Source: Squalus acanthias (Eukaryota). Taken from it: a DNA stretch of 64,000 bases. The DNA is taken from positions 100,876,001 through 100,940,000 of the forward strand of contig CM059431.1 in assembly GCA_030390025.1 (NCBI GenBank). The letters are read 5' to 3'. Of this stretch, positions 1 through 64,000 are shown in pieces; within the stretch, counting starts at the first letter, position 1; every line of letters starts with the position of its first letter. The notes beneath the pieces are model-generated. The model saw nothing but the letters and a program-made list of their open reading frames with translations, had not been told where the DNA came from and ran no database searches. The translations under genes were made by a program, and so were the position numbers.

Positions 1-21
1 AATTTTCAGACTCAGAACGGC

Positions 22-46
22 GTGTGTGTGTGTGTGTGTGTGTGTG
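22..46. repeat. (GT)n microsatellite
   Basis: Direct observation. Confidence 0.9.
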
Positions 47-834
47 ATTCAAACTTTTTTTTCCAATCTAGCAGCGATTTCTATTTAATTTCCCTCCTTT
101 CTTGGCAAGTGAAGCAACAACAGTTGACAGAGGTTTTTAAAGATTTAAATCTGGAGAACTGGTAATTGCTTTTTTTTACACACTCTTCTCCCGAGTTCCG
201 GTGTAAAATATCTGCAGGCGGTCCATCTCCACACAAAGCAACCTGCTCCACTCCGGCGCACAAGATCTACAATTACAAATGCAGTATTCGCACTTCGGGT
301 TCATTAATATGCACAAAATCCCACCGCTAATCTTATAATCCGTTTTGTTTCATTAATTGCCTTTCTAACACAGGCGGGAAAAGAAAGAGAGAGAAAAAAA
401 AGCAGAAATGAAAACACATCCAACCCTTCTGCTTTGCCACTCAATACTTTGTTTTTTTTTAAAAAGAGGAGAGTACAGACACATTTACACGTTCCTCCAG
501 GGATACCAACACGTTTCGACATCTGGCATCACCCCCACCCAGAAACAGGATCTGAAACTTTCCGACACATTAACAAGCCAACAACCAACACTTAAAAAAA
601 ATATACTAAACAACACAATTAAACAGATTAAATTGCCCCTTCGTCACGTTTAAAACTCATTGACGAATTTCGCACCATTTCAAAAAGCAGGGCAAATTCC
701 AATTTTCCTGTCTAATTTACTCGCCCAATAACAAACTTTGCTGTTTTCTCAATTAACGTTTATCACTTAACACAATAGAACTTTGGCAGACGCACACACA
801 AAGTGCAAAAAAACTGCAACAAATACACTAACAT

Positions 835-1225
835 TTCAAATCCCTCCATGGTCCTCGCCCCCCCCCCCCCCACCTCCCCTCCCTATCTCTGTAATCTCCT
901 CCAGCCCCACAAACCCATCCCCCTCCCCCCGAGATCTCTGCGCTCCTCCAATTCTACCCTCTTGTGCATCCCCGATTTTCATCGCTCCACCATTGGCGGC
1001 CGTGCCTTCAGCTGCCTGGGCCCTAAGCCCTGGAATTCCCTCCCTAAACCTCTCCGCCTCTCTCTCCTCCTTTAAGACGCTCCTTAAAACCTACCTCTGT
1101 GACCAACCTGTCCTAATATCTACTTATGCGGCTCGGTGTCAAATTTTGTTTGATAATTGCTCCTGCAAAGCGCCTTGGGACGTTTTACTATGCTAAAGGC
1201 ACTATATCAATACAAGGTGTTGTTG
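835..1225 (+). mobile_element. L2-clade LINE 3' fragment
   Basis: PYLCNLLQP...RSLRSS...GGRAFSCLGP..WNSLP; tail stem aagcgcctt...aaggcact followed by (tgt)n. Confidence 0.85.
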
Positions 1226-2232
1226 AATAAATTGGGCGAGCCCATGATCAATGTTAAAAATTAACGCAAAGATCTGAATAATGAATACTTGAGAGGAGTT
1301 CAAGGATATCACTCCAAAATTGGGGTTCAAACGAGGGCCTACACTCAAGGGACAGAAGTTGGAGAAAATTAAAAATGTTCCCCCATCGCCACTTTGAGAT
1401 GAAGCAGTAGCCTTTCACTTTGAGGTGTCCATAATGATATCTGCCACATGTAAGACTAGGGTATGGATTATCTTAGACAATATACCTGAAGTAAATCAAT
1501 CTGGAGTATTGCCAATATTATACTGCATGTAAAATGTAACGCATGCTGGGGTATTGATTTACAAAATCATATATATGTGTTTTTCCCTTGAATAAAATAA
1601 ACTAATGAAGGGAAACCTGTTTCCTGTTGGCCAAAAACCAACTGAGTAAGGATCAGGTGACTGACAGAAGGCTATTACAACCCTTTGTGAGGTCATCACG
1701 AAGGATTACAGCAAGGATTGACTTGCCACTGAACTGTTACATAAAGAGCAATAGATTCATGGCAGTTGTTACAAGGGCGGGATATTCAAAAGGGTCAAGT
1801 GACCTCACCAAACCCAAAGATTCCAACATCGCTTGCAATTTCTTCCAAAGTTAACCCTTAGTTCACACAAGTGTGAAGAGTAGAGCGATGGCACAGAGCA
1901 TTTACCCTTCAAGCTCCAACACACGGTGTCATCAAGTGATAGAACATTGATTCACACCGGTGACTTCCCACACAACAAATTCTTGATCTCAATTGGGCCA
2001 TAAAGGATAGCTGTGTTGGTTTGACCCAGGGAAGAAGGGATATTTGGAGGAGGATTCATTTATGCAGTAGCTAGAGTTCACATGGCCCAGATTTTCTTGG
2101 GGACTTGTGCCATTGTAATGGCGCATCTAAGACATAGCGACCCATGAGCGGCGCAAAGAGGAAAGAGGAAATTATGGACTAGGTGGCACGCCATATTTTC
2201 CTGGGAATATTGTGCCACTCCACTGTTACTAT

Positions 2233-2947
2233 GGACCCAGAAATTGCTGGAAAAATAATGGCAAGTTCACGGCGCCCACCTTTATTAGTGCATAAAAAAC
2301 CCTGTAATTTGTGGCGAGGAAGAGGTACGCTGAAAGTTGTGAATCGCCACAAGTTGCTGGACAATGTGCGCTGCTCCGCTGTTAGCCTTTTGAAAACGGC
2401 AGCGCGCCCTCAACCTCCCCATCAGTTTCAAAAAATTGCTGGATTTGCGCCGTAATACAAATGAATCCCGTCCCAGATATTTAGGGCGAGTACTTCATGT
2501 CGAAAGGACCCCGTTAATGACGTGGTTTATGGTCCTGATGTGAAACTCAACCTCTCCGGCCCAGAAAGGGAACAATTGAAACTGTGGAGTCTGACTCCTG
2601 CAGCTAGTAAATTGTTCCTAGAGGTTATTTAATTTTAAATTGTAAAATGTTTTCTTAACTTTCCTTTCTGTCTCTTTTTTCTCTCTCTCTCTCTCTCTTA
2701 ATCCAATCTTTCTTTCCCTCTCTTTTTTTTCTCTACCTGATTTGACTCTAATTCACCCGATTTCCTTCTCCGTCGTTCCTCTGTTTCTTTGTCTATCCTT
2801 AAAATTTATGGGTTAAGGAGACAGACTGTTGGTCCCGTCAGTCCCAGCAGTTTACAGTGCAAAAATAATACGATCTGAAGGGTGAGGAAAACAATCCAAT
2901 TCACGTGGCTCGCCGCGAGATGCCCCACTCCAGTAAATTCTAGGCCT
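2233..2947. mobile_element. MITE-like element with imperfect 18-bp TIRs
   Basis: ggacccagaaattgctgg versus the reverse complement of the right end, aggcctagaatttactgg. CpG-richer ends and a CT-rich interior. Confidence 0.55.
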
Positions 2948-3361
2948 AAGTGTCCAGGAGGTCCAATAGACCACCTGAGCTCTTTGTAAACCAGGTTTGG
3001 CACCCCATTGGATTTACAATCCATACAGTGTCAAACCAAAGTGGTGTAAGACCAAGCCTCCAGGTAATCACTCCGTTAGGTCAGGCTCTGACTACTGATT
3101 AATACCGCCAATTTTATTTAAGTTTGATCTCTGGATGTGGGTAACGCTGGTAGGACCCCATTCATTGTCCATCCCAAGTTACCCTGAGAAGGCCGAGGTA
3201 GACTGCAGCCTTGAACTACTGCGATCTTGTAGTTTAGCATAGTGTGAAGCAGAAATCATTTCACATTGATGCTAAACTGAGGCCACTTTGGGTCACTTTC
3301 CTGAACCAGTTAACAGGCGAGTATAGGCTTCATTTGGCTCAGGAATAAGTGACTGATCCCA

Positions 3362-3715
3362 TCTAGAATCATAGAATCCTACAGCACAGCAGGAGGCCAC
3401 TCGGCCCATCGTGCCTGTGCCGGCTCTTTGAAAGAGCTCTCCAATTAATCCCATTCCCCCTGTTCTTTCCCCAGAGCCCTGCAAACTTTTCCTTTTCAAG
3501 TATTTATCCAATTCCCTTTTGAAAGTTATTATTAACTCTGCTTCCATCGCCCTTTCAGGCAGCGCATTCCAGATCACAGCAACTCACTGCCTAAAACAAA
3601 TTCTCCTCATCTCCCCTCTGGTTCTTTTGCCAATTATCTTAAATCTGTGTCCTCTGGTTACCGACCCTCCTGCCTGTGGAAACAGTTTCTCCTTATTTAA
3701 TCAAGCAAAAACCAT
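3362..3715 (-). mobile_element. CR1 3' fragment
   Basis: IWNALPERAMEAE...FKRELDKYL; tail ttctatgattct. Confidence 0.85.
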
Positions 3716-4223
3716 CTCTTAGTCAAAGAATAGTGTCCAGCCTACACAGGCCCTGAAGGAGAGAAGGGTGTTAAATCAGCAAAACTAGAAGCCAATGAAG
3801 GATTTAAAAATAAATAGATTTTTCATTATGGTAATGTGGCAGCCATACTGACTGCAGTTGAAAGTAGAAGTGAAGGTTTAGAAACCAATTGTGTTATTGA
3901 ACTTATATTACAAGGACGTTTCTATAAAGATTCAGCAGTTCATGTTCCTGTAATTGTCAACTTCCGATATCAGGCAGTCATTGTTATTGAAATTGTTCAG
4001 CATTAAATGCTATCTCTACACCCATGTACCCCACAGGCCAGTTACATTTTTAAGAATCTCTATATATTACACAAATTATGGGTATATGGGGCATGAATTA
4101 TAAGTGTGTGTGTGTAGGGGAGCCACATTAGTTTAGGGCTTGTATGATCACTTGTGGCTATACAACAGGTATGCGCATTACTCCCAAACTAAATCAGCTC
4201 CATTCTTGAAATAAAAATACATA

Positions 4224-4346
4224 CAGGTTGAGCGTCCAAAATCCGGAGTTCCGGAATCCGGACTCCGGGACAATTGGTGGCAGGGTCGTTTGGATTCCGT
4301 AAAATGTTCCGGAATCCGGAACTCCGGATTTTGGACGCTCAACCTG
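4224..4346. mobile_element. Tc1/mariner (pogo/Tigger-like) MITE
   Basis: Perfect 32-bp TIR CAGGTTGAGCGTCCAAAATCCGGAGTTCCGGA, flanked by TA on both sides. Confidence 0.85.
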
Positions 4347-4348
4347 TA

Positions 4349-4786
4349 CTTCAAAAAGCCATTAACTTTTGTTGTCTTTTTTTTTAAATCCTATGAAAAA
4401 TGCGAGTGATGCAATAAAACTTTAGTGTTGTGTTTTATCCTCTTTAATCTGCACAGCTCCACTAAGTGTTTCCGCCAGGCTGCGGCCACGGCACCACGCC
4501 GCCCTGGTGGCCTAGTGTGGGCCATCGGATGCTCTGCTGGAGCGCGCAGCGTCCCTCCCCTTTAACAGAAGGGGAGGGGCGGAGAAAAGCGTCAGCGCTA
4601 CGCGGAGCAGCCCAGGCATTTCCGGACTCGGAACGTGTTTCTGATGTCCGAAGTCCGGAAACGCCCGAGCCCAGGTTGCGATATTTCCGGACTTCGGACA
4701 TCAGAAACACGTTCCAAAGTCCGGAAAAACACGAAAACCGGCTTGGCCTCGGTCCCGAGTTTGCCAGATTCAGGACGCTCAACCTG
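4349..4786. mobile_element. Body and right end of a longer element of the same TcMar family
   Basis: Many TCCGGA repeats; ends in ggacgctcaacctg followed by TA (4787-4788), the same right TIR as at 4346. Confidence 0.65.
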
Positions 4787-4869
4787 TACGATATATTTAT
4801 TATAATAATGTACTATACAGTATTTATTTCACATCATCAACTCCAGAGCAGTATAGCAATACTCTTTCA

Positions 4870-5125
4870 CAGCAACAACAACTTGCATTTATATAGCGCC
4901 TTTAATGTAGTAAAACGTCCTATGGTCCTTCACAGGAGCGATTATCAAACAAAATTTGACACCGAGCCACATCAGCAGATATTAGGGCAGGTGACCCAAA
5001 GCTTGGTGAAAGAGGTAGGTTTTAAGGGGCGTCTTAAAGGAGGAAAGAGAGGTGGAGAGGTGGAGAGGTTTAGGGAGGGAATTCCAGAGCTTAGGGCCCA
5101 GGCAGCTGAAGGCATGGCCACCACT
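4870..5125 (-). mobile_element. L2 3' fragment
   Basis: caacaacaacttgcatttatatagcgccttt tail and the shared L2 body. Confidence 0.85.
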
Positions 5126-5509
5126 GCTGAAGTGAAGGAAATAGGGGATTTCACAGGACTATTATACTACACAGAAAACATGAAATAATCAGTAAGTTCC
5201 CCCACATATCATTACCCGTCTACAAATCACAACAGGAAAAATTAAGGACAGCAAACACAACTGTAAAAGAAAGTAAAAGACATCAGCACTTAAGGAAAAA
5301 TCCTTTCTTTCCCTCTAACCCTATCTGCCATCAAGTCCGTCTCTCCCTCTTGGAGCTGATGCCCCTCTTATTAATTTTAATACTTCTTATTCATTCCACA
5401 TCTGATTTTACCTCCATTTTGTCTGCTTCTCTCCTGAAGGTTCTTCCTTATGCTGCGGTAGAGTCCAGGACCTTTCTTCGTGCAGTATTCGCGGAGCACA
5501 AAACTGTTC

Positions 5510-6430
5510 CGACCTAATGTAGTCACTGTTGTAATGTAGGAAACCGCAGCAGCCAATTTGTGCACAGCAAGCTCCCACAAACAGCAATGTGACAATGATC
5601 AGATAACCAGTTTTAGTGATGTTGGTTGCAGGATAAATATCGACTCGATCACCAGGGAGAACTCCCATGCTCTACTTTGAAATAGTGGCCATGGGATCTT
5701 TTATGTCCACCTGAGAAGGCAGACGGGGCCGCGGTTTAATGTCTTATCCGAAAGACGGCACCTCTGACAGTGCGGCGCTCCCTCAGTACTGACCCTCCGA
5801 CAATGCAGCACTCGCTCAGTACTGACCCTCCGACAGTGCGGCGCTCCCTCAGTATTGCCCCTCCGACAGTGCGGCGCTCCCTCAGTATTGTCCCTCCGAC
5901 AGTGCAGCACTCCCTCAGTACTGACCCTCCGACAGAGCAGCGCTCCTTCAGTACTGACCCTCCGACAGTGCAGCATGCCCTCAGTACTGCCCCTCTGACA
6001 GTGCAGCACGCCCTCAGTACTGCCCCTCCGACAGTGTGGCGCTCCCTCAGTACTGCCCCTCCGACAGTGCAGCACTCCCTCATTACTGCCCCTCCGACAG
6101 TGCAGCACTCCCTCAGTACTGCCCCTCCGACAGTGCAGCACTCTCTCAGTACTGCCCCTCCGACAGTGCGGCGCTCCCTCAGTACTGCCCCTCCGACAGT
6201 GCAGCACTCTCTCAGTACTGCCCCTCCGACAGTGCAGCACTCTCTCAGTACTGCCCCTCCAACAGTGCGGCGCTCCCTCAGTACTGCCCCTCCGACAGTG
6301 CAGCACTCCCTCAGTACTGCACTGCAAGTGTCAGCCTAGATTTTGTGCTCAAGTCTCTGAGCGGGACTTGAACCCACAACCATCTGACTCATAGGCGAGC
6401 GTGCTACCCACTGAGCCACGGCTGACACCA
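5510..6430 (-). mobile_element. Deu-domain tRNA-derived SINE (SacSINE1-like) with an internal minisatellite
   Basis: A-box gtggctcagtgg and B-box ggttcaagtccc at the 6360-6430 end; Deu core ggtgccgtctttcggat..aaaagatcccatggc. The family name is from memory. Confidence 0.8.
5760..6320. repeat. 33-bp minisatellite, about 17 copies
   Basis: Unit ccctccgacagtgcagcactccctcagtactgc; it produces the 11-aa repeat ORFs (STAPPTVQHSL). Confidence 0.95.
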
Positions 6431-6743
6431 TAGGCAGCAGTAATGAGACCACTGGCTATTTATTTCCCTTCCAGTGTTCTGGGATGTCAGAACTGTTTGT
6501 TGCACCCCTACTGCAGCTCCTTCTGAGCTCAACTAACTCAACACAGATTTATTTTTGTTGGGTAAGGGAATTAAGGGTTACAGAACCAAGGCGGGTAGCT
6601 GGAGTTGAGATACAGATCAGCCGTGATCTAATTGAATCGCAGAACAGGTTCGAGGGACTGAATGGCCTCCTCCTGATCCGATGTTCCTCAACCTGTATGT
6701 TTCAGCACCACACAGAGTTGTTCATTTATCCACTCAAACATTA

Positions 6744-7441
6744 GGGGGGGGGGAAATTGGCTCACGCCCCCTTCGGGGCGATAACTTCGCCGGGGCGCTA
6801 CTATTAGCGCTCCGAAAATGTTAGCTGCCCCCGCGTCCGAAATTCAATAGTAGCACCCCAAGCAGGAGGCGGGGCGCTACTGGAAGTGCTCCCCCTCCCT
6901 CTTGGGGCGCTCCCATGGAATATCGCACGCTACGTGCAACAGGCCTCCCTCCCCTGATTAAAGAGGGGCCTAGCGCAGTGCGCTCCGGGGCCCTGCTGGA
7001 CCACCGGGGAGCGTGGTGCCGGCGAAAGAGCCCAGTACTCAAGAGGAGTGCCGGGCTGACGGATCACGGCCGGCACCCCGCAGGAGGAGGCGAGAGGGGG
7101 CAGGTGCTGGCAGGCGGCCCAAAAAAAAAGACCACCCGGCACCGGCCCTTTAATTATCGCCCCCCCAGCCGCAAAAACACCACCCTGACCCTGTCGGACA
7201 TGGCGCCCGCGGTAGGTCAGGGGGCACGAGCCAAGTTTGTGGCCGGGGCACGAGCAGGGCGCTGCGCACGGCGATGATGTCATCACCAGAGGAGCAGTGC
7301 CGCGGGGCACTACCGGCCACCGCTACCGCTAACCTCCCGCTGTATTTTGTTGGAGGCGTTAGCGGCGCCGCGCCCGGGCGCTAGTTGCTTTACGCCCCGT
7401 TATCGCTAACGGGAGGCGCAAAGCAACCAAATTTTTCCCCC
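6744..7441. mobile_element. GC/CpG-rich non-autonomous DNA element (MITE-like, superfamily unresolved)
   Basis: Termini gggggaaattgg / ccaaatttttccccc and repeated ggggcg(c/a)ta motifs. Homologous to 33999-34260 plus 36580-37026. Confidence 0.65.
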
Positions 7442-8306
7442 TTTGAATTTAGCACATTTCTCCAGTTCTCGGCTTAGTGATATGGCTACTGTCAGACACT
7501 ACTGTCATATTTGCATCACATGACTATGAGAGCCTAATCGAAAGTCATAGAAAAAACAAATTAGTTCTCCGAGAAACAACAAAAACAATTATTTCAGCCC
7601 AGAAAATTTGCAGGGCTCTGGGGAAAGAGCAGGGGGAGTGGGACTAATTGGAGAGCTCGTTCAAAGAGCCGGCACAGGCACGATGGGCCGAATGGCCTCC
7701 TGTGCTCTACAATTCTATGTAAATTAGATGCGCATGCTGCAAACATAATTGATGGTATAATTACAAATACCAAACTGTTCTAGATGTGATATGACATTTA
7801 AATAACTCGTGGTCACAACAAGACCCAACAATCTGACTCACAGTTTTATTGCTTGTGTATTTTACAGTTCAATCCAATTATTTAAATGTTGGATTACTGC
7901 AACCAGTGTGGTATCTTTTATCTTCTATATCAGCTTGGCTTTTTTTCCATGTCCATTTCATCCCCTCCTGAAGGCGTTGACTCCTTGCAAGGACACTGTT
8001 CCACAGACACTGGTTGCTGTGCGGGACCTTTCCATGCTAGTTATTATTCATGTGTGATCCCATATAGTGAGTGCCCACAGGCTAATTGACTGTGGGGGTG
8101 GGGGTGGGGGGGGGGGAGAGGGTAGCACAGGCGAGCCTACTCCAATGTCTACACCTCTTCAGCAGGGGCCAATCAATGGATAACAATCAGGAGCACAAAG
8201 CCCGGCTGGGTTTTCCTTCCGAATCCAGGGGAGTTGATGTCAATTGTTGCATGCCTATTGTTGCCCTGGGTAGTGGTTATATCAGAACAAAGTCAAACGT
8301 AGCTGT

Positions 8307-8507
8307 CATGATGCGGAGATGCCGGTGTTGGACTGGGGTGGACAAAAGTGAGAAGTCGCACATCACCAGGTTATAGTCCAACAGCTTTATTTGAAATCAC
8401 AAGCTTTCGGAGCGCTGCTCCTTCTTCACCTGACGAAGGAGCAGTGCTCCGAAAGCTTGTGATTTCAAATAAAGCTGTTGGACTATAACCTGGTGTTGTG
8501 CGACTTC
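8307..8507. mobile_element. Penelope-like fold-back insertion, family A
   Basis: 73-bp inverted arms at 8352-8424 and 8435-8507. TSD tcaaac(g/t)tagctgt at 8293-8306 and 8506-8519. Same sequence family as 48516-49089. Confidence 0.8.
8426..8462 (+). ncRNA. Minimal type I hammerhead ribozyme motif
   Basis: tcac-CTGACGA-A-GGAGC agt GCTCC-GAA-AGCT-T-gtga. Stem I is tcac/gtga, stem II is 5 bp, helix III is the palindrome AGCT. Confidence 0.75.
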
Positions 8508-8674
8508 AAACTTAGCTGTGACATAGCTCTTGATCAAATCGCCTGCTAACAAGATTTGCACGTGAATACTCGGAACAAACTAGTGAATCAAATCTGGGAT
8601 CTTCCTGGTTTGTACAATTCAACCACCCTTTGCAAAAGCTTGCTGAGAGATTGGGGGAGCCATTTTGTGCTTTC

Positions 8675-9180
8675 AGCAACAACAACTTGCATTTATATAA
8701 TGTCTTTATAGTTGTGTAACGTCCCAAGGCGCTTCACAGGAGCGTTATCAGACAAAAATTGGCACCGAGCCACATAGGGAGGTATTAGGACAAGTGACCA
8801 AAAGCTTGGTCAAAGAGGTAGGTTTTAAGAAGCTACTTAAAAGAGGAGAGGTGGAGAGGCTTAGGGTGAGAATTCTAGAGCTTAGGGCCCAGGCAGCTGA
8901 AGAAGGCATGACCGCCAATGGTGGGGCGAATTAATCGGGGATTTGCAAGAGGCCAGAATTGGAGTAGCACAGAGATCTCGGAGGGTTGTAGAGCTGGAGG
9001 AGGTTACAGAGATAGTGATGGGGGAAAGGCCGTGGAGGGCTTTGAATGCAAAGATGAGAATTTTGAAATCGAGGCGTTGCTTAACTGGGAGCCAATGTAG
9101 GTCAGCGAGCACAGGGGGTGATGGGTGAACGGGACTTGGTGCGAGTTAGGATACGGACAGCAGAGTTTTGGATGAGCTCT
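8675..9180 (-). mobile_element. L2 3' fragment
   Basis: LADLHWLPVKQRLDFKILIFAFKALHGL and the L2 tail. Confidence 0.87.
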
Positions 9181-9721
9181 AGGGGAAGAACAGTTGCAAT
9201 TATAAAAGTTTTCTCATGAAAGAAACACTTAATTCAGTTATCACCCATACTTCTCAAAAATGTTCTCCTCCCCGCTCCTTCACTATTAACAATTACATAC
9301 CTAGGAAAACAGTCAGCTGGTCCTAGGAACACAGAAGTGCCATTAGGTGATTTGTTTATACTCATTCTCTCCCAAGAAGAAGCATTGACGGGAAGGGCAG
9401 GGAAGTGAGTTTAAAGTCTGCAACTGAATCAAGGGTTTTAGATGATGTCGTAGACAGGTGAGGTATATGGTCTACACCTCACTGTTGATATGCCGCGTAG
9501 TAGGATTACTGAAAGAATGTGCGCGCGGGGCACCAAACCCTTGGCTCCCTGCCCATACTTTCCTCTTTCACACATTAGATTTTCATTTTTCTTCACCAAT
9601 TCGCTTCCTTTGTCTGTTGAAGGTTTTGACTCCTTGTTGGTGTGTAGACCATGGGTGTCAGGCATCACCCAGTCCCTCACCCAAGTCTCTATTATTCGCG
9701 TGTAAGCCTCGACAGTAAGAA

Positions 9722-10190
9722 AGAAAAAAAATGACTTGTATTTATATAGCGCCTTTCATTACTTCAGGACATCTCAAAGCATTTTACAGCCAATGAAGTA
9801 CTTTTGAAGTGTAGTCACTGTTGTAATGCAGAAAACACAGCAGCCAATTTGTGCATAGAAAGCTCCCACAAACAGCAATGTGATAATGACCAGATAATCT
9901 GTTTTTGTGATGTTGATTGAGGGATAAATATTGGCCAGGACACCGGGGAGAACTCCCCTGCTTTTCTTCAAAATAGTGCCATGGGATCTTTTACATCCAC
10001 CTGAGAGCAGACGGGGCCTCGGTTTAACATCTCATCTGAAAGACGGCACCTCCGACAGTGCAGCACTCCCTCAGTACTGCACTGGGAGTGTCAAGCAAGA
10101 TTTTTGTGCTCAAGTCTCTGGAGTGAGACTCCGAATCCACAACCTCCTGACTTAGAGGCGAGAGTGCTACCCACTGAGCCACGGCTGGCA
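9722..10190 (-). mobile_element. Deu-domain SINE, full length
   Basis: tRNA-like head, Deu core and L2-like tail; about 470 bp. Confidence 0.85.
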
Positions 10191-11707
10191 TTTAAGAGTG
10201 TGCATCAGTAGGCTATTTGAGTGTAGAAGACATCACAGCTGATCCTGTTCATACCCAACACACATGCACCCAACACCCCACACACACTGGCGAGCGACCC
10301 GGAGTGGGAATTACGATTTTCCCGTCCCTAACGCAAAGGTGCTGAGACCGACTGTAATGCTGTTACAATCCTCCTGACTGGGATCTGCTAACTCAACGCA
10401 GACTGGAGACTGAACCTGGCGACACCTTCCTAATCTGTATTACTCACATGATAAATTCATTGAGCCATCAAGAAAAACGCATTTACAGTTCTGAAGATAA
10501 GCAACAATAAATGGAAATATTACGGGCTTTCGCTGAAAATAAATCTTGCAAAAAGCAATAGGTTCCCGGGATTCATTAAGCACTCCCTTTAGCCACACCC
10601 CCTCTATGCTTTATTAAGCTAATGAATGTTAAGACAGGCAACATTTGATGCATTTCCCTTTTGTCCCTAAAGATCAATAAATTACTGTAGTCGGTTTTAA
10701 TTTAAATGAAACGATTTATTTAATTGGGAAAATTCTCTCTGTTGTGAAGATGATGTTGTCAAAGAATGTAATAAAGGACCTTAAAACAATGAAGACATTG
10801 GTTGGGGAAGCCCTAGGCATGAATTAACAGAATAAAACAAATGTTGCCTGCATGTCCCGTTGAGATGAATGAAAATATTATGCAAAACATACAATGTAGA
10901 TTTTATTAGGTCCATGGGGTTATTTTGGTTTCATGTTACTATTGGAAATTTAGAACTGGTATATTTAATATCAGTACATTCAGTTTACCTAATATTAAAT
11001 CTTATATTATGATTTATGCTGTGTCATAATCTGGTTACACTGAAAAAGGTTATGTGCTCTTTAAATTATTTTTTTTTTATAAACAACAAAGTATAGATCC
11101 GATTTCAATACTGAATTAAGTTACTGACACGCTCACTAACTAACTCTGCAATACATTTACTAATTCATGATCCCTATTAAGGCATTTGACAAGCAGATAC
11201 TTATTAGGGTGCAGTACAAGAGTCCTGTAAAACAATTACACATAACACTGAGTCAATAGGTTAGTGGAATGCAATAAATAACGCGGTGTACAGTTGGGGT
11301 CAGGCACTGATATGTAGGTAGGCTTGTGTATGCATTGCATGTGACAGTGAGAGATGGAGCTCATTTTTGGTGCATTTGGAAGCATGCACTTTAATTTCCT
11401 AAAATGAGTCTCTTTTGTCACAATACCAATTACACACAAGTTGTTGGTGGTTATTTGAATATATATTTAGAATAGTACTCCACATAAACGGCTAAACTAC
11501 ATACATATTATTTCACAATTGGCGCTATATTGCCACACCCCTGTTTGCAGGTTATGGATTGGCTATGTGCTCATGGATGGAATGTGCTGTCACATCGTGA
11601 AGACCAAGACCGTACAAAGTGAATCAGAATACCTAGAAGTCTGGGCTGCTTTGGGATTTACTGATCACAATCCAGCTTTCCTAGGCTAAAAGTGAATCCC
11701 CTTTATA

Positions 11708-12195
11708 GTAACAGGAGGAGGCCATTCAGCCCTTCGAGTCTGTTCCGCCATTCAATTAGATCATGGCTGATCTGTATCTTAACTCCATCTACCCGTCTTG
11801 GTTCCATAACTCTTAATACCCTTGTCTAACAAAAATCTATCAATCTCAGCTTTGAAATTTTCAATTGACCCCCCCAGCCGCAACAGCTTTTTGGGGGAGA
11901 GAGTTCCAGATTTCCACTCCCCTTTGTGTGAAGAAGTGCTTCCTGACATCACCCCTGAACGGCCTGGCTCTAATTTTAAGATTGTGCCCCCTTGTTCTGG
12001 ACTCACCCCCACCAGAGGAATTATTCTCTCTCTAACTACCCTATCAAATCCTTTAATCATCTGAAACACCTCAATTAGATCACCCCTTAATCTTCTATAT
12101 TCGAGGGAATTCAAGCCTAGTCTATGCAATTTCATAATTTAACCCTTTTAGCCCCTGTATCATTCTGGTGAATCTGCGCTGCAACCCCTCCAAGC
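11708..12195 (-). mobile_element. CR1 3' fragment
   Basis: RLGLNSLEYRRLRGDLIEVF...FKAEIDRFL. Confidence 0.88.
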
Positions 12196-12538
12196 CTAGA
12201 AATTTGCAACCTACAGCAAGAGTTAAGATCCCTTTGTACTTGACTAGTCCTATCAGTTGAAGCACTGAAAATTATATTCTCGAAAACAATTGAGAACAAT
12301 ATTCCTGTATTCACTCAATATAAAATTAAGACTTTTAAAAAACCATCAGTAATATTTAAATACACTTTGGCAAAAATTAATTTAATGACAAGGAAGTTTA
12401 TGAATGTACCACAATTTGAACGATTAATAAAGTTTACATGCGTAAGTGGTAAAATGGATAAAGAAAATCTAAACATCTAAAAAAATATATAATTCACAGG
12501 TAGAACAGGTAGTAAATCTATAAATTGCTACACATAAG

Positions 12539-13125
12539 TGTCAGCCGTGGCTCAGTGGGTCGCACCCTCGCCTCTGAGTCAGAAGATTGTGGGTTCAAGT
12601 CCCACTCCTGAGACTTGAGCACAAAAATCCAGGCTGACACTCCAGTGGTGCTGAGGGAGTGCTGCACTGTCAGAGGTGTCGTCTTTCAGATGAGATGTTA
12701 AACCAGGGCCCTGTCTGCTTTCTCAGGTGGACGTAAAAGATCCCATGGCACTATTTCGAAGAAGAGCAGGGGAGTTTTCCCGGTGTCCTGGCCAATATTT
12801 ATCCCTCAATCAACATCACTAAAACATTAATACGATAGCAAAATACTGCGGATGCTGGAAATCCGAAATAACAACAGAAAACGCTGGAAAAACTCAGCAG
12901 GCCAGGCAACATCCGTGGAGAGAGAAAGAGAGTTAACGTTTCAGGTCTCTCTTTCTCTCTCCACGGATGTTGCCTGGCCTGCTGAGTTTTTCCAGCGTTT
13001 TCTGTTGTTATCACTGAAACATTGCTGTTTGTGGGAGCTTGCTGTGCACAAATGGCTGTAAAGCGCTTTGGGACGTCCTGAGGTTGTGAAAGGCGCTATA
13101 TATATATATATGCAAGTCTTTCTTT
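12539..13125 (+). mobile_element. Deu-domain SINE interrupted by a fold-back insertion
   Basis: Head gtcagccgtggctcagtggg...gggttcaagtccc; tail aaaggcgctata. Confidence 0.85.
12829..13009. mobile_element. Penelope-like fold-back insertion (family B) inside a SINE
   Basis: Perfect 65-bp inverted arms at 12868-12932 and 12947-13011. TSD atcact(a/g)aaacatt at 12815-12828 and 13010-13023. The spacer is the reverse complement of the 3' half of the 62111 hammerhead motif (acctGAAAcgttaa). Confidence 0.75.
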
Positions 13126-13289
13126 TATAATATGTCAGATGCTAAATTAAATCAAAACAGCTACTGAAATCTTTGAGTGCTGATTTTCCATAGATTTACA
13201 TTATCAATGTTTCAACTGAAAAGTAGAACAAAAAATCCTATAGATTGCTGTGAAATAAACAATTAATTCCAGTATGTTTCAAGTTTGAA

Positions 13290-13600
13290 GATGTGCATTT
13301 ATATAGCGCCTTTCACGACCTCAGGATGTCTCAAAGCGCTTTACAGCCAATTCAAGTACTTTTTCTGAAGTGTAGTCACTGTTGTAATGTAGGAAACGTG
13401 GCAGCCAATTTGCGCACAGCAAGCTCCCACAAACAGCAATGTGATAATGACCAGATAATCTGTTTTTAGGGATGTTGGTCGAGGGATATGTGTTGGTCCA
13501 GGACACCGGGGAGAACTCTCCTGCTCCTCTTCGAAATAGTGCCTGTGGGATCTTTAACGTCCACCTGAGGGGGCAGACAGGGCCTCGGTTTAACGTCACC
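13290..13600 (-). mobile_element. Deu-domain SINE, 5'-truncated
   Basis: Core and tail match the other copies. Confidence 0.82.
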
Positions 13601-14682
13601 AAGGAGAGGTTATTTTTTTTTGTCTGGTAGGAAATATGCATTCAATACTAATTCAAATAACCTGGTCACTCTGGAAAAGCTGAAGAAGTTGGGCTGTTAG
13701 CAGCAAATGGATATTCACAAGATAAAGGTGATGCTTAAAGTGCCTTATTTTGTTTAGTGCCGTGCAGTAACACCTGTTCTACATTATTTACAGTACCAAG
13801 TGACAAAGATAGAGTGTTCAGCAGTGCTATTTGCACTTTGAACGCTACATGACTTCCAGCCCCATTGGAGCCACACGTAACTCTAGATCCATATTACAAG
13901 TTTGATTTGTAGAAAAGGATTTTTGGACTGCTCTGGGTTTGTTTTTACTGTAGCCCCAGTGACTGGTAAATGTAAAAGTAAAACACACCAAAAACATTTT
14001 GCTTTGCATGATGTGTTCATTTTATTCAGATGATCGCCTCGAGCCACTGTACAGCTACAAAACATTTCCGGTGTTCATATTTGCAAGCACTGCTGCTGAT
14101 GTACTGAAGTAGTCTTACTTCAAAAACGATGAAATGATAAATCTTTGACAGCAGAAAGTACAATATGGGTCCAGAAAAGCAGACTCCGTGTGAGATGGTC
14201 CAGCACAACTATAGCTGCATAATTAAATAAAACTACATAGCATTGATCTTTCTCTCTATATACTTTCATTATTGTCTTTTTTTTTAATGTGGAAAGGTAA
14301 TTAAACATAGGATAGCAAAACAATTTTAGAACTTTCTCATTTTTAAATTTAACATATAACAAAGGGCCAAAATCAAAAATACATCTCCATTAATACTTAA
14401 CAACAATTATTATTTCTTTAAAAAAAAAATGGAGGGAATATTAAAAGCATATCCTGCCGTCTGTGTGTATGGAGGATGCAGATCGGCTGATGTCTAAGCC
14501 TTGGGACAGGGTCAAATATGTTTTAATTTTTAATTCGTGAAAACCCCTCGCTTTCTGAAGATCTTTCTCAGCAAGGCGAATTTCATTTGGATTCTGTAGT
14601 AACCAAAATTCGACCCTTTGCAACACTTAACCCTTCAGCACAGGATCTCTGCTGCACTGTGTAACAATGGCCGATGGTTATG

Positions 14683-14688
14683 TTTATT
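14683..14688 (-). promoter_or_regulatory. Candidate CLYBL polyadenylation signal (AATAAA)
   Basis: First AATAAA I found on the minus strand after the stop, about 0.5 kb downstream; another lies at 14021-14026. No transcript evidence. Confidence 0.3.
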
Positions 14689-15173
14689 TACCCCACTACA
14701 AGCTGGGCAAACCTCTAGTTAAACAGCCTTGTGCCCCAGCCTGTTAACCAGCTAACACATCTGACCTGCAGCAGTGTTTTTTAATGTGATGCAAAAACCG
14801 ACAGGGGTCCACCCGAGAAGTTCCGCTGCACTGTGCTTCTAATCGTTACATCGGAAAAAATTACCACAGCTCTGCATCTATCAGTGTCCCTAACTATACA
14901 GTATGAAGTTACTGGGGGTTAGTTATGCACAACTGCCGGCACTCAGTAGGGGAGTTTGGTCTAGACAATCTCATATGACTGTACCATCCAAAAAATTGAA
15001 CAAAATGTTAAAAAAAAAATTACAATGGCACGGGTCTTAAGGTATCACATTATTAAACTACAGCAGTGACCTCCGTAACATTTCCCACAAGCAACTGGTC
15101 TCTGTCTCCCGTTTTCTGCTCACCGCTGCATCTGCCAGTGATCGACGGTACGACCCTATCTCCTTTTCAGCTT

Positions 15174-15269
15174 TCACATTTCTTTGACAGCTGTGGCCAG
15201 TGTGATGATGTTCTGTGCCTGCTTCAAAGATGGCATGTCGATCATACTCCCGTGTAAAGTGAAGGCTCC
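15174..15269 (-). CDS. CLYBL: CLYBL last coding exon (probable exon 8), 96 bp including TGA
   Basis: Acceptor gataatgccag. Encodes GAFTLHGSMIDMPSLKQAQNIITLATAVKEM*; the MIDxP Asp codon is at 15237-15239. This frame differs from the one shown in the ORF track. Confidence 0.95.
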   Translation of the reverse strand, partial: GAFTLHGSMIDMPSLKQAQNIITLATAVKEM

Positions 15270-16363
15270 CTGGCATTATCAAAAATAAAATAATATAAAC
15301 TTTTTGCTTCTCAGGACCGCATCACACTGTCACTTTTTAATTCCCGAGACTTCCCTTCCCATCGGGGCATTGCAAAGTCAAGTATTTGAAGAGTGAAAGC
15401 ATTAATGCTACAATGTTATCTTCTACATTCAGAGAACAAGATTAAATATTTTCAAGACAGTTCATGCAAGATGTATTTCAGTAGAAAGATACACGTAAGA
15501 TTAACAGTACGTAATTTTCTCTCCATGTTGGAGTTAGGATAGGATGCCAATTTATTTTGTATTACCTTGGCATAGTAGTCTATTAACCTCATCTAAAATT
15601 ATAAATAGTTTCCTTCAAAGGCTTCACAATTAGTAATTACGTACATTTCCTAATATGCACCTTGTAAGTAAAAAGAACACAAAATAATTTTCGTGGTATT
15701 TTATCACACTTCATTTTGCAAGGACTTCATTTTACAGAATTGTAGTTAATAGTAAAGATTTGCTTCTGTAACTTTTCAAGATTTATGAATAGCTACCCCT
15801 ACAACTGAAGAAACCAAAAAATGACTTTTTTTTTTCATGCCAACAAATTTGATTTGGAACGAAAAATTCTTATAAAGGAAGTCCCCAAGCTTGGGCAACT
15901 GTTGGGATGGATGATGAGGATTATAGGGTGTTAAATAGTTCCTCTGGAAGGGTTCATAGGATGCAAACATAAGGTTCTTCTAAGATAATTAACTGACAAC
16001 GCCGCGATTACCACAAATTCTTCCTCCAGGCTATCCTTAATCTGAGCATCACTGGGACAAAGCAGGAGCAGACTGTGAATCACCGCTGAAATATATATAC
16101 AACAATAACCCACAGAGCAGGGCGCACAATGCGATTCAATGATGCAATAAATTAGGAAAGCAATGCAACATCGCTAATTTCCTTCTATTTGCCACACTAA
16201 TGGGCCTCAGAATGTTTTAATCCCATTTGAAGAATTTAGCTCTCATACAGAGACTTAATAATCTTAACATGCAGTTTCAAAAACAGCAAAACTTCAATTC
16301 GGTCATGAATCGAACTGTTCGAATAATTAAGGAAGGATGTGGCGTGCAAATACGAAAGTTCAC

Positions 16364-16488
16364 CTTTCCCAGTTTTTGATGTTCTCGAAAAGCGTCAATC
16401 AGTTCCCAAGCCCATTTCACTCTCTCAGGACTTGGGGAAAATGCTTCTTGCACAATTGGAATCTGACTGGGGTGAATCACTTGTTTAC
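16364..16488 (-). CDS. CLYBL: CLYBL coding exon (probable exon 7), 125 bp
   Basis: Acceptor tgtgttcag and donor AAG|GTGAAC. Encodes (G)KQVIHPSQIPIVQEAFSPSPERVKWAWELIDAFREHQKLGK, with the GKxxIHPxQ CitE motif. Confidence 0.96.
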
Positions 16489-17399
16489 CTGAACACAGAT
16501 ACCACAAAACAATTTATTATTCTGCACAGTACTCACAAAGATAAGTTTTCAAAAATACACAGCACATTTATTAATTGTGAAATATTGGCTAATATCCTGC
16601 ATGGATCATTAGTCAACCCAGCTGTAGCATTTTGTCACATCAATCATCCTTTGTAAGGGTGACTGTTTATATTTTATATATGCGCACACAGGTATATCTT
16701 TCTTCAATATGTCTACTTTGCTATTAATAAATCTATTGAATAAATAAGTTATTCAGCAGAAGGCTGTCATTTTAATCATAATTAAATCTTCAATTAATAT
16801 TTGCAGAGCTGTGCACTTTATATTTAGTCATTTAAATATTATTTTGTACTTTGGGGTCAAAAATTATCTGTGTAAATATATTTGCAGCAATCATTTCACA
16901 CCTTGTCTATTTGGTGTTAGATAGAAAGTTCTGGCCTTCCGCAGACCACTGATAAACAGAAAAACTTTCTATAAATTAATTGTGGCAATTCGATTTATTT
17001 TTCAATTGTAGGTATATTCTCTAAAATTACTTGTGTCGAGTTCAATGCTTTATATGCAATTCAATGAGCTACATATCTAATGTTTATTAGCTAACTGAAT
17101 ACATTTGGTTGAAATGCATTGTGTACGACATTCACACTACAATTCTATAATACCCATCAGGTAAAGTATGACTGTGTGTGCGTTCCAAAGACAACCTCAT
17201 ATAAGGAGCGATTAACGTGGTTTCAAAATGTGGTATGTCACTGGGCACCATCATAAATGTAATTAAAACATTTTGTATAGCTTCAAGTTAAATTGTAAAC
17301 ATTTAACACTCTAAACTAGAGAGTCCTAGTTGGTATCAATAAGAATACAAAAATGGAAGGTAAGATGTTGATCATATTTCGGAACTATGTAAGCAACAC

Positions 17400-17785
17400 T
17401 ATTAGAATTCCAATAGTTAGTACATATATATATATTAAATTAGTATATATTATTTTATATAGATATATATCTATATAAATAATAGAAACTTTTATTTTAG
17501 TGTTATATATATATATAATTGTTAATATGTATTAATTTTTATATATAATAATTATGCATATAATAGTTAGTATGCTTTATTAGATATAAAATAGTTAGAA
17601 TGCTTTATTATATATAACAGTATGTATTATTTCATATATATAATAGTTAGTATGCTTTGTCATTTTATTTATATATATAATAGTTAGTTTGTGTTTTATA
17701 TATATATATATATATATATAATAATATGGTTTATCATATATATTGCATAGAAAGTGTTAGATGCAGATTATATAATAATATATCC
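17400..17785. repeat. AT-rich low-complexity tract with (TA)n and repeated taatagttag units
   Basis: Seen directly in CLYBL intron 6. Confidence 0.85.
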
Positions 17786-19919
17786 ATTCATGGATTTTTT
17801 CCTGTAAGCCTCCAGATCAGAATCTCAAGTTTGAATGCTAAGCCGTATTAGACACTCAAACTTACCTGACTTTACTGACTGAGATTCTTTCAGCCAGTAG
17901 TGACAATGGCAGCAGAAATCTTCTCTCTCCGGGCACAATAAGAGAAGGAAAACAAAACAAAACTGGCAGGATCAATTATGTCCAGGATCAACAGAGCGCT
18001 TCCGATCTGCTGACCATGGGACAGCGTCGCTGGACGCCCTGGAAATATCTGTGTCTCAGATTATGCTGTCTTTCCAGTCAAAGAGGGCACGCATTGCTGG
18101 AAGTCAGCAGTGGGGGCACGATGAGGCAATTATTTGTGTGTGTGTGTGTGTGTGGAGGGGGGGTGGTGAGAATCATATTTTAAAAATAAAAATAAAATTA
18201 TCTGGATGCCTAATGTACATCTGAATGTAGGTGAAAGGGTATAATCACTGGATTCTCTGCCTGTTAATGACACTATATGCAGTATTCTCTTTCATCGCTC
18301 TCATAATTTTGATCATGCTATGTGAACTTCAAAAATAAGTCAAGTTCTATAGTTAGATTTTGCGCACGGGTCTAATCCCTTAATGAAAATATTTTGAATT
18401 GGATAGCCTCAAATAAATAGTGCGTTAAATATGCAAAATTACTACGTTGTTACTTAAGCCCTCTCCTGCTAGTTTGTATCGCAGATTGCGCTGACTGTCA
18501 CAGAGAATCGTTCTTTAATAAGCATCTGCAAAAAGACACTGTACAAACGGACACATTTGTGCCAATAGGTTAATAATCTTATTTTCCAACTGCATGGCTT
18601 TAGAACATTTCCAATATTTATTTACAAATCTGTCCCATCTGAATGGATAATCCAAATAATGTGTCATTAATAGTAAGCAGGTAAAGGTTCATTTCAGTTC
18701 CTGTAAACTCTCAAAAATATTCTATGCAGCAGCAAGAACATCTGTGAGTTTCTGTCAAAATGAGTATCATTATAAAGTGGAACTACAGGCATGCAAGAAA
18801 CTTAAAATATTTAATTGTGGTACTTTTTAAGTGAACTCCAGAATAATTTACAGAGGGTTAAAGTACTGGTTAAATTGTTTTAAATACCATAATTAATGTT
18901 TTGCTGAAAAACTTCCATTGCACTTTATTCACTGTTATAAATTTATAGTCATAGAATTATAAAAAAATGCATATTGTTAATTATATGCATAGAATTATAT
19001 ATGCATAGTCATAGAATTATTTAAGAAAAGCATATAGTTAATTTAACACAGATTTGCAGGTAGAAAAAAACCCAGCAATCAGCACATCATAACATTTTTA
19101 AAACATGATTCAAATTGCTTTCTCACGGTTTAATTATATGAGCTGCAAAGTTTCCAAAAAAAGAAAATTCAGAATCAAAGACCAAACCGTATTCACAGGA
19201 ATGTTATTCTTCTCTGTAAAGAAAACCTTTGGGTTTTCTTTTAGTGCAGTGAGTTGATTTTTTTTATGTTGCTGATTGACAAAAATTATGCGTGTTAATC
19301 GTGAGCTAAGAGCATGAAAATCAGAAAAGATTGCTAAAGCATGATTATTTATAGCCATGAAAATATGTCATTGTACAACACCATTTGATATGTCCTGTTT
19401 CAGATCAATGTTTGTCAGATTCATGCTAAGAGGACGACATTAACAGCCCTTTTTATTTTTGTGTCCGGGACCAAAAAGCGGTAACAGATATGGTAATTTC
19501 ATATTTATGACTTTCCATTCTGCGTGAGACTAAATTTTCCCTGTTCCAGGCCACCTTTCCAAACTAAGCAGTCTCCCGTACAAGTTAAAAACTAGTTTAA
19601 TTTTAAAGTTTTTGCCGTTGGTACAAAAATGTTAATTTTTATTTTAAAAAAATACTATTATAGTGAATGCATTGTAGGTTTTTAGGGGAGAGTTTAATGT
19701 GCCGCACAAAACTGTTAACATTTTATTGCAAAACATTTCCCTCTTCTGCAAGCAAATAATTTTTTCTGAAAAAAATACATTAAAATCGGGTGCAGTAAAA
19801 CTGGAGCTCATTTAAGCAGCACAGTTTATTTATGATCTAATTCGCATGTGTGCACAATTTGGGACAAGATAGATACAGTTTCTCCATTTTTGATGCGCTA
19901 CATCTTATTTAATAGAGAG

Positions 19920-20185
19920 AAAGAGGAAAACCACAAATGTTGGAAATCTGAAATATTAAAAAAACTCAGAAAATACTGTAAATGTACAGCAGGTTTCACT
20001 GGAACAGACCCGATGAGCCGAATGGCCTTATTTCTGTGATTCTAACATTCTATGATTCTCTGATCAGCATCCGAAAGTGAAAGGTTAACAGTTTGGGTTC
20101 CAAAAGAGGGTCACATCTATCTTCCTCTTTCAGATGTTGATGGGCCTTCTGACTATTTCTGGCACTTTCTGGTTTAGTTTATATT
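19920..20185. mobile_element. Degenerate family-B-like fold-back remnant with a short CR1 tail inside
   Basis: tgttggaaatctgaaata...cagaaaatactg resembles the family B arm, and a weak inverted copy lies near 20120-20180. A CR1-type tail (gaatggcct...ttctatgattct) lies at about 20000-20060. Confidence 0.45.
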
Positions 20186-20820
20186 TTAACTTAATGCTGA
20201 GTTCAGCGTCGGCTGAAACAGTTATTACTTATGGGACACAATTTGCATAATATCTCTGTAACCATTACTGTCACAGAGGTTATTTTACATTTTTTAAGTA
20301 ATAATGAATTAATTAGTTAAATAATAATATTTATTTTAGTTACTTAAAGTATATCAAAAAGGAAAGGAAACACATCAAGGATTAATTGGGGAAACTGAAG
20401 TCCTGTAACACACTTTGCAACATCAGCTGTGTAATTAAGTTGGAGAATGAAATGTTCAAAAACAATTCATTTATTTTGCTTAATTTTTAGTAGAATTTAT
20501 GAATAATCAATTTGATAGCATTTGTAAAAATTTAAGCACCTATGGAAATATGTCTCAGTGTTTATTCCTTATTAAAGAATGATTTCCTGTTAAATAATTA
20601 AAATACGAAGGTCCACATTTAAACATTTTTTAACCACTTCAAACTCCTGGCACATGACGCATTATATATCATCTGTTAACCTCCCTGAATACATCAAAAA
20701 TATAAAAAACATTTTTGATGTCATGTCTAGAGCAACACACAGATGCACATTTTGTTCCTTGCACTATTATGAAAAGATTAAAAAAATTAAATATAGGACA
20801 TGTTCAGCTGGAAGCCATAC

Positions 20821-20988
20821 CAGTGAACCCCATCAAGGCACCCTCTCTCGACTGCCTGCAAAGGCCTATCTCATCCTTGTAGTCAATATAGACAAGGTCT
20901 ATGGCTTGGAGACCAAAAGCCTTTGCTGTAACAACAACCTTCTGCCTCGCATAAACAAGCTCTCGAGCATCTTCAGTTCTTGTGGCAC
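20821..20988 (-). CDS. CLYBL: CLYBL coding exon (probable exon 6), 168 bp
   Basis: Acceptor ctgttccag and donor G|GTATGG; phase 1/1. Encodes (G)ATRTEDARELVYARQKVVVTAKAFGLQAIDLVYIDYKDEIGLCRQSREGALMGFT(G). Confidence 0.96.
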
Positions 20989-21632
20989 CTGGAACAGTTG
21001 AACAAAAGTAGTGAAAGGACAACTGCTCGATTTCCACAAGGGAATTATTTCACGAATCAATTTTGAAATAGTTACATCGCGTAAGCTGTACAGATTTCCT
21101 TTCGCTGGATAGTACAGAAACAGTTCAAGTTTTATTGATGCATGCAAAATGAATTACTATCAAAACCTTAAAAGATGCTTAATATTTTTGCTAAAAGCTA
21201 GGTGAAAATATTTCTCGTGAATGGTAACTAATCCCATACTTTGTTTTTATATTTCTGGCTACTGTTAATAACAGTTAAATAAGTAAATAATTTAAATACC
21301 GAACAATATCTAATATAACTAAAAAGTTCTGTTGGAAACGGAAACTAGAAACATGTAAATATTTAATGAAGTTGTTTTTAAAGTTAGCTATTAACTACAA
21401 TCATGAAAATCAAAATGCAGACAAAGTATATCTAGTGTGGATCGAAGCTTGATTTCAGTGATACAGAAATAAGGCTACTAATTTAATTATTATTTTGTTT
21501 AAAAAGTAAAAGCGCGTAAGACTTCTAAACACATTCTAAAAAGTAAAATGCAAAGAATGAGCGTGACTTTAGTAAAATGTAGGCCACAACTGAAGGAAAG
21601 AGAAATGTTGAGGAAAAGTCCCTTTCTCTCAC

Positions 21633-21726
21633 CTATACTGGCACAGAAATCATCCGATCCGAACACCACTCCATCGAGCTGGAAGCCAGCATGTGCTCCT
21701 AGACGCTGTGCTTCTTCACATCCAGC
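21633..21726 (-). CDS. CLYBL: CLYBL coding exon (probable exon 5), 94 bp
   Basis: Acceptor ttttcttcaag and donor G|GTGAGA. Encodes AGCEEAQRLGAHAGFQLDGVVFGSDDFCASI plus 1 nt; FGxxD metal-binding motif. Confidence 0.95.
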
Positions 21727-22726
21727 CTTGAAGAAAATAACATTTCGCAATACCAATGTCAATGGAATATTCTTTTCATCATGTCATTTACAAACTGGGT
21801 TTCAATCACGCTAACATTATCAGGGGCTATAACACATGTAATAGCCATATAAGCAATGTTCAACCAGAATGAAGGGCACGTTAAGGCTTTTTCCTTCTTG
21901 GTGTGTTAAGTAAATGTGAAAATTCTACTTTGTAATATTTTTGGATCGCTAGCAAAAAGGAAAATTATGTTAATTAAAAAAAATAGCAGTAGCTTTTTCC
22001 TGGCAAATTCCTTTATGAAAGACAAAATACAGACAAGTATAACCCTCCACAATTCAGTTACTGTGTGTTTATCCACTTTTCTTGTGGTATTCTGGTTTGC
22101 GAACTTCAAGAAGTGTTTGATTACACTTTTTTTGGAAATCACATATTTGTGGTGCAGCAACACAATAACCTTATTGTAACCTTAAAAAAACTAGCATTAA
22201 AAAAAAATACTTTAAACATTTGCATACATATTTTTGGATTTATGTCCAGAATCAGCGTGCCTTTCATCACCACTGTTTAAGTATAAACTCTTTAGGGTGT
22301 CAGAAGCCTGTGTGTTCTTTATAAGAACATCTCATTAATTTCACACATTCTTATTGTTAATGTTTTTCAAAATAAAACAAGTCTTTTGGTCATAAAGTTA
22401 CTTATAAAATAGTATTTATGACTAAATGTTACCCGGACAATTTTAAAACTTACATACTGTACGTGCCCAACATTTTCACTGAAATGTGAATGCTTTGTTG
22501 GCAATAAAAATAAATATTTATTTGAATTTTTGTTGCCTGGACTGAGTTTCTATGAAAGGGCATATGATTAACTGTATTTAAATACTGTGATGCCTCAGTT
22601 TTTATGCTATGAAACAAAGGTAAAAGAAACTTTACATATTCAAAAAGACTGACTGTGCTTTTTTTTGCCTCACTCTTTTCATCCGTGATTAAAACAAATG
22701 ATTTTGTTTGAATACATTTTTACTAC

Positions 22727-22828
22727 CTTGAAATTCAGCAATCCTACTGCCGTCTCCACGAAAGTGATTAAATTAATAGGCTCCTTTAATGTCCGACCCT
22801 TTGAGTATTTTGCAAATCTGTCTGCAAA
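22727..22828 (-). CDS. CLYBL: CLYBL coding exon (probable exon 4), 102 bp
   Basis: Not in the ORF track; read by hand. Acceptor ttccatttctag and donor AAG|GTAGTA. Encodes FADRFAKYSKGRTLKEPINLITFVETAVGLLNFK, including the ET motif with the metal-ligand Glu. Confidence 0.95.
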
Positions 22829-25777
22829 CTAGAAATGGAAATCATTTTATACATTTTTTCCGGTTTAAAAAAAAATGAAGAAATAACGCCTGAACAGGAT
22901 TTGATTTGTATTCCAATGTTTTAATTTCTACAACATGCAGAGTCATTTTTTATTTTGTAATAAGTACAATTGAATTTACAAGGCCTCGTTAGAAGACATT
23001 AAAAATCGAGGTGTTTTTAACACTTCTTTGAGATTATAAAATACTTTAAAAGCTTTTTAAAATAAAATTTACACCTAGATTTTATAAGTCTCACGTCATT
23101 AACACTTGGATCGATTTTGATCTAAAACTTAAGAGCAGCTAAATATTCACTTTTAATTTATCGATGCGGTATGCTAATTTCAAAACATGTACAAATAAAA
23201 AAGATGCACTTAAATGAATAAATATACTTGATTCTAGCAATACTCGCAGAAATTAACACCTTTACGTGTATTTCCGTTTTTTTGTGTGTAATTTACACTG
23301 AGGCCACATTAGCTCTCATAGTAGCTCATTCACTTTCTTGAGCAGTTTTGAATTAAACTGGACTAAGTTATGAATACACATATTATGACACAAAGTCTAA
23401 TAATTCAGAATTCTGAAAGGCAGGGATTACACAACTGGCAAATCCTTTTGCCATTTTATTATGCTGGTGGTGTAATTCCCGAATGAAGAATCAGCCTCTC
23501 AGACCGGCAAGCTCTCTTTTCAGCTTTTATGCAATATGATTTTTCCTAATACTTTGAGTTTTACTGGGGGAGTCATAAAGAAAGCAAGTTTCTTTCTTTG
23601 AACACCAAAGACTTGGAAAAATTGTCTCCAATTCACAGCCAGTACTGGGCTGTCAGTGGGGTAGCCCAAATTCCAAAATCTATCATCTGGAAACATACAA
23701 AAGCTCTTGCACACTACTTTTTTTCTTTCAGAGGCAGGATTAGAGTATAAAAGGTACTACGTTTAAGTTGTAATCATCATAGTTCTATAACTGATAAAAG
23801 TATCTCAGGTAAACCAGAGCTATTTCAGTGAAGACAAAAAGCAGACATCTAAAAATTTAAAGAATATTAATTTACTGAAGGATTTCAAATGAAAAAGGGG
23901 AATTTTAATCATCTCCCCATTCAATCTCACTTGGGTAAATCATATCTAGGAGATTTGCATAAATATAAACCATCAAAGCCTTTTCATCTTCAAAGGGGGT
24001 TTCGGGACCCTATAAGCTTTGTACTGTAATCATCACAGGTCACAACCCTGCAGCAGTAGGGCTGCTATGGCAACATAAAAAACTAATGCTACAGGCTTAA
24101 CATAATATTCTGCTTCATAGAAAAGTGCAGTGACAGAAATGCCTTTTATGAACGGCCAACTTATATTACAACACCTGAATTCCACTTTCAGCTGTGTAAA
24201 GAGCCAATTCTCCTATTAATTGCATATTGTAGATGTAATTATTTTTGGATTCACAATTTAAAAAAAAATAAAACAAACTATTACTTTGTTTTATGTTACA
24301 CAATTTCCAACCCCCTTTACCCCCCAAAGGTTATTTGTTTGTGAAAATTGCATATTCGAACCATAAATTGTCTACAGCAAATATTAACATGAAAAATGTC
24401 CGGTAAACAGGTTTCAATTATTTTTTTTCTCTCTCTCAAAGAGACAATTAAAAGTTTCCGGCCTGGTCCAGTGTTCACTGCACTAAAGTAAAAGAAAGAG
24501 AAATTGGGGAGGAGAAGTAGCAAGCCTCAGCAATTCTTTCAATTCCAAAGCACACCCAATACTATGTTGGCAAGAATGCACACTGTTCAGGATTTGCAGG
24601 GCAATTGTTTTGCAACAAAGGAGGCAGAGTTACGCTTGTTATAGTCCAATAAGCCATGCCAGTCAAACAAGTACCCATAGCCAGGACAAAGGAAAGCAAG
24701 AGATTCTCACACAATAGACAACAAGTAAGTCCATCTTTTAGTTACAAATCAGCCTCCAGGTTTATTCTTAATATAATTTTTTTTTGAAATGGGCAAAATA
24801 AACAGTAAAGGGATTTCGATTGTGCTTACAATCTGTGAGAATGAAAATGGGCGTGTTCAAACCGGGAATCCCTATGAGAAATCGGAAATTAAGTGAAGGA
24901 CAGACAAACAAAGTTATCTACCAGCTAGTTACGTTGTGACCTCAACTGCAGAGAGAGGGGGTGGGGGGGGGGAAGGGACTATTTAATTACAGTCACCGTC
25001 ATTCGTGTCCCACATGCAGCCAAACCACTTTTCACAGCTGCTGAACATTTACATTTAGATCTTCAAGTTCTGTGGTTATTGCAAAATTTAAAAAAATAAA
25101 AACAATATTGCACTCCAGAGTCAGGTTTTAGTGGGTGAATTTATTTACATTTCATCGTGAAAACAACTGCAGTAAACACTTCAAAATGAAATACTCACTT
25201 GCTAGTCATAAAAATCATAGTTAAAGATGCTTCTTAAAGTTTTATAAATAGGTCTGCTTCGATCCTATTTAAGATTAACTGTTCCTATATTTTATAATCG
25301 CCCCATTTATTGAAAGCATGTTAAGGTAATGAGGGCTATTTCAAAGTTGACTTAAGTAATTTGATGTGTCTCCTGTTTTTATTTCAAGACTTTACAGGCT
25401 TAAAAAAACCCAGCCATGAAACAAAAACACACCTGCCAGCAATTAAAAAGGAAGAAATACAGAAACGATTCAGGAAATAATATCTGTAGTAATTAAAAGC
25501 AGTGGTTAAAAGCTTCCTGTCCATTTCTCTGGTTTGCCCCAAGCACACCCCCTCATATTTCTTCTCCTCCTTTTCATTTAACCCCTCTCTCTCTCTCTCT
25601 CTTCCTCTATTAATTCATACTTTGCTTTCCCATCACTAGAGTCCCACTTTAGAGCAGAGCTGGAAGTGTCGAGAGGTGTGGGCGGTTCAGACCTTCTTGA
25701 CCTGACCCTCCCTTTTAGCCCAAATGATCTGGTGTGTGATCAAAGCGCAAGGCTTTGCCAAATCTAGGCCAACTCAC

Positions 25778-25966
25778 CCATTTTATTTCTTCGATATTTT
25801 CAACTTTAGGGAGCATCAGGGTCGGAGGGAGGTCTTTAGATTGTAAGATAACTTCCATGTCCAGCTCGGCAAGGCCACTTGAGACAGAGTTGATGCGAAC
25901 GCACAGATCTGTGGGACTGACACGTGGGCGAGCAAGCATCTTTGCGATCGTTAGCCTCGCTTCATC
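25778..25966 (-). CDS. CLYBL: CLYBL coding exon (probable exon 3), 189 bp
   Basis: Acceptor ttttttggttaaag and donor TGG|GTGAGT. Encodes DEARLTIAKMLARPRVSPTDLCVRINSVSSGLAELDMEVILQSKDLPPTLMLPKVENIEEIKW (VRIN and LPKVE motifs). Phase 0/0. Confidence 0.96.
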
Positions 25967-27189
25967 CTTTAACCAAAAAAAAGACTTTTTTCAGCAGTGA
26001 CTTTTCGAAACGACGTAATGTATCGTCAGATAAGTAAAACATTCAACGAATTGCACTGCCAACAGCAGCCACTGCTTAAAAATAACCAGTGTCTCTTTTA
26101 TTACAACTTGAACATACCTATCTGCTAATGATATGCATTAAAATGAAGTGCACTGCAATGTAAAATTAAAATATATAAAAATCGGCAATTTCAGGCCTGC
26201 TATATTACATTTAGTGGCATGTGTTTCAATGATTCAACATGTCTCTGTTGCTGGATGTGTGCTAAGGGATCAGAGCTTGATGCCTGTTCTAGTTAATTCA
26301 TGTTACAAGGTGCTAGCGATATTATTTTTGTTAAATACTATCTTGCAACACAAACAAAAGGTGTTGCTGATTAGAAGAGAGAAATGAAGTCAAGCGTTCT
26401 GTCAGGGGCGTGGGCACGATCACGGACTTAAAACAGACGGATGCAAAAAACTACGTCAAAGCTAGCAAAAAATGGCAATAAGATTCGAAAATGTGGTCTG
26501 AGTTAAACGGCTTGAGGAAACAGTAGCTTACAGTTGTCAGATCAGATCAGAAATGGGCACATAAAGCAGCTTAGGACAGCTCTGCAGAGCCACTGATTTA
26601 CGGGGGTCTAGGCTGGCGATAATTAGGGTAAGCACAGACACGGAATAAAGTGATGGCTCTCTGCAGTTGAAGTGAATGGAATAATAAACCCCAAGGTTAA
26701 TGAAACCTGATTCAAATAGCCTTGAGCCTGGTATCATCACACTTTCATGAAGGGCTAACACATGCCAGTCAGTGGGAGGGTGAAGCTGTAACCGTCTGGT
26801 GATCATTACTATAATGCACAAAATGCTGCACGAACAAAAAAAAATTAAACAAATAAAGGCGTATATAAACCTGCAGACAAATCCAGATGTGACTTTACAA
26901 AAAAATGAGGGGAAAAAAGAACAGTGCGGCCAAGTAGACAGCTGTTTGTCGTTCTTGCTGCCGATGAAATGGAGTGCTCCTGTCTGCTCACACAACCAAT
27001 CAAATCACACTTCCAATTCCAATATAAATCACGCTGAGGATGAACTTAAAAGGGGCACAGTTAGGTACCTTGTTCCTCAGGATTTCCATATCGTCACCAT
27101 TTAACTCTCCAAGTTCAAACACCTTTATTAGTCAGGATGGCGAACCTATCTCAGAACTGCCCAGAAAGGGTTACACGCAAACCCAGTTA

Positions 27190-27415
27190 TCACAGAATCC
27201 TACAGCACAGAAGGAGGCCATTCAGCCTATCGTGCCTGTGCCGGCTCTTTGAAAGAGCTATCCAATTAGTCCCACTCCCCCTGCTCTTTCCCCATAACAC
27301 TGCCCTTCAAGTATTTATCCAATTCCCTTTTGAAAGTTACTATTGAATCTGCTTCCACTGTCCTTTCAGGTAGTGCATTCCAGATTGTAACAAAAGAAAG
27401 TCTCCTCATCTCCCC
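27190..27415 (-). mobile_element. CR1 3' fragment
   Basis: IWNALPERTVEADSIVTFKRELDKYL; same family as 3362-3715. Confidence 0.8.
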
Positions 27416-29554
27416 CCGGCAATTGACTAAGTGGAGTATATTATACATGCATAACAAACAGTGCATTTCATAGTGAGAAAGAAGTACTCACTTGACCACC
27501 CCTGAAAGGCTGTTGTAAGTGTTTGAACTGCCTAGAACGTACTTTTTCCTAAGGAATTAGTAAGGAAAGCATTGGTCCCAAACACAGCCTCAACAATACT
27601 TTGCCATTCAAGGCACTGTATTAAAGAGGCTTCCTTGAAAACCGTTCTTCTGCTTATTCATTTGTGTAAAAGATGGATAGAAACCTGTCAAAATAGATTT
27701 GAAATCGCCTTCAGACCCTATGGTTTCTAATGGGACCTGACAGTAACAGAGTTACACCGAATTATCAGTCTGGCTGCTTTGCATAGCAGCTGAAAATGTT
27801 CCAAGTTGGATGTTGTAGGTAATCTCAAATGGTCATCTTTATTAGGAATGATCCTGATATTCAGCCACATGGACGTTTCCATCGTTGCCAGCGCAGACAC
27901 CCAAAGCAGATGATATTATTCCCACAGCGCTGCAATCTGCTGCTGTACTCCAAACGATCTAAGTGACATAGCTAGAAAGCAAGGCCGCGCTACCCACACA
28001 AAACTTCCTTTTAAATAAAGAAACTCAATAAAAAAGCTTCACGTATTTCTCAATATTCAAGCATAAAATTGTACGTCTCTGAAGTGCACTTCAAACATAA
28101 AACCTCATTTTTTTTTTCCCATCACTTATTTCTGCATCACAAAATTGCTCCTCATGTTTCCACTGATTCCTCACATTATCAACCCCAGGGGGCCTTTGCA
28201 AGAATGTAGAATTGTCGCATGTGGTGGGGTTTCTGAAATCTCTGTAACCTTTCTCGAGAAGGTCCTTTTCAAAGGTCCGGCACAGGCATGACGGGCTGAA
28301 TGGCCTCCTTCTGAGCTGTATCATTCTATGATTCTAAAAGTAAATAGTATTTTCTGACTCATGTTACTGATAAATATGTCAAATTCCCACAATGCAATGC
28401 TCTTAGGGTAGAGCCGAGGAAACACAATAGCCTGCACCAGTGAACAGCATTAATGTGTCTTCCACCGTCACCTCTTGTTTTAGTTTCCGACATTACAAAC
28501 ACGGACCATCACTGTGAAATTCAATTTTTAACTCTGTCCCACAACCAGCTAACAGCACAGGAGGACCAGCGACTAATAAATATGTTATTGTGCTGACTAT
28601 CAGGTACAGCTGTGAGCTGATGAAAAGCCAAGAGACATTATGATTTCCGCTACCATGCAGCAGCGAACACCTGGAGCAGAATAAGAGCCATGCTGATACA
28701 GAAGGAAGGCTGCATTGGCCCAATGCACAAGACGACAAAAAATTAAAGATGAAAACTCGCGCGCAGTCACGCGAGAGAAGGAAACAAAGAAAATAAATCA
28801 GCAGCCGTTAGACCCACTAACCAATCAGCCTCGCACATTCCTCGCTCCCGAATTATCAAAACTGCAAAGAAAACAACATCCGTCCACTTTCACACTCCAG
28901 TGGAAGTGGTGGTCCCTCACGGCAGGGCTGCACAGTCTCACCATCTGGAGAATAAATCGTGTGTGAAGTACAGTATAGTTTGGGACCGAGCTCTGTGGCG
29001 GCAACTCAGCGGTTAGTTCATTAGTTCCAAACTTCCAGGGATTAGTCCGGCATCTATTCTGCTGTCAGAAAGGATAAGACGGACAGAATGCAAAAACTTC
29101 AAGGAGGACTGGAACAACTAGGGAGAGGGGGGTACCCTAGGGCTCAATGTGAAAGTACACAGTACAATAGTACATATTGCCCCTCCACCCCCACCAAAAA
29201 GAAATTGTCAATATCATTATCACTGAACAAAATGACTAAGGCCTTTTATTTGAGTGAAGAATATTAAACTAGTCACAGGATTGAACAATGTTTCAGTTCT
29301 TCAAATGGGAGCGCATTAACAAGATAGCACCGCACAGCATGATTCCATAGTTTAGTGGTTAAATTACAATAGTGTAGTCATGGGTTCTTAGGGTAGTGTT
29401 ACCTGACACTTGAATCTGCCATCCACATGTATGATAGGTACTGTTATTTCCCTGGTGAAGGGAGACTCACTCAGCTTCAAGATGAAGCAAAACAAAAACG
29501 TTCATTTTTTTTAAAAAATGACTTTATTCAGTGTAGGACGGCTACCAGCTAAGC

Positions 29555-29748
29555 AGCCAACATCACTAAAACAGACTATCTGGTCATTATCACATTGATG
29601 TTTGTGGGAGCTTGCTGTGCGCAAATTGGCTGTCACGTTTCCTACATTACAACAGTGACTACACTTCAAAAAGTACTTCATTGGCTGTAAAGCACTTTGG
29701 GACGTCCTGAAGTGGTGAAAGGCGCTACAGAAATGCAAGTCTTTCTTT
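29555..29748 (+). mobile_element. Deu-domain SINE 3' part
   Basis: caacatcactaaaacag...aaaggcgctacagaaatgcaagtctttc. Confidence 0.8.
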
Positions 29749-29924
29749 TAACCAACATGTGGCATGGACTCCCAATAGGGTAGTGGAGTCAAAAATCCTT
29801 GAACCAAGTAATAAACAGCTGGATACTATGATGGGAGGATTATGGCGTCCTCCTGGATGGATAAACTAGATGGGTTACAAGACTTTTCTCACCAGATGGG
29901 TTCAGCCTACATTAACGACGACGA

Positions 29925-30575
29925 CAACAACAACTTGTATTTATATAGCGCCTTTAACATAGCAAAACATCCCAAGGCGCTTCACAGGAGCGATTATCAA
30001 GACGAAAATTGGCACCGAGCCACATAAGGAGATATTATGACAGGTGAAAGAGGTGGGTTTTAAGAAGCATTTTAAAGGAGAGAGAGGCAGAGAGGTTTAG
30101 GGAGGGAGTTCCAGAACGTAGGGTCTCGGCAGCTGAAGGCACTAAATGTACCAGGTTAAAAGTGCTATATAAATGCAAGTTGTTGTTGATTCAAAGTATT
30201 CATTAAATCCCTCTGCTATTATTTGATCATCATCTACAAAATTGACAATCTTCTTCTCCCAGGGGTCCCACCCCACACTTTAACAATTCACCTTTTTACT
30301 GATGTCTATTTTGAAAACGGTAGCTATGTTTGAATTGGGCTGTTTTAAGTGGGTTTAAGTAAATTGCGTTTGTGACAGGTAGTTGAGTTGTGAAAGTGAA
30401 GAGGCAGCAGAATAACTTAGGCCTATGCTGGAGTCAGCACTGAAATGTAGTCAAAAGCTTGGTCAAAGAGGTTGGTTGTAAGGAGCATCTTAAAGGAGGA
30501 GAGAGAGGTAGAGAGGTGGAGAGGGTTAGGGAGGGAATTCCAGAGCTTAGGACCTTAGATGACTGAAGGCACCTA
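29925..30575 (-). mobile_element. Two short L2 3' fragments (about 29925-30190 and 30450-30575)
   Basis: L2 tail and gagaggtttagggagggaattccagagc-type body. Confidence 0.75.
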
Positions 30576-30967
30576 GGACGCCATATAAAAGATTTGTTAC
30601 AAATATTAAGATTATCAGTCTTGACTGAGTGGTAGCAGTTTTGTTTACTCACATCTTTCAAAATAGAAGGCAACTTTATCGGAACACTGTGCAGTCTTGG
30701 GGGAATGTGATTGTTTTGTATTGAGGGATTCACGGCCAGTGACAGAGTTACAATATTTGCTGTTCAATGCCTTCAGCCACAGCGACACAGTAACACGATA
30801 AACAGCAACTTCACATATTGTCAGTGGGAAATGATGCCACCCAACCAGCACTCAGCAACCATAATCACACGTCAACACCTTTACAAACAGGAAATAAGCC
30901 CATTTGTTGACCCCTTGTCAGACACTAGATGGGCAATAATCCACATGTGCTGATTGAACAGTAGTAG

Positions 30968-31582
30968 AAAAGTAGGGAAGTCCTGTTACAACTGTACAGG
31001 GCGTTGGTGAGACCACACCTGGAGTACTGCGTACAGTTTTGGTCTCCTTATTTAAGGAAGGATATACTTGCATTGGAGGCAGTTCAGAGAAGGTTCACGA
31101 GGTTGATTCCTGAGATGAAGGGGTTGACTTATGAAGAAAGGTTGAGCAGGTTGGGCCTATACTCATTGGAGTTTAGAAGAATGAGAGGGGATCTTATTGA
31201 AACATGTAAGATTCTGAAGGGGCTCGACAGGATTGATGCAGAGAGGATGTTTCCCCTCGTGGGGGAATCTAGAACTAGGGGGCATAATTTCAGAATAAGG
31301 GGGCACCCATTTAAAACGGAAATGAGGAGGAATTTCTTCTCTCAGAGGGTCGTGAATCTTTGGAATTCTCTTCCCCAGAGAGCTGTGGAGGCTGGGTCAT
31401 TGAATATATTTAAGGTGGAGATAGACAGATTTTTGAATGGTAAGGGAGTGAAGGGTTATGGGGAGCGGCCAGGGAAGTGAAGTTGAGGCCAAGATCAGAT
31501 CAGCCATGATCTTATTGAATGGCGGAGCAGGCTCGAGGGGCCAAATGACCGACTCCTGCTCCTACATCTTATGTTCTTATGT
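30968..31582 (+). mobile_element. CR1 3' fragment
   Basis: ORF 31004-31480 VRPHLEYCVQFWSP...VVNLWNSLP; tail cttatgttcttatg. Confidence 0.92.
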
Positions 31583-31931
31583 ATGTGCTGATTGGACAAG
31601 TATAAGCTGATCAAAAAGAGTCAGCATGGATTTGTGATGGGTAGGTCATGGCACAGGCACGATGGGCCGAATGGCCTCCTTCTGTGCTGTATCATTCTAT
31701 GACACTTGCAATCTGCCTGTCCAGAAAACAAAGAAGGCATGTTTTACTGAGGGAGGTAGTGACATTATTGAGGAGGTACGGTGAGGAGAGCAGCAATCCT
31801 TGGCATTGGTCCTCACTTTCCCAAAGTCACAGCGTAGGAAGAAATCCTGGGAGGAACTAACAGGCTCCTGAAAGCTATTTTGACCAACAATATAGTGGCA
31901 GAAATTTCGTAAATGATTTAATGATTTATGG

Positions 31932-32395
31932 AGTCAGCTGTGGCTCAGTGGGCAGCACTCTCGCCTCTGAGGCAGGAGGTTGTGGCTTCAAGACCCACGC
32001 AAGCAACTTGAGCACAAAATCTATGCTGACACTCCCAGTGCAGTACTGAGGGACTGCTACACTGTCGGAGGTGCCGTCTTTCGGACGTTAAACTGAGGCC
32101 CCGTCTGTCCTCTCAAGTGGACGTAACAAGATCCTATGGCACTATTTCAAAGAGAGCAGGTGAATTCTCCCCGGTGTCCTGGCAAATATTTATCCCTCAA
32201 CCAACATCACTAAAAAAAAATGATCTAGTCATTATCACATTGCTGTTTGTGGGAACTTGCTGTGAACAAATTAGCTGCCGCGTTTTCCTACATTACAACA
32301 GTGACTACACTTCAAAAGTACTTCATTGGCTGTAAAGTGCTTTGGGATGTCCTGAGGTCATGAAAGGCGCGATAGAAATGCAAGTTCTTTCTTTC
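31932..32395 (+). mobile_element. Deu-domain SINE, full length
   Basis: Head, core and tail all present. Confidence 0.85.
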
Positions 32396-32479
32396 AGGAG
32401 AGAAAGGGAGAAAATCAGGATAAAAATTGTTACCTCTAAGAAACTTAAGATTGTAAATAATTAGCAACCCTATGCAATA

Positions 32480-32880
32480 AGAACATAAGAAATAGGAGGA
32501 GGAGTAGGCCATATGGCCCCTCGAGCCTCAATAAGATCATGGCTGAACTTTTATATTAACTCCATTTTCCCACCCGATCTCCATATCCCTTCATTCCCTT
32601 AGTGCCCAAAAATCTATCGATCTCAGTCTTGAATATACTCATCGACTGAGCATCCACAGCCCTCTGGGGTAGAGAATTCCAAAGATTCACAACCCTCTGA
32701 GAGAAGAAATTTCTCCTCATCTCAGTCTTAAATGGCCGACCCCCTATCCTGAGACTGTGACCCCTCGTGCTAGACTCTCCAGCCCAGGGGGGAAACACCC
32801 TCTCAGCATCTACCCTGTCAACCCCTCTTATGAATTTTATACGTTTCAATGACATCATCTCTCATTCTTCTAAACTTCAG
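32480..32880 (-). mobile_element. CR1 3' fragment about 90 bp inside CLYBL intron 2
   Basis: ORF 32556-32858 (RNFFSQRVVNLWNSLP); tail ttcttatgttcttat. Confidence 0.88.
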
Positions 32881-32966
32881 AGAATACTGCGCTCTTCCAG
32901 TAAGTTCACAGCGATAGATTGCGCTATTGTGTGTTTGCATGTTTATCTGTGTGCATTAGGCAGTAC

Positions 32967-33174
32967 CTTTTTGTTTAATGCAACTCCATCTTCACAGTCG
33001 AGGACAGCACAATCTACAGAGAGACTGGTAATCTTGTGGAGCTTCCTTTCATCATTTCCAGGTACATACAGCACAGCTCTTCGAGGCACATACTTGCGGT
33101 TGATGCGTGCACTGCAGGCGTAATGACAACACTGCACGGGCCCGAAAGCGCTACATGTCTTGGTAGGGCTACCT
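32967..33174 (-). CDS. CLYBL: CLYBL coding exon (probable exon 2), 208 bp
   Basis: Acceptor ttttttcag and donor AAG|GTACTG. Encodes 1 nt plus GSPTKT...KYVPRRAVLYVPGNDERKLHKITSLSVDCAVLDCEDGVALNKK, with the CitE-family motifs RRAVLYVPG and DCEDGV. Confidence 0.95.
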
Positions 33175-33659
33175 CTGAAAAAAACAAGGGTGAATGTCAT
33201 TGAACATTCCGAGTCAAACTAAAACAAAAAAAAAACAGGCTTCAAAACGATGCAAGCAGCTTAAAAAATGAACATTTTTCTGCTTTCTGTTTTAGAACAA
33301 CAGAAACATTATTCATATGATGCACAGAGTATTATTCTGCTGCAAAGGCAAAGCTAAAGCTGTGATCCTTTAAGGCCACCAGTTGGAATGGCTACGAATT
33401 GCACATTCTGTGGTCAGTTAGCGGGTAATTTCTTTATAGATTGGCAGCAGCAGCAGGTGATACACTTGATTGTTTTGCATCTGTACCAAAGTGTGAGTCT
33501 GAGGTGTATTGGATTGAGAATTTTTATTTATATATGTTCACAGTGGAACTCCTTATGGTATTGCCTATTTGGACTGTCAGAAAGTACACTGAGGGCGACC
33601 ATTGTTTCTTTCCCCAATTTTCAAAAATGCTGGAACCAATTCAGTGTTATTCAATTAGA

Positions 33660-33885
33660 CCTGGCCAATATTTAACCCTCAATCAACATCATCAAAAAAA
33701 CCCAGATATTCTGGTCATTATCACATTGCTGTTTGTGGGAGCTTGCTGTGCGCAAATTGGCTGCCGCGTTTCCTACATTACAACAGTGACTACACTTTAA
33801 AAAGTACTTAATTGGCTGTAAAGCACTTTGGGATGTCCGGTGGTCGTGAAAAGTGCTATATAAATGCAAGTCTTTCTTTCTTTCT
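33660..33885 (+). mobile_element. Deu-domain SINE 3' part
   Basis: Tail and (tctt)n terminus. Confidence 0.8.
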
Positions 33886-34325
33886 ATTTATGGGGAAATG
33901 TGATTAGTATCAGTATTGGGACATGAATCTCTGCAAGTTATCGGTAGCAGACCTTGAGTGACAACTTGGGTTACAGTACAAGTTAAGTGAAAGACAATGG
34001 GCTAGGAATTCAGTTGGGCCCTGTTTGGGGCGATAACTTTTGAAATCTGAAAAAATTATCGCCAGGCGATAATCCTTTTCTGATCGCAGGGACTTCAGCT
34101 TTAGCGCTCCAAGAGGGAAGTGGAGCGCTAAATCAAGCGCCAACCACTTCTCTTAGGGCGCTAAAGTGTGAGAGGGGCGGTAGCGGCAGTGTGCTGAAGA
34201 ACGTGCAGTGCAGTGCTACCGGCATCAGAGACTCCTTCCCTCGCTTAAAGGGAAGGTCCAACGATAGTTTGCAACATTATTATTCTTAGTTCTGTGGGGT
34301 CAGGGGACCTGCGCAACTTCCATTC

Positions 34326-36106
34326 ATAGAATCATAGAAGATAGGAGCAGGAGTAGGCCATTCGGCCCCTCTAGCCTGCTCCGCCATTCAATGCGATCAT
34401 GGCTGATCATCCAAATTCAGTACCCTGTCCCTGCTTTCTCCCCATATCCCTTGATCCCTTTAGCCTTAAGAAATATATCCAACTCCTTCTTGAATCTATT
34501 TAATGAATTGGCCTCTACTGCCTTCTGTGGCAGAGAATTCCACAGGTTCACCACTCTCTGGGTGAAGAAATTCCTCCTCATTTCTGTCCTAAATGGCTTA
34601 CCCCTTATCCTTAGACTGTGACCCCTGGTTCTGGACTCCCCAACCATCGGGATCATCCTTCCTGCATCTAGTTTGTCCTGTCCTGTCAGAATTTTATAAG
34701 TTTCAATGAGATCCCCTCTCATTCTTCTAAACTCCAGCGAGTATAAGCCCGATCAACCCAATCTCTCTTCATACGTCATTCCTGCCATCCCAGGTATCAG
34801 CCTTGTGAATCTTCGCTGAACTCCTTCCATGGCAAGAACATCCTTCCTCAGATAAGGTGACCAAAACTGCACACAGTACTCAAGGTGTGGTCTCACCAAG
34901 GCCCTGTACAACTGCAGCAAGACATCCTTGTTCCTGTACTCAAACCCTCTCGCTATGAAGGCCAACATATCATTTGCCTTCTTAACCGCCTGCTGCACCT
35001 GCATGCTTACCTTCAGCGACTGGTGCACAAGGACACCCAGGTCTCGTTGCACTTCCCCTTCTCCCAATCCATTTCCATTCAGATAATAATCTGCCTTTCT
35101 GTTTTTGACACCAAAGTGGATAACCTCGCATTTATCCACGTTATATTGCATCTGCCACGCTTCTGCCCAATCACCCAACCTGTCCAAATCATCCTGGAGT
35201 TTCTCGGCATCCTCCTCGCAGCCCACCCAGTTTTGTGTCGTCTGCAAACTTGGAGATATTACATCTAGTTCCCTTGTCTAGATCATTAATATATATTGTG
35301 AATAGCTGGGGTCCAAGGACCGATCCCTGCGGTACCCCACTAGTCACTGCCTGCCACTCGGAAAAAGACCCGTTTATTGCAACTCTTTGCTTTCTGACTG
35401 CCAACCAGTTCTCTATCCAAGTCAATACCTTGTCCCCAATCCCATGTGCCTTAACTTTACACGCTAATCTCTTATGCGGGACCTTATCAAAAGCCTTTTG
35501 GAAGTCCAAATACACCACATCCACTGGTTCTCCCTTATCTATTTTACCAGTTACATCCTCAAAAAATTCCAGTAGATTAGTCAAGCATGATTTACCTTTT
35601 GTAAATCCATGTTGACTTTGTCCGATCCTGTCACTGTTTTTCAAGTGCTCAGCTATTACATCTTTTATAATGAACTCTAGCATTTTCCCCACTACTGATG
35701 TCAGGCTTACCGGTCTGTAATTCCCCGTTTTCTCTCTACCACCCTTTTTGAATAGTGGGGTAACATTAGCTACCCTCCAATCCATGGGTTCTGTTCCAGA
35801 TTCCATCGAATGTTGGAAGATGATCAGCAATGCATCTACTATTTCTGGGGCCACTTCCTTAAGTACCCTAGGATGTAGATTATCAGGCCCTGGGGAATTA
35901 TCGGCCTTCAATCCCTTCAATTTCCCTAACACCATTTCCCTACAAATACTGATTTCTTTCAGTTCCTCCCTTTCATCAGACCCTATGTTCCCCAACATCT
36001 CTGGGAGGTTATTTGTGTCCTCCTTTGTGAAGACAGAACCAAAATATGCATTTAATTGGTCTGACATTTCTTTGTTCCCCATTATAAGTTCCCCTGATTC
36101 TGACTG
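34326..36106 (-). mobile_element. 5'-truncated CR1 LINE with RT domain
   Basis: ORFs 35189-36109, 34753-35247 and 34417-34722 ([24 protein letters not shown]) and an (attctatg) tail. Putative TSD cattc at 34321-34325 and 36107-36111. Confidence 0.93.
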
Positions 36107-36111
36107 CATTC

Positions 36112-36580
36112 TTATCTTCTCTTCTTAGGCAGTCTCTCGGAACCGAGGATGACTTGCTTCCACACCAAAAATGAGTTCTCAGGTGACTGATGAATCCAAT
36201 GCGGGACCTACAGTCTCTGTCACAGGTGGGGCAGACGGTGGTTGAAGGGGCGGATGGGTGGGGTGCTTGGGTTGACGTGCACTCCTTCTGCTGTTTGCGC
36301 TTGGCTTCCACTTGCTCCCGGCGAAGAGACTCGAGGTGTTCGGCGTCTTCCCGGATGCTTCTCCTCCACTTTGTGCGGTCTTGGGCCAGGGATTCCCAGG
36401 TGTCGGAGGGGATGTTGCACTTTTTCAAGGAGGCTTTGAGGGTGTCCTTGAAGCGTTTCCTCTGCCCACCTGGGGCTCTCTTACCGTGTCGGAGCTCCAA
36501 GTAGAGCGCTTGTTTTGGGAGTCTCGTATCGGACATGCGGACGATGTGGCCCGTCCATCGGAGCTGATCGAGCATGGTCA
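36112..36580 (-). mobile_element. 3' fragment of an RTE-clade LINE
   Basis: QLRWTGHIVRM...LPKQALY...GGQRKRFKDTLK...WESLAQDR, a C-terminal C2H2 finger CPTCDRDCRSRIGFISHLRTH, and a short AG-rich tail. Confidence 0.85.
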
Positions 36581-37236
36581 ATTACAGCCCCAATCACTCT
36601 CAGAGAGTGGAGAGCTCAGGCATCGTGCAGCAATGAGGCTTCAAAAACTTTCAGCAGGCACCAGACTGGTGTGAGGAATAAAGTTTGGCCTATCTGACCA
36701 CCACTGCCTTTAATTTTCGCTCCCCAAGCGGCCAGCCGAGGTAACAACGCCTCCTGTTGCTGCCGTTGTTGACGCCCGGCGATGCAGCAGGGGGCGGGAG
36801 CGAATTTCACATCCGGGGCGGTAACGGGGCGCTGCGCACTTGATGACATCACGATCTATGGGGGCGCTAGAGACCGAGGCGGTACGTGTTAGCACCAGCG
36901 CAAAACTGCCAGGGAAGTTTGCGGGTGTCGCTGAATTTGCCGCGCCCGGTTGGTAACCCCTTAGCACCCCGTTACTGCCCCCCGCAGGCGATAACAGGAG
37001 GCGCAAAGCAGCCGGATTTCTAGCCCATAGTGTTCAGTGTATCCTGGTGAGTACTGGATTAAGAAAATGATTCACTAAAGGGTCAGGCACAGTTAGATGG
37101 CTGAACTAAGTGGGGAAGGGGGAGGGGAAAGGGGGCAGGAAAGGATGGGGATAATAGGGGATTGGAGAGGATGTGAGGAGAATAGGAAAAGGAGGAGGAG
37201 GAGGAGGGGCAGGTAAGGGGGAAGAAGAGGGTCACG

Positions 37237-37900
37237 ACAACAATAACAACTTGCAGTTATATAGCAACTTTTAACGGAGTAAAAATGAACAGCTACAATT
37301 ATCAAACAAAATTTGACACCGAGCCACATAAGGCGATATTAGGATAGGTGACCAAAAGCTTGGTCAAAGAGGTAGGTTTTAAGGAGCGTCTTAAAGGAGG
37401 AGAGAGAGGTGGAGAGGTTTAGGGAGTGAATTCAAGAGCTTAGGGCCTCGGCAGCTGAAGGCACGGCCATCAATGGTGGAGCGATTAAAATCGGGGATGC
37501 GCAAGAGGCCAGAATTGGAGGAGTGTAGCGATCTCGGGGGGGTTGTAGGGCTGGAGGAGGTTTCAGAGATAGGGAGGGGGCGGGGCCATGGAGGGATTTC
37601 AACACAAGGATGAAAATGTTTAAATCGAGGCTTTGCCGGACTGGGAGCCAATGTAAGTCAGCGAGCACAGGGGTGATGGGTGAATGGGATTTGGTGTGAG
37701 TTAGGATACGGGCAGCAGAGTTTTGGATCAGGTCAAGTTTACGGAGGGTGCAAAGTGGGAGGCAGGCCAGGAGAGCGTTGGGATAGTCGAGACAAGAGTC
37801 AAAAAAGGCTTGGATGAGGGTTTGAGCAGCAGATGAGCTGAGGCCGAGGTGGAGATGGGCGATATTACTAAGGTGGAACTAGGCGATCTTGGTGATGGGG
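37237..37900 (-). mobile_element. L2 3' fragment
   Basis: LADLHWLPVRQSLD...GRAFSC; (caa)n tail. Confidence 0.87.
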
Positions 37901-38072
37901 AGCATATGGGGAGGAGGGGTGGAGAATGTTTAGCATTTTAGTGCTGGGGGGGGGGGGAGTTTCCCAGTGGCTTGTTTTGACACTCTGTGGAAGGTGGGGG
38001 GTGATGTGGGTCAGGAACAATTCCCCTGCCCAGTGGGGAGGGGGCTGTTAGATTGGGTCAAGGTCAGTGTAT

Positions 38073-38470
38073 CTTTGGAGTTTTGAAGAATGAGAGGTGA
38101 TCTCATTGAAACATATAAAATTCTTAAGAGGGCTTGACAGGGTATATGCTGAGAGTCTGTTTCCCCTGGCTGGAGAGTCTAGAACTAGGGGGCACCGTCT
38201 CAGGATAAGGGGGCGGCCATTTAAGACTGAGATGAGGAGAAATTTCTTCACTCAGAGGGTTGTGAGTCTTTGGAATTCTCTACCCCAGAGGGTTGTAGAT
38301 GTTCAGTTATTGAGTATATTCAAGACTGAGATCAATAGATTCGTGCGCACTAAGGGGATATGGGGATCAGGCGGGAAAGTGGGGTTGAGGTCGAAGATCA
38401 GCCATGATCTTATTGAATGGCGGAGCAGGCTCGAGGGGCCATATGGCCGACTCCTGCTCCTATTTCTTAT
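38073..38470 (+). mobile_element. CR1 3' fragment
   Basis: ORF 38097-38507 (GESRTRGH...RNFFTQRVV). Confidence 0.88.
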
Positions 38471-38859
38471 GGTATGCAGGTGGGTCAGCAACAATTTTAC
38501 CGCGTAGTGAGGGGGGAGGAGGTAGAGAGGCTGAAGTGTTTGTCCGTGGGTGGTGGGTCAGAGTACGGTTGTTTATGGTAAATGGACTAGCAACCCAGAG
38601 GTCACGAGTTCACATGTGCGTACCGAATTGTGAAATTGAACCCAGGCTGGGTGATTGGTACTGTAATTAAATGTTGACGCTTTTATTACGGCTTTTCCCA
38701 TTGAAATAGCATGACACAGGATGTTGATACAGCAACCCACACAGGGATTTTAATATATAACCCGTCGATTTACCATGATTTTGCAAATAGGAAGTGAATA
38801 CTGACTTCAGTATTCAGAAGGCGGTTGGATAATTGGACCCAGGTGAGGGAGTGGGGTCA

Positions 38860-40260
38860 GAGAAGGAGGGATGGGGGAGGGAGGAGATAGATGGAGGAGA
38901 TGAGTGAGGGAAAGAGGGGAGGGGTGAGGGAGGAAGAGAGGGTAGAGATAGGGAGAGGGGAATGGAGGAAAGTGGATGGCATGAGGGACAGGAAGGGGGA
39001 TGGGAGGGGGACAGGAAGGGGGAGGGGAGGGGGACAGGAAGGGGAGGGGAGGGGGACAGGAAGGGGGAGGGGAGGGGGACAGGAAGGGGGAGCGGAGGGG
39101 GACAGGAAGGGGGAGGGGAGGGGGACAGGAAGGGGGAGGGGAGGGTGACGGGAAGGGGAGGGAGGGGAGGGGGAGGGGAGGGGGAGGGGAAGGGGGAGGG
39201 GAAGGGGGAGGGGAAGGGGGACGGGAAGGGGAAGGGGGACGGGAAGGGGGAGGGGGACAGGAAGGGAAGGGGGAGGGGGACAGGAAGGGGAGGGGAGGGG
39301 AGGGGAGGGGAGGGGGACAGGAAGGGGAGGGGAGGGGGACAGGAAGGGGAGGGGAGGGGGACAGGAAGGGGAGGGGAGGGGGGACAGGAAGGGGAGGGGA
39401 GGGGACAGGAAGGGGAGGGGAGGGGGACAGGAAGGGGAGGGGAGGGGGAAGGAAGGGGAGGGGAGGGGGAGGGGACAGGAAGGGGGAGGGGGAGGGAGGG
39501 GAGGGGAGGGGGAGGGAGGGGGAGGGGAGGGGAGGGAGGGGGAGGGAGGGGGAGGGAAGGGGGAGGGAGGGGGAGGGGAGAGGGAGGGAAGGGGGAGGGG
39601 AGAGGGAGGGAAGGGGGAGGGGAGGGGGAGGGAGGGGGGAGGGGGGGGGGGGGGGGGGGGGAAGGGGAGGGGGGGGGAGGGAAGGGGAGGGGAGGGGGAG
39701 GGAAGGGGGAGGGAAGGGGGAGGGGAGGGGGAGGGGAGGGGGAGGGGAGGGGGAGGGGAGGGGGCGGGGAGGGGGAGGGGAGAGGGAGGGAAGGGGGGAG
39801 GGGAGGGGGACGGGAGGGGGAGGGGAGGGGGACGGGAAGGGGGAGGGGAGGGGGACGGGAAGGGGGAGGGAAGGGGGAGGGGAGGGGGACGGGAAGGGGG
39901 AGGGAAGGGGGAGGGGAAGGGGGAGGGGAGGGAGATGGGAAGGGGGAGGGAAGGGAGACGGGAAGGGGGAGGGGAGGGAGACGGGAAGGGGGAGGGGAGG
40001 GGGACAGGAAGGGGGAGGGGAGGGGGACAGGAAGGGGGAGGGGAGGGGAGGGGGACAGGAAGGGGGAGGGGAGGGGAGGGGGACAGGAAGGGGGAGGGGA
40101 GGGGAGGGGAGGGGGACAGGAAGGGGGAGGGGAGGGGGACAGGAAGGGGGAGGGGAGGGGGACAGGAAGGGGGAGAAAGGGGAGGGGAGGGGGACAGGAA
40201 GGGGGAGAAAGGGGAGGGGAGGGGGACAGGAAGGGGGAGAAAGGGGTGGGGAGGAGGCAG
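38860..40260. repeat. Polypurine G-rich tract / degenerate minisatellite of about 23 bp
   Basis: Almost only G and A on the plus strand, unit gggggacaggaagggggagggga. Source of the Pro-rich and Gly-rich ORFs. Confidence 0.95.
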
Positions 40261-40444
40261 AAACATAGGATAATGAACAAGTGTGTGGCACTGGGCCAGA
40301 GCACATTTATTCACAGTAGGGGGTGGGGGGGGAGGTTGATGGGGAGAGGGCGAGGACGGAGGTTTGGGAGGAGAGGAAGAGGAGGAGGACAGGGGGTGAA
40401 GTAGAAGCATTGGGAGGCACTGAGTCAGGGCCAAGTTTCAATAT

Positions 40445-40920
40445 CTAACTGAGGTGTTTAAGATGATTAAAGGAGTTACATAGAATTAACAGCACAGAAA
40501 CAGGCCATTCGGCACAACTAGTCCATGGCGGCCTCCTCCCACCTCTCTTCACCTCACCCTATCAGCATAACCTTCTATTTCTAGTGTAGATAGAGAGAAA
40601 CTATTTCCTCTGGTGGGGGGAGTCCTGAACAAGGGGGAATCACCTTAAAATTAGAGCCAGGCTGTTCAGGGGTGATGTCAGGAAGCCTTTCTTCACACAA
40701 AGGGTGGTGGAAATCTGGAACTCTCCCCTAAAAAGCTGTTGAGGCTGGGGGTCAACTGAAAATTTCAAAACTGAGATTGATAGATTTTTGTTCGGTAAAG
40801 GGTGTTAAGGATTACGGAACCAAGGAGGGTAGATGGAGTTAAGATACAGATCATCCATGATCCTAACTGAATGGCATAGCAGGCTGGAGGGGCTGAATGG
40901 CCTCCTCCTGTTCACATGTT
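40445..40920 (+). mobile_element. CR1 3' fragment with a short antisense CR1 tail inside
   Basis: Matches the 11708-12195 family; an antisense tail piece lies at about 40480-40580. Confidence 0.75.
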
Positions 40921-41314
40921 CTTTATAGTGGGAGGGGGAGCTGCCAGGGCCCAATTCCAAACCATTGGGGGAGAGAGGGTGGAAGTTTTTTTCTTGTGGG
41001 GGTGGGGGTGGTGCAGAATTGTTTTTGGGTGAGAGGCTTCAATAGGCCTGAGTTGTTGCTCAACAGATAGAGAGGGGGGGGGGGGGGGGAAAATAGCTTC
41101 TCATTGGGAGGGGCGACTTACTGTTCATGGGGGGGTGGGGGGGTGAGGAAGAGCTCCAAATTTGTTCGAGCATGGGTGGGCTAATTGCCGGTAAGTGGGG
41201 GGCGGGGGGGGGGGGGGGGGGGGTCAGTGTGAGTGTTTTTACTTGGTGCGTTAAGATAGATGGTTGTATTTCTGCTCAGTTGGGGGAGGGAGATGATGTC
41301 CAGATGATGGTATA

Positions 41315-41745
41315 GAAAGAAAGACTTGCATTTATATCGCGCATGTCACGACCTCAGGACATCCTAATGTGCTTTACAGCCGATTAAGTACTTTTGAATT
41401 ATAGCCACTCTTGTTATGTAGGAAACATGGCAGCCAATTTCTATACAGCAAGCTCCCACAAACAGCAATGTGATAATCTGTTTCTTTAGTGATGTTGGTA
41501 GAGGGATAAATATTGGCTAGGACACTGGGGAGAATGCCCCTGCTCTTCTTCGAAATAGTGCCATGGGATCTTTTACATCCACCCGAGAGGGCAGATGCTT
41601 TAATGTCTCACCTGAAAGGCAGGACCTCCGACAGTGCAGCGCTCCCTCAGTACTGCATTGGGGAGTGTCAACCCAGATTTTGTGCTCAAGTCTCTGGAGT
41701 GGGGCTTGAACCCACGGCCTTCTGACTCAGAGGCGAGAGTGTTAC
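41315..41745 (-). mobile_element. Deu-domain SINE
   Basis: Near full length; matches the family. Confidence 0.83.
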
Positions 41746-41984
41746 TTGAGACATACAAACGGCTGTTGCACTTGAGACATACAGTTTACGGACTGTGCAG
41801 TTTAGTGTTCAGAACACGTGGCATGTGGGAATCACAGGACACCTCTCCCAGTGATCACAGGATCTGTCTCAGTGTTCTCAGACCCTGAGATCCTCCTCAA
41901 AATACTTCTAGACTCTGAGATCCCATTCGGGTTCTCTCAAATCTCTGGTCGATACCCAGAGGACACACATTTAAGGCAGTCGGC

Positions 41985-42255
41985 AAAAGAACCAAAAGGG
42001 AGATGAGGAGAATTTATTTTTTACGCAGCGAGTTGTTGTGATCTGGAATGCGCTGCCTGAAAGGGCGGTGGAAGCAGATTCAATAATAACTTTCAAAAGG
42101 GAATTCGATAAATACTTGAAAGGGGAAAAATTTGCAGGGCTATAGGGAAAGAGCAGGGGGGAGTGGGACTAATTGGAGAGCTCGTTCAAAGAGCTGGCAC
42201 AGGCACGATGGGCCAAATGGCCTCCTCCTATGCTGTATCATCTTATGATTCTATA
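41985..42255 (+). mobile_element. CR1 3' fragment
   Basis: tggaatgcgctgcctgaaagg...gagctggcacaggcacgatgggcc...tatgattctat. Confidence 0.8.
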
Positions 42256-42919
42256 TCTGCTCACAATGCTTATGTCAGTGCCCTGTTCTTATAAAAGTCC
42301 CAATTCACCAGAAGCAACACCGTGAGGAATCTGCTTTATATATCAGATGGCGACAGATTTGGGATTGGTTGTGATGCTCCTTGCTATTAAATAGCCTCCT
42401 AACTGTCACTGTCTAGGCATATACGTAGAACCCCATAGGTTTACAGCACAGAATAAGCAATCCAAAACTAATTTCACTGCCCTGCTTTCCCCCCATAGCA
42501 ATGCATCTTCCTCAACTTGAAATATTTATCCACTTTTCCCTTAAAAGACACAATGGTCTCTGCCTCAACCATTCCCATTGGCAAAAAATTGTATGCTAAC
42601 AATTCTGAAGACATTTCTCCTAGCCTTGCTTAGTAACAGTTTTAAATTGAAAACCATTCATCACTGACTCCCGAAGTACAGGAAATAGCCTTTTCCTTTT
42701 CACCCTATTAAATGCCTTTAGAATTTTAAAAGCTTCTATTAAATTGTGTGGCCTTCTCTACTCCAATGGAAATAATCCCAGTAACCCAAGTCTCTCCTCA
42801 TAACTATACATGCTGCTTCCTTCTTTTATCTTGGTGAATCTAAGTATATGACCCCTATACCTTTACTGTCCTTTTGACAAATGTGGCCCTGCCATTGCCT
42901 TGTACAATTTTATCTCTTG

Positions 42920-43385
42920 TAAAGAAAGAAATTGCATTTCTATGACGCCTTTCATGACCTCAGGACGTATCAAAGTGCTTTACAGCCGCTGAAGTACTTT
43001 TTGAAGTGGAGTCATTGTTGTAATGTAGGAAACGCGGCAGCCAATTTGCGCACAGCAAGCTCCCACAAACAGCAATTTGATAATGACCAGATAATCTGTT
43101 TTTTAGTGATATTGATTGAGGGATAAACATTGGCCAAGATACCGGGGAGAACTCCCCTGCTCTTCTTCGAAAATGGCCACAGGATCTTTTACATCCACCT
43201 GAGAGAGCAGACGGGGCCTCGATTTAAAGCCTCATCCGAAAGTCGACCTCTCCAACAGTGCAGCGCTGCCTCAGTACTGCACTGGAGTGCCAACCTTGAT
43301 TTTGTGCTCAGGTCTCTGGAGCGGGACTTGAACCCACAACCTTCTGACTCAGAGGCGTGAGTGCTACCCACTGAGCCATGGCTCA
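42920..43385 (-). mobile_element. Deu-domain SINE, full length
   Basis: Head ccactgagccatggct at 43370-43385; tail at 42920-42990. Confidence 0.85.
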
Positions 43386-43387
43386 AA

Positions 43388-46125
43388 GATCTCTCTAAAT
43401 TTGCAGATTATACCAAACTGGGAAGCACTGCACACCACAGGGAAAAGACTGAATAAATCAGAAGGACCTGGATAGATTCAGGAGCTGGCCAGATGAGTGG
43501 CAGATGTTATTGAATATGCACGAATGCAAAGTCATGAGATTGGGAAAGGATAATAAGCAGGGACAATAAATAGTGAGGCTAAATTATATTGTTGTACCAT
43601 GACATGACACAGGAAAGAGATTAGGGGTGGGGGACTGGTCAATACATCATTGAAACCATCAGCACATGTTACTGCAGCAGTAAAGAGAACAAATAGGATC
43701 TTGGGCTGTATATCGAGAGGAATAGAATCATAGGGGCCATAAATATAAGAATAGTCACCAATAAATCCAATAGGGAATTTAGCAGAAACTTCTTTACCCA
43801 GAGAGTGGTGAGAATGTGGAACTCGCTACCACAGAGAGTGGTTGAAGCGAATAACGTAGATGCATTTAAGGTGAAGCGAGATTAAGACAAGGGAGAAAGG
43901 AATAGAAGGTTATGCCAATAGTGATAGATGAGGAGGTGTGGGAGGAGGCTTGTGTGGAGCATAAACAGCGCCATAGACCAGTTGGGCTGAATGGCCTGTT
44001 TCTGCGCGGTAAATTCTTTGTAATAGAATCGTACAGCACGGAAGGGGACCATTCGGCCCATCGTGCCTGTGCCGGCTCTTTGAATGAGCTATCCAATTAG
44101 TCCCACTCCTACACTTTCCCCATAGTCCTGTAAATTTTTTTCCCTTTGAAGTATTTATCCAATTCCCTTTTGAAAGTTACAATTGAATCTGCTTCCACAA
44201 CCCTTTCAGGCAGCGCATTCCAGATCATAACAACTCGCTGCATTAAAAAAATTCTCCTCATCTCCCCCCGGTTTGTTTGCCAATTACCTTAAAGCTCTGC
44301 CCTCCGGTCCCGACCTTCCTGCCAGTGGCAACAGTTTCTCTTTTTACTCTATCAAAACAGCTGATAATTTTGAACACCTCTATCAAATCTCCTCTTATCC
44401 TTCTCTGCTCTAAAGAGAACAATCCCAGTTTCTCCAGTCTCTCCACATAATTGAAGTCCCTCATCCCTGGTACCATTCTAGTAAATCTACTCTCCACTCA
44501 CTCAGAGGCCTTGACATCCTTCCTGAAGTGTGGTGCCCAGAATTGGACACAATAGTGCAGCTGGGGCCTAACCAATAAAGGTTTAGCATAACTTCCTGTT
44601 GGAGAAGAGCAACTAGATTGATAACTGGGATTGGGAACCTGAGTTACGATGAGAGGCTGCAGGAACTGGAATTTTTACACTGGGGAAGAGAAAGCTCAGG
44701 AGAGATTTTATGGATGTATTCAAGATTCTAACAAGTATATAGACAAAAAATGTTGTTAAGCAACAACTTGCATTTTATAGCGCCTTTAACATAGTAAAAT
44801 GTCCCAAGGTGCTTTGACACCGAGCCACATAAGGAGATATTAGGACAGGTGACCAAAAGCTTGGTCAAAGAGGTAGGTTTTAAGGAGCGTCTTAAAGGAA
44901 GAGAGAGATGTAGAGAGGTGGAGAGGTTTAGGGAGGGAATTCCAGAGCTCGGGGCCCAGGCAGCTGAAGGCACGTCTGCCAATGGTGGAGCGATTAAAAT
45001 CGGGGATGCTCAACAGGCCAGAATTAGAGGAGTGCAGAGATCTCAGAGAGTTGTAGGGCTGGAGGTGGTAACTGAGATAGGAAGGGGCAAGGCCATGGAG
45101 GGATCTGAACACAAGGATGCCAATTTTAAATTCGAGGCATTGCTGGACTGGGAGCCAATTCAGGTCAGCGAGCACAGGGGTACTGGGTGAACGGGACTTA
45201 GTGCAATTTAGGATATGGGCAGCACAGTTTTGGATGAGCTCAAGTTTACGGAGGGTGCTAGATGTTTAACATAGTCACAGATTCTACATAAAGAGCCACA
45301 GCTGGAATACTGCATACAATTCTGGGCACCACACTTTAGGAAGGATGTCAAGGCCCTGGAGAGGGTACAGAGGAGGTTTACCAGGATGGTCCCAGGGATG
45401 AGGGACTTCAGTTATGTGGAGAGATTGGAGAAGCTGGGATTGTTCTCCTCAGAGCAGAGAAGGTGAAGGGGAGACCGAACAGAGGTATTCAAAATTATGA
45501 GGGGTTTTGATAGAGCAAGTTGGGAGATACTGTTTCCTCTGGCAAGTGGGTTGGTGACCAGAGGTCAGAGATTTAAAATAATTGGTAAAAGAACTAGAGG
45601 GGAAATGAGGAGAATTTTCTTCACACAAAGGGTTGTTAAGATCGAGAATGCACTACCTGAAAGGGTGGTGGAATCAGATTCCATAGGAACTTTCAAAAGG
45701 CAATTGGACATGTACTTGAAGAGGACTAATTTGCAGGGTTATGGGAAAAGGCTGGGGAGTGGGACTAAATTGGAGAGCTCTTTCAAAGAGCCGGCACAGG
45801 CACGACGGGCCGATTGTACAAAAGAGGGAGGTTGAAAAGACACCTTAGCTTTAACTACTGCACACAAAGGATGGTGCTCACATGGAATGGACTGTCAAGG
45901 GTGGCAATGCGGGTTGAACGTACTAGCAAATTCAACACAAAGGGGTCGAATTTACATGTTACCACTGGGCAGGAAGTGGGCGACAGTGAGTTGGCTTCCT
46001 GTTTTACGCCCTGCCTGACTGAAGTTAACGGAAAGGAAAATCGGGTGCAGTGTAAAACAGGCACAGTTAAAATTGACCCTAGAGCTGGATGAGTACCTGG
46101 CGAAAATTTTGGTAGAGGGGTATCA
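43388..46125. mobile_element. Nested stack: old CR1 (+) split by younger CR1s, an L2 and a MITE
   Basis: Old CR1 pieces at about 43388-43730 (KFADYTKLG), 44600-44730, 45815-45940 and 46081-46125. Inserts: CR1(+) 43735-44020, CR1(-) 44022-44597, L2(-) 44760-45260, CR1(+) 45290-45813, MITE 45942-46080. Confidence 0.7.
45942..46080. mobile_element. Short palindromic MITE-like element interrupting an old CR1
   Basis: Termini gggtcgaattt / aaaattgaccc and internal inverted repeat cctgttttac / gtaaaacagg. CR1-like coding sequence (ELDEYL) resumes directly after it. Confidence 0.55.
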
Positions 46126-46129
46126 GACG

Positions 46130-46380
46130 TATTCTGGTCTCCTGTGCATCCCTGATTTCCATCGCTCCACCATTGGCGGCCGTACCTTCAGCTGCCTGGG
46201 CTCTAAACTCTGGAATTCCCTCCCTAAACCTCTCTACCTCGCTCTCCTTCAAGACACTCCTTAAAACCTATCTCTTTGACCAAGCTTTGGTCACCCGTCC
46301 TAATATCTCCTCATGTGACTCGTTGTTTGATAACGGTCCTGTGAAGCACCTTGGGATGTTTTAATACGTTAAAGGCTGTT
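46130..46380 (+). mobile_element. L2 3' fragment
   Basis: SGLLCIPDFHRSTIGGRTFSCLGSKLWNSLP. Confidence 0.8.
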
Positions 46381-46444
46381 GTATTATGGGTTATGATATA
46401 CCGTAGCCACTGAGACCGACGCCAGATGGACTGCGATGGTCAGT

Positions 46445-46682
46445 ACAGAAGAAGAACAGGGGAGTTCTCCCCGCTGTCCTGGGCCAATAATTCTCCCTCA
46501 ACCAACATCACTAAAACAGATTACCTGGTGATTATCACATTGCTGTGCGCAAATTGGCTGCCGCGTTTCCTACATTACAACAGTGACTACGTTTCAAAAG
46601 TACTTCATTGACCGTAAAGCGCTTTGGGACATCCTGAGGTTGTGAAAGGCGCTGTATAAATGCAAGTCTTTCTTTTTCTTTT
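46445..46682 (+). mobile_element. Deu-domain SINE 3' part
   Basis: Matches the family. Confidence 0.8.
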
Positions 46683-47747
46683 ACAGACTAGTATCTAATC
46701 TTGAGATGCTGAATTAAAAGTCCAGTCCTCTTGTATTGCAACTATGGCATCAGAGAGCCCAGGTTTAATCTTTTCTTTTAATACAAGCTTTCTTTCTTCA
46801 ACCTTTATTCTGATGTAAAACTAATATTCCAAAAATATATTTTGTAAAGCAGTTAATATACATCAACAAAATATGAGTAAAATTTCTATAGTCAGACTTT
46901 GAAAGCCTATTTCCACTGGAGAATGCCAGTTTCAACAATTCTAGTAAAATTTCCCATTTATTTTCCTTAGTAAAACATCTACTGCTCAGTTTTTTCCAGT
47001 TGCCAGCCTTTTCCTGGGTGTATTAGCTAAAAACAGGAAATTGTCGGGGAACACCAGATCATAATCCAAATAATCAGTCAAAACCACAGCCCTGCAAACA
47101 GGAACTTCTTCACTTCACACAGAGAGAGTAACTAAGGTAATAAGGCATCAGTGACTAAGATGACATCAGGGAAAAAGAGAAATAAGTCAAAGCTAAAGGC
47201 ACTATATCTGAATGCGCGAAGCATTCGCAACAAAATAGATGAATTAATAGCGCAGATAGAAATGAACAGGTTTGATCTAATAGCCATAACAGAGACGTGG
47301 TTGCAAAGTGGCCAAATTTGGGAACTAAATGTTCCAGGATACATAACTTTTAGAAGGGATAGGCAATATGGAAAAGCCCTGATAATAAAGGATGGGATAA
47401 AGACAGTAGAGAGAAAGGATCTTAGCTTCGAAAATCAAGAAGTAGAATCAGTTTGGGTGGAGCTAAGAAACAGCAAGGGGCAGAAAACATTGGTGGGAGT
47501 TGTTTATAGGCCCCCAAACAGTAATTGTAATGTAGGGCAGAGTATAAATCAGGAAATTAGAGGCGCATGTAACAAGGGTAATACAGTAATCATGGGCGAC
47601 TTTAATCTACATATAGACTGGGCAAACCAAATTTGCAGTAATAGTGTGGAGGACGAATTCATGGAATGTATGCAAGATAGTTTTCTAGATCAGTATGTTG
47701 AGGAACCAACTAGGGAACAGGCTATTTTAGATCTAGTATTGTGTAAC

Positions 47748-48280
47748 ATAGAAGATAGGAGCAGGAGTAGGCCATCCGGCCCTTCGAGCCTGCTCCGCCA
47801 TTTAATGAGATCATGGCTGATCCTCCAATTCAGTATCCCGTCCCCGCCTTCTCTCCGTAACCCTTAACCCCTTTTGCCTGTAGAAATACATCTAATTCCC
47901 TCTTAAATATATTTAATGAGCTGGCGTACACTGCCCTCTGTGGCAATGAGTTCCACAGGTTCACCACCCTCTGAGTGAAGAAATTCCCCCTCATTTCTGT
48001 CCTAAATGGTTTAGCCCTTATCCTTAAATTATGTCCTCTAGTTCTGTTCTCACCCGCCAAGGGAAACATTCCTTCTGCATCTAGTCTGTCTAGACCTGTC
48101 AGAATTTTATACACTTCTATGAGGTCCCCTCTCAATCTTCTAAACTCCAGTGTGTACATCCCTAAACTACATAGTCTCTCCTCATAGGTCAATCCCGCCA
48201 TTCCTGGTATCAGCCTGGTGAATCGCCGCTGCACCCCCTCCATGGCAAGAACATCTTTCCTCAGATGAGGCGACCAAAAC
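47748..48280 (-). mobile_element. 5'-truncated CR1 inserted antisense into the long CR1
   Basis: ORF 47830-48243 is the CR1 ORF2 C-terminus. TSD tgtaac at 47742-47747 and 48281-48286. Confidence 0.9.
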
Positions 48281-48563
48281 TGTAACGAGAAAGGGTTAAT
48301 TAATAACCTTGTAGTAAAGAGGCCTTTAAGGAAGAGTGACCATAATATGATAGAATTTTACATTGAGTTTGAAAGTGACTTAGTTAAATCCGAAACTAGG
48401 GTCTTAAATCTAAACAAAGCAAACTATGTAGGTATGAGGGGCGAGTTGGTGAAGGTAGATTGGGAAACTACATTAAAAGGTATGACAGTGGACGAGCAAT
48501 GGCTAGCATTTAAAGTGAAAAGTCGCACAACACCAGGTTATAGTCCAACAGTTTTATTTGAAA

Positions 48564-48600
48564 TCACAAGCTTTCGGAGCGCTGCTCCTTCGTCAGGTGA
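48564..48600 (-). ncRNA. Minimal type I hammerhead ribozyme motif (CLYBL sense strand)
   Basis: The reverse complement reads tcac-CTGACGA-A-GGAGC agc GCTCC-GAA-AGCT-T-gtga. Confidence 0.75.
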
Positions 48601-48963
48601 AGTAAAGGAATACAAATCGACAAAGCATATATAGATAGAGAACAATGCATGTGTAGCGTACAATGGCAGACGACTACATTTAATCCTCCTGACTGCCTTT
48701 TGTCACACCTCGGCAGAGAAACAATCAGGTCAGCCAGGAAGGCACCACATCAAAGACATAGCAAGATACAACTGAGACAATGAGGTGGGGTTACAGGGGG
48801 TCTAATGTGTCAAAAGCTGCAGTCTGTATGGAAAACGATAAACTTTAAAATTTTTACTTTTTTTTACTGGAAATCACAAAAGTAAAAATGTTAAAGTTTA
48901 TTGTACGCTACACATGCATTGTTCTCTATCTATATATGCTTTGTCGATTTGTATTCCTTTACT

Positions 48964-49001
48964 TCACCTGACGAAGGAGCAGCCGCTCCGAAAGCTTGTG
49001 A
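48964..49001 (+). ncRNA. Minimal type I hammerhead ribozyme motif
   Basis: tcac-CTGACGA-A-GGAGC agcc GCTCC-GAA-AGCT-T-gtga, followed by AATAAA at 49007-49012. Confidence 0.75.
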
Positions 49002-49209
49002 TTTCAAATAAAACTGTTGGACTATAACCTGGTGTTGTGCGACTTCTCACTTTTGTCCACCCCAGTCCAACACCGGCATCTCCGCATCATAGCATTTAAA
49101 GAATTAATACATAATTTACAACAAATATACATTCCTTTAAGGCACAAAAACCCCACAGGAAAAGTGGTCCAACAAGAGAAGTTAAAGATAGTATTAGATC
49201 AAAGGAAGA

Positions 49210-49665
49210 AAAGAAAGAAAGACTTGCATTTATATAGCGCCTTTCACGACCACCGGACGTCTCAAAGCACTTTACAGCCAATGAAGTACTGTTGAAGTGT
49301 AGTCACTGTTGTAATGTGGGAAACGCAGGAGCCAAATTGTGCATAGCAAGCTCCCACAAACAGCAATGTGATAATGACCAGATAATCTGTTTTTGTTATG
49401 TTGATTGAGGGATAAATATTGGCCAGGACACCGGGGATAATTCCCCTGCTCTTCTTCGAAATAGTGCCATGGGATCTTTTACGTTCACCTGAGAAAGAAG
49501 ACGGGGCCTCGGTTTAACGTCTCATCCGAAAGACGGCACCTTCGACAGTGCAGCACTCCCTCACTGGAGTATCAGCCTAGATTTTTGGGCTCAAGTCCCT
49601 GGAGTGGGACTTGAACCTACAACCTTCTGACTCAGAGGCGAGTGTGCTACCCACTAAGCCACAGG
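49210..49665 (-). mobile_element. Deu-domain SINE nested in the long CR1
   Basis: Full-length copy; CR1 sequence (aaaggaaga...aagaggcttataat) lies on both sides. Confidence 0.87.
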
Positions 49666-51564
49666 TGAAACTATAAGAGGCTTATAATGCTGCCAAAAAG
49701 AGTAGTAAGCCTGATGATTGGGAGGATTTTAGAATTCAGCAAAGGAGGAACAAGAAATTGATAAAGAAAGGGAAAATAGAATATGAGAGTAAGCTAGCAA
49801 GAGACATAAAAACAGACTGTAAAAGCTTCTATAGGTATGTAAAAAGGAAAGATATTAGTATTAGTAAAAAAGTAGTACTGGAGAAATTAATGGGACTGAA
49901 AGCCGATAAATCCCCTGGACCTGATGGCCTACATCCTAGGGTTTTGAAAGAGTTGGCTATAGAGATAGTGGATGCATTGGTTGTCATTTTACAAAATTCC
50001 ATAGATTCTAGAACAGTTTCGGCAGATTGGAAGGTAGCAAATGTAACTCCACTATTTAAGAAAGGAGGGAAAGAGAAAACGGGGAACTACAGACCAGTTA
50101 GCCTGACATCAGTAGTAGGGAAAATGCTAGAATCTATTATTAAGGACGTGGTAACAGGGCACTTAGAAAATAATAATAGGATTGGGCAGAGTCAATACGG
50201 ATTTATGAAAGGGAAATCGTGTTTGATAAATCTGTTAGAGTTTTTTGAGGTTGTAACTAGCAGAATAGATAAGGGGGAACCAGTGGATGTGGTGTATTTG
50301 GATTTTCAGAAGGCATTCAATAAGATGCCACACAAGAGGTTATTAAACAAATTAGGGCTCATGGGATTGGGGTAATATACTCGCATGGATTGAGGATTGG
50401 TTAACGGACAGAAAACAGAGAGTAGGAATAAACGGGTCATTTTCGGGTTGGCAGGCTGTAACTAGTGGGGTACCGCAAGGATCAGTGCTTGGGCCTCAGC
50501 TATTCACAATCTACATCAATGATTTGGATGAGGGGACCAAATGTAATATATCCAAGTTTGCTGATGATACAAAGCTGGGTGGGAATGTAAGTTGTGAGGA
50601 GGATGCAAGGAGGCTTCAAGGGGATATAGACAGGCTAAGTGGGTGGGCAAGAACATGGCAAATGGAATATAATGTGAAGATATCCACTTTGGTAGGAAAA
50701 ATAGAAAAGCAGAGTATTTTTTAAATGGTGAGAGATTGGGAAATGTTGGTGTTCAGAGGGACCTGGGTGTCCTTGTACACGAATCACTGAAAGTTAACAT
50801 GCAGGTACAGCAAGCAATTAGGAAAGCAAATCGTATGTTGGCTTTTATTACAAGAGGATTTGAGTATAAGAGTAAAGACGTCTTACTGCAATTATATAGG
50901 GCCCTGGTGAGACCACACCTGGAGTATTGAGCACAGTTTTGGTCTCCTTACCTAAGGAAGGATATACTTGCCATAGAGGGAGTGCAACAAAGGTTCACCA
51001 GACTGGTCCCTGGGATGGGGGGATTGTCCTATGAGGACAGACTGAGTAGACTAGGCCTATATTCTCTAGAGTTTAGAAGAATGAGAGTTGATCTAATTGA
51101 AACATATAAAATTCTTACAGGGCTTGACAGGGTAGATGCAGGGAGGATGTTTCCCCCTAGCTGGAGAGTCTAGAACCAGGGATCACAGTCTCAGAATAAG
51201 GGGTCAGCCATTTAGAACTGAGATGAGGAGAAATTTCTTCACTCAGAGGGTGGTGAATCTTTGGAATTCTCTACCCCAGAGGGCTGTGGAGGCTCAGTCA
51301 TTGAGTATATTCAAGACAGAGATCGATAGATTTTTGAATATTAAGGGAATCAAGGGATATGGGGATTGTTCAGGAAAGTGGAAATGAGGTAGAAGATCAG
51401 CCATAATCTTATTGAATGGCGGAGCAGGCTCGAGGGGTCAAATGGCCGACTCCTGCTCCTTTTTCTTATGTTCTTATGTTTAGGAACTGCAAAAGAAATA
51501 CCTCTGATTAAGATAAGGTTCAGTCACTATTGCAAAATTGTGTAATAGCTTAAATGCATGCGTT

Positions 51565-52015
51565 GCCTGAGCGCATCCAAAACTCTGCTGCCCATATCCT
51601 AACTCGCACCAAGTCCCGTTCACTCATCATCCCTGAGATCGCTGACCTACATTGGTTCCAGGTCCAGCAATGCCTCTATTTTATAATTCTCATCCTTGCT
51701 TTCAAATCTCTCCATGGCCTCGTCCCTCCTTATCTCTATAACCTCCTCCATTGGCGTTCCAACATTGGCGGCCATGCCTTCAGTTGGCAAGGCCCTAAGT
51801 TCTGGAATTCCTTCCCTAAACCTCTCCGCCTCGTTACCGCTCGCTCTCCTCCTTTAGGACGCTCCTTAAAACCTATCTCTTTGACAAAGCTTTTGGTTAC
51901 CTGTCCTAATATCTCCTTATCTGGCTCGGTATCAAATTTTGTCTGATAACGCTCCTGTGAAGCACCTTGGGACGTTTTACTATGTTAAAGGCGCTATATA
52001 AATGCAAGTTGTTAT
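51565..52015 (+). mobile_element. L2 3' fragment
   Basis: IQNSAAHILT...ADLHW...; tail aaaggcgctatataaatgcaagttgtt. Confidence 0.87.
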
Positions 52016-52019
52016 TTTT

Positions 52020-52340
52020 TTTATGGCCCCTAGTTTTTGTCTCCGCCGCAAGTGGAAACATCTTCTCTATGTCTACCCTATCAAACCCCTTCAGAATTTT
52101 TAAAGACCTCTATCAGGTCACCTCTCAGTCCTTTTTGTCTAGAGATTGGAGCCCCAGCCTGTTCAGTCTTTTCCTGATCGTAATAACCTCTCAGTTTTGG
52201 TATCATCCTTGTAAATCATTTTTTGCACCTCCTCCAGTTCCTCTATGTCTTTTTTGTAATATAGAGACCAAAACTGTGCACAGTACTCTAAGTGTGGTCT
52301 AACTAAGGTTCCATACAAGTTTAACATAACCTCTCTGTTT
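52020..52340 (-). mobile_element. CR1 fragment
   Basis: The reverse strand reads gttagaccacacttagagtactgtgcacagttttggtctc (VRPHLEYCAQFWS). Confidence 0.8.
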
Positions 52341-52459
52341 TCGTTAGTGAGTTAGCGCATGCCTGCATTTGCAGTCTGATCTTTCAGCCTGTCCATCCAG
52401 AGTAGCACTGTGGTTTTACGTGGCTAGCCTGTATGAAACCTTCTCTGGGCAGGTTCTGA

Positions 52460-52820
52460 AAGAAAGAACTTGCATGTACATAGCGCCTTTCATGACCTCA
52501 GGCTCTCCCAAAGTGCTTTATAGTTAATGAAGTACTTTTGAAGTGTAGTCACTGTTGTAATGTAGGAAACGCAGCAAGCACAGCAAGCTCCCACAAACAG
52601 CAATGTGATAATGACCAGATAATTTGTTTTAGTGATGTTGGTTGAGGGATAAATATTGGCTCCAGCACACCAGGGAGAACTCCCCTGTTCTTCTTCGAAC
52701 TAGTGCCACTGGACCTTTTACGTCTATCTGCGAGAACAGAAGGGGCCTCGGTTTAACGTCTCATCCGAAAGACGGCACCTCTGATATTGCAGCGCTCCCT
52801 CAGTACTGCACTGGGAGTAC
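52460..52820 (-). mobile_element. Deu-domain SINE lacking the head
   Basis: Core and tail match the family. Confidence 0.82.
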
Positions 52821-53149
52821 TTGTAAACACAACTTTACAATAACTCACATGCATGAGATTTTTCAGAAGTGCAATTATCAATTAAAGTATGCCCTGTGAT
52901 ATAAAGCTGCAGGGAAACCAGGTTATATTACAGAACAGGTTTCCATTGGAATCAATTCTGCATTATAAATGCGGGTACAATTGACCGATTAAAAATTCTG
53001 TAACCACCTGTAAGGTATGGACACTGCGAGAGCTTTACATGGCTAACTGTGAACATGAAATCTGTCTACTGGGACATGGATTTGCTTCTTGCTTATAAAA
53101 TGAGAGCTAACTACCATCTCATGATCATCTTTGTTGACCAACACCAACT

Positions 53150-53950
53150 AACATTTATATAGCGCCTGTAACACAGTAAAACTTCCCAAGGTGCTTCACA
53201 GGAGCGTTATAAAACAAAATTTGACACCGAGCCACATAAGGAGATAGTAGGTTGGTCAAAGAGGTAGATTTTAAGGAGCATCTTAAAGGAGGAGAGAGAG
53301 GTAGAGAGGTTTAGGGAGGGAATTTAAAGCTTAGGACCTAGGCAGATGAAGGCACGGCCACCAATGGTGGATCGATTACAATCGGGGATGTGCAAGAGCC
53401 CAGAATTGGTGGAGTGCAGAGATCTCGTAGGGTGGTAGGGCTGGAGGCGGTTACAGAAAAATATAACATAAGATAGTCACTAATAAATCCAATAAGGAAT
53501 TCAGGAGAAACTTCTTTACTCAGAGCGATGCAATAATGTGGAACTCTCTACCACATGGAGTGGTTGAGGCGAATAGCATAGATGCATTTAAAGGGAAACT
53601 AGATAAACACATGAGGGAGAAAGGAAGAGAAGGATATACTGATAGTGTTAGATAAAGTTAGGTGGGAGAAGGCTCTTGTGGAGCATAAACACCGGCATAG
53701 ACCTGTTGAGCTGAATGGCCTGTTTCTGTGCTGTGAATTCTATGTAATATTATGCTTCTATGCCTAAGCTTTGGAACTCCCTCCCTAAACCTCTCCACCT
53801 CTCTCTCCTTTAAGACGTGCCTTAAAACCTACCTCACCTGTCCTGATATCTCCTTATGTGGCTCGGTGACACATTTTATTTGATAACGCTCCTGTGAAGT
53901 GTCTTGGGACGTTTTACTACATTAATGGCGCTATTTTAAATGAAAGTTAT
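53150..53950. mobile_element. Cluster: L2(-) 53150-53458, CR1(+) 53460-53750, L2(+) 53760-53950
   Basis: Each piece matches sibling copies elsewhere in the window. Confidence 0.75.
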
Positions 53951-55687
53951 TGTTCTATTCGCCACAACCAGCATCCAGGGGTTAGCGGCACCAGGCAAAA
54001 GTAGCCTGTTTGTTGTTGGAGCCAATCCCGTGCAGAACATGGGATATCACACTTTACGATGACACTGGCCAACGATAAACTGGTTCTGCGAGGTCCTGGC
54101 CAAATCAGGTTTGAACAGAACGTAAAGAAAGGGGTGTGTGAAAGTCTTTCTTTCCCAAACATCAACTCTCCCTTGTAAAGTTTGTTTTCACTTGAGCTGC
54201 CCATTCAACAAGGTTTGCAGTGTGGGCCAGCAGTTCCCAATGGTCTATCAAAGCCAGATCAGATGCAATTGTTCCGCACTTAGTCAGCCTTCTGTGAGGC
54301 TTAGCAGATACCAGCTGAATAAATCCATTCAAGAACAAGCACAATTGAGCAAAGGGGAACAGATTAAGAATCCTAAAAAAAAACAGGGACAAAAATCTAC
54401 ATAGAACTGCCTTCTAATTAAAACTGGAAGACTTGAGATGTTTGTTGTAAACACCGACAAGGCTTGCACAAACATTTACAGTTCACAGCTACCGAAATTC
54501 AGTTGTCGACACTCTGCCTTTGCCTAATCAGTACAGTTGTCCAAACAGTTTTACTTTTGCAGCTGCAAACCACACATTTTATCAGAGATGCTGATGATCA
54601 CCGTTACAGCCCCCACTTCCCACTATTGGTTCTACAGTCTTGTTTTCGCAAGCAATTAACACTAATGAATTGTACAAAATTGCATGGACCATATATGTCA
54701 AATCACAGTGCAATCGGCAGTGCTCACCTGGTTTTTTTCGGAACTATTCCGTTGAGGTTCAAAGCATTTTTTATATATGTGACCAGTTTTTAAAAAACTA
54801 GAAGAGTTTACTCCGGAAAGTGAATGACTAAGCATTTTCTCTCTCTGCTCTCATTGTTCCCACAAAAATGTAAAGTCACTTCAAGAGGCACTTAATCCCA
54901 TCATCTACACTGACAATTGCCTTGAAGCATCAATCAAACAGAATCAGAACCCAGATGAAGCACCGCTATGTGGTGTAATTAAAAGCAATTCAGGTAGTTG
55001 TGCCTTTGGGCACTTTTCACATACGAATACATACAGTAGCTCAACAGGGATCTTAAATACTGTAGTGTTAAAAAAAAGTCAGTGACAATATCTCTGAGCA
55101 AAGGGGAGGAATAAGAAAGGGGAGGAATAAACATGGCTTTGCATTATATGGATTGTAAAACAGCAAAAAGGGGAGGAGCATCTAATCTCCAAGGACAAAA
55201 CAAAAACCCTACAGCTACTGTATTGATCAGGAACAAAAACCAAAATCAGAAACAAGGGGAGGGGGAGGGGAGAGAAACAGAGTTTGCAAAATCTTGAGAA
55301 TGCAAGTGAAAGGGTGGTGTGGGAGGTACAAAGTGCTGCATATTAACTATAAAGACAAAGCCAATGCAAAAAGCAGAAATTAATGAAGTGTCGTTAGCCA
55401 GGAAGAGAGTTTAAAGGAGAGATTAAATCATTGAAATATTATTGGAACAAGCCGTATCTATGCTTGTGTGGCGCAATGGCAGATGGCTACAAACAGTTCA
55501 CTTAACGCAGTACCATGTATTAACAGGTCTGAACAAAACACTGCACTCAATTTCTAGAAATTCAAAGAGAAAATCATAAAATACAGGGTTCTGCACAATA
55601 GATTTATATACAGTGCTTCACCAGACTACCTTCAAGGAGATCCATGTGACCCAGTTCTTGTCTTCTGCATCTACTGCCGAGTATAAA

Positions 55688-56460
55688 AAGAAAAGACTTA
55701 AATTTCTATAGCGCCTTTCACGACCTCAGGACATCCCAAAGCATTTCACAGCCAATGAAGTACTTTTGAAGTGTAGTCGCTGTTGTAATGTAGGAAACGC
55801 GGTAGTCAATTTGCGCACAGCAAGCTCCCACTAACAGTAATGTGTTAAATGACCAGATAATCTGTTTATAGTGATGTTGGTTGAGAGATAAATATTGGCC
55901 CAGGGCTTCAGGGAGAACTCCTCTGCTCTTCTTCGAATAGTGTCATGGGTTCTTTTACATCCACCTGAGAGGGCAGTGTTAATGTCTATAAAAGGAAAGC
56001 AAGCAAGAACTTGCATTTATTTAGCACCTCAGGACGTCCCAATGTGCTTCATAGCCAATGCAGTACTTTTTCAATTCTGGTCACTGTTGTAAAGTAGGGA
56101 AATGCACACAGCAAGTTCCCACAAACAGCAGTGAGATGCACTCTCTCAGTACTGCATTGAAGCGTCAGCTAGATTTTGTGCTCAAGTCTCTAGAGTGGGG
56201 CTTGAACTCATGACCTTGTAACTTAGAGGTGAGAGTGCTGCCCACCAAGACAGGGCTAAAGGTATAGTTTCAATTTCTGTTCATTTATACCCCATTTAAA
56301 AAAAATCTCATTGCTGTTTGTGGGAGCTTGCTGTGCGCAAATTGGCTGCCGCGTTTCCTTCATTCCAATAGTGACTACACTTCAAAAAGTACTTCATTGG
56401 CTGTACAGGGCTTTGGGACGTCCTGAGGTGGTGAAAGGTGCTATAGAAATGCAAGTTCTT
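55688..56460. mobile_element. Three Deu-domain SINE pieces: (-) 55688-55985, (-) 56000-56240, (+) 56308-56460
   Basis: Tail and core matches in both orientations. Confidence 0.78.
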
Positions 56461-56874
56461 CCTGTCTCGATGTTAACTGTGTAGACGGGGATCCCTTTAA
56501 ATAGCGCTTGTGTAGGTGGCCTCGTGACCGCTCCTGCCGTGATTTACTAGGCGGGCTTAAGAGCTGACAAATCGGGGCTGGCACAAACCAATTTCCCAAA
56601 CGGTGCAAGGGCCCACATTATAAGATTTTAATTGGCTCCAGGCTTAATTTAGGCAGGTGCCTGGGATGCTGACATCAATATGGCATCCGCTGCACTTCCG
56701 GTACCGGCGTTTCAGTTGGGCGCGATCTACCATACAAGCTTGTATGCTGGGGACCTGCTTTGTGCCCGGAAAATGGGCAAAGGGAGGTTGAATTTCATCC
56801 CGAATCAGCTACAACGCCTCCTTTTGTGCTGTCCACCTCTTTGGTTCGATTACAATGAAGGTTAGAAATATTAC

Positions 56875-57635
56875 GAAAGGCTGAACAGGCTGGACCTCTT
56901 TTCTCTGGAAAAGAGAAGGCTGAGGGGCGGCATAAGTATAAGATAGTCACCAATAAATCCAATATGGCATTCAGGAGAAACTTCTTTACCCAGAGAGTGG
57001 TGCAAATGTGGAACTCAACAACAACAACAAGTATTTATATAGCGCCTTTAACGTAGTAAAACGTCCAAAGGCACTTCACAGGAGTATTAAAAGACAAAAT
57101 TTTTTTAACACCGAGCCACATAAGCAGAAATTTGGGCAGGTGACCAAAAGCTTGGTCAAAGAGGTAGGTTTTAAGGAGCGTCTTAAATGAGGAAAGAGGG
57201 GTAGCGAGGCGGAGAGGTTTAGGCGGGGAATTCCAGAGCTTAGGGCCCAGGTAACAGAAGGCACGGCCACCAATGGTTGAGCGATTATAATCAGGGATGC
57301 TAAAGAGGGCAGAATTAGAGAAGCACAGATATCTCGGGGGGTTGTGGGGCTGAAGGAGATTACAGAGATAGGGAGGGGCGAGGCCATGGAGGGATTTGAA
57401 AACAAGGATTAGAATTTTGAAACTCACTACCACAAGGAATGGTTGAAGCGAATAGCAGAGATGCATTTAAGGGGAAGCTAGATAAGCACATGAGGGAGAA
57501 AGGAATAGAAGGATATGGTGATAGGGTGAGATGAAGAGGGGCGGGAGGAGGCTCGTGTGGAGCAGAAACACCGGCATGGACCATTCGGGCCGAATGGCCT
57601 GTTTCTGTGCTGTAGATTCTAGGTAATTCTATGCA
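56875..57635 (+). mobile_element. CR1 3' fragment interrupted by an antisense L2 (57018-57420)
   Basis: The L2 piece encodes FKILILVFKSLHGLAPPYL...KTYLFDQAF and is flanked by TSD aactca at 57012-57017 and 57421-57426. Confidence 0.85.
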
Positions 57636-57649
57636 ATGTGTGCAGTCGC

Positions 57650-57960
57650 CTTCTGGTATCTCACCCAAATGGCCATTATTCATGTGTCAACCATGACAAT
57701 GATTGTCAGCTGGCTATTTGACTGTTGAGGCATCACCACCAATGTTAATCCTGTCCTTAATCAACATGCACACACATACACTTCCAGCAGGGTTCACTGG
57801 ATAGTGCTTTGGAGCAGGAACCCTCTCCAACTTTCACTGCCCTAACCTACCGATCCCGAGGCAAACTATTGTATCTTGACTTGTGCCCAGTTGAGATTAG
57901 CTACTTAGCAAAGACTGGAGATGAAACCTGGGACTTCTCTGATCTGCATGGCTCACTGAG
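57650..57960 (-). mobile_element. Old unclassified SINE-like repeat (other pieces near 6480-6545, 7950-8290, 9600-9715, 10195-10470, 59640-59770, 62245-62315)
   Basis: Recurrent degenerate motifs ggctatttga.tgt, cagcagggg.ca.tggata and gctaactca.cacagact...gaacctgg. Confidence 0.5.
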
Positions 57961-58304
57961 ATATCGGGGAGCCTTTTCAATCTTTTCTATAATCGTACTT
58001 GAACTATTTTTGTAATCTCACTTGTACTTAAGATTCCACAACACTTTTCAAACCACCAAAAGTCAAACATGTTACTGCAGCTACTGAAATGTATTTTCCG
58101 TGATATATTCTCAGGTTACCTTACCATATGGTCTGGGTTATTGCCAGCTATCCGAGAGGATACAAAATTAGTTTGGATAAGAAGAGTTCAGCATACAGGA
58201 AAACATTAAGGAAATGAGCTTGGGGAGGGGGGACAGTAATGGTTCATAAAATACAAAGCTTCATAAAGTCAAAGGTCAAATAATTACGTAGCAAAATACA
58301 GCAT

Positions 58305-58790
58305 CCGTCTTTCGGGTGAGGCGTTAAACCGAGGCTCCGTCTGCCCTCTCAGGTGGACTTAAAAGATTCCATGGCTACTATTTTGAAGAAGAGCAGGGGA
58401 GTTCTCCCCCGGTGTCCTGGGCCAACATTTATCCCTCAATCAACATCACTAAAAAACAGATTATCTGGTCATGATCGCACTACTGTTTGTGGGAGCTTTC
58501 TGTGCGCCATTTGGCTGTCGCATTTACTACATTACAACGGTGACCAATATTCCCCCTAAATTATTTTTTTTTTGCGCACGATACCTTTAAATTTGCTGCG
58601 CGGTATCTTAGAGGGAACAGCTTGTGAGCGGCCTGTGCGATAACTTTCCCGATGGTTGCGCGGCCATGCACACGCGCATCTTAGAGGGAACACTGACAGT
58701 GACTACACTTCAAAAGTGTTTCATTGGCTGTAAAGCGCTTTGGGACGTCCTGAGGTCATGAAAGGCGCTATCTAAATGCAAATTCTTTCT
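58305..58790 (+). mobile_element. Deu-domain SINE hosting a hAT MITE
   Basis: The SINE resumes at acagtgactacac after the insertion. Confidence 0.83.
58545..58695. mobile_element. hAT-type MITE nested in a SINE
   Basis: TIRs caatattccccctaa / ttagagggaacactg. 8-bp TSD acggtgac (58537-58544) and acagtgac (58696-58703). Confidence 0.8.
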
Positions 58791-59179
58791 TTTTATTTAT
58801 GAATAGAAACAGTAGTGTACATCATTTTGCCTCAAAGCATTTGGTTTCTAAAAATATTATCTCAAGAATGAAGCTAAAATAATTATGCAGACACTATGGA
58901 AAGACATAGGTTGCTGGAAATGAGTATTTCAGTCACTGACCCAAATATGTTGACTCTGCACTAGGACAATCATAAACGGTGGCGGAACAAAAGCGACTGT
59001 GCTATTTTTGTCAAATGGAAGAAAAAAATGCTGATGGATGTGTTGTGAAAGAATAGCTGTTCGAGAGAAAAACTAAACTCCTCTGCAAATTTCTAACAAG
59101 ACAGAAAATGAAAAGAAGTATTCAAAGGGGAGGCTATCAGGCAGTGTATGGGAATCTTGCAATGTTGTAGGTATGCTTG

Positions 59180-59635
59180 CGTTCAAATCCCTCCATGACT
59201 TACCTAGCTCAAATCTCTCTCAGCCTCGCCGCTTCCCTATCCCTGTAACCTCCTCCAGCCATACAACCAATGTTCCCTGCAAGCTGAGCGGCCACATAGC
59301 GCTCCAGGCAACCTGCGCAGCCGGCTTTTCAATGTAAAAACCACGCATACGCGGTATTAAAGGGGCCGCGCAGGGCCCACAAAAATTACAGGGAACACTG
59401 CCTATAACCCCACCCCTGAGATCTTTGCGCTCCTCCAATTCTGGCTTTTTGCGCATTCCCTATTTTCATCGCTCCACCACTGGCGGCCGTGCCTTCAGCT
59501 ACCCAGGCCCTAAACTCTGGAATTCCCTCCATAATCCTCTCCGCCTCCCTCGCCTCCTTTAAAAGGTTCCTTAAAACCTACCTCTTTGGTCACCTGTCCT
59601 AATATCTCCTTATGTGGCACTGTGTCAAATTTTAG
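59180..59635 (+). mobile_element. L2 3' fragment hosting a hAT MITE
   Basis: L2 body on both sides of 59268-59400. Confidence 0.8.
59268..59400. mobile_element. hAT-type MITE nested in an L2 fragment
   Basis: TIRs caatgttccctgcaa / ttacagggaacactg. 8-bp TSD catacaac / cctataac, each one change from the L2 sequence cctacaac inferred from sibling copies. Confidence 0.75.
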
Positions 59636-59864
59636 CCAGCTCAGTAGCAAAAAGATGACAATTTGCTTCGGTGCCCTGAACTGGGGCAAAGGAAGAAAAT
59701 AATATCAGCCAAGGGTTCCTGCTCCCAGCTTCAGTCCAGTGACAATGCTCGCTGGGAAGAACCTGCATGTGGATATAAAAAAATTCATTTATGAAGTTCT
59801 AGAAGTGTGGCAATGCTCATAGAACTAGAGCCCAGCATCAATCACACTTTCAGGTAAGGAAAAA

Positions 59865-60320
59865 AAGATAGACTTGCATTTATATAGCGCCTTTCACGAC
59901 CTCAGGGCATCCCAAGCCAATTAAGTACTTTTTAGGTGTAGTCACTGTTTTAATGTAGGAAATTCGGCAGCCAATTTGTGCACAGCAAGCTCCCACACAC
60001 AGCAATGTGATAATGACCAGATAATCTGTTTTGGTGATGTTGGTTGATGGATAAATATTGGCCCAGGACACCAGGGATAACTCCCCTGCTCCTCTTCGAA
60101 ATAGTGCCATGGGATCTTTTACGCCCACCTGAGAGAGCAGACGGGGCCTCGGTTTAACATCTCATCCGAAAGACGGCACCTCTGACAGTGCAGCGCTCCC
60201 TCAGCACTGAACTGGGAGTGTCAGCCTGGATTTTTGTGTCCAAGTCTCTGGAGTGGGGCTTGAACCTACAACCTTCTGACTTGGAGATGAGGGTGTGACC
60301 CACTGAGCCACGGCTGACAT
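59865..60320 (-). mobile_element. Deu-domain SINE, full length
   Basis: Head cactgagccacggctgaca at 60301-60319. Confidence 0.85.
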
Positions 60321-62104
60321 ACAGGAAGGACGAAAATAGAGTGAAAAGTTGGGGGCGAAGAGGAACAAACACTTAAAGCACTGTCCTGCTTTCCAAAACC
60401 AGAGACAGAACTATTATCAGAAATGTACAATAATTAACAATTTCAAAAAAAAATCTTTTATCTATCAAGTAACACAGAGAGATGAAGTGACCCGTTGATA
60501 CACATCTGCATTAAGAAATGTATCATACTACCTGTGACTTGAGTACTGAAGATTATAATTTAATACTGTAATTGCACTACTGTAGGGGATTCTAAATGAC
60601 TAAAATACTTGTGATGTGAATTAATTGCACAATTTGGATCAGAAATTCATTATTATAAACCATAGCACTATAGAAATTATAACACACTGCAAAACGTGTA
60701 GATTGTAAACTCGCAAAACAATGAACACAAAAATTGAAATGGTCTCAAAATAGTTTTTATGATTCAATTTTGAGCTTGTTCTTTTAAGCGACTATGTATT
60801 TTAAGACATTTTGTTTGTGACACTCCCTAAAGCCCCAACTCAAGAGAGCAAACTAGTGCAATAAAAGTTAATACCCAGCGTGAAACAGCAACTCATTAAA
60901 AGCAAAGAATCACCAAAGTAATGCATTCACAATGGAAGGACAGACCAAAAATTTACTGAAATTATCTGGAGCACAAAAGAACGGCGAAGGAACTAATCAA
61001 AGTGTTCTCCCCAACACAAGGCCCGATTCAATGTCCCTGTCTTCATTAAATGGGATAAACCAGTGGCAAGTGGTTTCAATAACCCATCTCAAGAGCTATC
61101 CAAGTGCCACTTGTGCCTGTTTATTCCTTATGACCTCATTAGCAAGGATTTTCTGTCCGAGTCCAAATAGTTAAGTGTTAGTTGTGTTAAGTGCAACTTC
61201 TCTTAAGAGATGGACAATCTATAAACCAAACACAAGCAATCAGAGACAAAACAATTAAGGAAAAAAAAACTTTCACCTGAAACATGACATATGGCCAAAT
61301 GTGAGAAATCATTATAGATGGTAAACTAGGCAGGGGCTGTTAACTTAGCATTTTTATTGACTTTGAGATACAGAATAACCTGGCATATTATAGTGTGCAT
61401 TCTGCAGCAGACATTCAGTCCCTTTGGTCCCTATTGTACTACTTTGAAGGGAATAAAAAGAAACCCCACTGTTTGAAATCCAGCAGAACATCCCCACAAC
61501 ACAGCACAACTGTTCCCTCATGCATGAATGGGAGAGAGATAAAAGAAAAAATGGACTTCTGAGGTACCGGAAAAAACAAAGGCAACAAAAGTGCTGATCA
61601 TGAGGGAATGACACAACCCGTTGCTGGGGAAAGGGAGACAGAAAGAAGTTCAAACAATAGCACGGACAGCTAAGTGACATGTAGAAAAACTGTAAAAAAA
61701 AATACACAGAAGAAATGCTTCTTTTATTGTGGTATAACTTAATGGGAGCAATGCATGTCAAACTCAGTCAGTTTTGAAAAAAAAGAGTCAAATTTGTTAC
61801 TACAGTACTGACATAATAGTGTGCGGACATGCCTACAGCAAGCACAGTTCAAACAGCTCTAATCAAATCTTGCTGTACTATTCTGCAATACTCCATGAAC
61901 CCAATTTAGAATGATTCAACCACAAAACCAGTTCCCAATGGATGGTACGAGCTGCCCAACTGAGAGATCTTCGGCACTGAATAGTAAGCACTCAAGCTGC
62001 AAACACATTTTGCTCTTTCACTGCTTCCTAATCACTCGCTTCCATAAAAGGTAGTCTAATTAATGTTTATTCTAAAAACATAGGCGCATTAAAGCGTTGG
62101 TATG

Positions 62105-62227
62105 TTCATTCTGATGAAAGGTCATCGACCTGAAACGTTAACTCTGTTTCTCTCTCTCCACAGATGCTGCCCGAGTGTTTCCAGCATATTTCAGATTTCC
62201 AGCATCTGCAGTATTTTGCTATTGTTA
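62105..62227 (+). mobile_element. Penelope-like fragment (family B) with a hammerhead core at 62111-62141
   Basis: CTGATGA-A-AGGTC atc GACCT-GAA-ACGT-T-aa; stem I is only about 2 bp in this copy. The downstream sequence matches 12829-13009. Confidence 0.65.
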
Positions 62228-62317
62228 CTGTATATCTTTAGATGGTCCATACAGACCAGAAGGTCCTCAACAATTCCTGGTATGTGTTGAGTTAGTTGAT
62301 CTCAGCTGGGCTGGCAG

Positions 62318-62706
62318 TAAGAAAGACTTGCATTTACACAGCGCCTTTCACGACCTCAGAATGTCCAAAGCACTTTATAGCCAATGAAGCACTTTTTAGT
62401 TGTAGTCACTGTTGTAATGTAGGAAATGTAGCAGCCAATTTGCACACAGAAAGCTCCCCTAAACAGCAGTGTGATAATGGCCAGATAATCTGTTTTAGTG
62501 ATGTTGATTGAGGGATAAATATTGGCCAGGTCACCGGAGCGAACACCCCTGCTCTTCGAAATAGTGCCATGAGATCTTCTATGTCTATCTGAGAGGGCAG
62601 ATTAACGTCAGTTTAACGTCTCATCTGAAAGACTGCACCCTCCGACAGTGCAGCACTCCCTCAGTACTGGCACTGTGCTCAAGTCTCTGGACTGGGACTT
62701 GAACCT
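62318..62706 (-). mobile_element. Deu-domain SINE
   Basis: Core and tail match the family. Confidence 0.82.
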
Positions 62707-62754
62707 ATCTTTTCTTGTCTCCTATTGCCTTCTCTTTCTCATTCTTTTTCTGTT

Positions 62755-63180
62755 TTCAAAATTCTCATCTTTGTTTTCAAATCCCTCCATGGCCTCGCCC
62801 CTTCTTGTCTCTGTAATCTCCTTCAGCCCCACAACCGCCACCCACCCCGCCCCCCCGCCCCCCCGAGATATCTGAGCTCCTCTAATTCTGTCCTCTTGAG
62901 CATCTCTGATTATAATCGCTCCACCATTGGTGGCCGTGCCTTCTGTTGCCTAGGCCGTAAGCTCTGGAATTCCCTGCCTAAACCTCTCCGCCTCACTACC
63001 TCTCTTTCCTCCTTTAAGACGCTCCTTAAAACCTACCTCTTTGACCAAGCTTTTGGTCACCTGCCCTAATTTATCCTTATGTGGCTCGGTGTCAAATTTT
63101 AGTCTTAAAATACTCCTGTGCAGCGCCTTGGGACGTTTTACTACGTTAAAGGCGCTATATAAATACAAGTTGTTGTTGTT
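62755..63180 (+). mobile_element. L2 3' fragment
   Basis: ORF 62725-63069; tail agcgcctt...aaggcgctatataaatacaag(ttg)n. Confidence 0.87.
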
Positions 63181-63519
63181 CTATTTTTCTTGCTTCTGTC
63201 GAACTTTTCCTCTGAAATAATAACTCTAAAACCTTGCGTTTACCTTGCTTTTCCTTCTGACTGCCACCGTTCATTTCGGAGGTCGGAGTAGCTCCCAAAA
63301 ACTGGCCGTTCGTTGACTGAATCTGCATGCAAAAGCCACTTAACCTCTACTATATAAGGACATGTCAGATCAGAAAGAGCTGCCATATACTAATTGACCG
63401 TTCACTGAAGATTACAATCAGATAAATAAACAGAGGATTAAAATCAGAGTATGAATAGCTACCCAAAGGCATTCCGTTGAGAAAGTAACTGAGATTTAAT
63501 TTACTACTTTTGTAGGATT

Positions 63520-63930
63520 TTGCGTTTTCTTTTATTCACTCATGGGACGTGGGTGTCGCCGGCAAGGCCAGCATTTATTGCCCATTCCTAATTGCCCTCA
63601 AGAAGGTGGTGGTGAGCTGCCTTCTTGAATAAGTGGCTTCCTAGGCCATTTCAGAGGGCAGTTAAGAGTCAACCACTTTGCTGTGGGTCTGGAGTCACAT
63701 ATCGGCCAGACCGGTTAAAGGCGGCAGATTTCCTTCCCTAAACGACATTAGTGAACCAAATGGGTTTTTACAACAATCCGGTAGTTTCATGGTCACCATC
63801 ACTGATACTAGCTTTTTAAAATTCCAGATTTATTTAATTAACTGAATTTAAATTCCCCAGCTGCCGTGGTGGGATTTGAACTCATGTCTCCAGATCATTA
63901 GTCCAGGCCTCTGGATTACTAGTCCAGTAA
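63520..63930 (-). mobile_element. Second tRNA-derived SINE family
   Basis: The minus strand has a B-box-like gagttcaaatccc and an A-rich 3' end. A degenerate tail piece also lies at about 3130-3215. Confidence 0.6.
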
Positions 63931-64000
63931 AACAGGTTATTTTTTTATTTTCCTTCCCATTTCACAACTTATTTCTCCCTCTATAGGCTCTCCCAATGCC

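Follow-up and report, generated by a model that had tools for sequence, protein, structure and literature searches.

The window analysed here is a 64,000-nt stretch of the Squalus acanthias contig CM059431.1 (positions 100,876,001 to 100,940,000 of assembly GCA_030390025.1). It contains a decayed LINE copy on the + strand (nt 47136–50724), recognised by domain matches in its Exo_endo_phos endonuclease and RVT_1 reverse transcriptase (RT) frames. This host LINE is broken, in the linker between endonuclease and RT, by an insert of 574 bp (nt 48516–49089) bounded by perfect 12-bp target-site duplications (TSDs), TAGCATTTAAAG. The left copy (nt 48504–48515) was located by repeat search and with the help of empty-site paralogues, and the right copy (nt 49090–49101) is 100% identical to it; neither is assigned to a strand. 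In all the 29 host-LINE paralogues examined both flanks were contiguous and the insert was absent: the exact 12-mer was present once in 26 of them, carried 1–2 substitutions in two and was affected by a small deletion in one. The 12-bp repeat is thus a true target-site duplication, and a single TSD around the whole insert, together with 29 out of 29 empty paralogous sites, indicates a single insertion event. The target site is AT-rich and contains ATT.

Two inverted arms, nt 48512–48664 and 48900–49053, account for 153 nt in all and differ by one 1-nt indel and one mismatch. They are made of a first block of 84 nt at 100% identity (nt 48581–48664 vs 48900–48983) and a second block of 70 nt at 99% (nt 48512–48581 vs 48984–49053). 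The last 4 nt of the left TSD copy, AAAG (nt 48512–48515), prolong the inverted repeat and represent microhomology with the element, and the 36 nt of the right end (nt 49054–49089) are without inverted partner. The longest stop-free frame within the insert has 61 codons. An initial annotation of this DNA, which had described an insert of about 570 bp with no coding sequence, near-perfect inverted arms of about 153 bp and a perfect 12-bp TSD, was therefore accurate on each of these points.

The same annotation had placed in each arm one full minimal hammerhead motif with an AGCU palindrome replacing helix III, and the reading of the sequence agrees, the motifs being of the minimal type-I kind. 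In the direct arm (nt 48964–49001, + strand, loop II AGCC) the motif consists of UCAC (nt 48964–48967), CUGACGA (nt 48968–48974), an extra A (nt 48975), the two strands of stem II, GGAGC (nt 48976–48980) and GCUCC (nt 48985–48989), GAA (nt 48990–48992), AGCU (nt 48993–48996), U17 (nt 48997) and GUGA (nt 48998–49001), with the cut predicted after U 48997. Its mirror in the inverted arm (nt 48564–48601, – strand, loop II AGC) runs from nt 48601 to 48564 and has its U17 at nt 48568, after which the cut is predicted. The indel that distinguishes the arms falls precisely in the hammerhead loop II, the left arm having AGC and the right arm AGCC. When the Rfam check proposed by the annotation was carried out, no hammerhead model matched either motif region: no match was obtained at the gathering score in the whole window, nor at E ≤ 10 in nt 48450–49150 (701 nt). 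The missing helix III may be the reason why the models do not retrieve these motifs. Weak miRNA-like Rfam matches at an AT-rich hairpin (nt 48835–48904), located at the junction between the two segments of the insert, were regarded as chance.

A genome-wide search with the pattern CTGACGA-N10-24-CGAAAGCT retrieved 44,815 matches, whereas its reversed control gave 29. When position 7 was set to A, G or T, 33,663 matches were obtained against 341, so that the two patterns together account for about 78,000 motifs in the genome vs 370 control matches. The frequency of the motif in the genome is far above chance. Nineteen motifs of several sub-families, three from the window and 16 hand-picked for different loop variants among the listed matches with A, G or T at position 7, were then aligned. 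The search pattern had fixed the hammerhead core and C11.1 beforehand, leaving G10.1 free; the core columns were invariant in 19/19 motifs, as demanded by the pattern. An extra A between positions 9 and 10.1 was present in 18 of the 19 motifs and the G10.1–C11.1 pair in all of them. Stem II was paired in 100% of cells, the only substitutions being from A-U or G-C to G-U. In stem I, the pair 2.3/1.3 was U-A in ten motifs, C-G in eight and unpaired in one, a switch that may reflect a single event separating two clades. Overall, 95.3% of the cells expected to pair did so, against 24–51% when the partners were slid. Loop II ranged from 3 to 8 nt in length, the AGC/AGCC variant being found in 11 among 100 listed C7 motifs, and position 7 was occupied by all four bases, some T7 copies probably being the product of CpG decay of C7. 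Match counts, pairing and loop variation together suggest that the motif is constrained.

These features can be compared with those of the minimal hammerheads of metazoan Penelope-like elements (PLEs) described by Cervera & de la Pena 2014 (PMC4209133). In the sections of that paper from the abstract to the early Methods, the motifs are located in the pseudo-LTRs (pLTRs), have an unpaired nucleotide 5' of stem II and a helix I of 4–5 bp, and occur as thousands of dispersed copies and as opposite-strand pairs 100–700 bp apart; single motifs do not cleave, and dimers do so weakly. As far as those sections go, the shark motif shares with them the CUGANGA...GAA core, the extra nucleotide before G10.1–C11.1, the palindromic AGCU at 15.2–16.2 in place of helix III, the 4-bp helix I and the pLTR position, together with A15.1–U16.1 and H17 (here U17); dispersed copies in the thousands and opposite-strand pairs are likewise common to both. 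On the contrary, stem II has 5 bp here vs 7–8 bp in the Schistosoma families of the same sections, and the number of pattern matches is well above the approximately 4,000–9,000 copies that those sections report for coelacanth and Xenopus. The same sections make no mention of sharks.

The 574-bp sequence was used as query against the 3.7-Gb assembly. The search returned 2,478 first-look candidates, 40 of which were scored and yielded 95 matches, mostly 97–100% identical; most of these 95 spanned query positions 1–363, or position 385 to an end between 534 and 574. One locus, L031, was found to contain one inverted copy and, after it, two direct copies repeated at a period of 3,116 bp. Its two direct copies are partial tandem copies of the kind that define pLTRs, and a tandem joint was also present in another locus, L024. 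One natural copy (L031:3650–6765, 3,116 bp) was adopted as the coordinate ruler for all the unit positions given below. Contig depth over L031:2700–4300 was highest on the motif-to-tail segment; the RNA or DNA nature of those contigs is uncertain and this observation has no bearing on transcription or cleavage.

The frames of L031 include one open for 646 codons. An RVT_1 match was obtained in L031:690–2630 on the – strand (E 1.8e-9, 38.1 bits, cut-off 29.6) and, in a second copy, at E 7e-9. The Pfam GIY-YIG domain was found in one copy at E 0.0013 with 19.4 bits, under the 22.6 cut-off, and was not recovered in another copy, when the last 200 aa of the 646-aa frame were scanned with Pfam. A VVY...YIGET...R...H pattern, which may be read as GIY-YIG, is visible in the translated ORF. 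A PDB sequence search with the 646-aa frame returned insignificant matches alone (best E 0.077). In a database search, 3,997 relatives were found at E ≤ 1e-5 among 8,000 candidates scored. The closest among the 120 homologues listed were shark proteins, with 84–91% identity, followed by proteins from turtle, tick, amphioxus and echinoderm, with 37–45% identity; many of these distant listed homologues carry precomputed PF00078 and PF01541 domains, PF01541 being present in many of those with 37–44% identity. Judged from its sequence, the 3,116-bp element is an autonomous, endonuclease-bearing PLE with a predicted RT and GIY-YIG-like ORF. The ORF stop lies at unit 2674, and unit 3116 corresponds to the first base, A, of its ATG. 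In the literature searched, no publication dealing specifically with this shark PLE family was found.

Once mapped on the unit, the insert resolves into two segments. The left one (nt 48516–48878, – strand) is an inverted 5'-truncated PLE copy running from unit 3080 down to unit 2714, with 99.5% identity over 367 nt, a length that counts 4 nt of microhomology; its outer end, at unit 3080, is without tail. Inverted-repeat search and unit mapping identified at the junction the hairpin mentioned above (nt 48835–48904, no strand assigned), whose 27-nt arms are 93% identical. Here, nt 48878–48901 are a sense copy of unit 2731–2754, that is, a 24-nt snap-back of the end of the inverted arm, which joins unit 2928 with about 173 nt skipped. 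The second segment (nt 48900–49089, + strand) is a direct 5'-truncated PLE copy covering unit 2928–3116, with 98.9% identity over 190 nt, and terminates at the A of the ATG of the element. Its last 36 nt (nt 49054–49089, + strand) correspond by unit mapping to an AC-rich tail present at one end only, according to the concept of tail in PMC8557442 and PMC11167929. Since the ORF stops at unit 2674, the entire insert is made of 3' UTR/pLTR sequence, none of it coding, and both arms are about 99% identical to this region of the 3,116-bp PLE.

The derivation from a PLE proposed by the initial annotation is thus supported, the genome search for an associated ORF that it had suggested having joined the arms to the 3' UTR of an RT-bearing, predicted autonomous element with a GIY-YIG-like region. 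Its estimate of a young insertion is likewise supported by the 99% identity with other copies, and the inverted 5' piece, which it regarded as frequent in PLE insertions, is present, as unit 3080–2714 in reverse. In Craig et al. 2021 (PMC8557442), PLE insertions are described as having partial tandems that constitute the pLTRs, an inverted 5'-truncated copy adjoining the direct copy and a 30–40-bp tail, often at one end only. Against the canonical EN+ PLE architecture presented there (with Evgen'ev & Arkhipova 2005 therein), nothing structural differs: pLTR tandems, upstream inverted copy, one-end tail and heavy 5' truncation are all shared.

Besides the insert's own locus, three other near-full matches (L002, L003 and L004), each covering at least 535 of the 574 query bases, were found, and all of them are fold-backs. 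Their junctions fall at unit positions 2909/2702, 2699/2925 and 2888/2735, respectively, all unlike that of the insert. Fold-back junctions that differ between loci imply independent events, and the three loci were rejected as copies of the insert's fold-back unit. Among the 30+4 loci examined, most show an inverted 5'-truncated copy adjoining a direct copy, and the 5' truncation points are spread between unit 208 and unit 2991; given this scatter, the idea that 5' ends start preferentially near unit 2700, forming a solo-pLTR or transcription-start class, was also rejected. Tandem ORF-less arrays were absent from the loci examined. A second, smaller fold-back of the same PLE family lies inside the window, at nt 8309–8507.

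The head-to-head arrangement is not confined to these loci. The 199 motif matches located in the initial 8.34 Mb of contig C1 gave 54 neighbouring (–,+) pairs within 5 kb, against five (+,–), six (++) and five (––) pairs, thus making the head-to-head hammerhead pair the commonest state of the motif in the genome; over half of the motifs in this region are taken in by such pairs. Both outer ends were readable in 16 fold-backs, after exclusion of four more that ran off the locus edge or were damaged. In 15 of the 16, one outer end was at unit 3115/3116 and the other at 3058–3088, and the remaining one had tails at both ends. At marker sites of 15 young fold-backs, the two arms were discordant in 22 out of 307 comparisons, where independent draws predict 63; the ratio of observed to expected discordance was 0.35 for arms and 0.74 for random copy pairs. 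Fold-back arms are therefore more alike than random copies, though not identical.

These data do not bear out the suggestion of the initial annotation that the insert is a non-autonomous, retrozyme-like unit, as it consists of two truncated 3' UTR pieces of the autonomous 3.1-kb element. The insert and the other fold-backs examined are independent, abortive insertion products and not copies of a mobile ORF-less unit. A retrozyme-like family, trans-mobilised by PLE proteins and propagating as a fold-back unit, might be invoked because the insert has no ORF and short 3'-end fragments of the element are very abundant. Moreover, a preprint (10.64898/2026.07.22.740005) derives animal non-LTR retrozymes from PLE pLTRs and reports retrozymes in the sole chondrichthyan sampled. 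We consider such an origin very improbable, in view of the 99% identity of both arms to the autonomous element's 3' UTR, the different junctions of L002–L004 with their scattered truncation points, and the lack of any tandem ORF-less array among the loci examined; retrozymes, in addition, are by definition head-to-tail tandem units, whereas the insert is head-to-head. Animal non-LTR retrozymes (Cervera & de la Pena 2020, PMC7229834; Li et al. 2026 preprint) resemble the insert in being ORF-less, hammerhead-bearing and PLE-related, and are characterised by head-to-tail tandems, circular RNAs and canonical type-I hammerheads. The insert, unlike them, is one isolated piece of an autonomous element in head-to-head arrangement, with a junction that is unique among the matches examined.

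Another explanation would be that two separate PLE insertions occurred, one beside or within the other. The arms are unlike at an indel that is polymorphic in the family, other fold-backs also show disagreement between their arms at shared markers (22/307), and the PLE endonuclease is reported to nick the element's own pLTR (PMC11167929), all of which would fit two events. However, one perfect 12-bp TSD encloses the composite, the empty site of the paralogues is intact, and no internal TSD is present. Moreover, the bias towards (–,+) pairs (54 vs 5) and the occurrence of one tail per fold-back in 15 out of 16 cases point to a coupled process and not to random nesting, so that two separate insertions appear highly unlikely. 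Finally, a fold-back DNA transposon or a MITE bounded by terminal inverted repeats, although suggested by the inverted arms, the TSD and the missing ORF, can be practically dismissed, the arms being internal PLE 3' UTR, the ends being asymmetric in that just one of them carries a 36-nt tail, and arm length and junction varying between copies.

We therefore regard it as highly probable that the insert is the dead-on-arrival product of one retrotransposition event of the autonomous PLE. A mechanistic frame is offered by the Poseidon element of Anolis carolinensis (PAc), studied in vitro by Frangieh et al. 2024 (PMC11167929): the PAc protein cuts and extends both DNA strands and acts on AT-rich targets with ATT preferred, two adjacent internal RT start sites bound the tail, and the hammerhead is protein-assisted. 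As for PAc, the two 3' ends of the insert, 36 nt apart, would correspond to two RT start sites, the tail region is AC-rich and the target is AT-rich with ATT; if both strands were extended as by PAc, head-to-head products such as the insert would result. The two elements are not superimposable, since the PAc ORF begins within the hammerhead and its RT starts are 111–118 nt into the ORF (PMC11167929), whereas in the shark element the ATG follows the predicted cut by 91 nt and its A marks the distal end.

One staggered target cut gave rise to the 12-bp duplication. Following the PAc biochemistry (PMC11167929), the rest of this single retrotransposition event would have proceeded as follows. The element protein would nick both DNA strands and prime reverse transcription on both, with one strand beginning at the distal RT start site, hence the tail, and the other beginning about 36 nt further upstream, at the proximal site, hence no tail. 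The two cDNAs would be joined through fold-back and microhomology, although extra, unproven steps are needed to account for the 24-nt snap-back and for the skip of 173 nt. On this reading, the two hammerhead motifs are passengers of the inverted duplication. In a full-length or tandem transcript, where the predicted cut falls 91 nt upstream of the ATG, the motif would instead be expected to act in the processing of the element RNA, probably as a dimer formed via the AGCU palindrome and probably with the help of protein.

A comparable outcome is known from the twin priming of L1, in which an inverted 5' segment and a direct 3' segment lie inside one TSD, with microhomology at the joints. In the insert, unlike in twin priming, the two segments overlap by about 150 nt and form a true inverted repeat, and the inverted arrangement is the majority state of the shark PLE family.

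The presence of AGC in one arm and AGCC in the other, a difference that is also polymorphic among family members, counts against a single-template event, by which it is not predicted. Fold-back arms might have been copied from two different templates held in one dimeric RNP, an idea that we consider rather unlikely. The templates would be either two RNAs, perhaps paired by the hammerhead palindrome, or two pLTRs of one tandem transcript, with two active sites locked onto the two adjacent RT start sites. Such a model would explain both the one-tail rule (15/16) and arms that differ at markers such as AGC/AGCC. In a rough binomial calculation with independent ends, whose expectation was derived from seven tailed and four tail-less simple copies, about 46% of fold-backs should be mixed, and at least 15 mixed out of 16 has a probability of about 1e-4. 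The one-tail rule and the partial discordance of the arms are thus compatible with a model of two coupled templates, but recurrent mutation and a set of loci that is small and was not drawn at random could account for the data just as well.

As to the activity of the motif, stems I and II were recovered as the minimum-energy structure of an isolated 58-nt motif. A transcript of the whole insert was instead predicted to fold into one long hairpin (–330.4 kcal/mol, z –31.7; shuffles –133 ± 6), as it carries the motif once in sense and, at a distance of 372 nt, its perfect complement. Since a read-through RNA with both sense and antisense motif would form a duplex of about 150 bp, the ribozyme is most likely inert in this fragment. 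Folding models thus indicate that, most likely, no ribozyme activity is produced by the insert from either strand, and that it would at most be a source of double-stranded RNA. The claim of the initial annotation that transcripts of either strand would contain a hammerhead holds formally, but it is misleading, as the motif is sequestered in the predicted long duplex (–330 kcal/mol). RNAcofold of the motif dimer gave an extended stem-II duplex, the kissing contact of a double hammerhead being outside the scoring of ViennaRNA. A footprint of cleaved templates was searched for in 30 (–,+) neighbour pairs, using as anchor the 17 nt downstream of the cut site, and gave cleaved templates no support: the 33-nt spacing corresponding to both arms beginning at the cut was found in none of the 30, and eight anchor pairs clustered at 92–118 nt, a spacing that corresponds to both arms ending 0–13 nt upstream of C3.

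The insert is thus an ordinary example of a class of elements known in print since 2014 and, in the annotation of this genome, should be masked as a PLE fragment and not recorded as a novel gene for a ribozyme or as a novel non-coding element. Loci with perfect 150-bp hairpins could feed small-RNA silencing of the PLE family. The genome around the insert offers abundant natural material on how PLEs integrate, a mechanism not yet solved, with tens of thousands of young copies (97–99% identical), a near-absolute head-to-head bias and the rule of one tail per fold-back. If the two-template model were true, the PLE hammerhead could serve, besides or instead of cleavage, the pairing of RNAs for symmetric two-strand integration.

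The minimal hammerhead pattern of Penelope-like elements (PLEs), in which an AGCU palindrome replaces helix III, gave ≈78,500 matches when counted over the whole assembly. The form with C at core position 7 was found 44,815 times (29 in the reversed control) and the form with A, G or T at this position 33,663 times (341 in the reversed control), while a 17-nt anchor sequence located directly 3' of the motif retrieved 57,113 matches against none in the control. The count in Squalus acanthias is several-fold higher than the 4,000–9,000 motifs that are quoted for coelacanth and Xenopus in the figures taken from PMC4209133.

The orientation of neighbouring motifs (within 5 kb) was evaluated from the listed motif and anchor matches in C1:1-8336386, a portion of one contig of the assembly. 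Hammerhead pairs were strongly biased towards the head-to-head (-,+) arrangement, with 54 pairs versus 5 (+,-), 6 (++) and 5 (--), and the anchor pairs were distributed in the same way (30 (-,+) versus 3 (+,-)). In about one third of the pairs the start-to-start distance was only 32–70 nt. A spacing of 92–118 nt was observed in 8 of the 30 head-to-head anchor pairs, and in these both arms end ≈0–13 nt upstream of the hammerhead core, thus suggesting a preferred junction, or 5' end, immediately 5' of the motif. None of the 30 head-to-head anchor pairs in C1 had arms ending at the predicted hammerhead cut site.

The tail, a 36-nt AC-rich end, was surveyed in loci L002-L032 and in the window fold-backs at 8309-8507 and 48516-49089, with positions counted on the 3,116-bp PLE unit of the reference copy (L031:3650-6765). 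Among the 16 fold-backs with both ends readable, 15 carried a single tail, with the tailed end at unit 3115/3116 and the opposite end at 3058-3088, whereas one was two-tailed and none was tail-less; simple copies carried the tail in seven cases and lacked it in four. The small fold-back at 8309-8507, an older member of the same PLE family (≈96%), consists of a tailed inverted arm (unit 3116-2997), whose truncation falls inside the hammerhead, and of a direct arm without tail (unit 2983-3073). Within single fold-backs of L002-L032, comparison of the two arms over 9,976 overlapping positions gave 166 differences, of which 49 lie at sites where other copies repeatedly show both alleles. Marker discordance between fold-back arms was 0.35 of that expected for independent draws, versus 0.74 for random copy pairs.

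The LINE hosting the 48516-49089 insert (window 47136-50724, with endonuclease and RT frames) belongs to a young and abundant family, with 3,630 first-look candidates in the search, 96–97% identity over the probe among the copies listed, and 29 paralogous loci (L036-L064) compared. It is broken a second time immediately to the right of the insert (window 49215-49300), by a sequence which we take to resemble a cartilaginous-fish SINE.

Directly 3' of the hammerhead (window 49002-49053), AAUAAA is followed by CUGUUGGAC, a segment retained with at most few substitutions in all 18 motifs, out of 19, for which the downstream flank could be read, drawn from different loop-II sub-families (window and L065-L080). 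In this PLE family the AC-rich tail comes next, and the conserved segment may represent the protein-binding or RT-initiation element. The distal insertion end, i.e. the tail end (L031:3649, unit 3116), coincides with the A of the PLE ATG, and the predicted cut lies 91 nt upstream of this codon, whereas in the Anolis PAc element the ORF begins within the hammerhead (PMC11167929). Near-identical 31-mers of the PLE were present, with a share of 0.37–0.59, in sequencing runs carrying the labels of no fewer than six distinct organisms, so that the family, or very close relatives of it, is common to several species.
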